64,000 nt of DNA from Octopus vulgaris. Its lineage: Eukaryota. A program made the translations under genes and the position numbers. The stretch lies in NCBI GenBank assembly GCA_951406725.2, contig OX597842.1:9610001-9674000 (forward strand). Direction: 5' to 3'. The notes under the pieces were generated by a model. That model did not search any database. It was not told the DNA's origin and saw nothing but the letters and a program-made list of their open reading frames with translations. Below are positions 1 to 64,000 of this stretch, in pieces (within the stretch, counting starts at the first letter, position 1; every line of letters begins with the position of its first letter).

Positions 1-117
1 AAGAAAGAAAAAAAAACAAAAAATATAAGTTGATTAAATCGATTGAGTTCTCTCTAGACGAATTCTGGCTCAGAGCCATTGATGACGTCGGAAATTGCTT
101 TGAGCAAGAAACGATGA

Positions 118-475
118 CTACTAATACCACTACTACTACTATTATTATTATTATTATCATTATTATTATTAGTAGTAGTAGTATTAGTTTTATTATTATT
201 ATTATCATTATTATTATGATTATTATTATTAGTAGTATTAGTATTATTAGTATTATTATTAGTAGTAGTAGTATTACTATTAATATTATTATTATTTGTA
301 TTATTAGTATTATTATTATTAGTAGTATTATTATTAGTATTATTATTAGTATTAGTTGTAGTAGTATTATTATTATTATTAGTAGTATTATTATTAGTAT
401 TATTAGTATTATTATTAGTAGTAGTATTATTATTAGTATTAGTTGTAGTAGTATTATTATTATTATTAGTATTAT
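118..475. repeat. (ATT/AGT)n compound microsatellite
   Basis: Direct inspection. Confidence 0.9.
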
Positions 476-1254
476 CATCTCATCTTTCGCCCTGGTGGCA
501 AATAAAAGAAATTATTATTGTTGTTGTTATTGTTATTATTTTCTACAGTTTTCCTGCATGCTTGTACTGCACCGTTGTCAGTCCTCGGTACCGTTGTCCA
601 TATATTGTGTTGTCGGAGTGTCGATGGGGGTGGGGGGAAAAGGGCTGATGGCGATGGTAGTGGTGCTGGTGGTGGTGGAGTGTTTACTGTTTTGTTGCCT
701 TTTGGGCAAGAGGGAAGGAACGAGGTGGTGGTGATGGCGGCAGTGAGTTGTTGTATGGTGGTGGTAGTGGCGGTGTGTGTGGGGGGGGGGCTGCATTTCG
801 GTGTTGCCTTTTGGGAGAGTGGGAGGAGGTGGTGGATGTGGTAGTGGAATCGTATTGCTTTTGGGAAGATGTGGAGCTGTTGCTGTTCTTCTTCTTCTTC
901 CAATCAGGACTCACGCCATTAGCCACAAAGTATAATCTCTAATTTGAGCCTACTCTAAGCTACAAAGAGTGCATGTAGCACTATAGTGAGTTACACCATG
1001 GTTTCTCTGCTTTGAGGCAGAAGTAGGAAGAAAGAGTGAGAGAAAATTGTGGTGAAAGAGTACAGAGGGGTTCACCACCTCTCCCCACCGGAGCCTCGTG
1101 GAGCTTGGGTGTTTTTGCTCAACAAACACTCAAAATACCCGATCTGGGAATTGAAACTGCAATCCTACAACTGCGAATCTGCTGCCCTAACCACTGGGCC
1201 ATTGCACCTCCCCATATATGTGTGTGTGTGTATATATATAGATATACATATATA

Positions 1255-1545
<291 letters not shown>

Positions 1546-1954
1546 GTGTATGTATATATATATGTGTATGTATATATGTCATCATCATCATCATTTAGCG
1601 TCCACTTTCCATGCTAGCATGGATGTGTGTATATATATATATATATATGTGTGCATGTGTATATATATGTGTGCATGTGTATATATATGTGTGCATGTGT
1701 ATATATATGTGTGTGCATGTGTATATATATATGTGTGCATGTGTATATATGTGTGCATGTGTATATATATGTATGTATATATTATAGATGTAGAGAATGA
1801 ATGCTTTTGAGTATTTTATGGATTCTTTCCTTCGTCCATTTTCATAGATTAATAATTAATCTGTAGAATTAATTGTTAATTCTACTGTAAAGAGGTGTAG
1901 AATTAAACAATACTTGTAGACACTCAAAGACTTCACAGCAACTGTATGTGTACG

Positions 1955-1993
<39 letters not shown>

Positions 1994-2928
1994 ATATATG
2001 TGTGTGTGTGTGTGTATGTATATATGTGTGTGTGTGTGTATGTATATATGTGTGTGTGTGTATGTGTGTGTATGTATGTGTGTGTGTGTGTATGTGTGTG
2101 TATGTATGTATGTATATATATGTATGCATGTATATATATGTATGCATGTATATATATGTATGCATGTATATATATGTATGCATGTGTATGTATGTATATA
2201 TATATATATATATATATATGTATGCATGTGTGTACATATATTTGTATGTGTATTTATATGCTTTTATATATGGATATATATGCGTATATATATCTGTGTA
2301 TATATGTGTGTTTGTATGTATGTGCAGATCACCCACACCTCCCTCACACAATATCGTAAAATGAGACCTCGGTGTGAATTAATAGAGTAAATAATTACTC
2401 AGGTGAGAAATAACTGGTTTTTTTATCTCTTAAAACCTTCAAAAGTTTTCCAGTGAGTGAACAATATCAATGGTGAGATGAAATGATGTGTGATGGCTGA
2501 ACCATTTGAGTGTTAAGATCATGGTTTTATTCTGGGGAAAGCTTTCATGATCTGAGAAACAAGATACTTATATATTATATATGTGTGTATGTATATGTGT
2601 GTATGTATATGTGTGTATGTATATGTGTGTATATATATATGTGTGTATATATATATGTGTGTATATATGTGTGTGTGTGTGTATATATATGTGTGTGTGT
2701 GTATATATATATGTGTGTGTGTGTATATATATGTGTGTGTGTGTATATATATATATACTAATATAAGGGTAAATAATTATTAATTTTAAAATTAATAATC
2801 ATTACCAAGTAGTTTCGGCATTATCAGTAGGAACTTTTACAAAAAGTTTTTATATATAAATAAATATATATATATATCTATATATATCTATATATATCTA
2901 TATATATATATATATATATATATGTATA

Positions 2929-3959
2929 GGCACAGGAGTGGCTGTGTGGTAAGTAGCTTGCTAACCAACCACATGATTCTGGGTTCATTCCCACTGTGTG
3001 GCACCTTGGGTAAGTGCCTTCTACTATAGCCTGGGGCCGACCAATGCCTTGTGAGTGGATTTGGTAGATGGAAACTGAACGAAGCCTGTCCTTTATATGT
3101 GTCTATATATATATGTGTGAGTGTATATGTTTGTGTGTCTGTGTTTGTCACCCCCCTCCCCAACATCATCTGACAACTGATGCTGGTGTGTTTACGTCCC
3201 CGTAACTTAACAGTTCGGCACAAGAGACCGATAGAATAAGTACTGGGCTTACAAAGAATAAGTCCTGGGCGGTGCTCCAGCATGGCCACAGTCAAATGAC
3301 AGAAACAAGTAAAAGCGTAGAAGAGTATATATGTACAGACAGCCTTCTTTTGGTTTCCTATCAAACCTACACACAAGAATTTCTTTCGCTAAAACCCTTT
3401 AACATGGTGCTCCAGCATGGCCAGAGTCAGATGACTGAAACAAGTAAAAGAATATATATATATATATATATATAGGTGTAGGAGTGGCTGTGTGGTAAGT
3501 AGCTTGCTTACCAACCACATGATTCTGGGTTCATTCCCACTGCGTGGCACCTTGGGCAAGTGCCTTCTACAATAGCCTGGGGCCGACCAAATCCTTGTGA
3601 GTGGATTTGGTAGACAGAAACTGAAAGAAGCCCATCGTATGTATATGTCTTTCTCTCTCTCTCTCTATGTGTGTGTTTGTGTTTGGCCCCCCAACAGATG
3701 CTGGTGTGTTTACATCCTCATAACTGTTTGGCAAAAGGGACCAATAGAATAAGTACTAAGGCTGACAAAGAATAAGTCCTGGGGTTGATTTGCTCGACTA
3801 AAAGGCGGTGCTCCAGCATGGCCACAGTCAAATGACAGAAACAAGTAAAAGAGTATATGTATGTATGCACAGGCTTCTTTTGGTTTCCTTCTATCACTAA
3901 AACCCTTTAACATGGTGCTCCAGCATGGCCTGAGTCAGATGACTGAAACAAGTAAAAGA

Positions 3960-3960
<1 letters not shown>
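2929..3960 (+). mobile_element. Two adjacent copies of tRNA-derived SINE family A (CORE-like CCTTGGGCAAGT motif), with a locally duplicated 3' flank
   Basis: Head GGCACAGGAGTGGCTGTGTGGTAAG, B-box GGTTCATTCCC, tail CAGCATGGCCACAGTCAAATGACAGAAACAAGTAAAAG; copies at ~2929-3315 and ~3474-3852. Confidence 0.8.
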
Positions 3961-4000
<40 letters not shown>

Positions 4001-4218
4001 CACGTGTGTATGAAGAAATTGGTGACAACATATGTGCATATTGATTCTGTGATTTCCAATACATATAGACGCCTGTAAATGTGTTTTAATTAGCTCTTAA
4101 TTAATATGATAATTGTCATTCTTTTACCAATACATGTATGAATATATAATTATATTTATCTGCCTGTCTACCTGTCATCTGCACATGATTTTATAATCTA
4201 TGTGAATGTATGTATATA

Positions 4219-4249
<31 letters not shown>

Positions 4250-4367
4250 CCACATATATTGTCATCATGCTAGCATGGGTTGGACCACTGACATATACAA
4301 ACAAGTATGTGTGTATATAATTATGTATGTATGTATATATATATATATGTGTGTGTGCGTGTGTGTG

Positions 4368-4428
<61 letters not shown>

Positions 4429-4430
<2 letters not shown>

Positions 4431-4998
4431 GCGCAGGAGTGGCTGTGTGGTAAGTAGCTTGCTTACCAACCACATGGTTCTGGGTTCCGTCCCACTGCGT
4501 GGCACCTTGGGCAAGTGTCTTCTTGAGTGGATTTGGTAGACAGAAACTGAAAGAAGCCTTGTCGAATGGATTTGGTGTATGAAACTGAAAGAATATATAT
4601 ATATATATGTATATATATGTGTGTGTATGTGTGTTGTGTGTCTGTGTGTCCCCCAACATCACTTGACAACCGATGCTGGTGTGTTTATGTCCCCGTCACT
4701 TAGCGGTTTGGCAAAAGAGACCGATAGAATAAATACTAGGCTTACAAAGAATAAGTCCTGGGGTCAATTTGTACGACTAAAGGTCGCAGTCAAATGACTG
4801 AAACAAGAAAGAGTATATATATGTATGTATATACAACAAGCTTCTTTTAAGTTTCTGCCTACCAAATCCATTAACAACAATTTGGTTGGCCCAAGGCTAT
4901 ATAAGAGAACATTTGCCCAAGGTGTCATGCAGTGGAACTGAACCTACAACCATATAGATGTGAACGAAACATCTAACCACACAGCCATACCTGTGCCT
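4429..4998. mobile_element. SINE family A, full copy (+) followed by an inverted partial copy
   Basis: Same head and tail motifs as above. Confidence 0.75.
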
Positions 4999-6169
4999 AT
5001 GTATGTATGTGTGTAGCATGGAAAACGGATGCTAAACGATGATGATGATGATGATATATATATATATATATAGATATATAAGGGGAAAGTTTATGAAAAT
5101 AAACAAAAGACGAAGGCAGGTGGAGTACAAACAAACAAATGTATTAGTATAGCTCTCAGGAATAGAAAAAGTTTTTTACGTTTCGAGCCTAGGCTCTTCG
5201 ACAGAAAGATACACAGAAAAAAACAAGGAGAGAAAAAAATGTGTGTAGGAGCTAACGATCTATCATGGTGTCCTGATATTTATATATATATACACACACT
5301 TGGCATTCGATCTGAAGCATACACATCCAAAATACCCTGGCGTGTATTGTCCAACTGCCCACACAAACACATATATATCCGCTGTACCCATATGACCACA
5401 TATATACACTCATACGAACCATGCACCCAATTGCTCATTATATATACATATGAATACATATGTGTACATACACTGAAGCATGTTCACATATATCTACATA
5501 TGTACTCACACACACAAGGATATTACGTGTGTATACACACATGTGTACCCATACAAATACAAAAACACACATTGATAGACACACTCACGCACACATTCTG
5601 ATCCATACGTATATGCATACATACATGCCCAAACACACACAGACACATATACTGTCACACATGAAAGCAGACCCTCATATATACATGCATACATGCCCAT
5701 ACACATACAAGCGCACACAGCAATGCAGACCCATATATATATATATATATACATACATTTATGCCCATATACATGCTCACACACACAGAGGCTCCTAGAA
5801 ACAGTTACATGCATTTACTGTCCTCATTCCTAATGCAATTACGCCATAGAAGGCTGGAGGGCCGTGAGGTGTTGTGGACAATCGGGCAGGGGGAGTGGAG
5901 GTGTCCGGGTTATATACATGGTGACATTTTTGGTGATTTAGTGACAATGATCCATCGGTCACTTAGTGGACAGTTGCCAAATTATAGCCCTGCTCAGCTG
6001 TTGTTGACTTATTTTCGTGCGGTAATTGCTAGCGTCTGGTGATAGTGTGGGGGTTGTGGTGGGGTGGACGGTGGTTGTGATGGTGGTGGTGGTGGTGGTA
6101 GTGGTTGTGGGGGAGTAGTGGTTGTGGTGGTAATAATAAGACTGGTTATTTATGTCATTATTTAGCCAT

Positions 6170-6580
6170 GTGTCAGTCCCATTCCTGCAGACCTGTGATC
6201 AAAGACGTTCCGGTTGTGACCCCCTCTCCTCCCATTTTTTCAGACATAGTGTATCTAGGACTTCATTATATAATGTACAGTATATTAGTATTAGTGGCTA
6301 TAGTTGTTGTTGTTATTTAGCCCCAGGTCAGTCCTGATCCAGAAGACCTATGATCAAAGATGTTCCAGCTGTGACCATCCCATCTTTTATTCAGACATAA
6401 TATATCTAGGACTACATTTTTTAATGTATAATATAACAGTCAGTATTAGTGGCTATAGTTATTTAGCCCAAGGTTAGTCATGGTTTAGCAGTCTCATTAT
6501 CAAAAATGTTCCAACTGTGATCATTTTATTTTTTATTCAGATATAGTGGATTTAGGATTACATTTTATAATGTATAGTAT
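6170..6580. repeat. Three degenerate tandem ~160-bp units (GACCTATGATCAAAGA...GTATCTAGGACTACAT)
   Basis: Visible tandem similarity; a related fragment lies at ~22430-22615. Confidence 0.6.
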
Positions 6581-7149
6581 ATTTGAAAGTATAGAAATTT
6601 TTTCCTCGTGGCTTGTAGTGAATTCCTCTTAACAGTGAACTTATGAACAATATAGAAAAGTATTCGAGGGGAAGGAACACTGTACATCTATGTAATACTT
6701 TAAGGTTACATAACTTCTCTTTGGCGATTCCTTTGAAACATATGTAGTATGTAATTACCTACTCTGTTCCCTTGATCCACTGATAAATAGGCACACACAC
6801 AATTATTATCATTTAACATCTGTTTTCTATGCTAGCATGGAGTGGACAGTTCACTGGGATGCAACAAGCTGCAGGACTGCATTGCGCTCCGATGTCGGCT
6901 TAGTACTGGTTCCTATAGCTGGATGTCTCTCCTAATATCAATTGTTTTCTAGTGTGTGCTTAGCAGCATTTTCATCCATCTTTACATTTTGAGTTCATGT
7001 TCCACTAAGGTTGACTTTGCCTTTCATCCTTTTGGGGTTGATGAGATAAGTACCAGCTGTGTACTGGGGTTTGACGTAATTGACAACCTCTTTCCTCACA
7101 AATTTTCCAGCTTTGTGCTTGTAGAAGAAACCTGCTGTGTGTGTGTGCA

Positions 7150-7866
7150 TATGTGGTAAGAAACTTCTCAACCACATGGTTCTGGGTTCAATCCCCTGCT
7201 TGGCACCTTGGGCAAGTGTCTTCTGCTACAGCCTCAGTCTGACCAAAGCCTTGTGAGTGGATTATGTAAATGGAAACTGGAAGAATCCCATCATATATAT
7301 ATATGTATATATGTGTGTGTGTCTTAAGCGTCTTAAGTGTGTGTCTTAAGTTCGTATGAGTGTATATATGTGGTTATATGGGTACAGCAGATATATATGT
7401 GTTTGTGTGGGCAGTTGGACAATACATGTCTGTCTTTAGTGTCTTATCCCCTGCTACTGCTTAACAGTTGGTATTGGTGTATGTACATCCCTGTAACTTA
7501 GCAGTTCGGCAAAAGAGAATAATAGAAAATGTACCAGGCTTAAAAAATAAGTACTGGAGTTGGTTCATTTGACTAAGAATTCCTCAAGGCTGTGTCCCAG
7601 GATGACTGAAACAAGTAAAAGATAAAAGATACATACATACTCTCTCTCTCTCTCTCTCTTTTACTTGTTTTAGTGATTTGACTGTGGCCATGCTGGAGCA
7701 CCGCCTTTAGTCGAGCAAATTGACCCCGGGACTTATTCTTTGTAAGCCCAGTACTTATTCTATCGGTCTCTTTTGCCAAACCGCTAAGTTGACGGGGACG
7801 TAAACGCACCAGCATTGGTTGTCAAGCAATGCTAGGGGGACAAACAGACACACAAACATATACACA

Positions 7867-7903
<37 letters not shown>

Positions 7904-8075
7904 CATATAAACACACACATGATATGATACGACAGGCTTCTTTCAGTTTCCGTCTACCAAATCTACTCACAAGGCTTTGGTCGGCCGAGGCTATAGTAGA
8001 AGACAATTGCCCAAGGTGCCATGCAGTGGGACTGAACCCGGAACCATGTGGTTGGTAAGCAAGCTACTTACCATA
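7150..8075. mobile_element. Tail-to-tail pair of SINE family A copies
   Basis: + copy at ~7150-7625 and - copy at ~7658-8075. Confidence 0.75.
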
Positions 8076-8730
8076 CATATATTGGTTTTAACTTGGCAAC
8101 TTTTAGAAACGCAATTAGACCACAATGACAGCAATTAGCATGTGTAACGATGCGGAAACTTTTATTGTGTTGGGAGTTATTCAACCGGGGATAAAATTAA
8201 AATGGCGCTTTATATATTCTTTGCATTGAAACGGTCCCGGGGTATAGTGAGAGCAGGACAATAGCGGAGAACACTTGCGGACAAAATAAATGAAGGACAT
8301 TGCTTTCTTTTAGTATTCGGAAAATGAACTTGGAGTTTATTTTCCAGAAAAAATATCTAACAAAGAGTTAATTGCAGGAACACAGACAGTCGGTTTCTGT
8401 TGTTTGCGTTTTTTGTTTTTTAGTTTTTTGAAAAGATTTTGATTGGGTATTTTTGGACGGGGCTAAATATATATATACTGGCCATTCTTTTGAATCACAG
8501 ATATTAGGCGACGCGACTATTTTGTTATGATATTTCTATCAAAATACACTGCCGTTCTTTTTTTTTTTTTTCAATTTTGAAGAATTTATGAAAATATCTT
8601 TGTCATTACTAAGCTGCTGTTTGGAACATGAATTAACTTGAAATTTTGATGGAAGATTTAACCCTTTTGTTACCATATTTCTGTTGAAATACACAGCTTT
8701 TGTTTCAATTGAATTTGGAAATTATGAAGA

Positions 8731-9000
8731 ACTAGCAGTATCGCCCAGCGTTGCTCGGGTTTGTTTCAACCCTTTAGAATTGGAATTTTTGGAAAGTAAA
8801 AATTTTGCATTATCTAGCTTGTTATTCTCTTTAAGTGAACATTTTTCTGGTTGAAATACACCGAAAAATGACGACACAGCAGTCAAAAAATCGTAATAAA
8901 TAGGGATTTTCATAGAGAAAAAGCACCTTTTTGATGTAAATAATTTTTGGTGTTAACGTGGTCTGATTTGAATTTTTTCTTCTACGGAATGAAGAGCAAG
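8731..9000 (+). mobile_element. Second, truncated copy of the Helitron-like element
   Basis: ACTAGCAGTATCGCCCAGCGTTGCTCGGGTTTG...; internal sequence shared with 47040-47210. Confidence 0.55.
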
Positions 9001-11268
9001 CTCCACAAGGCTCTGGCAGGGTGTGGTGGTGACCCCTGTTGTACTCTTTCGCCCCAACTTTCTCTCACTCTTTCTTCCTGTTTCTTGAGTAATGCTGCGA
9101 TGGACTGGCATCCCATCCAGCTGGGGGCAACATATACACCACAGAAACCAGGAAACCAGGCCAGGCTTGAAAAGGGCGCATAAAAAAAAAACTATTGAAA
9201 AGGCTAAGCCAAGACTGTCACTGTTTCTGCTACATGACCAGACATTGTTCAAAAAGACAGTTTGAGAACCAAACTTTGCTGACGCTTGTGCATATCGTGC
9301 ACAAGAGAGAGAGGTACACGCAATGTTAGATTCAGTGAAACTGTTGATCTGGAATAATATCTGGCTAGTTTTGAGTATGCAACATTTGCTGTTGGTGTAA
9401 AAGGAAACTGAAAGAAGCCCATCGTGTATATATATATAAATTAGAAAAATATATATAATATATTTTGTGAAATTTGATTTAGTATTTCTAAATTGAATTT
9501 ATCCCTGTAATTTTGGAATAATATTCCCTCATATTATTATTATTATTATTATTATATATGTGTGTGTGTGTGTGTCTTAGTGTCTGTGTTTATCCCGTGT
9601 CTGTCTTCTCTGGACGACATGTATCTTCCTTCATTGTAAAACAGCAGGTTGTGATTTAGAGTTGCTATTTCTAGCAGGTTGAATTACCACATAGAAGCTT
9701 TTTTTTTTGTTTTTTGCTCTTTTTTTTTTTTATTACTCTTAAGGTGTGATATTTGGTAGAGATGTTGGTGGTGATGGTAATGATAATTACAAAAGGGACA
9801 TTAACGAATTGTGGTGGGGGTGGCAATGGTGGTAACACCTGAGACATTAATGAGCAGTAATCATAATGGCAACGGAGGTGGTGGTGGTTGTAGGGGTGAT
9901 AGTGATAGGTGGGATCATCATGGCATTTGGTTGTACTTGCGGTGGTGGTCGTGGTCGGGACGGTGCAGGCAGTAGAAGCCATGGTTTTTGTGGTATACTA
10001 TCACTGGTGGTGTTGGTGGTTGAATTAACGTTGATGATGATAGAAGTGGTAGTGGTGGTAGTAGTAGTAGCAGCAGCAGTAACAGTAGAAGTAGTAGTAT
10101 AGTGATGTCTGTGGTATTTAGTCGTGGTGGTGTTGGTAGTAGTGGTAGTGGTAAGGGCCGACACTCATGGTATTTTGGTTGTATTTGTGGTGGTGGTAGC
10201 GCTGGTGGTGTGAACAATGATAATGATAGAGGTAATAGTAGCAGTAGTAGAAGGTGATAGTATAGAGTTATGCCTGTGGTATTTGGTTGTGGTGGTGGGA
10301 TCATAGGGTGCTGTTCATGGTAATTGGTTGCAGTGGTGGTGGTCATGTTAGTCATAGAAATGTTAATTGTAGTAGTGTTGGTGGTAGTGTAGGGTGCTGT
10401 TTGTGGTATTTAGTCGTGGTGGTAGTGTGGAGCGATCATATTATTCGGTTGTTGGTGGTAGTGGTGGTGGTTGTAGTGGTAGTAGTGGTAGTAGTGGTGG
10501 TGGTGATAGTAGTAGTAGTGGCGGTGGTGGTAGTAGTAGTAGTAGTGGTGGTTGTTGTAGTAGTAGTGGCAGTGATGGTGGTGGTGACAGGTGGTGTAAA
10601 TATTAAGGGTAGTGGTGGTTGTGTTAGTGGTAACAGTTGTTAGATGTATTGGTAGCAGTTGTAGCAGTACAGGTGTTAGTATTACTACTGGTAGTAGTAA
10701 TAGTGGTGGTGGTGGTAGCAGTAGTGGCCATGGCAGTAGTGGCACTGATGGTGGCAATGGTATTGGTGATGGTGGTGGTGGTGACGATAATGATGACAAC
10801 GATAGTTATGGTGATGATGATGATGATGATGATGATGAAGATTATGACAATGATGATGGTGATGCCGCAGCTGCTGATGACGATGGTGATGATAACGATG
10901 ATGATGATGATGGTTTAACGATGCTTGGCCACATTATTGCTACTAACAGCAGCATCGGTGGTAGAAACAGACGGTAAAGGTATTAGTACTCTTGTGATGG
11001 TGGCGACGGGGTTGGCCTCGGCGTTTATTTACGTGTCTGCTGTAGTGGCCACATTGAATAGAGTCCCCTCCCCCCAACACACACACACACACACACAGAG
11101 GCCTGGTGCTGTTGTGCTCCATAATTGACCGATCGTAAACATTAACCATCGTTGAAATACTTGTCGCAGTCGTCGGTGACGTCATTCGAGCCTCATTAGC
11201 ATTTTTGTGGGCGGGGCTTCGGCTACCGCACACTCTTTGGCGGACGTTTGCCAATACTGCAGGACAGT

Positions 11269-11342
<74 letters not shown>

Positions 11343-12712
11343 TATGTATGCATGCATCTGTGTGTGCGTATATAAATATGTAGCTATGTATATGTGTGTA
11401 GGTATATAAGTGTAGTTTTGTATATATATGTATGAGTGTGTGTGTGTGTGTGTGTATGTATGCATACATCTGTGTGCGTATGTGTAGTTATGTATGTGTG
11501 TATGTATATAAGTGTAGTTTTGTATATATATGTATGTGTATGTATGCATAATTCTGTGTGTGCGTATATGTGTAGTTATGTATATGTGTGAGTATGTATG
11601 TATGTATGAGTGTATGTATATAAATGTAGTTTTGTGTGTGTATATATGTATGTGAGTATGTATGTATGTATATGCATGTATATGTGTGAGTATGTGTATG
11701 TATATAAATGTATAGTTTTGTATATGTGTATGTGTATGTATGTATATGTGTATATATATAAATGTAGTTTTGTATATGTGTGTATATGTATATACTGGTG
11801 TGTAAGCATGTATGTGTCTACATTTGTGTATATATATAAATGTGCAGTTTTGTATGTGTGTGAGTGTATGTCTGTGTGTGTATTTGTACCTATATGTATA
11901 TATAGAATTATGTATAGTTGTATATATGTGTATATGGGTATGAACAAGTATGTATACAAATATTTGTACTTTCTATACATCAGTGTATAAATACATACAT
12001 GTATGTATACAATTATATTTTTGTGTATATATCTATATATATACATACAAAGATGTATAGAATAATGTCTGTGTATATATATATATATATATGCCTGTAT
12101 GTGTACATATATTATTTTCATTCTTTTACTTGTTTCAGTCATTTTGTCTGTGGCCATGCTGGAGTACTACTTTAAATATATAAATATAGACGTGTGTGTA
12201 TGTCTTAAATACATAAATATAAATGTGTGTGTGTGTGTGGCTATATACAGTTATATATATAACTACTTTTGTATATATATAATGTATGTATATACACACT
12301 GTATATATATACATATGCATATACACACAGACAAACATCTATGTGCAGTTGTGGATGTGTGTATTTACAGCAAGGTCACTGAAAATACCAATGATAAAAT
12401 ATGCTTAAATATATCTGTTCAATACAATCAAATGTACCTTTATCGATATGCAGCGAACACTGGTTAGTGGGTGTATATGCGTATGTGGATGGGTCTGTGT
12501 ATATGTGTGTGTATATATATGTATGTGTGTGTGTTTGTGTGTGTGCTTATTTTTGTTATTAATACTTGGTTGGAGTTATAGAGTGGTTCAAGGGCCGAGA
12601 GTTTCGGGCATGACCACCCAGTTTCATAAGGGCCAGTTCATGAGACTCCTGGCCCTTGACTCAGTCTGTTATTGTAATTTCTGCTGATTATTTATAATAA
12701 AAGATATATATA

Positions 12713-12744
<32 letters not shown>

Positions 12745-12861
12745 ATAATATATGTATATATGATACATATCTATACACATTTATAAATAATTATATATAA
12801 TGCCAGTCTTTCTCATTTGCCTTAGCTTAGGGTGTGTGTGTATATATACGTATGTATATAC

Positions 12862-12892
<31 letters not shown>

Positions 12893-13019
12893 TATACACA
12901 CACATATATATATATACACACATATATATATACACACATATATATACACACACACGTATTTTGGGTTTAATATATAAACATATGCATACACATAAATGCA
13001 CAGGCACATGCGGTGTGTT

Positions 13020-13051
<32 letters not shown>

Positions 13052-16000
13052 CATACATATATTTATACATATAATATATGCACATGTATGTACACACACA
13101 CACATATTATCGTCATTGTTATGAATTTTTTTTATGCCCACTTTTAATGCTTACATGGGTCAAGTGGAAATTCATTAAGGTAGATTTTCTACAGTTGGAT
13201 GCCCTTCCTGTCAGCAACCCTCCCCTGTTTCTGAGCAAGGTTAATATTTCCCCCCATGGACAGAATATTGGAGATGAATGATTGCTTATGACTGACAATT
13301 ATGGGATATCGAGACAAGGAGACACAAGCAAACACACACGTGTACATGCACATAAATACATATACAGTAGGCTTCTTTCAGTTTCCATGTACCAGATGCA
13401 TTCACAAATCCACTCATTGAAATCTCAAGTCTATGAGATAATGGATGATTAATTTAAAACAATGGGAATAAATAAGCATTACATTTGAGAGAATAATCTG
13501 AATGATTGAGGGTTAAACTGGCCATATCTAGCTCAAATATTCTCTTGTGAAGGCACATGGCCTAGTGGTTAGAGCAGCGGACTCGTGGTTGAGGGATCAC
13601 AGGTTCGAATCTCAGACCAGGCGATGTGTGTGTTTATGAGTGAAACACGGTTCTGGCAGAAGGTAATGGCGAAACTTCTGCTGACTCTTTTGCCACAACT
13701 TTCTCTCACTCTTTCCTCCTGCATCTTGCAGCTCACCTGCGACGGACTGGCGTCCCGTCCAGGTGGGGAACCTATACGCCAAGGAAACCGGGAAACCGGC
13801 CCTTATGAGCCAGGGATGGCTCGAGAAGGAACAAACAACAAACAAATATTCTCTTCTATGTTTAAACTGATCAGATCTGGCTTCTAATACCTATCCTAAA
13901 ATGTCATTGTGAAAACAAGCACTCAATCTAAAAGCTGTGAGATAAAGCAGGATTAATTCAAAACAATGTGGATTAATAAGCATTACATTTGACAGAGTAA
14001 CATCATCATCATCGTTTAATATCTGTTTTCCATGCTCGCATGGGTTGGACAGTTCGACTGGGGTCTGGGAAGCCAGGAGGCTGCACCAGGCTCCTTTCTG
14101 ATCTGGCAGAGTTTCTACAACTGGATGCATTTCCTAACGCCAACCACTCCGTGAGTGTAGTGAGTGATTTTTACGTGCCACCAGCACAGGTGCCAGGGGA
14201 GGCTGGCAACAGCCACAATCAGTTGGTGCTTTTTATGTGCCACCAGCATGGAAACCATGCATCGGCTACGTTCAGATGGTGCGTTTTACGTGCCACCAGC
14301 ACAGGTGTCACAACTACAATTTCCATTTGATTTGTATTTTGATGTTGATGTACTTGACTCAGTAGGTCTCCTCAAGCACAGCAGGTCACCCTACAATCCA
14401 AGGTAAGCACAGTAGGCCGTCCTGCGATCCAAGGTACTTTGGATAGGCTGGGGCTGCTATGTGAAGCTGGTGCAGGAAACAGAGCCATAAACTCATGTTA
14501 TTTGACGGGTCAGGTTAAACTGGCCATATCTAGCTGAAATATTCTACCTGCTTTATCTTCAAGCTGACCATGTCATACCTTTCCTTTCGGATGAGAAAAC
14601 CCTTTTCCGTATTGCATTAACTATGGACCCAGGTATTTAAAAACATCCAGGTGTGGTTGTGTGGTGAGAAGACTGCTTTCCAACCATATGGTTTCAGGTT
14701 CAGCCCCACTGCATGACACTTTGGGCAAGTGTCTGTTCCTATAGCCTTGGGCTGACCAAAGCCTTATGAGAGGATTTGGTAGACGGAAACTGAAAGAAGC
14801 CCATTGCATATATATATGTATATATATATATTTATGTGTGAACTGGTTGCCATGGTATTTCTCACCTAGCACACCCCACCATGTCTCCTTGCCCTGCATT
14901 TCTTTTTTCATAACCTTTTAGTATGAATGCACATGGCCTAGTGGTTAGGATGTTATTACTCATCATCTTACCATTGCAGTTTCAATTCCTGGACTGGGTG
15001 ATGCTCCAGACTTGCTCAGTCGTGAATAAGTCACCCTATGACAGAGGCACACTGGTGGCACATTGTGTAATGATCAGAGCGTTTTTTTGACTCACAGTCC
15101 AAAAATAAGGTAAAAGTTACCTTGAGTCAGTGACTCATAAGCGCTAGTTTCCATTGTGTATAAATCCTCCACTTGGATCGGACACATCCACCCCAGGATT
15201 ACTCATTTTTGCCAGGGAAGTATGTTGTTTTCCTGAGCAAAACACTTTATTTCATTATTTTACGTTGCTCCAGCCCACTCGGTTGTGAATAAATTTCAGC
15301 AAGAGCTAACAAGTTAACCCTGTGATGGACTGATATATATAACATAATAAATGTATTGTAGGAAATAATCCTGTTTTAAGTTTCAAATTTAGTTAATGGA
15401 GTTTTTTCTATAAGAAAAATTTTTATTTTATTTATTTTGTAAATAAATATTGTTTAAACTCTATTTGCTTATTTATTTAACTATTATCGTTAACCTGAAG
15501 ATTGACTATAATTTTAAATTGAATTTATTTCAATTGAATTTAAACTTAATTGTAATTCGAATTTAATTGTAGCCATGAAACCTACGTAGTTTTTTTTTAC
15601 TTATTATATATTGATCATTCATTTTTATACTTTTTGAGATCTAGTTATGTTTTATAAAAATATATAATATTTGTTATTTATGTTTTGGTTTATGTCTATC
15701 ACTGAGTTGCATAATAGTGGGTTTTATCTCTAATTTATATTTTATATATATTTATATATATATGAAAGAACTTTTTCTTCACCCATTCCCTTTATGGTCA
15801 TTTCAATATGTGGCTGCGTTGGCGATTTTCTTTTTCCGTCTTCCCTTCCTTGGACCTTTCCTTTTTCTATATATCTGACAAAGGGCTCCGCTTGAAATGT
15901 GAAATCCTCCTTCTTTCTTTCCTTTCCTGACCGTCCAATAACACTGTACTTATTCCACATCCTCGTGTTGTTGTTTTCTCTTTGCTCATGTTTGGATTAA

Positions 16001-16169
16001 CTATATATATATATATATATTTAATAATTGTATTTTTATATATGTAAATCATAATATGTTTTACATGTACGTATATTGTTATAACTGTTTTTTTTAAAAC
16101 AATAGACATAATATAATGTGTAAAAGTTGATGAATACCACCTATTGATCCCCTCCATTTTCTTATTGCC

Positions 16170-16206
<37 letters not shown>

Positions 16207-16370
16207 AGTGCATTTGGCATTAGGAAGGGCATCTGGCTGTAGGAGCCAAGTCAAAATGGACTACAGAACCTGATGTGGTCCCTGACCTTGCCAGTTCCTG
16301 TGAAGCCATCCACCCATGCCAGCATGGAAAACAGATGTTAAATGTTGATGAGGATGATATACATACACAC

Positions 16371-16415
<45 letters not shown>

Positions 16416-16815
16416 ATATGCATATATCTGTCTGTCTATCTATTTATCTATATACATATATATATACACACACGCACACACACAACATACATACACCTTA
16501 AGCAAGTGTCTTCTACTATATTGCTGAGCTGACTAAAGCTTTGTGAGTGGATTTAGTAGACCAAATCTGAAAGAAATGTGTCGTGTGTGTCCACCACCAC
16601 TGCCTGATAACCAGTGTTGGTTTGTTTACATCCCTTATAACGTAGCAGTTTGGCAAAAGAGACCAATAATAGAGAATAGGTCACTAGCTCCTCTGTTGTC
16701 AAATACACATAAATATGTGCATACATCTAGGAGTACACAGTCTCTGTAAACAAAAGTACTGGGTTGATGCAGTAAGCTGTCCAAGAGTCCATAAGTCAGG
16801 GAAAAAATGCACTTG

Positions 16816-17057
16816 TATATCCATTACAGCTGATCTTACGAATTGGTTTTAAACTATAGATTCATTGGAGTGTTAGGTAACAGTCCGATTATGTAACCCT
16901 GCACTCTTCAGAGGTAGCCGTTATGGAATGAAATATAGCGACTGCTCCATAACAGCTACCTCTGATGAGTGCAGAGTTACATAATCGGACTGTTACCTAA
17001 CACTCCATTAAACCCTTAGTGTGAAACCAAATGGTAAGATTGGTCATAATGGATATA
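16816..17057. repeat. Inverted repeat with ~110-bp arms (Penelope-end-like)
   Basis: GGAGTGTTAGGTAACAGTCCGATTATGTAAC / GTTACATAATCGGACTGTTACCTAACACTCC; both arms contain CTGANGA. Confidence 0.8.
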
Positions 17058-17969
17058 TGATACTGTACACTTTGAGATATATATATATATATATATAGTT
17101 ATCAGTGAGTTATAAACAATCCAGGCAAAATACTTTAGAAGCTCTGTGTTAGTACACCAGGATAACGATATTGTTTAAATTAGTAAAGAACTTTGTGTAT
17201 TCTGGTAACAAGGTCTGAGGTTTCTAGTTCACCACCATTCTATATTCTATATCCATGGTTGTGTTGCAGTTATTACACAAGGCAAGGCGTAAATAATGGT
17301 CATTACATGTTTTTTTTTTATTGTGGTAAATTTTCTTTACAGCTGTTTCCCGTAATCATTATAGGTTTGTTATTGATTGCAGCCCCTCAGCTTACCAGCC
17401 CTAATTAAACTGTCCAACCCATGCCAGCATGGACAATGGACGTTAAATGATGATGATGATGAGGTTTATTCAGTTGGCCATTGATTGGCTGAGAAGAAGT
17501 GAACGACCTAGAAGATTAATGCCAGTTTCTTCAGAACCATTTCTGGTTTAAATATATGCACGTACACACACACATGCACACACCTTCATACTTATAGGCA
17601 TTTAACTGATTTTCTGCCCGGACTTCCGCATATGTATGGAAGGTCATGTGGCTTGAACCAGATACTTGAACTGGGTCATATAATTCAGCCAATCAAGTCG
17701 CTTGCTACCATTTACTGCATATGAAGTAAAATTCACTATTTCAAATTCATCCTATCTTATTGTATTTTTAATACTGTGTCTTCCTGTCTGTAAGGTGGAA
17801 GGAATGGCATGATGTTTCGGAATTTGGTTGTCATTTCCGGCATTTTAAATAGCTTCATAGAGACTTCCTCTTTAGCTCACTAAATTTTAATGAAATATTA
17901 AATTTCTTGTGAAGATGCAAGTGGAAATAATTTATGTGTGGGTGGGTGTGTATGTGAGCATCTACTGGA

Positions 17970-18515
<546 letters not shown>

Positions 18516-18635
18516 CCTATATATGTATATTTGGTCTATCTCTATATCTACCTTTCTACATATTTGCATATAAATATACATACACAAATACACATATGCC
18601 TTTTCATATAGGGAGCATATTGTATATACTCATTT

Positions 18636-18687
<52 letters not shown>

Positions 18688-18870
18688 GCACACACACACA
18701 CACACTCCCATATATATACTCTATAGATGCACTGCTTAATCTCAGTACAACAACTTCCATCCGCATCTAAGTTTTCCCATGCACCATATTTGGTCGTCGC
18801 AATCGTTAATGATAATGGTGGTGGTGGTGGTGGTGGTGGTAGTTCAGTAGTGGACGTTGACTGGAATGTA

Positions 18871-19020
18871 CAGCAGTGGTACTGTATGCCCTGTAGTGAT
18901 GGTGGTGGTGGTGGTTGCAGTGGTACTGTATACCCTGTAGTGATGGTGGTGGTGGTGGTTGCAGTGGTACTGTATACCCTGTGGTGGTGGTTGCAGTGGT
19001 ACTGTATACCCTGTAGTGAT
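18871..19020. repeat. Four copies of CAGTGGTACTGTATACCCTGTAGTGAT(GGT)n
   Basis: Direct inspection. Confidence 0.8.
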
Positions 19021-20802
19021 GGGGGTAGTAGTAGTGGTAGTGGCTGTGGTGATAAACGGTTGTAATAGTCATAGTGGTGGTCGTGGATGGGTCTTTTCTT
19101 TTTATCTTATAATCAAGAGAGAAAGCAATTGCCCTACACCCAGTACTAGGTTTCTGAGACTGGTCAGAGAGAGTGGGGTAGAGGGTACCCTGAAATCAGA
19201 ACCTGTCCCAGACACTTATAACGGACTACATTATGTTAGGGGTACTTGGTGATGGTGGTGTCAACACCCAAGTTGTATGTGGTGGTGGTGATGTTGGCAA
19301 TGATGATGGTTGTGGTTATGATGTGTGTGGTGGTGCTGCTGCTGGTAGTAGTAGTTGTGGCTTAGGTACTAGTGTAGAGTGGTGTGATGCTCTAGGTAGT
19401 AGTATGGAGTGGTTGGAGGTGATGAGCTTGTTCAGGTAGTGTGAAATGGTTTTGTTGGTTGTGGTGGTTTGGGTACTAGTGTGATGGTCTAGGTGGTAAT
19501 GGGGGATGTGGTTGTTTGGGTGCCAGTTGCAGGCGTAAAGTACTTCACATAGTTGTGTGAAGTGTTTGGAGTAATTTAGCTGTTCAGGTAGTAGCGTGGA
19601 GTAGTATTGACAATGTGCTGGCTTTGGTAGTAGTGTAGAACAGTTTAAGGGATGTTGTAGTATATGTAGTAGTATAACACTTGTTTTGGTGATGTTATGG
19701 TTTAGGAAGTAGTGTGGCATGGTTTTAGTAATGATGTAGTTTAGGTAGTAGCAGCAGTGGTGTGAAGGTCTAGGTAGTAGCATGGAATGGTTTAAATGGG
19801 ATTGTGGTATGTAGCAGCATAGAAGTGGTTGTGCCAGTGTTGTAGTTTATGTTGTAGTATGGAGTGGTACTGGTGATGTGGTGGTCCAGGTAGTAGCATG
19901 GATTGGTTGTGATTGGTTTGAGTAGTAGTTACAGTGGTGCAATGGTTTGGGTTGTAGTGTGGAGTGGTAATGGTGGTGTAATAGTTTCAGTTGTAGCGCA
20001 GAATGGTATAAATAATGATGTGCGATGGTTTGGGTTGTAGCATGGAGTGTTAATGGCGGCTTGATGGTTTGGGTAGTAGTGTGGGGTAGATTAAATGATG
20101 CTCTAGTGTGTGTAACAGTACACAAGTAGTTTTGGTTTGTGTTGCAGTTGAGATGGTTCAGGTGGTAGTGGTGGTGGTGGTGAGGGTAGTTGTAGTAGTG
20201 GTTATGTTGGTGGTGGTAGGGTAGGTTAGATAACAGGTTGTGTGTAGTTAAAGTGGTTGTGGCGGTAGTGCTCTAGACTTGGTGGTTGTGTATGGTGGTG
20301 GTAGAGGTTGTAGTGGAAGTGGTCCTGTGATCGGGGTAAACAGGCTGTATTGAGGAAGAAGCAGAGGGGAGAGAGAGAAAGACAAAGAAAGGAAGGAAAG
20401 AAAGAGAGAGAGAGAGACAAAGGAAGAAAGAGAGGAAGACAGACAAAGGGACAAAGAGAAAGAGAAAGAAAGGGAGAGACAGAAGAATAGAAATCGTGTA
20501 CACATCTATTTTTGAGTTTTGTGTTATCAGTGTGTATATGTGTATATATCTATGTATGTGCGTTTGTGTGTCTGCGATCAATTTTTTTTTCCGCCCATCC
20601 TACTGCGGTACAGAAATATCTCTCTTCTCTCTCTCTCTCTCTCTCTAGTTTTTCCCAGTTTAAAAATAGCTGCAGTTCTGTTGCTCCGACGACGAAAATG
20701 AATAAATTAATGAATTAACTAACGAATTTATTAGTTATACAGGAAATATATATGTGTGTGTGTGTGTGTGTGTGTAGACACAGACACACACACGTATATC
20801 TC

Positions 20803-21202
20803 TTTCACTTGTTTCAGTCATTTGACTGCGGTCATGCTGGAGCACCACCTTTAGCCGACAGGACTTATTCTTTGGAAGCCTAGTACTTATTCTATCAGTC
20901 TCTTTTGCCGAACTGCTAAGTTACAGGGATGTAACCACACCAACATTGGTTGTCAAGCGATGTTGGGGGGGGGTACAAATACAGACACACACACACACAT
21001 ATATATACACACTCACACACACACACTCACACATATATACGACGGGCTTCTATCAGTTTCCATCTATCAAATCCACTCACGAGGCTTTGGTCAGCCTGAG
21101 GCTATAGTAGAAGACACTTGCCCAAGGTGCCATGCAGTGGGACTGAACCCAGAACCATGTGGTTCGTAAGCAAACTATTTACTACACAGCCACTCCTACA
21201 CC
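20803..21202 (-). mobile_element. SINE family A
   Basis: Reverse complement of the head and tail motifs. Confidence 0.78.
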
Positions 21203-23835
21203 TATTATTATTATTATCATTCAAGGTAGGTTGCTGGCAGGATTGTTATTGAATTGGACAAAAGCTTAGCTGCCTTTCTTCAGGCTTTTTACATTCTGGG
21301 GTCAATGAAATAAATTCCTGTTGAGCACATGGATTGATATAATTGACTAGTTCCCTTCGAGATTTCAGGCCTTCTGCCTATATAGTCCAAAGGATTAGCA
21401 GAATTGTTAGCACACGGGGCAAAAATGTTTGGTGGCGTTTCAGCCATCCTTATATTCAGAGTTCAAATTCCAGCAAGGTTGACTTTGCCTTTCATCATTT
21501 CAGGGTTGATAAAATAAGCACTAGTTATGCATAGGGGTCGATGTAATCAACTAGTCCCACCCCATCTCCCAAAGTTTCAGGCCTTGTACCTAAAACAGAG
21601 AAGATTATTATTATTATTATTATTGAGTGAGAGAGCAGTGCATGCCATCACAGTGACACTGGGGTAAAATATATGAAGCCCAGTATACCCATCATGTTTA
21701 CCCGTCTGATAAGGGTACACTAGGCACATGCATCACAGCCATATGCGTGAGACATGGTAATCTCATATCAAGATAAACAGCACATGGCCTTGCAGGTGGG
21801 ACCCAGTTAGAATTTTCTTCTGGTCGAGTAACCCATCCCGCTCAAAAGGTCCCTGAATAAGGGTTGTTTAAGGATGTTGAACGAAACACCCATGTTTCCA
21901 GAGGTGAATTACTCAAACCACAAAGAATCCCTCTCAAAACATGGCTGTGATGCTCCCCCACTACTTCTGCTCGGGATCAGAGATGCATATATTGTCAGCC
22001 ACTCAGGGACATGCACAACTGGTTAAGGTCAAACAACATTATTATTTATTATTATTATTCAACATTTGGTAGTTTCAGGCAAATTTCTTCATCACCTGCT
22101 GGGGTGTGTACAGCATTATGCCTTTTTTTATTGTTAGAAGGGTGCAAACTCTTCCCGATATTGTATTGCATCAGTTTCTTTTGTTAAGGGGTTTGGCTGG
22201 AGTCTATTGTGTTAGTGTTTGTGTTGTGTGTAATGCAAGTTGTTCTTCTGTTGGTTATTTAGCCTGCTGGTGGTTGTTTATTTTATTGGATATTTGCTAT
22301 TAAGATTATTATTATTGTTTTTGTTGTTATTAAGTGCCAATTCTGTAAAAGGGTTGACTTGTTTGACAATCTACTTACTGAAGAATTTCTGGCCTTGTCA
22401 GATAGTAGTGGTTTTCATATGATGGTGTCTATTCAGGTCAATCTTGATTGCTCAAACCTGCAGTCGAAAGCATCCTATTAATGACAGTGTATCTAGGACT
22501 ACATTTCATGAGTCCTTCCTTTGTTGTAGTTGATGTTGTTGCTGTTTAGCTCTAGGTCAGCCCTGATTGAGCAGACCTATGATCAAAAGTATTCCAGCCT
22601 TGACCATCTCACCGTTTTATACATACAGGCACAGGCATGGTCGTGTGGTAAGAAGCTCGTTTCCCAGCCACACTGTTCCAGGTTCAGTCCCACTGCATGG
22701 CACCTTGGGCAAGTGTCTTATACTATAGCCTTTGGCTGACAAAAGCCTTATGAGTGGATTTGGTAGATGGAAACTGAAAGAAGCCCATTGTGTGTGTGTG
22801 TGTGTCTCTCTATTCTATCACTACTGTAATGGCTTCTGTTCCCCTTGGCATTAAACCACTCATAGACATACTCCAACCTCTGGTTCACATGTGTCCTGTC
22901 TCCTTGAGGGAGATTTGACTGCTATTTCTAATACATTAAGACTATATTTTATTATATGATTTAAGGGAGATTTGGCTGCTATTCTTAATGGAATAAAGAC
23001 TACACTATTTAAGGCATTTAAGACACGGGTGATTTGGGGGAGATTTCGCTGCTATTTCTAGCAGAAATAGTGACCACAAAGAAGCGCCTTTGTTGTTGTT
23101 GGTGGTGGTGGAGGTGATGATGGTGGCAGGGTTGGTGCAGGAATTACGTAGCTTGTGGTATTTTAAGACGAGCTATTAGTAATAGAGAATGTATTTGTTG
23201 GGGACTCTTATTTTGTCGTCGGTCGTTGGCATAGCTGGCTGCTGGCCGAATTATCCCAGGTGATAATTGCACCTTGTGTCACGTTAATTAACGAGCTGCG
23301 TCGTCTATTTTCGTTGTTAATTATATGCACTTGATTTCTTTTTTTTTTCTTATCCTTCGTCTTGTAGTGTAAAGAGAGGTGGGTTGTTTGAGTGTGTGTG
23401 TCTGAGAACACACACACCCAGGTATACATAAAATTCCTGTACAGATATACAACATATATATATATATATACACACGCATCTATACATATATATGCATAAG
23501 TGTTGTGTGATTAATAACTTGGTGTAGAACTCAATATACGTAATCTTAAGAATGGAGTGATAGACGAGTATAGAGCAGTAATAAGAAAATGAGGTTACAA
23601 AGGAATAAATGATTAACTTATGAATTTCATTACCTTACAGCTGTTTCAGATATAAGACGCACCAGGCTCATAGTGCCTGAAAAACAGCTATAAGCTAATG
23701 AGGTTCATAAGATAATCATTTATTCTCTTGTCATCTCATTTTCTTATACATACACTATCTATCTATCTATCTATCTATCCATATATTTATCTATCCATCT
23801 ATGTATGTATGTATCTATCTATCTCATATTCTGAG

Positions 23836-23884
<49 letters not shown>

Positions 23885-24186
23885 ATAATAATAAAATAAA
23901 TGCGACTCCAGGACTTATTCTTTGTAAGCCTAGTACTTATTCTATTGGTCTCTTTTGCCGAACAGCAGCATCAGTTGCCAAGCGATGTGGGGGGGGGGGG
24001 GGGGCAAACACACACACACACATACGTATATACATATATATGACGGGCTTCTTTCAGTTTCCGTCTATCAAATCCACTCACAAGACTTTGGTCGGCCCGG
24101 GGCTATAGCAGAAGACACTTGCCCAAGGTGCCATGCAGTGGGACTGAACCCGGAACCATGTGGTTAGTATGCAATATAAATATATA

Positions 24187-24476
24187 TCACCGTGACCGAC
24201 CTGGCTATCAGATGTTGCTACACATCGTTGGTCACAATGTTCTTTGCATTGTTTTAGCCTTCAAATGAGGCCACCCCGCTGGCTAAGCGAGCAGGCCAAC
24301 AGAAGAAAGAGTGAGAGAAAGTTGTGGTGAAAGAGTACAGCAGGGATCACGCCCCCCCCCCCCGCCGGAGCCTCGTGGAGCTTTAGGTGTTTTCGGTCAA
24401 TAAACACTCACAACGCCCGGTCTGGGAATCGAAACCGCAAGTCCGCTGCCCTAACCACTGGGCCATTGCGCCTCCA
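24187..24476 (-). mobile_element. SINE family C, variant tail (near-identical to 49036-49305)
   Basis: CACCGTGACCGACC...CCCTAACCACTGGGCCATTGCGCCTCC. Confidence 0.78.
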
Positions 24477-25004
24477 CACACACACACACACACACACATA
24501 TATAGATGTAGGTTAACAGACAATGTAGCATTTGACTAGACAAGGATTAATAAAAGAGCTGAGAACAAGTTCAACAATCTATGGTGCTGAGTTCAACTGA
24601 TGTAGATTTAGGCTTCCCAACTACAGAGCTTCTGTTTCGTAGGATCAGTTGATTATCAAAGTAGGTGTGTTCTTACATAACAGCTGCAGAATTGTCAGGA
24701 ATATTGCATGTGTGTAGGTATGCATCTATGTGTGTATATGTGTATGTATAGATAAATATATATGAATCTGTGTATAATACATGTTTGTGTATGTACATAT
24801 GTGTATAGAAATATGTATATGTGTGTGTATGTATATATAAATATAATTGAATATATATATATATGTATAAATATAATTGAACATGCGTATATATGTATGT
24901 ATGTATATATAAATATAATTGAACATGCGTATATATGTATGTATGTATATATAAATATAATTGAACATGCGTATATCTATGTATATGTATACACAAATAT
25001 ATGA

Positions 25005-25036
<32 letters not shown>

Positions 25037-26630
25037 GTGCGTGTATATGTGTATATATATGTGCGTGTATATGTGTATATATATGTGCGTGTATATGTGT
25101 ATATATATGTGCGTGTATATGTGTATATATATGTGCGTGTATATGTGTATATATATGTGCGTGTATATGTGTATATATATGTGCGTGTATATGTGTATAT
25201 ATATGTGCGTGTATATGTGTATATATATATATGTGCGTGTATATGTGTATATATATATATGTGCGTGTATATGTGTATATATATATATGTGCGTGTATAT
25301 GTGTATATATATATATGTGCGTGTATATGTGTGTGTATATATATATATGTGCGTGTATATGTGTATATATATATATATATGTGCGTGTATATGTGTATAT
25401 ATATATATGTGCGTGTATATGTGTATATATATATATGTGTGCGTGTATATGTGTATATATATATATGTGCGTGTATATGTGTGTATATATATATATGTGC
25501 GTGTATATGTGTGTATATATATATATGTGCGTGTATATGTGTATATATATATATATATGTGCGTGTATATGTGTGTATATATATATATATGTGCGTGTAT
25601 ATGTGTGTATATATATATATATGTGCGTGTATATGTGTATATATATATATGTGCGTGTATATGTGTGTATATATATATATGTGCGTGTATATGTGTGTAT
25701 ATATATATATGTACGTGTATATATATATATGTGCGTGTATATGTGTGTATATATATATATGTGCGTGTATATGTGTGTATATATATATATGTGCGTGTAT
25801 ATGTGTGTATATATATATATATGTACGTGTATATATATATATGTGCGTGTATATGTGTGTATATATATATATGTGCGTGTATATGTGTGTATATATATAT
25901 ATATGTGCGTGTATATGTGTGTATATATATATATATGTGCGTGTATATGTGTGTATATATATATATGTGCGTGTATATGTGTGTATATATATATATGTGC
26001 GTGTATATGTGTGTATATATATATATGTGTGTATATATATATATGTGCGTGTATATGTGTGTATATATATATATGTGCGTGTATATGTGTGTATATATAT
26101 ATATGTGCGTGTATATGTGTGTATATATATATATGTGCGTGTATATGTGTATATATATATATGTGCGTGTATATGTGTGTGTATATATATATATATGTGC
26201 GTGTATATGTGTGTGTATATATATATATATGTGCGTGTATATGTGTGTGTATATATATATATGTGCGTGTATATGTGTGTATATATATATATGTGCGTGT
26301 ATATGTGTGTATATATATATATGTGCGTGTATATGTGTGTATATATATATATGTGCGTGTATATGTGTGTATATATATATATGTGCGTGTATATGTGTGT
26401 GTATATATATATATGTATGTATATATGTGTGTATATATATATGTATGTATATATGTGTGTATGTATATATGTGTGTATATATATATGTATGTATATATGT
26501 GTGTATATATATATGTATATATATGTGTGTATATATATATGTATATATATATGTGTGTATATATATATGTATATATATATGTGTGTATATATATGTGTAT
26601 GTATATATGTGTGTGTATATATATGTATAT
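25005..26630. repeat. Compound minisatellite GTGCGTGTATATGTGT(AT)n, ~1.6 kb
   Basis: Direct inspection. Confidence 0.95.
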
Positions 26631-27426
26631 TGTTTTAACGGTTGAACTCAAAGTAGATGAAGACCCTTCAGCCTTTTCTCTCCAAAGAGGTTTTCAACCA
26701 AATGCTTACACGCTGCTACTTTGAGTTCAAGCGTTAATAATGAAACATTTCGTGTCCCTTTGAAGTCTATAAATTCTTATGACGAACAGCTTTGTAGCTA
26801 GTTTTTCTTACGTTTGCATGTGTTTGTGTAAGAAGAAAAAACTCCATAAGTGCTACATTGCTTAGCTGTGAATTCGTTAGAGAAAAATATTGTTGTTTAG
26901 AGGGCATTCCCCTGCTGTTTATCAGTGTAAGCATATTTTATTCAACCAGAAGGCGGCTGTGACCTGATGTTTGCAGCCCGTGTAGAAGACATCACAATTA
27001 CATCTTTTATACTGTCCACCAACATCAACTAATAACCTCATTCTGGTTGAATAAAACTTGGGCAATATTGATAAACAGAACGGTATGCTTGTAAATAACA
27101 GCTTTTTTGTCCTGAAAGTCTGTCAGTGAACCGTTAGCTTATATATTTTTTTAATGTACTTTACTCTTTACCTTGTATTGAGTGTTCAAATTTGTTCAGA
27201 AGAATGATCTATCTATCGGAGCACTGCATCCTTCAAAACTTCCATGCTTCCTGAGATTCGCCAACACTACACTTGATTTTCTCCCCTCCATACACACACA
27301 AGCATGTATCTGACTCATACATTGTTCGCTTTCCAGACATTTATACATTACTGCATGTACTTTATATGCACTTTCTGACAAGTTGTGGTGCACCTGAGCA
27401 CTATACAATAATTTCATTATTATATC

Positions 27427-27559
27427 TAAGTAACCCTTTGTTTTAAATTTTTCCGGGTTCATAGGATTATGCTCAAGGTGGCTTCGCACGTATGAATGAC
27501 AAAGCCACCTTGAGCATGATCCTATGAACCCGGAAAAATTTAAAACAGAGGGTTACTTA
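27427..27559. repeat. Inverted repeat with 58-bp arms and a 17-nt loop
   Basis: The arms differ at only 2 positions. Confidence 0.9.
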
Positions 27560-27929
27560 CTTGCAAATAAATGTGTTAACATGTGACATTATTGACCGAG
27601 GTTACCGTGGTCTTTTTCGTAGGCTTTTCTTTCCACGGATAAACCTTATCTGCTTCCCCCTTTACACTTTACATCATGACATTTCCGTGATACACGATCC
27701 CTATTGATCGTTTTTTTTTCTTTCCCTTTTACGATCCCTTTTGATCGAAAACCTACCCCACTTTTATTTATTTTTCTCCCCAAAAAGAAAAGCTCTACTT
27801 TGTAATCTGTCCCGTCTGCGTGCAGCCCTGTGTGGCTAATGAAGAAACATATCTATCTATCTACCTACACACATATATACATACATGCGCGTGCACACAT
27901 TCATTTATTTCCTTGTGTGTGTATGTATG

Positions 27930-27990
<61 letters not shown>

Positions 27991-30156
27991 TACACACATG
28001 CATTATATTCATTATGCAAAAGAGAAGAAAGTAATTTTCATATTTGGACATTTACCAAACAGGTCTTTGTCCGCAAGTATGTACGTACGTATGCGAGTGT
28101 GTTTGTGCTCTTTGAATGTGCATTAAGTGTGTTGCTTCGAAATATGTTTGTGTGTGTTTGTACGTGTCTGTTGATGTGATTAAGCAAGAAAACTTGGTTA
28201 TAGCTTTTGTATCCTTAGCTCTGTGTCTATGTACATAAGTGTATGTGTCAGACACTGCGTTGTAGGTGACTATGTGTTTGATTTGAAATAAGCTCTTTTA
28301 CGGGTAGTTGTGAGGCCTAAGTATGCAAGTACTTATGAATATACGCGTATATATGAATATGTACGTCTGGTATCTGTGTGAGCATTTGGGATACATCATG
28401 TATGTACTAGAGTGTGTGATTCTATGCGGGGTGTATGAGTGTGTGAGCATTATGTATAGTGTATGTATGTATGTGTGTGTGTAATATTAAATTGCATTAG
28501 TCTTACATAAAAAAGCTCTGTTTGGTGCATTGTGATTTAGTAGGGGGGAATGTGGAGAGGGGTTAATAACAGTCGGGGGTGTTGGCGGGAAATCGGTGTC
28601 TGCAAAATTGTGGCGGGGAAGGATAAAGAAAAGCGCGGTGAGTGGTGGTGGTCGTGGTGGTGGTGGTTATAATTGTTGTTAGCAAAGAGAAGAAAAAAGG
28701 GTAAAAGTGTATATGATGCAGTGTTGGGGAGGAGGGAGGGAGAGGAAGTGATAGCGTGTGGTGGTGGGGGGGACGGTGGTAAGAGAATTGGTGTCTATTA
28801 AGAAGGGTGTGTGAAGGGGAGGGGTTGTTATAGTGTTTGTGATGGTGGCGGAGGTGTTTGTGTCTAGAAGAGGTGAGAAGAGAAAACGAGGGAGGGAGGG
28901 GTGTTGTGGTAGGAGTGAGAGAGATGAAGAGGAAATAAAGTAAAATACTGAGAGAGAGAGGGGAATGGAGAAGGAGGGAGAAGAGAAACATCAAAGAAAT
29001 AAAAGCGATAGATCGGTGGTGGTGACGGCGGCGGAAATCGTCTGCAGAAATGATGGGAAGATAAAAGAGAAAAGGGCGGGGTGGGGGTTGGGGGTGCAGT
29101 TATGTGGTGCAGAAGATGTCACAGGAGGGGGGAGAAGGAAATGGGAGAATGGTGGGAGTAGGAGAATGCGTGTCTGTGATGTTTTGGGGGGTCGGGGAGC
29201 AAAGAATAAAGATAGTGGGAGGGGAGGGTAAAGAGATGCAGATGATACAACAATGTGTGTAAAGGGGGGGTGGAATGGGGTTGAGTAAGGAGGTAGTGGT
29301 GGAATGAAGGGGAGGTAACACTTTTGCTTTTTGTGGGGGTTGGTAGAGGGAGAGTGGGGAGGGACTGACACCAGTAGATAGTAAGTGGAGAGAGAGAGGT
29401 ACGGGTAGAGGGGGAGAAAACGAAAGAGACAGAGAAAAACAGGGGTAGGAAATGGAGTGAGGAAGAGGAGAAAGCGCGAAAGAGACAGAAAAACAGAGCG
29501 GGGTGGGAGAACAGAGGGAGGGAAAACAGAAAGAAAATGAAGAGATAGAGGGAGGCGCGCGAGAGAAAGACAGGTAGAGAGAGAGGTACAGAGAGAGGGG
29601 GAAAATGAAAGAGACAGAAAGACAGGGGTGGGAGAAGGAAAGATAGAGGGGAGAGTGAAACAGAGGGAATTGAGGAAGAGGAGAAAGTGTGAAAGAGACA
29701 GAAAAACAGAGCGGGGTGGGAGAAAGTGTCAAGGAGACAGAGGGAGGGAAAAGAGAAAGGAGATGAAGAGATAGAGGGAGGCGTGAAAGAGAAAGACAGA
29801 GAGGGTGAAAGAGAGGTGGGGAGGGAGGGAAGATGGCCCGAGAAGTTTTTAGTTAATTTTGGGGTGTTGTTAAAACACGGTTTAAAATACATTCCAGAAA
29901 TTCTGAAGTGAATCATTTTTAAATGTAAGAATATTTATAACATTTATAGGTAGAAATAAGCAAAGGCGACAACAACAGCAACATCAATTGCAACAAACAA
30001 CACTAACCTTATTATGAACCACGGCACGAAAACCTAGACAATACCTACTATTAATCTCCAGAGTTTCTCAACCAGTTTATTACCCCTGGACCCGTTTGAT
30101 TCCTATTTTGCTCGTTTAAGAAATCCTATTGTTAGGAATTGTAGAAAAATAAATTA

Positions 30157-30497
30157 GGATCTTTTCAGTTTGAACGGCAGTTTTTTAAAAATAATTTCCA
30201 CGTAGCTAAACACTTTTAAACTTCGTATACTGGTAGAATGTGTTTATAAAACATCTTTTTCTCTTGGCTTTATTGAGAAAATTCTAGAGTTTGTAAGATA
30301 TTTGTTGGGTTTTTTTTCTTCAATTTCTGCAATTTCAACTAATCAATGACGTTTATTGAGGTGCAAACATTCTGTGCCGTATGAATATGTCCCTCGTTTA
30401 AGAAACAGATTGGGTTTATTTACATTTCTGAAGAGAAAAAAAAGATACCCTCCCCCCACCCCTAACCCTAAAATAGATTGAAATGCAATAGATCGAT
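30157..30497 (+). mobile_element. Half copy of the same fold-back MITE
   Basis: GGATCTTTTCAGTTTGAACGGCAG...CCCTAACCCTAAAATAGATTGAAATGCAATAGATCGATA is near-identical to the 61107 arm. Confidence 0.8.
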
Positions 30498-31146
30498 AAG
30501 TTATAGAAGACCTAAACAAACCAAAACCGGTTGTCAAGAGATGGGGAAACACGCACACACACACACAATACTTATGGATTAACAGTGCTACCAATGGTTT
30601 CATGCAGAGAGAATTTCCAGTTTTTTACACGACTCACTTAGGAATATTCATAATTATCTTCATTTTGGATAAGACTACTATTGTGTATACATGCATATAT
30701 ATACACACACATGCATACATACGTATATATGTGTGTGTATTATATATATATATATATATATTTACATACACACACACAAACAATGGGCTTCTTCCAATTT
30801 CTGTCAACCAAATTCACTCACAAAGCTTTGGTTGGCTTGAGGCTATAGTTGAAGACACTTGCCCAAGGTGGCATGTTGTGGGACTGAACCCAGAACCATA
30901 TGGCTGGGAACCAAGCTACTTACCACACAGCCATACCTGCACCTTTGTATACACACACACTCTCATATATATATATGAGAGGCTTCTTTCAGTTTCCATC
31001 AACCAAATCTACTCACAAGGCTTTATAGCAGAAGACAATTGCCCATGGTGCTTTGCAGTGGGATTGAACCTGGAACTGTATGTTTGGGAATCGAGCTTCT
31101 TACCACAAACCCACGCCTGTACCTCTATATATTTACACATACACAC

Positions 31147-31530
31147 GGAGGCGCAATGGCCCAGTGGTTAGGGCAGCGGACTCGCGGTCGTAGGATCGCG
31201 GTTTCGATTCCCAGACCGGGCGTTGTGAGTGTTTATTGAGCGAAAACATCTAAAGCTCCACGAGGCTCCGGCAGGGGGTGGTGGTGATCCCTGCTGTACT
31301 CTTTCACCACAACTTTCTCTCACTCTTACTTCCTGTTTCTGTTGTACCTGTATTTCAAAGGGCCGGCCTTGTCACTCTCTGTGTCACGCTGAATATCCCC
31401 GAGAACTTCGTTAAGGGTGCACGTGTCTGTGGAGTGCTCAGCCACTTACACGTTAATTTCACGAGCAGGCTGTTCCGTTGATTCGGATCAACCGGAACCC
31501 TCGTCGTCGTAACCGACGGAGTGCTTCCAT
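31147..31530 (+). mobile_element. tRNA-derived SINE family C, full copy
   Basis: A-box TGGCCCAGTGG and B-box GGTTTCGATTCC; related copies at ~1000-1212(-), 13551-13835(+), 24187-24476(-), 49036-49305(-), 63200-63525(-). Confidence 0.8.
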
Positions 31531-31975
31531 CCACACACACAAACATTATATAACAAATGCTCCCACCACGACCACCACCACCCCACTCACACATGCAAAT
31601 CAAAAATAAGATTAAGCAGAAATTCATAAATCGTCTTCTTCACATCCATCATGCATCCACCCCTCCATCGTATTCCACCTCACCCCAGCCCATACAATAT
31701 ATATATATATGTATGTATGTATGTATGGAATGGTGGGTTGGTGGATGGGGGGTAATGATGTTGAACAATGTTGATGACGCAGTTAACAACTGCAAATAGC
31801 TGGCAACGGACAGCATCATTTGTCTCTCTTCTCCCTCCATCACTATTTTTATTGTTTTCACCTCTCCTCCCTCCCTCCCTCCCTCTCTCTCTCTCTGTAT
31901 ATATATTTCTATCGTGTGTGTGTGTGTATATATATATATATCATCTCTCTATCTTTATATATATAACTATATATC

Positions 31976-32009
<34 letters not shown>

Positions 32010-32043
32010 AATCTGTATCATCTCCTATATATAATTGTCTATC

Positions 32044-32101
<58 letters not shown>

Positions 32102-32257
32102 CTCTATCTCTCTCTCTCTCTTTATATATATATTTGTACATGTGTGTGTGTTATCTCTGTTTGTATACGTATCACTCTCTATTTCCTTCCATCACTATGC
32201 ATCTGTCCCTCTCTTAATCAATCTCTCTCTCTCTCTTTACTATCTTCCCTCTTTCTT

Positions 32258-32343
<86 letters not shown>

Positions 32344-33012
32344 TCCTCTCTCTCCTATATATCCTTCCATCAATTCCTCCCTTTTCTTACTCTGTTCATT
32401 TTATCCCCGTCCTCTCTCTCCTTTCACTCTGTCAGTCTCTCCATCTTTATCTCTCTCTCTCTCCCTATAACTATCTATCTTTTCCATCAATGTCTCCTTT
32501 TGACTATCTCCTTCTCACTATTTGTCTCTGTCTCTCTCCTTTCAATCACTATTTCTTCTTATTTGCTCTCTTTCTCCTTTCATCAATACATCTTGTTTTC
32601 TATCTCCTTCTGAGGTTTTTTCTGTCCTTTCTCTTTCTCTCTCTCTCACCTGCCACCCTTATTTTCTTTCTTCTTTCCTTCCTGCAACATTCCCTCTTCA
32701 TTTCCTTCAAGTCTCTTATCCTTTCATCTCTCTCCTTTCCCTCCTCTTCTTTCTTTTTCTCATCTCTTTCTGATCTCTTGTCTTCTTTCTCTCCTACAAT
32801 CAGTATATCCTCCTTTTTACTGTCTCCCCCTCTTTGTCTGTCAGTTTCTCTCTCATATGTGTGAGTGTGTATATATATATATATATATAAAAAGCATATT
32901 ACTCTACCTCCTGTATTTGAGTACTATTTTTCCACCTATCACATCTATGTGCTTACTCTGCTGTGTATAAATATATATATATATATATATAGTAGATATG
33001 TTTTATTTTTTT

Positions 33013-33743
33013 TTTACTTGTTTCAGTCATTTGTCTGCAGCCATGCTGAGACACCACCTTGAACGGTTTTGGTTGAATAAATTGACCCCATGACTTATCT
33101 TTTTAAAGCCTTGTACTTATTTTATCGGTTTCTTTTGCCAAACTGCCGACCTAAACACTTCGACATCAGCCATCAAGTGTTGATGGGGGAACAAACATAC
33201 ACACACACACAACGGGCTTCTTTCAGTTTCTCTCTACGAAATCCACTCACAAGGCTTTGGTCAGCCCGAGGCTATAATAGAAGACATTTTTGCCCAAGGT
33301 GCCATGCAGTGGGACTGAACCCGGAACCGTGTGGTTGAGAAGCAAGCCTCTTCGACACCAGCCGTCAAGTGTTGATGGGGGAACAAACAAACACACGCAC
33401 ACAACAGGCTTCTTTCAGTTTCCGTCTACGAAATCCACTCACAAGTCTTTGGTCGGCCTGAGGCTATAGTAGAAGACACTTGCCCAAGGTGCCATGCAGT
33501 GGGACTGAACCCAGAACCACATGGTTGGGAAGCAAGCCTCTTCGACACCAGCCATCAAGTGTTGATGGCGGAACAAACACACATATATACGACGGGCTTC
33601 TTTCAGTTTCCGTCTACCAAATCCACTCACAAGGCTTTGGTCGGCCCAAGGCTATAGTAGAAGACACTTGCCCAAGGTGCCATGCAGTGGGACTGAACCC
33701 GGAACCATGTGGTTTGTAAGCAAGCCTCTTACCACACAGCCAC
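33013..33743 (-). mobile_element. SINE family A with three tandem head segments
   Basis: Three repeats of CTTCTTTCAGTTTCC...GCCCAAGGTGCCATGCAGTGGGACTGAACCC. Confidence 0.78.
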
Positions 33744-34296
33744 TTTCTTTCTCTCTCTCCCTCTCCTTCACTCTTTCCTTTCTTTCACCCCCCCCTTAAT
33801 CATTTGTCCTCTCGCCCCCCTCGTTTCGTTGTCTCCCTGCTGTCATCTCTGCTCTCTCACTCTCTCTCCTACCTCTCTCTCCCCCCTCTCTTCACCATCC
33901 CTTCTCTTTTACCCTTTCCCGTCCTTCACTAATTAAGTTGTTTAATTAAGTTGTCTAATACACATGGGACATTGTTCTGAGTGACAAAACAAACAGTCTG
34001 GAATTCCATTTTAAATATGGTAGTGGTGATGGTGGTGGCGGCGGCGGTGGTGGTGGTTACAGGGGTGGGGAGTGTAGTTCTGATCATGTTGGGGTAGGTG
34101 TGGTGGTGGTGGTGCTGGTGGTGGCGATAGTGTTGGAAATAATGATGTTGGTGGTGGTGATGGTGGAGGGGTTGACAGGAGACAGTTTCTTTGAAATGCA
34201 GTCTACAGAAGCAATAGGGGGTCTTCTTTGAAGTAGTCACCCCCCCCCGCCACCGATTGCTAGAAACAGAAGACTAATCTCTCTCATACACACAAT

Positions 34297-34672
34297 GGCA
34301 CAGGAGTGGCTGTGTGGTATGTAGCTTCCGGGTTCAGTCCCACTGTGTGGCACCTCGGGCAAGTGTCTTCTACTATAGCCATGGGCCAACCAAAGCCTTG
34401 TGAGTGGATTTCGTAGACGGAAACTGAAAGAAGCCCATTGTGTGTGTCTGTGTGTGTGTATATATATATATGTGTGTGTGTGTGTGTTTGTCTGTCCCCT
34501 GCAACATCGCTGGTGTGTTTACATCCCCGTAACTGAGCGGTTCAGCAAAAGAAACTGATAGAATAAGTACTGTGCTTACAGAGAATAAGTCCTGTGGTCG
34601 ATTTGCTCGACTAAAGGTGGTGCTCCAGCATGGCCACAGTCAAATGACCGAAACAAGTAAAAGAGTAAAAGA
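34297..34672 (+). mobile_element. SINE family A
   Basis: Full head-to-tail copy. Confidence 0.8.
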
Positions 34673-35208
34673 GAATGAATGAATATTGGTTTCAAATTTT
34701 GGCACAAGGCCAGCAATTTCAGGCAAAGGAGTAAGTCAATCACAGTGACCCCCAGGGCTCAACTGATGCTTATTTTATTGACCCCGAATAGATGAAAGGC
34801 CAAGTTGACTCTGGAGGCATTTGAACTAAGAACATGAAGCCAGAAGAGATGTCACTAAGCCTATTTTCCATCAAAGTAACACACCTCCCTCACACACACA
34901 CTAAATATTGCAAACTTGTCCAGCTCTGTGACGCCTTCTGACTTGGTGACAATGAATGGCTCAAGAAGAAACTAGTATGGATGTGAATATTTTAAATATA
35001 TTGTTTTGTATTGTGTTTTAAAGATATAAAGACTGTAAGTGTGTGTATAATTATATATAATTATATATATATATATGGTAAGCAGGAATGGGACGAGGTT
35101 TACAGTTGGGAAAATTGTGTTAGTGTTAATTCAACTCAAACACTGTGTGTGTGTGTGTGTGTGTGTGTATGAATGTATTACGTGTGTGTGTGTGTGTGTG
35201 CATGTATA

Positions 35209-35239
<31 letters not shown>

Positions 35240-35516
35240 GCATGTATATATATTTGTATATATGTGTGTATATATGCATGTATATATGTGTGTATATATG
35301 CATGTATATATGTGTGTATATATGCATGTATATGTGTATATATGCATGTATATATGTGTATATATGCATGTATATATGTGTGTATATATGCATGTATATA
35401 TGTGTGTATATATGCATGTATATGTGTGTGTGTGTGTGTATGTATGCATGTATATATATGCGTGTGTGTATATATATGTATGTGTGTGTGTATATATGCA
35501 TGCGTGTGTGTATATA

Positions 35517-35550
<34 letters not shown>

Positions 35551-35693
35551 GTATGTAATGTGTGTATTTCTCTTTCTATATATACTCTCATATATTTTAT
35601 AAATGTATGTTATATACATTTTATATATAAAATATTTATAGCCACAGTCAAATGAGTAAAACAAGTAAAAGAATAAAAGGGTATATATGTATG

Positions 35694-35745
<52 letters not shown>

Positions 35746-36364
35746 CATAGTTATTTGGGCTCAGTTGTGTCTCAAAAATACCGAACTTGTGTAATTTATT
35801 ACCTTTTATTTTTTTAAAGAGGGGAAACATTCACACCAATATATATAACGATTCACATCCATGTGGGAACTGAAATGAAAGCCAACAGACTGGCGCATTT
35901 GTAGGAATTTCTCTTTTCCTCCTTTTCTCTGACTCTTTATTTTTCCAAGAATAAACTTCTGTTTGTTGGCTTTATTGATCTTTTCAAACAAAGAGTCGAT
36001 TGTACAACGTTTGTATAAAAATGCAACGTTGCATGATATTGCGACAAGGGGCAATGCGTACGCCCGCCCGTGCGTGCGTTTGTAGTTACACAGATGCTTG
36101 GTGAGACCTAGATATGTTGAATAAGATCATAACTAACTGATCCATCAGTAGGCACAGGCATGGCTGTGTGGTAAGAAGCTTGCTTCCCAACTACATGGTT
36201 CTGGGTTCTGTCCCACTGCGTGGCACCTTGTGGTGCAAGTGTCTTCTACTATAATCTCAGGCTGACCAAAGCCTTGTGAATGGATTTGGTAGACAGAAAC
36301 TGAAAGAAATCCGTCATCTCTCTCTCTCTCGGAGTTGAATGCAGGTGTTATTCAAATTCTTTTA

Positions 36365-36445
36365 CTTTCGACATATGTTTCGAAGACAACATTGGTTTTA
36401 TTCCGAAGGAATAAACCGTGTAAAATAATCTTTTCATCAGGAAAG
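36365..36445 (-). ncRNA. Minimal type I hammerhead ribozyme motif (Penelope-type)
   Basis: Minus strand: CTTTC-CTGATGA-[stem II]-GAAA-C-ATAT-GTC-GAAAG; 5-bp stem I, palindromic stem III, GUC cleavage triplet. Confidence 0.7.
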
Positions 36446-38756
36446 AAAGAGAACCTATCTCAACAAGACATAACAATTTTCATGACTGCATAAATGATAA
36501 ACAGAATGCTATTTAGTATTTATAAAAAAATCGTTAGTAGATCTGACATCAAAGGTAGACCATAGGAAGAGAAGGGGAAAAGAAATAATAAGTAGAGAAC
36601 AAATAAAGAGGGATATATTGGTTAAAGAAATGTGTCTCTATGTTGGTGTATTTAGGTCCCCTGTAACTTAGTGGTTCAGCAAAAGAGACTGATAGAATAA
36701 GTACTAGCCTTACAAAGAATAAGTACTGTGGTCAATTTGTTCAACTAAAACCTCTCAAGGTGGTGCTCCAGCATGGCTGCAGTTAGATGACTGAAGCAAC
36801 TAAAAAGGAAAATATATATATAATCTTTTATTCTTTTACTCGTTTCAGTCATTTGACTGTGGCCATGCTGGAGCACCACTTTTTAGTCAAAGAAATTGCC
36901 ACCTGGACTTATTCTTTGTAAACCTGGTGCTTATTCTATCAGTCTTTTCTGCCAAACTGCTAAGTTACAGGAACGTAAACACACCAACATTGGTTGTCAA
37001 GCAATGGGGGTGGGTGGGGGGACAGACAAATGCACACACATGAATACACACACACACATACGACAGGCTTCTTTCAGTTTCCATCTACCAGATCCATTCA
37101 CAAGGTTTTGGTCGGCCCAAAACTATAGGAGAGGACTTGCCCAAGGTGCCATGCAGTGGGACTGAACCCAGAACCATGTGGTTACCACACAGCCACGCCT
37201 GCGCCTAATAAAGAAAAAATGTGCACCCTGTCTCCTTTTATATATACACACCCACCCTGCTTAACCAGACCAGACTACAGCTTAACACAATCTCACATCA
37301 CATTAAAACTTACCAGACAACATTACTCCCCTTCTCCCCCACCCCCGCACACACCTACATACTGTTCTGGTAGTCTAGACACGTACACACCCACCACACA
37401 TAATCATATAAACTTTACATAAAGACACCACACACACACATGTACACACTTGTACTCAGTCACTCGCTCACACATGCTACCCATGTCTGTCTATCTGTAT
37501 ATATGTGGGTGTATATATATATATATATATATATACCATCTTTGTCTATTTCTTTATATAGATATCTATCTATCTGTCTATCTTTATCTACCTATCTTTC
37601 TATCAGTTTGTCTGTGTGTGTGTGTGTGTATATATCTATATATATATATTTCTTTACTGCCCAGAAGGGGCTAAACACAGAGGGGACAAACAAGGACAGA
37701 CGAAGGGATTGTCGATTATATCGCCCCCAGTGCGAAACTGGTACTTTATTTATCGACCCCGAAAGGATGAAAGGCAAAGTTGACCTCAGCGGAATTTGAA
37801 CGCTAACGTATCTGCCAGCTTGCCGCCTACATACATCTATCATCCTCCTCCTCATCATCATCGTTTAATGTCCACTTTCCATGCTAGCATGGGTTGGACG
37901 ATTTGACTGAGGACTGGTGAGCCAGATTGGTTGCACCAGGCTCCAATCTTGATCTGGCAGAGTTTCTACAGCTGGATGCCCTTCCTAACACCAACCACTC
38001 CAAGACTGTAGTGGGTGCTTTTATGTGCCACTGGCATGGGGGCCAGTCAGGCGGTACTGGCAACAGCCACACTCAAATGGTACTTTTTAGGTGCCACCTG
38101 CACAAGTGGCAGTAAGGCGACGCTGGTAATGATCATGTTTGAATGGTACCTTTTACGTGCCACCAGCACGGAAGCCAGTTAGCTGCTCTGGCAACGATCA
38201 TGCTTGGCTGGTGCTCTTAGCACCTCCGTCCCGACCTGTCCATCTATCTATTTCTATATCTGTCTGTTCGTCTCGAATATACAACAATTCTCTCCAGCAG
38301 ACCATATCTAATTACTCAAACACAACACCCACTGGTTGCTTACAAGAGTATTTACACACACACAGTATGTGCTTATGATTTTAACTTTTCTGTCCGAGTG
38401 TAGCTAGCTCGGACACTCTCTGTCTGAGCTTGTCACACCATATAACCACAGTACAGCCTGTCTAACCAGTTGACAATAGATCTGCATACCACGCACCCAT
38501 CCAAACACACACACACACCTTTGGACACATACGTTCATAACACATGCACAAAGGTCCATACTCATATACATACTCACACACATATCATGAACACACAACA
38601 CATGAGTGTTCATACACATACGCACACTCATATTCATACAGTGTCATTCTAAAATACTGTTGGACAACAATGGACATAATTACATACATGCATGCATATA
38701 CACATACATACATGCATGTATACACACATATATGCATGCGTTTATTTTTAGAAACA

Positions 38757-39655
38757 GGCACATGTATAGCTGTGTGATTAAGAAGTTAGGATTCCCAACC
38801 ACATGGTCCTGGGTTCAGTCCCACTGTCTGGCATCTTGGACAAGTGTCTTCTATAGCCTCAGGCCGACTGAAGCTTTGTGAGTGGATTTGGATAATGGAA
38901 ACTGAAAGAAGCCTATCGTGTGGTAAGCAGCTTGCTTACCAACCACATGGTTCTGGGTTCAGTCCCACTGTGTGGCACCTTGGGCAAGTGTCTTCTACTA
39001 CAGCCTTGGGTCGACCAAAGCTTTGTGAGTGGATTTGGTAGATGGAAACTGAAAGAAGCCTATCATGCAGTTAAAAGTTAGGCTTCCCAACCACATGGTT
39101 CTGGGTTCAGTCTCATTGCAGGACATCTTGGAGAAACAATTTTCTACTATAGCCCTAGGCCAACCAAGGTTTTGTGAGTAGATTTGGTAGATGGAAACTA
39201 AAAGAAGCTTAGCTGTGTGATAAGAAGCTTGCCACCAAACCACATGGTTCTGAGTTCAATTCCACTGTATGGCACCTTGGGTAAGTGTCCTCTACTATAG
39301 CCCTTGGCTGGCCAAAGCCTTGTGGGTGGATTTGGTAGACAGAAAGCGAAAGAAGCCCATCGTATGGTCAGAAGTTATTCTTCCGAACCATATGGTTCAG
39401 GGTTCAGTTCCATTGTGTGGCATCTTGGAGAAGGATCTTCTACTATAGCCCTGGGTTGGCCAAAGCCTTGTGAGTGGATTTGGTAGATGGGAACTGAAAG
39501 AAGCTTGGAAGTGTGGTGAGAAAATTAGTTCTTAAGCACATGGTTCTGGGTTCAATCCCACTGCGTGGCACCTTGGGCAAGTGTCTTCTACTATACCCTC
39601 GGGCCAACCAAAGCCTTGTGAGTGGATTTGGTAAATGGAAACTGAAAGAAGCCTG
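38757..39655 (+). mobile_element. Tandem array of six ~150-bp SINE family A heads
   Basis: Six successive units ending GGAAACTGAAAGAAGC; no tails. Confidence 0.8.
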
Positions 39656-40242
39656 TTGTGTATGGTGGTGGTGTGGAAACGTGTGGCTTAGTGATTAGTG
39701 TTGCACTCTTGATCGCAAGATTGTAGGTTCAATTCCCATACCGGTCAATACATTGTGTTCATGAGCAAAACATTTCATTTCACATTGCTCCAATCCATTC
39801 AGTGGTGATGGCTGTGGTGGTTAGGATATGTTGCTAGTGGTAGTACTGTTTGTAGTGTTGTTCAGTGGCAGTATTTATGTTATTAGTACCAGAAATGGTG
39901 GTGGTGATGTTAGTAGTAGTAGTAGTGGTGGTGGTGGTAATAGTGGGCTTGGTATAGGAGGTAATAGATGATGATGATGACGTGTGGCACAGGTGGTGGC
40001 GGTGGTAATCGTAATGAGGTTAACAGGGTTTTAGAAACGGTTTGATGACGACAATGATGATGTCTGGTGCAGTTGCAGCAACAGAGGTGGTGGTGGTGGC
40101 AAAAGGCGGGTGAGTTAACGATGGTGCTAGCGTTAATAATGGTGACATGAACAATAACTCGTTTATTTTAATTATAGACCTGCTATTAAAAGATCTCTCT
40201 CCCTTCACACCAAACTGCATTGTAATTATATCTTCACCATCA

Positions 40243-40274
<32 letters not shown>

Positions 40275-40477
40275 GATGATGTTTTGACTCAAGTTTGTTC
40301 TTAATTCTGGTAGAATTTGTGCAGGTAGCGGGTTACTACTTGTAATGTTAGACATCCACAATCTTTCAATTCTCTTTCAAGTGCCGAAAACCCTCTTGAT
40401 TATCTTTCCTGTCCTTAAGAGGCAAACTTTCTGTAGAAACCTGTCTTATTATTATTATTATTACTACTACTTAGAAA

Positions 40478-41195
40478 GGCGGTGAGCTGGCAGAAACATT
40501 AGCACATTGGGCGAAATGCTTAGCGTTATTTCATCTGCCGCTATGTTCTTAGTTCAAATTCTGCCGAGGTCGACTTTGCCTTTCATCCTTTCGGGGTTTT
40601 TATAAATAAGTACCAGTTATGCACTGGGGTCAATGTAATCGACTTAATCTGTTTGTCCTTGTTTGTTCCCTCTGTGTTTAGGCCCTTGTGGGTAGTAAAG
40701 AAATAGGTATTTCATCTGTCTTTACATTCTGAGTTCAAATTCCACTGAGGTCGACTTGGCCTTTCATCCTTTCAGGGAAAATTAAAATTAAGTACCAGTT
40801 TGTGTACTGGTTTGATCTAATTGACTGCCCCACACCCCAAAAATTTCAGGCCTTGTGCCTAGAGTAGAAAAGAAGATTATTATTATTTAGCGGTGGTGAG
40901 CTGGCAGAATTGTTAGCACGCCAGGCCAAATAATTAGCAGCATTTTGTCTGTTGCTATGTTCTGAGTTCAAATTCTGCCGAGGTCAGCTTTGCCTTTCAT
41001 CCTTTCAGGGTCAATAAATTAGTAGTATTTCATAGATCTTTATGTTCTGGTTTCAAATTCTGCTGAGGTCGACTTTGCTCTTCATCCTCTCGGAGTCGAT
41101 AAATTAAGTACCAGTGAAACACTGGGGTTTTATATGATCAAATAGTCCCCTCCCCACAAAACTGAGGCATTGTGCCTTTAGTAGAAAGGATTATT
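40478..41195 (+). mobile_element. Cluster of SINE family B copies (GGTGAGCTGGCAGAA head, GAGTTCAAATTCC B-box, GCCTTTCATCCTTTCGGGGTCGATAAA core)
   Basis: Repeated motifs; other copies at ~6955-7130, 21225-21605, 34680-34860(-), 37650-37830(-), 42823-43035, 44770-44997(-), 54170-54480. Confidence 0.75.
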
Positions 41196-41197
41196 AT

Positions 41198-41690
41198 TCA
41201 TCATCGTTTAACGTCCGTTTTCCATGCTAGCATGGGTTGGACAGTTCAACTGGGGTCTGGGAAGCCAGAGGGCTGCACCAGGCCCAGCCTGATCTGGCAA
41301 TGTTCCTACAGCTGGATGCCCTTCATAACGCCAACCACTCTGAGTGTAGTGGGTGCTTTTTATGTGCCACTGGCATGGGGGCCAGACGAGGCTGGCAAAC
41401 GGCCACGATCGGATGGTGCTTTTTACGTGCCACTGGCACGGAGGCCAGTCAGGGCGGCGCTAGCAACGACCACGTTCAGATGGTTCTCTTACGTGCCACC
41501 GGCACTGGTAACACAGCTACAATTTCCATTGATGTTGATCGATTTCGATTTTCACTTGCCTCAACTGGTCTTCACAAGTAGGGTTTGTCACAAGAAAGAA
41601 AGGTATGCATGAGTGGGCTGGCTACGTCCCAGGTAGAGGCTACGGGTTATGGTCTCACTTGTCCTGCCGGGTCTTCCCACGCACAGCATA
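41198..41690 (-). mobile_element. Repeat family D (RTE-type tail: AGGAAGGGCATCCAGCTGTAGAAAC...CCAACCCATGCTAGCATGGAAAACGGACGTTAAACGATGATG)
   Basis: Copies also at ~14000-14480, 37850-38225, 47730-48115, 50030-50440, 53835-54170; they end in (GAT)n. Confidence 0.7.
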
Positions 41691-42119
41691 CTTCCTATTA
41701 TTCAGTAGTCTATAACCTATTGCGTGCTTTCACAGCATTAACAAGCACATTCTCCCTCTGGCGCTTCAGGTGTGTCCTGTTCTTCGTGTTGGTTTTGCTC
41801 TTTTTCTTGTGTTGAAATTAACCCCACCCACCCTTTGCCCGGTGCAGTTTGTTTGCAGCACGTTGCAACGGTGTTACTTCTCTTTGTTTTCTTTCTGTTT
41901 AGTTTCTCTGCACTTTATGTAACTCCTCCTGGCTGTTTATTTCAGTTACGTTAAGGAATTGCTTGCATGTTTATTAAGGTCGATGTATTCGGCTAACTAC
42001 TGTCACCCTCTCCCCTGTCTCAAAATCTCTGACCTTGTGCCTAATTCAGAAACTGCTATCATTATTATTATTATTATTATTAAAAAAAAAAAAAAAAAGA
42101 ATCGATTATTATTATTATT

Positions 42120-42670
42120 GAGTGAGAGCAGTTCATGCCATCAAAGTGACACTGGGGTAAAATATACAAAGCCCAGTATACCCATCATGACTACCCATCT
42201 GGTTAGGGTACACCAGGCACATGCATCACAACCATATGTTTGTGACATGGTGATCTCATATCAAGATAACCAGAGTATGACCTTGCAGGTGGGGCCCAGT
42301 TAGAATTTTCTTCTGGTCGAGTAACCCATCCTGCTCAAAAGGTCATTGAATAAGGGTTGTTTAAGGATGTTGAACGAAACACCCATGTTTCCAGAGGTGA
42401 ATTATCCAAACCCTAAAGAATCCCTCTCACATGGCTATGATGCTCCCCTACTACTTCTGCTCGTGATCAGAGATGCACATATCGTCAGCCACTAAGGGAC
42501 ATGCTCAACTGGTTACGGTGAAGCAACTGGCAAGCAAATCTGTGGTATTGAGCAGAATATTTGCTGTAGCCCATCTTTTATACCAAGACAAAACAATGTA
42601 CATGATAACACTTCCAATCAGTTAAGATCAGAAACCATGAGATCCACTGCCTGGTACTGCATCAGGGCAT
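42120..42670. mobile_element. Interspersed repeat family E (second copy at 21624-22040)
   Basis: More than 400 bp of near-identity between the two loci, next to (ATT)n tails. Confidence 0.72.
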
Positions 42671-43427
42671 ATAATTATATTATTATTATTATCATCAGCA
42701 AAAAATGAAGTGGACTGACATGTAATTTTTTTAACCTGTGGAAGGCACGCTAGATGCCGAAATATCATTCAACCAATTTCACATGATATGGCACTCTTCT
42801 ATTTATTATTATTATTATTAACATGGTGAGCTGGCAGAAGTATTAGCATGCCGGGCAAAATGCTTAGTGGCATTTTGTCTTCCTTTATGTTCTGATTTCA
42901 AATTCCGCTGAGTTCAGCTTTGCCTTTCATCCTTTCAGCTCAGTGAAATAAGTACTAGTCACGCGATGGGGTCAATGTAATCGACTCATCCTCTCCCTGC
43001 CAAAATGTCAGGCCTGGTGCCTCCAGTAGAAAAGATTATTATTATTATTATTATTATTATAATATCTTATATATGTATATATATATGTGTGTGTGTCTGT
43101 GTTTGTCCCCCTAGCATTGCTTGACAACCGATGCTTGTGCGTTTACGTCCCCGTCACTTAGCGGTTCAGCAAAAGAAACTGATAGAATAAGTACTGGGCT
43201 TACAAAAGAATAAGTCCCGGGGTCGATTTGCTCGACTAAAGGTGGTGCTCCAGCATGGCCGCAGTCAAATGACTGAAACAAGTAAAAAGAGTAAACTTAG
43301 CAGTTCGGCGAAAGAGACTGATAGAATAAGTACTGGGCTTACAAAGTATAAGTCCCGGGGTCGATTTGCTCGACTAAAGGCCGTGCTCCAGCATGGCTGC
43401 AGTCAAATGACTGAACCAAGTAAAAAG

Positions 43428-43463
<36 letters not shown>

Positions 43464-45139
43464 GTAACTGGGGTCAATGTAATCAATTAGGCTGACCCCT
43501 TCCCTCTCAAGAATCGCTGGATTTGTGCCTAAATCAGGAACAACTATCATCATCATCACCATAGCTTCCATTGCTGCAACTATTAGTACTACTACTACTG
43601 CTGCTGCTGCTATGACTACTACTGCTCTTAAAACTGATAGCATTAAGAGTACTGTTAATTACTATTATTACTGTGGAAGTGGTGGCGGAGGCGTTGGTGG
43701 TGATGGTGGTGGTGGTATGAAATACAGTCGAGGTTGTTGTGCTGAAATTTCTTGAAGTATTTCTATCTAATGATAGCAATTAATAGGAATGGTAGGCTGT
43801 GAGTTGGCAGCAGAATACGGCGGAGCAGCAGACGAAATACCTTTTGGCATTTTGTTACATCAGTTTATCTGGGTTTTTTTAACTTTTTTTTTTGTATGTA
43901 TGCTTCGTTTTTTTTTCTTTCTGATCTTGTCTTGGTGTAACTTGCCCTTTATCTAACATTCTGTGAGAATGTATGTATGCACGTGTGTGCGCAAACATAT
44001 TTTTATATATATATATATAAACACACACACATAAATGCACAGTCATATATATATATATAAACACACACACATAAATGCACAGACATATATATATATATAT
44101 ATATATAAACACACACACATAAATGCACAGTCATATATATATATATATATAAACACACACACACATAAATGCACAGACATACATATAAATATATATATTT
44201 ATATATGCACAAACATTCACACACACACACACACACACATATATCTATCTAATATAGGATAAAATTTTTCGAAAATTTTTTATCAATGGCCAGCATATTA
44301 AAAAATACCTTTAAAGGTTAAATTTATAAACAACTTATAAATAAGGGCAAAAGAAAAAAAAATTTCTAATGCCAAATATGCCGATACTAGACACATCGTC
44401 CATAACCATATAATTCATCACTTTAAGCACGTGCCTCGAAGAAAGCCGACAGAAATGTCTAAATCTGTGTATATATATATATACATACATACATACATAA
44501 ACGGTTTTTTTGTGGTTAGAAAAACATAAATCCAAAGAAGTACACTCTTAGAAGTAGAGCAGACATAGGCCGTCGGGTCTTAGGATCTTAACATACGCCA
44601 TAAAGGTACCCTTTATGGCGAGAAACTCAGGGTAACCATGTAAACCGGCCTTCACTAGTAATTAATATACATAGTGTGTCATTGGCCAGCTGGAGGAGGT
44701 GTCCTCCTGGGGCTATGAACAAATGGGATTGCCACATTTAGGTGGCAAATGTAAATGTATATATATATATTTCTTTATTGCCCACAAGGGGCTAAACATA
44801 GAGGAGACAGACAAAGGGATTAAGTCGATTACATCGACCCCCCCACCCAGTGCGAAACTGGTACTTTATTTATCGACCCCAAAAGGATGAAGGGCAAAGT
44901 CGACCTCGGCGGAATTTGAACTCAGAACGTAACGACAGACGAAATACCGCTAAGCATTTCGCCCGGCGCGCTAATGAGTCTGCCAGCACGCCGCCTTTAT
45001 ATATATATATATATATATATATAGTATGTATATATATATAGTATGTATGTATGTATATATAGTATGTATGTATGTATATATAGTATGTATGTATGTATAT
45101 ATATATAGTATGTATATATATATAGTATGTATATATAGT

Positions 45140-45381
45140 TTGTAGAAAACAAATCTGGAGAAGAAACATACTCCAAGGAATAGAGCAGTATATATTAAAA
45201 ACGAGAAAGGCTGGCTTATGGAATTACCCTGGGTTATAAATAATGTTACTAAGGGAGATAATTTTGGTGGTAATTAACTATTACGAGGGGAGGTAACTCT
45301 CCGACAAATCAATATTTTTCCTTTTTTTTCTTTCCTGTCGTTTTATTCACCTTGACATGTTCACAGCCAGAGACTGTGAGT
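45140..45381 (+). promoter_or_regulatory. Possible promoter or non-coding first exon of the SelU gene
   Basis: Start of a ~1.2-kb repeat-free block; GTGAGT donor-like site at 45376; the ATG exon has a 3' splice site, so an upstream exon is expected. Position is a guess. Confidence 0.3.
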
Positions 45382-46371
45382 ATATTTTATAATTGTATAT
45401 ACACGCACACATCAACTGTGGCAATTTGCATATGTAAATATAATTAAGATTGTGCGTATCGTGTTGCTTCTGCGTGTTTAAATTGTAATTTAGAGCCAGG
45501 TTCGTTCCGTAATGTTTTCAATCCGTGATAAATTCATCGCTTATTCAGACATATATTGTATAAGGAGCATAACTACACTTTAATGCCCCACCACAATTTG
45601 TCTCTGCAAAATTTAGTTTTATTGAAATTGTTTTATTTAAATTACATTTTAAAAGGTAACGGTGGAAATTTTGCTGATAAAATTTAGGAGAAAAAGAATC
45701 ATTTTGGTTTTTCATTTTTTTTTCTTTCTAAAACGAAAGCCATACTTATGCAGTCTTTCGGTATTGGTAGACGGCGTATTCACCGACACAACGTTCCTTT
45801 ACAGCATAGATAAAGATGCTGGGTTGAAATGACGTCGTCTACTTATACTGAAAAATTGCCCGTGCTTCTTTTTTGTTTCAATTTATTGTTTTTTTGGGTT
45901 TTTTTTCCCATTGTTTATGATCGTTGCACAAACAAAAATTAAAGGAAAAAATAATAATTTATAACTGTTGTGGTCAACCTGCAGGACTTTTTGAAATAGC
46001 ACATCTAAACGAAAAGTTACCTTAAAATATTTAGTTGTGTGGCCTGCTTCTCAGAAAATATTACCCATGCCCGACTAGTAACATTAGCATGATTGTTTAT
46101 CGTGAACATGAATGAAACTAGGAAATGCTTAAAGAAACTATTTCGTTGTTTTCTCAGGAAATTACAAATCAAATGTATTAGTATTGTTAGCGATATTTTT
46201 CATAGCTAGCGGAACCTCAGAAGTAGTAAGTTATCTAAACGAGGGATAAACCCGCAAATTACTCTGCAGGACAAGGATAGCTTAATTATATGGAGTTTAC
46301 ATTGTTGTTTGAAGATCCTGTGTTAACTCATTGAGGATTCAATTGAAATTATATATATATATATATATATA

Positions 46372-46553
46372 TTTACATACAAAATTTAAAGGACTGACCA
46401 CTAAAAGTGGACTGTCAATATGCTATAGACGTCAAAATCGCTATATTCCACGAAGAATGTGTTCTCAAATAAAAACTCAGCGATTTTGACGTCTATATCT
46501 AGCATATTGACCGTCCACTTTTAGTGGTCAGTCCTTTAAATTTTGTATGTAAA
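46372..46553. repeat. Inverted repeat with ~70-bp arms and a ~36-nt spacer
   Basis: TTTACATACAAAATTTAAAGGACTGACC... / ...GGTCAGTCCTTTAAATTTTGTATGTAAA. Confidence 0.88.
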
Positions 46554-46645
46554 AATATTTTAATCTTCAGATTTTAATATGCTAGGCCACTGGTTTTAAT
46601 TGATTAATATCAATTTCTACCCTTATTCAATTTTATATATTTATA

Positions 46646-46839
46646 TAAGTAATTAAGGGTTCAGCAACGATTTGCCTCACCACACACCGAATTTAGAAAT
46701 AGCAGTCAAAAGTTTTGGCTATTCTTTCTACTTAAAAGGGAGATCCCTTTAAGTAGAAAGAATAGCCAAAACTTTTTGACTGCTATTTCTAAATTCGGTG
46801 TGTGGTGAGGCAAGTCGTTGCTGAACCCTTAATTACTTA
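46646..46839. repeat. Near-perfect ~190-bp palindrome
   Basis: ~95-bp arms with a ~4-nt loop (AAAGGG-AGAT-CCCTTT). Confidence 0.9.
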
Positions 46840-46957
46840 GTATTACTTAAACCTTCCTTGAATGGGTCTTTTACATGCCGAACTCTACTTGGTGAAATTA
46901 ATGATTATTTCTAAATTAATTAATTAATTTCACCCTTTATTATTGATATATATATAT

Positions 46958-47338
46958 AAGCAGTATAGCCCGGCATTGCTCGGGTTTGTTTTTCAGTTGC
47001 GCTTAAAACGGGGCAGACTTTGATGTCGCGTTATCAAAGTTTTGAAAAGTAAAAATTTTGCATTATGTAGCTTGTTATTCTCTTTAAGTGAACATTTTTC
47101 TGGTTGAAATACACCGAAAAATGGCGACACAGCAGTCAAAAAATCGTAAAAAATTTTTGGTCTTAACATGGTACGATTTGAATTTTTTCTTCTACGGAAG
47201 GAAGAGCAAGCCTTCTTCTATCATACTCTCAATTTTGGTCAACTTGCGCCGCAGGGTCTCAGAGGGGATAGTGTTATTTGAAGGCTACCAAACCTGTCAC
47301 ACACACACACAGACAACTTCAGCTTTATATGTATAGAT
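46958..47338 (+). mobile_element. Non-autonomous Helitron/Helentron-like element
   Basis: 5' AGCAGTATAGCCCGGCATTGCTCGGG hairpin and 3' (CA)n-CAGACAACTTCAGCTTTATATGTATAGAT; a second copy lies at ~8731-9000. Confidence 0.55.
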
Positions 47339-47472
47339 AATATTTATGTATGTATAAATATATATTTATTTTTCTTTCTTTTTCTCTCCTTACAGTTTCT
47401 GCGTAAAGGATAACTTGACCAGGTGGAGTCCCCAATTACTTGGACTGACTCTTCTTCAACAGCCTGTCCACA

Positions 47473-47550
47473 ATGGCGGAAAAGGCTACACTCGCTTACC
47501 TACAAGGGGCCACTCTCAAGACCTTAGGTGATGACCCTAAGGAGTTTGGG
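47473..47550 (+). CDS. PRXL2A: PRXL2A/SelU coding exon 1 ([26 protein letters not shown]); the exon begins at 47396 with 5'UTR
   Basis: Polypyrimidine tract plus TACAG acceptor ending 47395; ATG at 47473 in context ACAATGG; in-frame TGA upstream at 47446 and 47416; GTGAGT donor at 47551; matches the KAALEYLEDIDLKTL..PRTF segment of PRXL2A. Confidence 0.85.
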
Positions 47551-48887
47551 GTGAGTATGTGTATATATATACACACGTGCACATTTATATGAAATGATCG
47601 TGATTTGTGTGTATGTGTTATGTCTCTCTCTTCATGTATATATGTGTGTATGGTTGTGTATCTCTATTCATATGTATGTATGTGTGTGTTTGTATGTACT
47701 CCTCCTTTATGTGTTAGTGTGTATATGTTAAGACTTGTTGAGGCAAGTGAAAATCAAAATCAAAATCGATCAACATCAATGGAAATTGTAGCTGTGATAC
47801 CAGTGCCGGTGGCACCTAAGAGAACCATCCGAACGTGGCCGTTGCCAGCGCCGCCCCGACCGGCCTCCGTGCCAGTGGCACGTAAAATGCACCATCCGAT
47901 TGTGGCCGTTTGCCAGCCTCCTGGCACGTAAAAAGCACCCACTACACTCGCGGAGTGGTTAGCGTTAGGAAGGGCATCCAGCTGTAGAAACACTGCCAGA
48001 TCAGACTGGAGCCTGGCGCGGCCTTCTGGCTTCCCAGACCCCAGTTGAACCTTCCAACCCATGCTAGCATGGAAAACGGATGCTAAACGATGATGATGAT
48101 GATGATGATGATGTATGTGATTATTAAGGTGGCAAAGTGGCAGAATTGTTATCACACTGAACAAAATACTTTGCAGAATTTTGTCCATCTTAACGTCCTG
48201 AATTCAAATCCCACCAAGACTGAATTTGCCTTCCATCTTTTTGGGGTTGATAAAATAAGTACCAGTTAGGCTCTGGGGCTGATGTAATCAACTGATCCCC
48301 TCCTCCAAAATTGCTAGCCTTGTGCTAAAATCTGAAACCATTGTTATTAATACTAGGGTGGCAAGCTGGCAGAATTGTTAGCACGCTGGACGAAACACTT
48401 AGCGGTATTTTGCCCATTGCTACATTCTGAGTTCAAATTTCACTGAGGTCGACTTTGCCTTTCATCCTTTTGGGGTCGATAAATTAAGTACCAGTTGCAC
48501 ACAGGGGTCGATCTAATCGACTGGTCCCCTCCCCCAAAATTTCAAGCCTTGTGCCTATAGTAGAAAGTATTATTATTATCAAGGTGGTGAGCTGGCAGAA
48601 TCGTTAGCATGCCAGGCAAATGCTTCGTGGCTTTTCATCCGTCTTTACATGCCGAGTTCAAATTTCACGAAGGTTAGCTTTGCCTTTCATCCTTTTGGGA
48701 TCAATAAATTAAGTACCAGTTGAACACTGGGGTTGATGTACTTGACTCATACTCTCCCCTAATGTTGCTGCCCTTGTGGCAAAATTTGAAAACATTATTA
48801 TTGCATGCTAGTAGAATCATTAACTTTTATGTATGTATGTATGTATATATATATAGATATATATATAGATATATGTATATATATATT

Positions 48888-48919
<32 letters not shown>

Positions 48920-50186
48920 TGTATGTATATGTATATATATGTATGTATATATATATGTATGTATATGTATATATATGTATGTATATATATATGTATGTAT
49001 ATATATATATATGTATATGTGTATATATATATATATCACCGTGACCGACCAGGCTATCAGATGTTGCTGCACATCGCTGGTCACAATGCGCTTCACATTG
49101 TTTTAGCCTTTAAATGACGCCACCCCGCTGGCTAAGCGAGCAGGCCAACAGAAGAGAGAGTTGTGGCAACTACCCACTGCCAGAGCCTTGTGGAGCTTTA
49201 GGTGTTTTAGCTCAATAAACACTCACAACGCCTGGCCTGGGAATCGAAACCGTGATCCTACAACCGCGAGTCCGCTGCCGTAACCACTGGGCTATTGCAC
49301 CTCCACATATTTTTATATATATATATTTTTTTTTTTGGTGATTTTAATAAGAGTTTTGACTGTTATTTCAAGCAGGTAGACATACTATGTCCTTGGATTA
49401 ATTTTAATCCCTTGGCTATTTAATGCTATTTTTGGCCTGCTATCGCCTGTCCCCTTGATTCTGTTATCATTTTTAAAATAGTTACATTGGATGATAATAA
49501 AATTAATGACACCTTCACAAATTAATTTTTCGTATATATATATATATATATATATCGTGGGCATGAGTAGGCGCGGGCATGGCTGTGTGGTTAGGGAGCT
49601 TGCTTCCTAGCTATATGGTTTCGGGTTCAGTCCCACTGCGTGGCACTTTGGGCAGGTGTCTTCTGCTATAGCCCCGAGCCGACCGAAGCTTTGTGATTGA
49701 ATTCGGTAGGCGGAAGTTACTGCCGTGTGTGTAGGTGCTCAGTGCCTCTCCAAAAGTGAGAGAGGGATATGTATATATGTAGTCCTGTCTGAGCAAGGAT
49801 ATGTGTGTGTGTTTGTTTGTTTGTTTGTGGCCTGTATATCTGGAGTGTTTTTCAAATTTGTTTTTTTGTTTTCACAGGCTGGAGAACTCTGGAAGAATAA
49901 CGGAGCTATCATCATGGTGGTCCGTCGTCCAGGATGATCCATGTGCAGAGAGGTAAGCACTTTTATCATTTATATATACCCCATCATCCTCCTCCTCCTC
50001 ATTATCATCATTACCACCAGCACCACTCCAGAGTGGCTGGCATTAGGAAGGGCTTCCAAGCCATAGATGCCATACCAGAACAGAAAGTGGAGCCTGGTCC
50101 AGTCCCTGGCCTTACCAGACCAGTTCTGGTCAAACCGTCCAACCCATGCCAGCATGGAAAACGGACATTAAATGATGATGATGATA

Positions 50187-50232
<46 letters not shown>

Positions 50233-53200
50233 CGTAAAAAGCACCATCCAAACGTGGCTGATGCCAGAGCTGCCTTGACTGGCATCCGTGCCGGTGGCAC
50301 ATAAGAAGTGGTCGGTGTTTGGAAGAGCATCTAGTCATAGAAATCACACCAAAGCTAACAGTGGAGCCCAACACAGTCCTTTAGCTTACCAGCTCCTGTC
50401 AAACCACCCAACACATGCTGGCATGAAAAACTGTTAAGTGATGACGACAATGATGATGATGGTGATGATGACGATGATGACGATGTTGATGACGACGATG
50501 ATGATGTTGGTGACGATGTTGGTGATGATGACGATGTTGATGATGATGATGATGATAACGATGGTGATGTTGGTGATGATGACGATGTTGATGATGATGT
50601 TTATTACACCTGCTGGTCTTCTGTTTTCTTTTTCAGGAAGCGCAAGCGCTGTCCTCTCTGGTGCCTTACTTTGATGAACATGGCTTTAACCTTTATGCCG
50701 TTGTACACGAAGTGATGGGCACCGAAGAATTCAAATCTTTTTTTTCCGGGGAAATATTTTTGGACGTTGAAGTAAGTACATATACTCTTTTACTCTTTTA
50801 TTTGTTTCAGTCCTTTGACTGCGGCCATGCTGGCGCACCGCCTTTAATCGAGCAACTCGACCCCAGGACTTATTCTTTTGTAAGCCCAATACTTATTCTA
50901 TCGGTCTCTTTTGCCGAACTGCTAAGTAATGGGGACATAAACACACCAGCATCGGTTGTGAAGCAATGCTAGGGGGACAAACACAGACACACACATGCAT
51001 ATATATATATACATATATACGATGGGCTTCTTTCAGTTTCCGTCTACCAAATCCACTCACAAGGCTTTGGTCAGCCCGAGGCTATAGTAGAAGACACTTG
51101 CCCAAGGTGTCACACTATGGGACTGAACCCGGGACCATGGGGTTGGAAAGCAAGCTACATACCACACAGCCACTCCTGAACCTAATATATTTATTTTTTT
51201 TATATATTCCTTCAGTCTTCGGGCGTTAGCTTGGAGTTCCTTAGCAGACATGCTGTGTCTTCTGTAATCAACAGCAATTCCAATTGTTGGGGCTTCCTTC
51301 TTGCTGATGCTAGCTCTCTTCAACTCTTCAATGGTGAAACCATGTCCAGCATGGACACGCATGTTGTATTTGATGGAAGGACATGTAACGAGATTGAGCT
51401 GGGAGAATCTTTAGCACCTGGACAAAGTGCTTAGCGGTATTTCGTCTGCTGCTACATTCTGAGTTCAAATTCCGCCGAGGTCAACTTTGCCTTTCATCCT
51501 TTCAGGGTCGATAAATTAAGTACGAGTTATGCACTGGGGTCAATATAATTGACTTAATCCGTTTGTCTGTCCTTGTTTGTCCTCTCTCTGTTTAGCCCCT
51601 TGTGGGTAGTAAAGAAATAGGTATTTCGTCTGGCATTACGTTATGAGTACAAATTCTGCCGAGGTCGACTTTGCCTTTCATCCTTTCAGGGTCGATAAAT
51701 TAAGTACCAGTTACACACTGGGATCGATATAATCGACTTGATCCCTTTGTCTGTCCTTGTTTGTCCTCTCTGTTTAGCCCCTTGTGGGTAGTAAAAAAAT
51801 AGGAATGACATGTAATGATTGGCCAAAGAGGTCCAGCAGCCGGTCTGGGAGCTACTTTCCTCACTTTCATCATCCTCTTCCTTGCTCGGCGCTTTTTGCA
51901 CATTGGCTGGTCAAACCAGGTTCGGACATAACGCTGCCAGTCCTTGTGAAAATGGCCATTTGGCACCGTTTGGTTTCCAAGATGTGCCATAGTGATAAAC
52001 GATCCTATTTTTTGTCTCTTGTAACTTGTATATTGTTTCAGACAAATATGGTTACAAAGACACACATATATGTAGGCATATATATGTAGAAGACGTGTAC
52101 ATATGCCATGCATGTCCCATTTTGTACGTACACCACACATCCCCCGTTTCGTACGTACACCACACATCCCCTATTTTGTACGTACACCACACATCCACAA
52201 TTTCGTACGTACACCACACATCCACAATTTCGTACGTACACCACACATCCACAATTTCGTACGTACACCACACATCCACAATTTCGTACGTACACCACAC
52301 ATCCACCATTTCGTACGTACACCACACATCCACCATTTCGTACGTACACCACACATCCACCATTTCGTACGTACACCACACATCCACCATTTCGTACGTA
52401 CACCACACATCCACCATTTCGTACGTACACCACACATCCACCATTTCGTACGTACACCACACATCCACCATTTCATACGTACACCACACATCCACCACTT
52501 TGCATGTACACCACACATCCACCACTTTGCATGTACACTACACATCCACCATTTCGTACGTACACCACACATCCATTTCGTACGTACACCACACATCCAC
52601 CACTTGGCATGTACACCACACATCCACAATTTCGTACGTACACCACACATCCACCATTTCGTACGTACACCACACATCCACCACTTTGCATGTACACCAC
52701 ACATCCACCATTTTGTACGTACACCACACATCCACCATTTTGTACGTACACCACGCATCCACCATTTCGTACGTACACCACGCATCCACCATTTCGTACG
52801 TACACCACGCATCCACCATTTCGTACGTACACCACGCATCCACCATTTCGTACGTACACCACGCATCCACCATTTCGTACGTACACCACGCATCCACCAT
52901 TTCGTACGTACACCACGCATCCACCATTTCGTACGTGCACCACGCATCCACCATTTCGTACGTGCACCACGCATCCATTTCGTACGTGCACCACACATCC
53001 ACCATTTCGTACGTGCACCACACATCCACCATTTCGTACGTGCACCACACATCCACCATTTCGTACGTGCACCACACATCCACCATTTCATACGTACACC
53101 ACACATCCACCACTTTGCATGTACACCACACATCCACCATTTCGCACGTACACCACGCATCCACCATTTACGTACGTACACCACGCATCCACCATTTCAC

Positions 53201-56200
53201 CACACCACACGTACGTACACACACATCCACCATTTCGTACGTACGTACACCACACATCCACCACTTTGCATGTACACCACACATCCACCATTTCGCACGT
53301 ACACCACACACCCACCATTTCGTACGTACACCACACATCCACCATTTCATGTATGCCATGTATCCACCATTTTGTACACGCATGCCCCATGTATCCACCA
53401 ATTTATACATGTATGTATATGTGTAAGTATAAATGTATATATAACATTTAATCCTTTTTTTCTTTGTAGAAAACATTTTATGGTCCTAAGAAACGTTGGG
53501 CATCTTTTGCAGCACTTCTAAACCCTTTAGTATGGATGAATTTATGTAGAGCGAAAAAGAAAGGCGTAAGTGGTAACACATCAGGTGAAGGAAGACTTTT
53601 AGGGGGTAAGTCATCATTTGTCTTGTTCTTTTTTGCTTGTTTTTTTTTTTGTCATTGATGTGTGCCCATTCTGGGGACACTGCCTTGAAGGGCTCAAGTC
53701 AAGTGGTTCTCAGTTGGGTTCCATGGGGGTCCCTGAGATTTTGTTATTAAAATTTTATGTGCAATAAATGGAGGGCAGCGAACTGGCAGAATTGTTTGCA
53801 TGCAGGGCAAAGTGCCCAGTGGTATTTATTTCATCTGTTGGTGGCACATAAAAAGCACCATTCGAGGGTGGTCGTTACTGGCACGTGAAAGAACATCTGA
53901 GTGAGGTTGTAGCCAGTGCCACTGGACTGGCTCCTGTGCAGGTAGCATGTAAAAAACACCATTTGAGTGTGGCCATTGCCAGTACCACCTGACTGGCACG
54001 TAAAAGCACTCACTACACTCTCAGAGTGGTTGGCATTAGGAAGAGCATCCAGCTGTAGAATTTCTACCAGACCAGATTGGAGCCTGGGGCAGCCATCTGG
54101 TTCGCCAGTCCTCAGTCAAATCGTCCAACCCATGCCAGCATGGAAAGTGGACGTTAAATGATGATGATGCTCTGAGTTTAAATACCACCAAGGCTGACAT
54201 TGTTTTCATCCTTTTGGAGTTGATAAAATAGGTACCAGTTGAACACCAGGGTAGATTTAATCGGCTTACCTCCTACCCCATAATTGCTGGCTTTGTGCCA
54301 AAACTTATGTGCAATAAATGAAGGGCAGCAAGATGTCGGAATCGTTAGATTGCAGGGCAAAATGCTTATTGGCATTTTTGTCTGTCTTTACATTCTGAGT
54401 TCAAATTCCACCAGTGTCAACTTAGACTTTTATCCCTTTCAGGGGTTGATAAAATACATACCAGTCAAGCACTGTGGATTAATTGTGGGACCAGAAGTGG
54501 GTTCATACTGAGGATGGTTTGTCGTGGATTGTGTTCAGTGGGGTTGTTTTGTCTTGGAAATTTAATTTATGAGAAGATTAACCCTTTAGCATTTAATCCG
54601 GCCAAAAGTATTCTGCTTGTTTTATGTTCAAACTGGCCAGATCTGGTCTCTCACACCAACCCTACAATATCGTTTTTAAAATTAACAGCTACCTCATCAG
54701 AATCTCATAGCTACAAGATAATGCATGATTAGTTCAAAACAATTTGGATGAAAAAGCATTAATTTTGGTAGAATAATGTGAACACTAATGGGTTAATAAA
54801 CAAAGGTTGTTTTTGTGTGGTGGAATAATTAATTACAAAGTGCATTTCAGACATTCTAAGACTTTTCCAGGTGAGACATTTATTAATTTCAATGAAGTAC
54901 AAAACAACAGTCTCCTTCAAGTAGGATCCCCTAATTTCAATATACTCGTAGCATTCCATCCACTTTGTGAATGTGTCAGGACCCTTGTCACAGCCTCTTG
55001 AAGTTCTCATTGGACTTGTGATCGTAAGATTGTGGTTTCGATTCCTAGACCGGACAATGCTTTGTGCTCTTGAGCAATACACTTCATTTCACATTGCCCT
55101 ATTCCACTCGGCTGGTAAAAAAATGAATAATCCTTTGATGGGCTGGTGTCCCGTCCGAGTGGGTAATTTACATGCCATGGAAACCAGCCCTTATGAGGTA
55201 ACTTTACCTTGTCACAGCCTCTTTTGCCTTCTCAATGCCTTCAAAATAACTGTCCCTGAAGTTCTCCTTCAGTACTCCAACCATTTTGGTAAGGTTCCAT
55301 GGCTGTTGTTGTTGTTAAGCAACAAGACGGGTAAGGGTGATGGTCTTGGGCTTAGTGGCGGAAGACCCCAGATCGTGGCCAAACAAAAAAAAAAAACTTT
55401 GGTCGTCTTGTAGTTGAGGGCTCTTCTTTGACGCCTGACACCACTGGGAGGTGGCCCTCGAAGTCGCTGGAAATGGAGATCTCCAGGTTCAAATTCTTGA
55501 ACGGCAGGTTCCATAGCTGTGACAAGGTGTCCAGGACCCTTGTCACAGCCTCCTTCATCTTCAAAACAACTGCCCCTAAAGTTCTACTTCAGCTTAGGGA
55601 ACAACCAAAAGTCACAAGGTCTGGACTATAGGGAGTGTGAGAGACAGTTTTTTGGTGCCTATCTCTGTCGATTGCCAGGATATTCATCACCAAGCATCCT
55701 GGGAACAAAATTTGCACACGTTCAGATCTCCATGAATAATTCTGTGTACAGTTGATATGCCAACTCCAAGCCATGTGCTTATTGTCTTTTATAGATACAC
55801 GATGGTCTTCATCCACAAAACTGCAAATTTTCTCAACCAGCTTTGATGTACATCATTTACATTTGATGAATATTTGTCCTCATCTTGTTTGTTGTTAACA
55901 CAACGTTTCAGCTGATATACCCTCCAGCCTTCTTCAGGTGTCTTGGGGAAATTTTGAACCTGGGGTCTCATTCCTAAGGTATTTGAGTCTCTACATCTAC
56001 ACAGGAAAGTTAGATGGTTTGAAAGAGGAGCTAGTATTTGATAGAGTTTCTCTATATGTCTCCATTGAAGTCTAATGTTGGCTCCGTACCAATTAGATAA
56101 TACAGTTCCATATTAAAGAGATGAGGAATTATGGACATTATTTATATTTGAAGGCTATTTGTCCTCATCTTGTTTGTTGTCATCACCTTTCGGCTCATAT

Positions 56201-58578
56201 ACCTTCCAGCCTTCATCAGGTGTCTTGGGGTAATTTCGAACCTGGGTTCTCATTCCGAAGGTATTTTTCGATGTTATTATTATTCCAAGCAGTGACCCGA
56301 AAAATAATATCGAAAAATACCTTCGGAATGAGAACCCAGGTTCGAAATTTCCCCAAGACACCTGATGAAGGCTGGAGGGTATATCAGCTGAAACGTTGTG
56401 TTAACAACAAACAAAAATGAGGACAAATATCCGTTGAATGTCAATAATGTAAATATGACGATGGTGATATACTAAAATTACTACAATCTAAGTTCCTTTC
56501 CTAAAAAAGTCTCAAAACTTCTGGAATGCACCTTGTATGCTTAATTTTTGTTTTCTGTTTTATATATTTGACTCCATCTCTTTCCTTTTTCTTGTTTTAC
56601 AGGAGTTTTCGTAATTGGTCCGGCAGAAGCGGGGATTTTGCTGGATCATCGAGAAAACAAGTTCGGAGACCACGTCAAGGCGGAGCTGATCAAGTCTGTC
56701 GTGGCACAGTTCAGGGGAACAGATAAAGACAAAGGCGGAGAAGGTACAGCAGTTGTGGAGAGTGCCGTCGATGAACCGAAGAGTGCATTTGGGGGCTTCT
56801 CTGACATCACCCGTGGCGTGACCGACTCGCTGCAAGATACAGCATCTGGTGCAACGAGTATGGCCAGCCAAGTGCAACAGAACGTCACGAGCGGAATTGA
56901 GGACGCAAAGCAGAGCGCCACTGACGAGATTGATCGTGCCAAGTCAGGCGTGGCAGAAACTGCGAGCGAAATGCAGCAGGACGTAGAGAGCACGGTCGCT
57001 GAAGGGAAAAAGAGCTTAGTAAGCGGTTTCGCTGATGCACGGAAATCAGCAACAGATAGTTACAGCGGCGTGACTAGTTCATTTGGTGATGCACAGAAAA
57101 GTGCAGTGTCAGGATTCAATGAAGCGAAGCAATCTGCAGTAAAAGGATATGGAGACGCTCGTAGCGGAGTCACAAGTACCATCAGTGGTGCACAAGAAAG
57201 TGCAGTATCCGGTTTCAATGAAGCGAAGCAGTCTGCGAGTCAAGGACTCGGAGATATTCGCAGCGGCGTAACAAGCACCATCTCGGATACACAGAAAAGT
57301 GCGGTCACCGGATTCAATGAAGCGAGACAATCTGCTGTCAAAGGAGCCAGTGATATTCGCAGCGGTGTAACCAGCACCGTGTCCGATGCGCAGAAAAGTG
57401 CAGTAACAGGATTCAATGAAGCGAAGCAATCTGCTGTCAAAGGAGTCGGAGATATCCGCAGTGGCGTAACCAGTACAGTCTCTGATGCACAGAAAAGTGC
57501 AGTCACTGGATTCAATGAAGCAAAACAATCTGCTGTCAAAGGAGTTGGAGATATCCGCAGCGGCGTAACCAGTACAGTCTCTGATGCACAGAAAAGCGCA
57601 GTCACCGGATTCAACGAAGCGAAGCAATCTGCGGTGCAAGGAGCCAGTGATATTCGCCGAGGTGTGAGCAGCACTGTGAGCGATGCACAAAAGAGTGCAA
57701 CATCTTCATTCAATGAAGCAAAACAATCGGCTGTCCAAGGGGCCGGAGATATTCGCAGCAGCGTTACAGGTGCGATTAGCGAAACACAAAAAAGTGCAGC
57801 GTCTGGACTCGATGATGCAAAGCAGTCAGCGATGCAAGGGTACAGTGACATTCGTAGCGGAATAAGCAGCACCGCCAGTGATGCACAGAAAAGTGCAGTC
57901 ACAGGATTCAATGAGGCGCGAAAATCTGCAACTGATAGCATTGGTGACATTCGCAGTGGTGTGACCAGCTCGGTAAGCAGTGCGCAGAAGAATGTAGTAT
58001 CTGGAATCAATGATGCCAAACAATCTGCATCCCAGGGCCTTGGTGACATGCAGCAAAAGGTGACAGCCTCTGTTGCTGATGTGCAACGGAGCAGCGCATC
58101 TAGTTTTTCGTCAGCCAAGCAAGGCCTCACCTCCGGTGTTTCCAGTGCAAAGGGCAGCTTCAACACTGCCAAGGACGATGCGGCGAGCACTTTCTACGAT
58201 GCCAAGCAGTCTCTCGACGACAGCGTGTCGTCATCCAAGCAAGCAGTCTGCGAGAGTGCAAACACCGTTCGTTCGGACGCAGATGCTGCAAAGAACCAAC
58301 TAGCAAGCAGCGTCCAGTCGGCAAAGGATCTCGGTTCAGAAACTGCAGACAAAGCGAAACAGACCACGACCACAGAGGCAGCCGGTCTTAAGGGCACCCT
58401 AGACAAGTTCACCAAGGACCTGCCTGGCAAGGAAGATTTCCAAGAGGCCCTGGACATGGCTAAAGAGGTCGGCAAAGAAGAAATAAAAGATGTTATTGAA
58501 CAAGTAAAAACCACAGCCGGGACTGCAGTATCGGATTATACGACGCAGTTCACCGATAAACTTGGTTCCTGGAGTTAA
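47473..58578 (+). CDS. PRXL2A: Selenoprotein U / peroxiredoxin-like 2A (FAM213A family) with UxxC motif, fused to a ~600-aa 11/33-mer amphipathic repeat tail; 5 coding exons, 2400 nt, 799 aa
   Basis: Manual splicing of join(47473..47550,49878..49952,50637..50771,53470..53605,56603..58578), all GT-AG with phases 0,0,0,1, gives [59 protein letters not shown]...[17 protein letters not shown]...[33 protein letters not shown]. This is colinear with human PRXL2A as recalled (ELWEKNGAVIMAVRRPGCFLCREEA, GEIFLDEKKKFYGP, GEGFILGGVFVVG, GILLEHREKEFGDKV). Confidence 0.93.
48127..48795 (+). mobile_element. Three tandem SINE family B copies in the first coding intron
   Basis: Three head-core-tail units separated by (ATT)n. 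Confidence 0.75.
49878..49952 (+). CDS. PRXL2A: PRXL2A/SelU coding exon 2 with Sec codon TGA at 49935-49937 (U46) and Cys49
   Basis: TTTTCACAG acceptor and GTAAGC donor; translates [24 protein letters not shown]. Confidence 0.93.
50637..50771 (+). CDS. PRXL2A: PRXL2A/SelU coding exon 3
   Basis: TTTTCAG acceptor and GTAAGT donor; [45 protein letters not shown]. Confidence 0.92.
50785..51178 (-). mobile_element. SINE family A in SelU intron 3, adjacent to the truncated end of the RPL13 pseudogene
   Basis: Full reverse copy. Confidence 0.8.
51200..51990 (-). pseudogene. RPL13: Processed pseudogene of 60S ribosomal protein L13 (eL13), N-terminal ~120 codons, split by a SINE
   Basis: [29 protein letters not shown]...[15 protein letters not shown] | [41 protein letters not shown]...[11 protein letters not shown] matches eL13 motifs (HFHKDWQ, APRP, GRGFSLEEL, TIGISVD, LQANVQRLKEY); intronless, many substitutions at conserved sites, 3' part missing. 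Confidence 0.9.
51389..51806 (+). mobile_element. SINE family B (partly duplicated) inserted into the RPL13 pseudogene
   Basis: GCCTTTCATCCTTTCAGGGTCGATAAATTAAGTACC core twice; 9-bp TSD GACATGTAA at 51380-51388 and 51807-51815. Confidence 0.85.
52124..53400. repeat. 27-bp minisatellite (TACACCACACATCCACCATTTCGTACG)n, roughly 45 copies
   Basis: Directly visible tandem unit; 9-aa periodic translations in all frames. Confidence 0.95.
53470..53605 (+). CDS. PRXL2A: PRXL2A/SelU coding exon 4
   Basis: TCTTTGTAG acceptor and GTAAGT donor (phase 1); [45 protein letters not shown]. Confidence 0.9.
54800..55840 (-). mobile_element. Degenerate, fragmented mariner (Tc1/mariner) transposase remnants
   Basis: Minus strand reads HTPYSPDL, then a frameshift to [31 protein letters not shown] (~55520-55640) and [16 protein letters not shown] (~54910-54970); this fits the mariner YSPDLAPxD motif and C-terminus. 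Confidence 0.7.
55850..56450. mobile_element. Three Penelope-like terminal-repeat fragments (two forming an inverted pair) with minimal hammerhead motifs
   Basis: Copies at ~55850-55985 (-), ~56156-56280 (-) and ~56303-56450 (+); CCTGATGAAGGCTGG...TCAGCTGAAACGTTGTG signature. Confidence 0.65.
56603..58578 (+). CDS. PRXL2A: Terminal coding exon: end of the PRXL2A domain plus LEA/perilipin-4-like repeat tail
   Basis: TTTTACAG acceptor; [31 protein letters not shown] continues without a stop into the 646-aa ORF (56638-58578) and ends at TAA. Confidence 0.9.
57088..58077 (+). repeat. Ten tandem 99-nt (33-aa = 3 x 11-mer) coding repeats, consensus [11 protein letters not shown][22 protein letters not shown]
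   Basis: Exact 99-nt periodicity (GAT codons at 57088, 57385, 57484, 58078), flanked by more degenerate 11-mers. Confidence 0.92.
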
Positions 58579-60452
58579 ACAGACCGTGACGATGGCAATA
58601 AAGACATTGTCAGTGGAAGCTGTTGATCGGATTATATCACCATCGTCACCATCAGCAGCAAACACACTCACACACACGCATATAGATATACAAGCACACA
58701 CACACATGCATACATATGCATAAATACAAACGTGTGTATATATGTATATGTGTATAAACACGCACACACACACATATATACACTTGCATATACACACGTC
58801 GAAATACACACACAGGTACATTAACCCAAAGATACACATGTATAAACACACACATACACAGATAAACACAAACACATATACTTATAAATGAATATATAAA
58901 TACATACATATATACACGTTTCCAGGAATCAAAATGATTTATAAAAAAAAAAAAGACAGGAAAAATACTGAAAAGAACCCATAAAAAAAATAGAGAAAAA
59001 GTACATAAAAAAAACATCAAAAATGTGTAAAATTTAAATGAATGAAGACCACGAAGAAGACGCCGCCGAAGAAGACGAAAGAGGGGGGAACTCCCCACTC
59101 TCCCCTCGTTAGCTCCCCGCTAAAGAAAAATAAATTGAACAGTGAAAAAAGAGAGAGAGAGAGGAGAGAGAGAAAGCAAGATCAGATGCTGTAATCTAAA
59201 CTAATTGGATTCGTTCATTAAGTTACCTCCTGTTGCCGTCGCCCTCCCTCCCCCCTCGCCTTGCCAACCACCACCACCACCACCCGTCGACGCCTCCACC
59301 ACCATCACTTCCTTCAGCAGCAAGAAAAAACAAAGAGGAAAATGTTATATTGTTTAAAGGCGTCGGCTGGATTGTTACTATGGCAACAATGGCAACTAGT
59401 TGTGTAGTTTGCTGGGTTGGGCCGTGGTGTGTGTGTGTGTATGCGTGAGTAACATGTATATGCAAGTGTAATGTATTTGTGCGCCTGTGTTTATATGCAT
59501 GTCTGTATGTATATATATATACATATATATATAAGCAAATGTGAAGATATATACATGTATGCATGCATCTACAAGTGCATGTGTATATATTAAAGCATAT
59601 GTATTTGTGTACATAAATATATATATATATATATGTACATACATGCACATACATACACAGCCCATATCTATATATAGTGCAAACGTGCATGCACTCATAA
59701 ATGCATACACACATGGATCACACTTCCCAGTTGGTACCCAGGCATTTTCCATTATTTCAACTTCTTTCCTTAAACTCTGGACACAGAAAGGAATCGGTGA
59801 GAGGAGGAGGAAGAGGAAGACCAAGAAGAAGAGTAGGAGGGATTATCTGTCTGTCTCTGTGTGTATATCTATATCTCTCTCTCTCTCTTTATATGTCCTA
59901 TGTCTCCGTTAATCTGTCCTGTATTCCGACCGTTTCATGTCTGTCCGCAATAAATCTGCTGTAACGCTATATATGTGTCGTTGAGGTACACTCGAGGCCC
60001 CTTTTTTTTTTTTCTCGCCCGTTCTCTCTCGACCAACGTTACCCGTGTGACATCGGCCCAACTTTTCCCCACTGGGTTCACACGCGTACGTCCGGTCGAA
60101 ATACATTCTGGCCTCACCTGCTTACATACCTTACCTGCCTAAACTGCCTTCCTGCATGCCTTTTCGTCTGTCTCTCCGTCTCTTGGTGTCCGTCCATATC
60201 TGTTTTGTAAGTATGTGAGTGAACGCCTGAATGAATGCGTGCATGTTTGCCAGAGTGCCCATCTTTTGAAGCATGCAATTTTCCAAGAAGAAACAGTGAG
60301 AAAGTGTAAAGGAAAAAAAAAAAATTACAAAAAAAAATAATAATAATTTCCATGCATTGGTGTTGCAGTTTGGTGCAGCTTTGCGGTTGTTGAGAAGTGG
60401 TAGTAATAAAGGTTATTGTTATTATTATTCTCAATGGTTATCGCTATTCCAT

Positions 60453-60546
60453 GCGAGGGCTCACTGCCGAATGACGGCACCAGACTCAAAAGTCACTGAC
60501 CCTGTCTGGGAGCCCGATGAAATCCTACCGCAGAATAACCCCTCGT
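60453..60546 (+). promoter_or_regulatory. SECIS element (eukaryotic type II) in the 3'UTR
   Basis: ATGAC (60471-60475) / CGAT (60515-60518) quartet; helix II GGC-A-CCAGAC / GTCTGG-GA-GCC; AAAA at 60488-60491, 12 nt after the core; apical mini-stem GTC-act-GAC; helix I CTGC/GCAG plus GCGAGGG/CCCTCGT. Confidence 0.88.
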
Positions 60547-60724
60547 TCATCGAATGTGATATCTGCAGACCTCCGCCAAACGCAGCCACCACCAACCACT
60601 CACTATCTTCCCACCCACCCACCCACCCACCCACCCCGACATGTCCCTCTCCTCCCCTCTCCAACAAAAAACATATACAATACATTGACTGGAGAATGGA
60701 GAGAAAAAAAGCGTAATGAACAAA

Positions 60725-60839
60725 AATAAAGCCCTCCCCCTCCATTGCCATGGTCCCCACCCGAGAAAAAGTACAATTCAAATTACAGAAAAAGCTTCAT
60801 AAAGAATAATATTTAAAAAAAATGAAAAATTACAATAAA
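60725..60839 (+). terminator. Candidate distal polyadenylation signals downstream of the SECIS
   Basis: AATAAA at 60725-60730 and 60834-60839, followed by a GT/T-rich tract at ~60888-60910. Confidence 0.45.
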
Positions 60840-60902
60840 AGTTTTGAAAATTTCCCCACAAAAAAAATTTAAAAAAAAAAAGAAACTTTGATGTGTCTTT
60901 TG

Positions 60903-60936
<34 letters not shown>

Positions 60937-61106
60937 CTATATATTAATACGCTAAGGCTGAAATGTGTTGAACTGTCATGTGGTTAGCTGAAAGGAGAGA
61001 CAAAGAACGAAAGAAAAAGTGGAAGAGAGAAGTGTTAACGACATGAGGTAGGGAGAAAGTAATAGTTGTTATGCTAGGATGCTGTCGAGTGGTTAGTTCA
61101 AAAGAG

Positions 61107-61880
61107 GGATCTTTTCCTTTTGAACGGCACTTTGTAACATCATTTCTAGGTAACTAAAAAGTTTTAAACTTCATATACTGGTAGAATGTGTTTATAAAAC
61201 ATCATTCTCTCTTTGCTTTATTGAGAAGATTCTATAGTTTGTAAGATATTTCGTCTGAAATTTCGAGCATTTCGGCAATTTTAGCCAATCGATTACCTCC
61301 ATTTAGGTAAATAACATTCTGTGCATAATGAATATGTCCCTCGTTTAAGAAACAGATTGGGTTTATTTACATTTGTGAAGAAAAAAAGATACCCTTCCCC
61401 AACCCCTAACCCTAAATCTAAAATAGATTGAAATGCAATAGATCGATACTGGGGCCATAATTATGGGTGACATTTTCATTTGACATCGCTAGAAAAAAAT
61501 CCCATTTTCCGTAGCAGTGTCATAAGAAATTGTCACCCATAATTATAACCCTAGTATCAATCTATTGCATTTCAATCTATTTTAGGGTTAGGGGTGAGGG
61601 AAGGGTATCTTTTTTTTCTTCACAAATGTAAATAAACCCAATCTGTTTCTTAAACGAGGGTCATATTCATACGGCACAGAATGCTTTTTAACTCAAGACG
61701 TCATTGATTGGTTGAAATTGAAAAAAAAAACAACAAATATCTTACAAACTATAGAATTTTCTCAATAAAGCCAAGAGAAAGAGATGTTTCATAAACACAT
61801 TCTACCAGTATACGAAGTTTAAAATTTTTTTAGTTACCTAGAAATTATTTTACAAAGTGCCGTTCAAAAGGAAAAGATCC
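61107..61880. mobile_element. Fold-back non-autonomous DNA transposon (MITE) with ~380-bp inverted arms; Merlin/hAT-like 8-bp TSD
   Basis: Starts GGATCTTTTCCTTTTGAACGGCAC and ends GTGCCGTTCAAAAGGAAAAGATCC; flanks CAAAAGAG / CAAAGGAG; internal CCCTAACCCTAA motifs. Confidence 0.85.
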
Positions 61881-62056
61881 CAAAGGAGAAACAAAAAGAG
61901 GGAGAGTGTGTTTACTCTGAGAGGGAAGGGATAAAAAGTGGAGAGAGATAAACAAGTTAGAGGCATGTGGTATAATTGAAGTGAGAGGCAAAGAGAGAAT
62001 GTTGACAGAAAGGGAACGTGGAAGTGGAAAGCAGTTGCATGATTTTAAACATCATA

Positions 62057-62406
62057 CCAACCACATGGTTCCAGGTTCAGTCCCACTGCTTGGCACCTTG
62101 GGCAAGTGTCTTCTACTATAGCCTCGGGCCGACCAAAGCCTTGTGAGTGGATTTGGTAGCCGGAAACTGTAAAGAAGCCCATCGTATATATGTATGTATA
62201 TATATATATATATGCGTGTGTTTGTCCCCCTAGCATTGCTTGACAACTGATGCTGGTGTGTTTATGTCCCCGTTACTTAGCGGTCCGGTAAAATAGACCG
62301 ATAGGATAAGTACTAGGCTTACAAAGAATAAGTCCAGGGGTCAAGTTGCTCGATTAAAGGCGGTGCTCCAGCATGGCCGCAGTCAAATGACTGAAACAAG
62401 TAAAAG
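62057..62406 (+). mobile_element. SINE family A (5'-truncated)
   Basis: Same motifs. Confidence 0.78.
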
Positions 62407-62581
62407 TGCAAGAGTATATAATAGTATATTGTGACAGACAATAAGTTTTGTTGTGGTTACAGGTTTTAATGTTCAAATTTCTATATTTTCAATTGGTTGA
62501 TGTATCTATGTGGATTGACTGTTTATTCAAGGACAGAAAATAGAAAGACAGATGGCTGATATATTGATACATAATTAAATT

Positions 62582-63173
62582 TGGTGTTGGAGAAGGCTTT
62601 TACGGATTCCATGGACAGCGAGGCTCACCAATGGAGAAGTTCTTAAGCAAATAAGGCCAAAAATGTCGCTGGAAGCTAGGATCACCAAGCATAGGTTGGC
62701 ATATTTCGGTCATATTATGCAGAGAAAATCCCTGGAGAAGGACATCATGCTCGGAATGGTCAGTGGCAAGAGAGGAAGAGGCCGACCAAGAACCCGCTGG
62801 CTTGACACCATCAAGAGTGATACCGGAATGGACATAGCCAATCTGAAGGAAGCGGCCCAGGATAGAACTGACTGGAGGACACTGATCCAACGAGTGACCG
62901 AGAGTCGACTTCGACTGAGCGGATATATATATAGAAAGAGAGAGAGATTTATATATATATATATTATGCGGAAAAAATCCCTGGAGAAGGACATCATGCT
63001 CGGAATGGTCAGTGGCAAGAGAGGAAGAGGCTGACCAAGAACCTGCTGGCTTGACACCATCAAGAGTGATACCGGAATGGACATGGCCAGTCTGAAGGAA
63101 GCGGCCCAGGATAGAACTGACTGGAGGACACTGATCCAACGAGTGACTGAGAGTCGACTTTGACTGAGCGGAT
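62582..63173 (+). mobile_element. RTE-clade (BovB-like) LINE 3' fragment with a tandem duplicate of its last ~210 bp
   Basis: WCWRRLLRIPWTAR.TN.EVL...SLEARI.K.RLAYFGHIMQRKSLEKDIMLG.VSGKRGRGRPRTRWLD...DR.DWR.LI..VTESRLRL is the typical RTE/BovB ORF C-terminus; the copy at ~62963-63173 carries stops. Confidence 0.88.
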
Positions 63174-63613
63174 AGAAGAATTAAATCAGAGTGGAATAAT
63201 TAAAAAATAAAATGGAACTCCATCAGTTATGATGACAAGGGTTCCAGCTGATCCGGTCAAAAGAACCGGCTCGAGAAACTAATGTGCAAGTGGCTGAGTA
63301 CTCCACAGACATGTGTACCCTTAATGTAGTTCTCAGGGAGATTCAGCATGACATAGAGTGTAACAAGGCTGGCCCTTTGAAATACAGGTACAACTCATGT
63401 TTGCCAGCCAAGTGGACTGGAGCAACATGAAATGAAGAGCCTTGCTGAAGGACACAACACATTGCCAGGAACTGAACTCCTGATCTTACGATCGTAAGCC
63501 AAATGCCCTAACCACTAAGCCATGGGGAAACAACCTTAGTAAATAACTGTAGATGTTACCTTTTTATATGTAACAGCTCAAAGGCTGAGGCCATACTGGG
63601 GCAATGCAATAAT

Positions 63614-64000
63614 TACCGTAAATCCTCGAGTATAATCCGCATTTTCCCCCCAAAATTTAAAGGTCAAAATCCCTAGTGCATACTATATACGAAGTTAAAA
63701 ATGAAAATTATTTTCTAAGAAATGTCCGAGTCTCTATTTGCTGTCCGGCAATGTTTATTCAGACGCATTTTGGGATGTGGGGCACGAAAATCCCTTAAGC
63801 TAAGCCTGAAAGCAATGAAGTCATAAAAGAATCATCCATAACTTGCAGTAAGCAACATTTATTAAACGTTATTACTGTTATTTCTTTATTTTCTGCAAAC
63901 AAAATGCACAAAAAAGCTACACGCTTGCATTATGTTATATACACAATAATAATAAAGGACGTTATGGTATACAGTTTTACAAACCAAGGACATTATATAG
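63614..64000 (+). mobile_element. Left end of a pogo/Tc1-type DNA transposon, probably non-autonomous
   Basis: TA+CCGTAAATCCTCGAGTATAATCCGCA resembles TA-flanked CCGTA...GTATAA termini; the other end is not in the window. Confidence 0.45.

Follow-up and report, generated by a model that had tools for sequence, protein, structure and literature searches.

A conserved hairpin just 3' of the in-frame UGA of an Octopus vulgaris SelU1 gene, a likely addition to the selenocysteine redefinition elements

The spliced coding sequence of a SelU1/PRXL2A gene, located in the 64-kb stretch of Octopus vulgaris DNA analyzed here (the window), contains a hairpin just downstream of an in-frame UGA. Its sequence, the splice junction that runs through it, a stability beyond chance, its conservation in relatives, and the constraint on its codons are direct observations. 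Sequence comparison indicates that the helix is real and conserved, and that it is likely a new addition to the selenocysteine redefinition elements (SREs), of which the accessible text of the literature describes only a few (SELENON, SELENOT, SELENOP, and SPS2). By analogy with these elements we predict that the hairpin stimulates recoding of the UGA to selenocysteine (Sec), a role that we consider probable; none of the defining features of SREs for which we tested proved absent. A deeply conserved SRE candidate is thus added in another selenoprotein family.

The host gene and its in-frame UGA

The gene lies on the + strand, with five coding exons and 799 codons when one in-frame TGA is read through. 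Exon 1, the first coding exon (47473..47550), was read from the sequence, with the start codon inferred at the ATG at 47473, and its join to exon 2 keeps the frame. Exon 2 (49878..49952) encodes RRPG-UGA-SMCRE, with a UxxC motif, and is followed by a donor GT at 49953. Its TGA (49935..49937; codon 46, preceded by GGA) is the inferred Sec codon: TGA is present in 15 of 15 animal-clade relatives, and Cys occupies the aligned position in named PRXL2A records. We infer that this UGA is read as Sec with help from a SECIS in the 3' UTR. A phase-0 GT-AG intron of 684 nt (49953..50636) separates exon 2 from exon 3 (50637..50771), where the Pfam domain AhpC-TSA_2 begins (E 0.0009, under the curated cut-off on this fragment). 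Exon 3 is single copy, with one match in the 2.8-Gb source genome and no paralogue there beyond it. Contigs from public runs connect exon 4 (53470..53605) with exon 3 on one side and exon 5 on the other, and the coding part of exon 5 (56603..58578) carries the end of the thioredoxin-like domain and a repeat tail of ∼600 amino acids up to the stop TAA (58576-58578). Exon 5 is transcribed at least in part: contigs of all four runs enter it for at least 797 nt with no joint, and among the contig pieces listed it is covered to 57971.

By its sequence, the gene is SelU1/PRXL2A. Both the RRPG-(U/C)-xx-C motif and the thioredoxin-like AhpC-TSA_2 domain of the SelU1 (SELENOU1, PRXL2A, FAM213A) family are found in it, and among the homologues of a close relative are proteins annotated as peroxiredoxin-like 2A. 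In a protein tree (a quick tree, from which SelU2/3 outgroups were left out), this protein falls in a 38-row clade (SH-aLRT 95) in which every one of the 19 named animal proteins is found. Its best named matches are from a leech and gastropods, and a search of the PDB matched only prostamide/prostaglandin F synthase. Unlike the family at large, the Octopus copy has the long repeat tail.

The hairpin and the exon 2/3 junction

Folding of the spliced sequence reproduced the architecture given in the preliminary description: an 8-nt spacer after the UGA (49938..49945, with codon +2 ending in TG in 16/16 clade rows), a 9-bp stem in which 49946 pairs with 50660, a 1-nt bulge on the 3' side, a 4-bp stem, and a 4-nt loop, for a predicted total of 13 bp. 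An SRE is expected to be a coding-region stem-loop that begins no more than about 10 nt downstream of an in-frame UGA, and the hairpin has this placement. Seven nucleotides of the 5' arm lie in exon 2 (49946..49952), and the remainder (the rest of the 5' arm, the upper stem, loop, bulge, and 3' arm) lies in exon 3 (50637..50660). The minimum free energy of the UGA plus 40 nt is -20.8 kcal/mol in the spliced sequence, compared with -6.0 kcal/mol in the local unspliced sequence, and in the 209-nt two-exon context eight of the nine lower-stem pairs have probabilities of 0.87-1.0, the outermost having 0.18. The helix presumably forms in cells.

This stability exceeds what the peptide and the base composition provide. 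When its 14 codons were recoded synonymously 5000 times, the spliced sequence scored z -4.18 against recodings with uniform codon choice and -4.57 against those with the codon usage of the gene (p = 0.0002), and dinucleotide shuffling gave z = -3.8. In the 2400-nt CDS, none of 757 in-frame 42-nt windows that do not overlap the site is equally stable, although the next best, at -20.5 kcal/mol, is only 0.3 kcal/mol weaker. When 20 codons are taken the signal drops to z -2.2 (p 0.02), indicating that the excess of stability is local. Third codon positions pair with third positions in the helix (9-39, 12-36, and 15-33), so that selection on it acts on synonymous sites. The hairpin is a plain Watson-Crick stem within the CDS, with neither the AUGA/GA kink-turn core nor the apical AA of a SECIS; Rfam gave no match at gathering score in the 64-kb window, and over the hairpin site of 11 spliced relatives only a chance-level match to IhtA (E 0.79).

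That the hairpin spans the exon 2/3 junction, as the preliminary description had it, is borne out by transcripts: contigs in four of four public runs, from three studies, cover the 3' end of exon 2 together with the TGA, continue through exon 3, and enter exon 4. The type of these runs is only guessed (RNA or unknown), but the contigs are spliced, indicating that their source was RNA. A search of run records gave no run registered as RNA, a result that carries no weight for expression. In the most divergent run the part of the hairpin present in the junction contig is identical, whereas 80 of the 797 letters of its exon 5 contig are changed. The further claim that the structure exists only in spliced mRNA holds for the compact hairpin and fails for the lower stem, which an 894-nt unspliced fold predicts across the intron: seven of eight lower-stem pairs appear at 0.87-0.996 (a long-range equilibrium prediction, unreliable in vivo), and the first G of the intron can replace the first G of exon 3. 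Screens of genomic alignments can miss UGA-proximal structures that an intron splits in this way, and screens of the spliced mRNAs of other selenoproteins may reveal more.

The intron position itself is probably ancient. Gene models of Mytilus, Mya, and Lamellibrachia omit the UGA exon and restart at E-A, and a homologue search with exon 3 only returned three unnamed predictions with intron-like sequence immediately before E-A, which together suggest a position that is old and common to bivalves and an annelid. These observations raise the question of a role in splicing, in which GAG would be required before the donor, purine-rich codons would serve as enhancers, and a lower stem paired across the intron would draw the exons together or mask the 5' splice site. 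The invariant GAG is indeed the last codon of exon 2, and both the cross-intron fold and the apparently shared intron position are what such a role would lead one to expect. On the other side, exon 3 contains the entire upper stem, pyrimidines dominate the 3' arm, equilibrium folds over such distances are unreliable, and a splicing role would not predict the relaxation that follows a Sec-to-Cys change (below). We regard it as very unlikely.

Conservation of the helix in relatives and in Sec and Cys forms

Relatives were found with a degenerate peptide pattern around the UGA that left codon choice free and excluded the 3' arm. The pattern yielded 120 metagenome loci (96 TGA and 24 TGY); 20 were dropped as 42-nt duplicates or as shorter than 14 codons, and six as spurious (L008, L011, L042, L051, L106, and L107). 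The 94 kept comprise 15 loci of the animal clade, 68 non-animal TGA loci, and 11 TGY loci. The 15, all metagenome loci and all TGA, were grouped with this gene by a quick protein tree (SH-aLRT 92); membership was set by the tree, the folds of the loci being already known before it was drawn. Their median pairwise protein identity is 57%.

RNAalifold applied to these 15 relatives, with the Octopus sequence left out, recovers the same 12-bp helix. In register, 93.9% of 180 pairing cells are paired, compared with 42-58% in slid registers. All 12 pairs are kept in nine relatives, 11 in five, and six in one (L060), whereas synonymous resampling expects 7.3-8.2 of 12 for the fourteen that keep 11 or 12 (each p 0.002-0.047), so that pairing is conserved beyond the needs of the protein, as in an SRE. 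The median z at the site is -4.14, compared with -0.14 in 83 downstream control windows of the same ORFs. A wider animal clade adds three UGA loci (L050, L090, and L098) with at most 10 pairs each, so that 14 of 18 keep 11-12. Among the 68 non-animal UGA loci the median z is -0.95; 11 reach z ≤ -2.5 (2.3% of 386 control windows do), and five have 10-11 pairs in the same register. Judged by these loci, the helix characterizes animal Sec forms and is patchy elsewhere, and since most non-animal UGA loci lack it, it is dispensable for Sec insertion in SelU.

The codons of the stem are constrained as well. Codon identity at residues with four- or sixfold degeneracy is 0.57 in the six stem columns and 0.29 in 38 others (p 2.6e-4), which confirms the synonymous-site constraint that the preliminary description proposed as a check. 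The stem Arg is AGR in 15/16 rows; of the two Arg codons ahead of the UGA, one is AGR in 6/16 and the other in 8/16. The codon before the UGA (GGA in 14 rows, GGG in two) and codon +2 (always NTG) are also constrained. The loop residues are free to vary, yet the closing base of pair 20-27 is G in 15/16 rows, across five different amino acids.

The other check, conservation of pairing, came out less uniformly: pairing is complete or one pair short in 14 of the 15 relatives, as described above, but covariation is confined to one pair. Only one of the 12 pairs shows a two-sided change, and the covariation term of RNAalifold is -0.06. The distribution at pair 12-36 (A-U 11, G-C 3, G-U 1, and A-C 0) gives a Fisher p of 0.009 with rows that are not independent, and shuffles match the observed covarying count in 35/500 cases and the covariation score in 32/500, which is not significant. 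The single covarying pair leaves room for the explanation that the helix is a by-product of the protein, the purine-rich codons of CREEA and the pyrimidine-rich codons of LSSL pairing by accident and shared ancestry making the rows alike; the peptide alone accounts for about 7.7 of 12 pairs. Three observations make this highly improbable: the 11-12 pairs exceed the peptide-given expectation, as the observed pairing does in 15/16 rows; outside the stem the pairwise median of four- and sixfold codon identity is 0.27, indicating that synonymous sites there are saturated except in three close pairs; and a Cys locus (L078) with nearly the same peptide uses non-pairing codons and has z +1.5.

None of the 11 TGY loci reaches z ≤ -2.5, and their median is +0.36; none of them belongs to the animal group. 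A pattern scan for DNA of animal Cys forms gave one UGA locus in viral contigs and nine matches in genome contigs that look spurious. Sec and Cys forms were compared as proteins. Among 94 homologous proteins, 46 have Cys and 35 start a residue or two past the UGA position, the latter taken to be Sec genes that the gene caller truncated; 13 that could not be clearly assigned to either class were left out. The sequence [S/A]SL, encoded by the 3' arm, is present in 31/35 truncated records, 6/46 Cys records, and 4/17 Cys records of similar identity, a contrast at the protein level between lineages that are not independent, in which some "C" records may be Sec. Ser+12 and Ser+11 show the second and third largest drops in conservation among 49 columns. 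The largest is at His+119, and since it drops as much as the serines do, co-adaptation at the protein level exists too. For as long as the gene uses UGA, the residues L-[S/A]-S-L appear to be kept fixed by the helix, and RNA can be the cause of apparent amino-acid conservation beside a catalytic site.

Cys records occur in gastropods, a leech, and nematodes, and for tetrapods the available text of a recent study reports at least four Sec-to-Cys changes of SELENOU1 (10.1101/2025.05.29.656587). These repeated swaps constitute a natural experiment, in which one may ask whether each loss of the UGA is followed by decay of the helix. The fullest version of our reading would be that the hairpin is a recoding helix of the ancestral animal, or perhaps older, split by an intron at a fixed position, whose compact form is assembled by splicing, perhaps after its lower stem has paired across the intron and covered the 5' splice site. 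A single helix would then couple splicing to Sec decoding, dictate L-S-S-L, and decay at each replacement of Sec by Cys. Taken as a whole, this scenario is unlikely.

The proposed role in recoding and the distance to the SECIS

The preliminary description had likened the hairpin to an SRE. The site of the hairpin, its in-register pairing in 14 of the 15 animal-clade relatives, the constraint on synonymous sites, and its relaxation in Cys forms give good support to this role, which at the level of function is a prediction from sequence. In the proposed mechanism, when the UGA occupies the A site, the helix would stand at the mRNA entry channel of the ribosome, and would slow or disturb eRF1-dependent termination, by analogy with SELENON, SELENOP SRE1, and viral elements with 8-nt spacers. 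The Sec-tRNA recruited by the SECIS would thereby gain time, and termination would lose to selenocysteine insertion. According to the available text of two reports, about 11-12 bases downstream of an A-site UGA fill the entry channel, where a structure set off by an 8-nt spacer is believed to delay termination (PMC13517186, PMC3159437). By favoring insertion, the helix would also protect the mRNA from nonsense-mediated decay (NMD). Stop codons upstream of the last exon junction are subject to this decay, a rule that would apply to the UGA here, located 286 nt upstream of that junction.

Like the SRE of SELENON (SEPN1), the SelU hairpin is a conserved coding stem-loop of similar size a few bases 3' of a Sec UGA (putative in SelU), in addition to a SECIS in the 3' UTR (in SelU a candidate). 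The SEPN1 element is described with a 6-nt spacer, 16 bp, and a 5-nt loop (PMC3159437, available text), whereas the SelU hairpin has an 8-nt spacer, 12-13 bp, a 3' bulge, and a variable loop of 4-6 nt; it also belongs to an unrelated gene family, is split by an intron, and has a predicted role. The comparison of the two is one of geometry. The EvoFold hairpin of SELENOT (SELT) is reported, in the text available, to begin 8 bases after the UGA (PMC1440920), exactly as here, and in both cases the evidence is comparative. The SELENOT hairpin, however, came from vertebrate genomic alignments, whereas the SelU hairpin is split by a 684-nt intron and its helix extends across invertebrate-like relatives at the protein identity given above. 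SELENOP SRE1 and the SPS2 SRE and hymenopteran HRE are likewise UGA-proximal coding stems: from the text available, recoding fell by as much as 50% when SRE1 was disrupted, an effect that could be rescued (PMC5727441), and SPS genes that contain a UGA have stems of this kind (PMC4561486). By their descriptions, SRE1 and HRE overlap or enclose the UGA, while the SelU UGA is free, 8 nt upstream of the stem. The readthrough elements of viruses and Drosophila (MuLV, VEEV, tobravirus, and kelch), as far as the available text describes them (PMC3159437), share the spacer (8-9 nt), a basal stem of 10-14 bp, a 1-nt bulge, and synonymous-site constraint, but they depend on near-cognate tRNAs, mostly have loops of 100-270 nt or a pseudoknot, and have other +4 contexts.

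Our search of the literature found no SelU SRE, although subscription papers, theses, or supplements may mention one. The available text of PMC3316567, PMC3473315, PMC8704476, PMC5727441, PMC6844570, PMC3541580, PMC12936836, PMC4561486, and 10.1101/2025.05.29.656587 contains no SelU element, and the SelU papers among these, including the last, mention no coding-region structure in the text available.

A real helix could also have another role: a ribosome pause, readthrough without Sec, a shield against NMD, a selenium-regulated binding site for a protein, or even a lowering of recoding. There is precedent, in the available text, in that the SEPN1 SRE also drives SECIS-independent readthrough and a proximal stem-loop in SelS (SELENOS) inhibits recoding (PMC6844570, PMC4561486), and the location of the UGA upstream of the last junction would suit an NMD shield. 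We consider such roles distinctly unlikely, because the position and spacer match those of stimulatory elements, and the freely varying loop sequence argues against a sequence-specific loop binder. Stimulation of recoding in the manner of an SRE thus remains our preferred reading.

The SECIS on which Sec insertion would depend has one candidate on the + strand, of type 2 (60471..60519), with an ATGA core, AA, and GA. In the 64 kb, the combined pattern and fold filter passed this site and one on the - strand; the pattern alone performs at chance level (10 vs 10.06), and the fold of the candidate has z -2.6. Over 58500-61500, Rfam at E ≤ 5 gave only simple-repeat miRNA-like noise and no SECIS. 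In the spliced model, 4155 nt separate the candidate, whose linkage to the mRNA is putative, from the UGA, a distance that arises because exon 5 adds the long repeat tail. In relatives, candidates lie 669-1106 nt from the UGA (in 7/17 loci, several loci being without 3' sequence), Rfam matches to SECIS_1 are sub-threshold (2/11), and the seven candidates align poorly with that of Octopus. The suggestion in the preliminary description that the hairpin compensates for a very distant SECIS is therefore rejected as an account of its origin: relatives that bear the same hairpin have these nearer candidates, indicating that the hairpin predates the long distance. The hairpin may still matter more in this gene, in which the candidate SECIS is distant.

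Sequence context of the UGA and the helix-less clade member

The in-frame UGA of the window gene (49935-49937) and those of its 15 UGA-bearing relatives in the animal clade have similar flanking codons; the predicted stem stays in register in 14 of the 15 relatives. The codon preceding the UGA (49932-49934 in the window) is GGA in 14 of these 16 sequences and GGG in the other 2, and codon +2 (49941-49943) ends in TG in all 16 (TTG, ATG or CTG). Read from the alignment, these two codons could possibly form a sequence context that acts in addition to the stem.

Only one sequence in the clade, the metagenome locus L060 (987-1616), lacks the in-register helix; its local sequence is predicted to fold into another hairpin. 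In a quick tree it is sister to nematode Cys proteins (support 94). Helix loss, as read from this locus, may precede Sec loss.

Other UGA-bearing SelU and SelU-like loci

A similar hairpin occurs in non-animal UGA-bearing SelU groups (L016, L036, L065 and L114; L021 and L043), with z of -2.7 to -4.2 for stability against synonymous recodings; its presence there could be either ancestral or convergent. The UGA-bearing SelU locus L115, which groups at support 96 with a protein from the fungus Jimgerdemannia, shows a stable predicted fold of its own in the downstream region (-21.5 kcal/mol). A SelU-like ORF with a UGA also lies on a 5.2-kb contig from a viral collection (L122, 258-291), either as carry-over from a host or as a captured gene.

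SelU protein records and repeats in the window gene

The exon with the UxxC motif is skipped in public gene models from Mytilus, Mya and Lamellibrachia (P0056, P0059 and P0062), likely a misannotation around the UGA. The His at column +119 is invariant among UGA-truncated records, which begin just after the UGA position and whose Sec state is inferred, while only 41% of comparable Cys records keep it; the residue is a possible Sec-linked catalytic partner, judging from sequence.

In frame and 3' of the SelU domain, the window gene carries a Ser/Ala/Gly-rich repeat tail of ∼600 residues (56720-58578), with a period of 33 residues as judged by eye. At least its first part is present in contigs from all four public runs, one of them ∼10% divergent; unlike the window gene, clade relatives with complete ORFs stop shortly past the SelU domain. 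As read from the sequence, a long tandem array of ∼23-nt units (52140-53380) lies in the intron that separates exon 3 from exon 4.

What the first reader, a model, noticed from the sequence alone, without database searches (positions are those of the whole stretch)
60453..60546. Type II SECIS ~1.9 kb after the stop and ~4.15 kb from the UGA in the mRNA
All hallmarks are visible: AUGAC/CGAU kink-turn quartet, helix II, unpaired AAAA at the right spacing, apical mini-stem and a two-part helix I. It sits in a GC-rich island within an otherwise microsatellite-rich UTR. It independently supports the Sec call and implies the whole repeat tail lies between the UGA and the SECIS on one mRNA.
Basis: partly seen in the sequence, partly recalled or inferred. 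Interest (0 to 1): 0.72.

Follow-up and report, generated by a model that had tools for sequence, protein, structure and literature searches.

The report
Selenocysteine insertion signal in SelU1 mRNA
This is likely an ordinary selenium-insertion signal near the end of an animal antioxidant-enzyme gene: a stem-loop about 4,150 bases past an in-frame stop codon that it would let ribosomes read as selenocysteine, probably helped by a second hairpin predicted right behind that codon.

Summary
60453-60546 has the parts of a type II eukaryotic SECIS: AUGA/GA core, 9-bp helix II, AAAA 12 nt above the core, 3-bp mini-stem. It lies 1,874 nt after the stop and 4,154 nt after the only in-frame UGA of a clean five-exon SelU1/PRXL2A-type gene (UxxC). 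A hit this stable arose in 2 of 600 UTR shuffles. The genome has tRNA-Sec, SepSecS and four control SECIS elements. Three small, probably RNA, assemblies hold the element at depth 93-267.

It is an imperfect example: only the loose SECISearch patterns pass, Rfam misses it (3 of 4 controls are seen), and a rival hairpin can bury the AUGA. One mRNA from UGA to SECIS is inferred, not shown: about 900 nt after the stop are unbridged.

New here: the most stable hairpin of the whole coding sequence starts 5 nt after the UGA and forms only after splicing (SRE-like); and all three covering runs read A60479 as G (allele, assembly error or editing; untested).

The scan had noted the host gene on this window (e1-8662370) and a post-UGA hairpin in bacterial-type relatives (e1-2073449). 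Verdict: new member of a known kind.

The parts
60453..60546 (+). Type II SECIS candidate, whole element
   Evidence: Loose SECISearch pattern, -13.6 kcal/mol core, shuffle test, contig cover; single copy found in the genome
60471..60475 (+). 5' strand of the non-Watson-Crick quartet (A-UGAC)
   Evidence: Sequence
60476..60514 (+). Helix II (60476-60485 with 60504-60514), unpaired AAAA (60488-60491), helix III (60492-60494 with 60498-60500)
   Evidence: Minimum-energy fold of this inner stretch without constraints
60515..60518 (+). 3' strand of the quartet (CGAU)
   Evidence: Sequence
60465..60479 (+). Rival 5-bp hairpin that puts AUGA in a loop and takes the foot of helix II
   Evidence: In the free fold; pair probability 0.58 against 0.31-0.41 for lower helix II in the 94-nt element
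60479..60479 (+). A in the assembly, G in 3 of 3 covering runs; unpaired in the SECIS fold
   Evidence: no DNA run laid
60487..60487 (+). C in the assembly, A in run X19; lengthens the apical A run; that allele passes the default pattern
60834..60839 (+). Likely poly(A) signal; the X19 contig is estimated to end near 60869; a U/GU-rich tract follows near 60887-60910
   Evidence: the end is estimated from contig length, and an A-rich tract could also break a contig there
47473..47550 (+). First coding exon (ATG at 47473)
   Evidence: Gene model, GT donor
49878..49952 (+). Coding exon 2 with the in-frame TGA at 49935-49937 (codon 46, UxxC)
   Evidence: aligns with C of CxxC in P0017
49943..50664 (+). 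SRE-like hairpin of the spliced mRNA: 49943-49952 joined to 50637-50664, starting 5 nt after the UGA
   Evidence: -21.1 kcal/mol; synonymous nulls 4 of 2000 and 2 of 2000; unspliced -3.9
50637..50771 (+). Coding exon 3
   Evidence: PF13911 AhpC-TSA_2, E 9e-4, 20 bits, below the 27-bit cut-off; PDB prostamide/PGF synthase E 2e-4
53470..53605 (+). Coding exon 4
56603..58578 (+). Last coding exon: end of the thioredoxin-like domain, about 620-aa Ser/Ala/Gly/Thr-rich tail with 8.4 copies of a 99-nt unit, stop TAA at 58576-58578

Best explanation
The stem-loop at 60453-60546 is likely a working type II SECIS element, probably a weak one, in the 3' UTR of a SelU1/PRXL2A-type gene whose codon 46 is an in-frame UGA. 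Shown: the core, helix II, apical A run and mini-stem are in the sequence; the gene has one in-frame UGA in a UxxC motif and 753 open codons behind it; the genome encodes tRNA-Sec and SepSecS; small high-depth assemblies hold the element. Inferred from the established eukaryotic pathway: the tandem G-A pairs form a kink-turn that binds SBP2, which brings eEFSec with Sec-tRNA to a ribosome at the UGA about 4,150 nt upstream, so that a 799-residue selenoenzyme with its long tail is made instead of a 45-residue peptide. Predicted: a splice-formed hairpin 5 nt after the UGA would slow termination as an SRE does, and SBP2 binding would pull the element out of the rival hairpin.
For: Only loose-pattern hit on the + strand between the stop and 62,000 and the most stable of the 12 + strand hits in the window; 2 of 600 and 0 of 1000 shuffles as stable. 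A filter of loose pattern, helix closing on the core and energy <= -7 keeps 6 of 151 hits in 648,000 strand-bases: this one, four SECIS elements 3' of two GPx, a Sep15-family and a thioredoxin reductase gene, and one antisense intron hit (thresholds chosen with the controls in view). It meets the structural SECISearch3 filter limits as read in the supplement and has the G-Y first pair and Y at -4 noted by SECISaln. Gene: canonical splice sites, 60% identity over 177 aa to leech PRXL2A on both sides of the UGA (26 of 43 before, 79 of 129 after); one locus found in the genome. Machinery: three tRNA-Sec genes with TCA anticodon, SepSecS in seven stop-free pieces. Cover in 3 of 4 runs laid, three studies, depth 93-267 in assemblies of 15-68 million letters against a 2.8-Gb genome. 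Both observed variants fall on positions unpaired in the SECIS fold. SRE-like hairpin. 4,154 nt is inside the mammalian range of 207-5,207 nt (PMC3316567).
Against: Fails the strict and default patterns that all four controls pass. Not reported by Rfam SECIS_1 at E<=10 in three searches whereas 3 of 4 controls are (35.3, 30.2, 17.8 bits; missed). The first two pairs of helix II have probability 0.31 and 0.36 against 0.73-0.92 and 0.88-0.99 in the controls; the SECIS fold lies 1.4 kcal/mol above the minimum in 94 nt and 2.6-5.8 above it in longer contexts (the energy model has no kink-turn term). 3' core is CGAU, not KGAW. The 3' side of the internal loop is 11 nt to the best helix I. No cross-species covariation. 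RNA status of the runs is a guess, contigs give no strand, and nothing bridges stop and SECIS. SBP2 and eEFSec genes were not searched.
Confidence: 0.84

Rival explanations
1. The SECIS is real but not always on the long-tailed mRNA. Either early polyadenylation (AATAAA at 58597 or 59129) gives SECIS-less mRNAs that stop at the UGA, or a donor-like site at 56744 splices the tail out and joins a short SelU1 frame to the SECIS region.
For: Five AATAAA/ATTAAA hexamers lie between stop and SECIS; two are upstream of the estimated contig starts at 59493-59643. An AG|GTACAG sequence lies at 56742-56749, just after the conserved domain. Relatives of similar core end near 190-230 aa.
Against: 14 runs guessed to be RNA hold 0.90-0.96 of the words of the whole last exon. 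The contigs' upstream ends fall in TA-rich microsatellite where assemblies break anyway. The three hexamers nearer the element lie inside the estimated extent of at least some contigs, so they are read through.
Confidence: 0.12
2. The stem-loop is a chance look-alike; the gene's true SECIS lies elsewhere or has an unusual form.
For: Loose patterns ring often (21 hits in this window; 321 of 600 shuffles; 33.8 false hits per Mb in PMC3753652 Table 1). Rfam misses it. My scan found no clear SECIS within about 30 kb of three other UGA-bearing genes (two GPx, one Rdx), so elements can lie far off or escape the patterns.
Against: Stability and closure beat 598-600 of 600 shuffles; one unexplained hit in about 648,000 strand-bases passes the same filter; nothing better in the 20 kb past the window; the element sits a few hundred bases before the estimated 3' end.
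Confidence: 0.07
3. The UGA is passed without this element: by re-initiation at Met48, by hairpin-driven read-through with a near-cognate tRNA, or by A-to-I editing of UGA to a Trp codon.
For: An ATG lies two codons after the UGA; the SelN SRE also promotes read-through of other stops (PMC6844570); one relative has Trp at this position (P0041).
Confidence: 0.05

Closest known systems
Eukaryotic type II SECIS element (definition in PMC2647825 and PMC3753652; Rfam RF00031 SECIS_1)
   Same: UGA/GA core with a 5' A, 12 nt to an unpaired A run, helix III, G-C first pair, Y at -4, 3' UTR position downstream of a Sec-type gene.
   Different: C instead of G/U at the first 3' core position; 1x2 loop in helix II; long 3' internal loop; a rival hairpin over the core; no RF00031 match at E<=10.
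SECIS elements of two GPx genes, a Sep15-family gene and thioredoxin reductase in the same genome (L024, L026, L042, L046)
   Same: All type II with AUGA, GAU, 10-13 nt spacing and 36-42 nt between the core strands (39 here); the L024 element has the same length and G+C and is also missed by Rfam.
   Different: All four pass the strict pattern and fold freely into the SECIS shape with higher probability.
Human weak SECIS elements such as GPX3 (PMC2761289)
   Same: Mismatches in helix II and an asymmetric internal loop, the two regions that paper ties to low recoding; G-C pair at the foot of helix II.
   Different: Lacks the U three bases before AUGA that, together with the G-C pair, predicted weak activity there. 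Activity is not measured here.
DIO2 mRNA (longest mammalian UGA-to-SECIS distance; range 207-5,207 nt, mean 872; PMC3316567)
   Same: Recoding over more than 4 kb.
   Different: Here over half of the spacer (2,262 nt) is coding sequence, mostly a repeat tail.
Selenocysteine redefinition element (SRE) of SELENON and SELENOT (PMC8704476)
   Same: Stable stem-loop a few bases 3' of the Sec UGA inside the coding sequence.
   Different: Predicted here in a SelU1-type gene and across an exon junction; conservation and effect untested.
SELENOU1 / PRXL2A (FAM213A)
   Same: 60% identity over 177 aa to the leech protein; UxxC where it has CxxC; all Sec-bearing vertebrate SelU genes belong to this branch (PMC13134290, PMC3316567).
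   Different: A roughly 620-aa repeat tail, for which one search found no close relative.

Membership tests
Eukaryotic type II SECIS (structural class) | Invariant UGA/GA of the quartet, with an A 5' of it | tested here: met
   ATGAC 60471, CGAT 60515; PMC2647825 names UGA/GA as the only invariable part
Eukaryotic type II SECIS (structural class) | Helix II of fitting length and little bending; 10-13 nt from core to the A run | tested here: met
   9 pairs plus a 1x2 loop, 12 nt (11 in the X19 allele); within the SECISearch3 filter limits 7-15 pairs, bending <=2, apical region 8-30 nt, energy <= -4
Eukaryotic type II SECIS (structural class) | Unpaired AA in the apical bulge and an extra helix III | tested here: met
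   AAAA 60488-60491 and a 3-bp stem in the best fold of the inner stretch; an alternative pairing lies only 0.2 kcal/mol higher
Eukaryotic type II SECIS (structural class) | Helix I closing the internal loop | tested here: inconclusive
   4-bp and 7-bp parts form under the SECIS constraint, but with an 11-nt 3' loop; a rival hairpin competes
Eukaryotic type II SECIS (structural class) | Lies in the 3' UTR of the mRNA that bears the Sec UGA | tested here: inconclusive
   Right strand and place in the gene model; covered in 3 of 4 runs; no bridge to the coding region
Eukaryotic type II SECIS (structural class) | Organism has the Sec pathway | tested here: met
   tRNA-Sec x3, SepSecS, four GPx matches with an in-frame TGA; SBP2 and eEFSec not searched
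Eukaryotic type II SECIS (structural class) | Binds SBP2 and directs UGA recoding | not testable with these tools
   Needs a binding and a reporter assay
Rfam RF00031 SECIS_1 (score-defined family) | Reaches the 35-bit gathering score | tested here: not met
   No match at E<=10. Only 1 of 4 control elements reaches 35 bits. Not filed under RF00031.
SECISearch strict/default pattern set | Matches pat_s or pat_dm2 | tested here: not met
   My re-implementation of the published patterns: assembly allele passes loose and loose+ only; the X19 allele also passes default
SRE (hairpin 3' of the UGA) | Stable stem-loop starting a few bases after the Sec codon | tested here: met
   Starts 5 nt after the UGA; 12 of 16 pairs at probability 0.8-1.0 in a 180-nt context, the 4 outer pairs at 0
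SRE (hairpin 3' of the UGA) | Conserved with paired changes in orthologues | not tested
   No orthologous DNA was at hand
SRE (hairpin 3' of the UGA) | Stimulates Sec insertion | not testable with these tools
   Needs a reporter
SELENOU1 / PRXL2A | AhpC-TSA_2 thioredoxin-like domain with UxxC or CxxC | tested here: met
   the Pfam score of the single exon is below the cut-off, the whole-core match to PRXL2A is E 9e-80
SELENOU1 / PRXL2A | Groups with the SelU1 branch, not SelU2 or SelU3, in a tree | not tested
   No tree built; the named near relatives are PRXL2A/FAM213A

The most novel reading that the evidence does not exclude
A regulated long-range recoding unit: the SECIS rests in a closed form (AUGA buried in a rival hairpin), is opened by SBP2 and nudged by A-to-I editing at 60479, and works with a hairpin that exists only after exon 2-3 splicing, so that splicing, editing and selenium supply together decide whether a 45-residue stub or an 800-residue tailed selenoenzyme is made. 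It would be a case of editing inside a SECIS helix, which one search did not turn up in its listing.
Probability: 0.08. Interest if true: 0.65.

Novelty: new member of a known kind. Interest (0 to 1): 0.3.

Why it matters
The element turns an apparent premature stop into a credible selenocysteine codon and so fixes the annotation of a gene that pipelines break: among relatives, five predicted proteins start two residues after this codon and four annotated models skip it. It is a natural test case for recoding across more than 4 kb, over half of it translated, by an element that standard tools score poorly. The splice-formed hairpin behind the UGA is a cheap, testable lead for an SRE in the SelU family. 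The mechanism itself is textbook.

Tried and rejected
Rfam at gathering score over the window and RF00031 over the genome (129 of 47,867 candidates scored, no match, and it missed elements later found at 30-35 bits): uninformative. A covariance model seeded from one control element recovered 2 of the 3 other controls weakly, missed the third and took in a reverse-strand match, and MAFFT did not put the controls in register; dropped, never run on the window. Protein searches with the tail exon (one weak hit), exon 4 and P0004 among longer proteins found no usable relative; weak evidence. No RNA holder is listed as such. Run X21 gave no cover: no evidence of absence. A metagenome scan for DNA copies to settle the letter at 60479 found nothing. 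PF13911 and PF00837 found nothing in the genome; the eight PF10961 matches were judged low-complexity noise from five translated. Flanks of two GPx genes and one Rdx gene with a TGA gave no clear SECIS; flanks of a GPx match without a stop and of two other Pyr_redox_dim loci were scanned and counted as background. Editing as a strong switch was rejected on energy: the G allele narrows the gap to the SECIS fold only from 1.4 to 1.1 kcal/mol, and none of the 25 longest of 108 inverted repeats touches the element. The microRNA matches are microsatellite artefacts far below their cut-offs.

Full report
Setting. The window is G000:C29:9610001-9674000 in a 2.8-Gb genome of 227 contigs. I did not establish the species; earlier scan notes call it octopus-like, which is a lead only.

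The element. The 94 bases hold ATGAC at 60471, AAAA at 60488 and CGAT at 60515. The 39 bases between the core strands fold freely into a 3-bp plus 6-bp helix with a 1x2 loop, an unpaired UCAAAA bulge and a 3-bp apical stem, -13.6 kcal/mol. The whole element folds better than its shuffles (z -2.65, 1 of 200), but its minimum-energy form is different: 60465-60479 makes a hairpin with AUGA in the loop. The SECIS form is 1.4 kcal/mol higher in 94 nt, 5.8 in 60400-60600 and 2.6 in 60348-60870. The energy model has no term for the kink-turn or SBP2, so this understates the SECIS form, yet the four control elements form their first helix II pairs far more readily under the same model (0.73-0.99 against 0.31-0.36). 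A DNA search found one copy in the genome.

Is it chance? I took the four SECISearch patterns from the supplement of PMC3753652 and re-implemented them; the published program was not run. The loose pattern hits 21 places in the window, 12 on the + strand; this is the most stable of those 12 and the only one between the stop and 62,000; one minus-strand intron hit at 55558 is more stable. In dinucleotide shuffles of 58579-61600, 321 of 600 had some hit, 2 of 600 one as stable and 0 of 600 one that also closed on the core; for 59960-60900 the counts were 94, 0 and 0 of 1000. The 20 kb past the window gave nothing better than -5.6.

Controls from the same genome. I located four GPx matches with an in-frame TGA, an Rdx-family match with a TGA, a Sep15-family last exon (its UGA exon was not seen) and a thioredoxin reductase ending in the Gly-Cys-UGA-Gly-stop motif. 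Of these seven, four had a strict-pattern type II element downstream on the right strand and three had none that was clear within about 30 kb. Over the window and 26 fetched stretches, both strands, 648,000 bases, 6 of 151 loose hits closed on the core with energy <= -7: the candidate, the four controls and one antisense hit at 49987 (the limit was set with the controls in view). Rfam reported SECIS_1 for three of the four controls in 241-base searches (35.3, 30.2 and 17.8 bits) and missed the one that resembles the candidate in length and G+C. It missed the candidate in 5,001, 241 and 75 bases. So the Rfam blank counts against, but not heavily.

The host gene. Five exons with GT-AG ends give 799 codons with a single internal stop, TGA at 49935-49937, codon 46, in a UxxC motif; 2,262 coding bases follow, then 1,874 to the element; UGA to AUGA is 4,154 nt (a first try had two boundaries off by one). 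Exon 3 matches PF13911 (E 9e-4, under the cut-off) and solved prostamide/PGF synthase. An exon 3 search returned 54 relatives; those of the ten looked up that carry a descriptive name are PRXL2A/FAM213A. The core is 59.9% identical over 177 aa to the leech protein, with the TGA on the first Cys of its CxxC and equal identity on both sides. Of 57 proteins compared, 56 aligned; most are single-exon fragments that do not reach the site. Two carry the true motif with Cys (P0017, P0027), one Trp (P0041), four annotated models have a gap there, and five begin exactly two residues later, as gene callers do after a stop; a few other letters at that column come from intron sequence and were disregarded. 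The leech protein matched only this locus in the genome. Three tRNA-Sec genes and SepSecS are present.

Transcription. Twenty of 23 listed runs hold most of the last coding exon; none is on record as RNA, 14 of the 20 are guessed to be. I laid four runs on 60348-60608. X8, X12 and X19, three studies, each gave one contig at depth 93, 110 and 267 from assemblies of 15, 61 and 68 million letters; such depth in so small an assembly of a 2.8-Gb genome points to RNA, by inference, and no silent stretch or DNA run was laid. X21 gave nothing. From their lengths the contigs would span about 59643-60577, 59504-60543 and 59493-60869 (assuming no gaps). The last ends 30 nt after AATAAA at 60834, before a U/GU-rich tract, as a 3' end would, though an A-rich tract could break it as well. 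It does not show strand or link the element to the coding region.

Two variants. All three covering runs read 60479 as G; X19 also reads 60487 as A. These were the only differences in 261 bases and both fall on positions unpaired in the SECIS fold; with both, the default pattern passes. An allele or assembly error is the plain reading of 60479. A-to-I editing is possible if the animal is a coleoid (abundant editing: PMC6881472, seen as a search listing), but no long duplex covers the site and the energetic effect is 0.3 kcal/mol.

A second element. In the spliced model a 16-pair hairpin starts 5 nt after the UGA and spans the exon 2-3 junction: -21.1 kcal/mol, against -3.9 for the unspliced sequence. 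Only 4 of 784 in-frame 48-nt windows of the coding sequence are as stable, and all four start at codons 45-48. Synonymous recodings reach it in 4 of 2000 and 2 of 2000, dinucleotide shuffles in 7 of 1000. In a 180-nt context 12 pairs hold at 0.8-1.0 and the outer four do not. It depends on my exon model, which no read confirmed here. It resembles the SRE of SELENON and SELENOT (PMC8704476) and is independent support for recoding.

Comparison and novelty. By PMC2647825 only UGA/GA is invariable; the C in CGAU departs from a majority class, not a rule. Helix II mismatches and an asymmetric loop mark weak human elements (PMC2761289), hence 'probably weak'. The distance is long but inside 207-5,207 nt (PMC3316567). 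Sec-bearing SelU1 is known in fish and birds (PMC13134290). My searches for this gene's SECIS in molluscs or octopus, for editing in SECIS elements and for an SRE in SelU listed nothing on it, judged from titles and abstract starts. The mollusc selenoproteome paper PMC6885538 was not held and may bear on novelty. Seen: PMC3753652, parts 1-2 of 4, passages of supplement file 2 and its part 4 (file 1 not searchable); PMC2647825, part 1 of 2; PMC2761289, PMC3316567, PMC13134290, PMC8704476, PMC6844570, PMC3541580 and PMC12936836, passages only (the last two added nothing used); PMC9076623 and PMC6881472, listings only. The SBP2-eEFSec pathway is established knowledge, also stated in the figure legend read.

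Verdict. A real, likely working, imperfect type II SECIS: new member of a known kind, confidence 0.84, interest 0.3.

Noticed in passing
window 49943-49952 joined to 50637-50664: SRE-like hairpin right after the UGA that forms only in the spliced mRNA; most stable in-frame 48-nt window of the coding sequence.
   Followed up: partly
window 60479 and 60487: A read as G in 3 of 3 covering runs, C read as A in one; allele, assembly error or editing not told apart.
   Followed up: partly
window 51200-51410 and 51700-52051, minus strand: Broken reading frames in intron 3 that look like pieces of a processed ribosomal protein L13 pseudogene interrupted by short repeats (the name is recalled, not from a call).
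   Followed up: no
window 52117-53348: Tandem array of 46 copies of a 27-nt unit in intron 3, open in several frames.
   Followed up: no
window 57087-57918: 8.4 copies of a 99-nt (33-aa) unit in the coding tail; Pfam Apolipoprotein 89.3 bits, just under its 90-bit cut-off. Subject of earlier finding e1-8662370.
   Followed up: no
window 61106-61881: Nested inverted repeat about 780 bases long, arms 77-94% complementary, just past the likely 3' end; looks like a miniature inverted-repeat transposon (label is my inference).
   Followed up: no
window 62579-63175: Two tandem fragments resembling the C-terminal end of a LINE-type reverse transcriptase (label recalled).
   Followed up: no
window 49987 and 55558, minus strand: Two SECIS-pattern hits antisense to the gene, -7.4 and -19.6 kcal/mol; taken as chance.
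   Followed up: partly
L024 4836 (+), L026 5129 (-), L042 392 (+), L046 1533 (+): Four strict-pattern type II SECIS elements downstream of two GPx, a Sep15-family and a thioredoxin reductase gene.
   Followed up: yes
L005 1501-1656; L011; L019: An Rdx-family exon with CxxU and two GPx genes with a TGA for which no clear SECIS turned up within about 30 kb.
   Followed up: partly
L002, L003, L004: Three tRNA-Sec genes, two of them 57 kb apart on opposite strands of one contig with equal scores.
   Followed up: no
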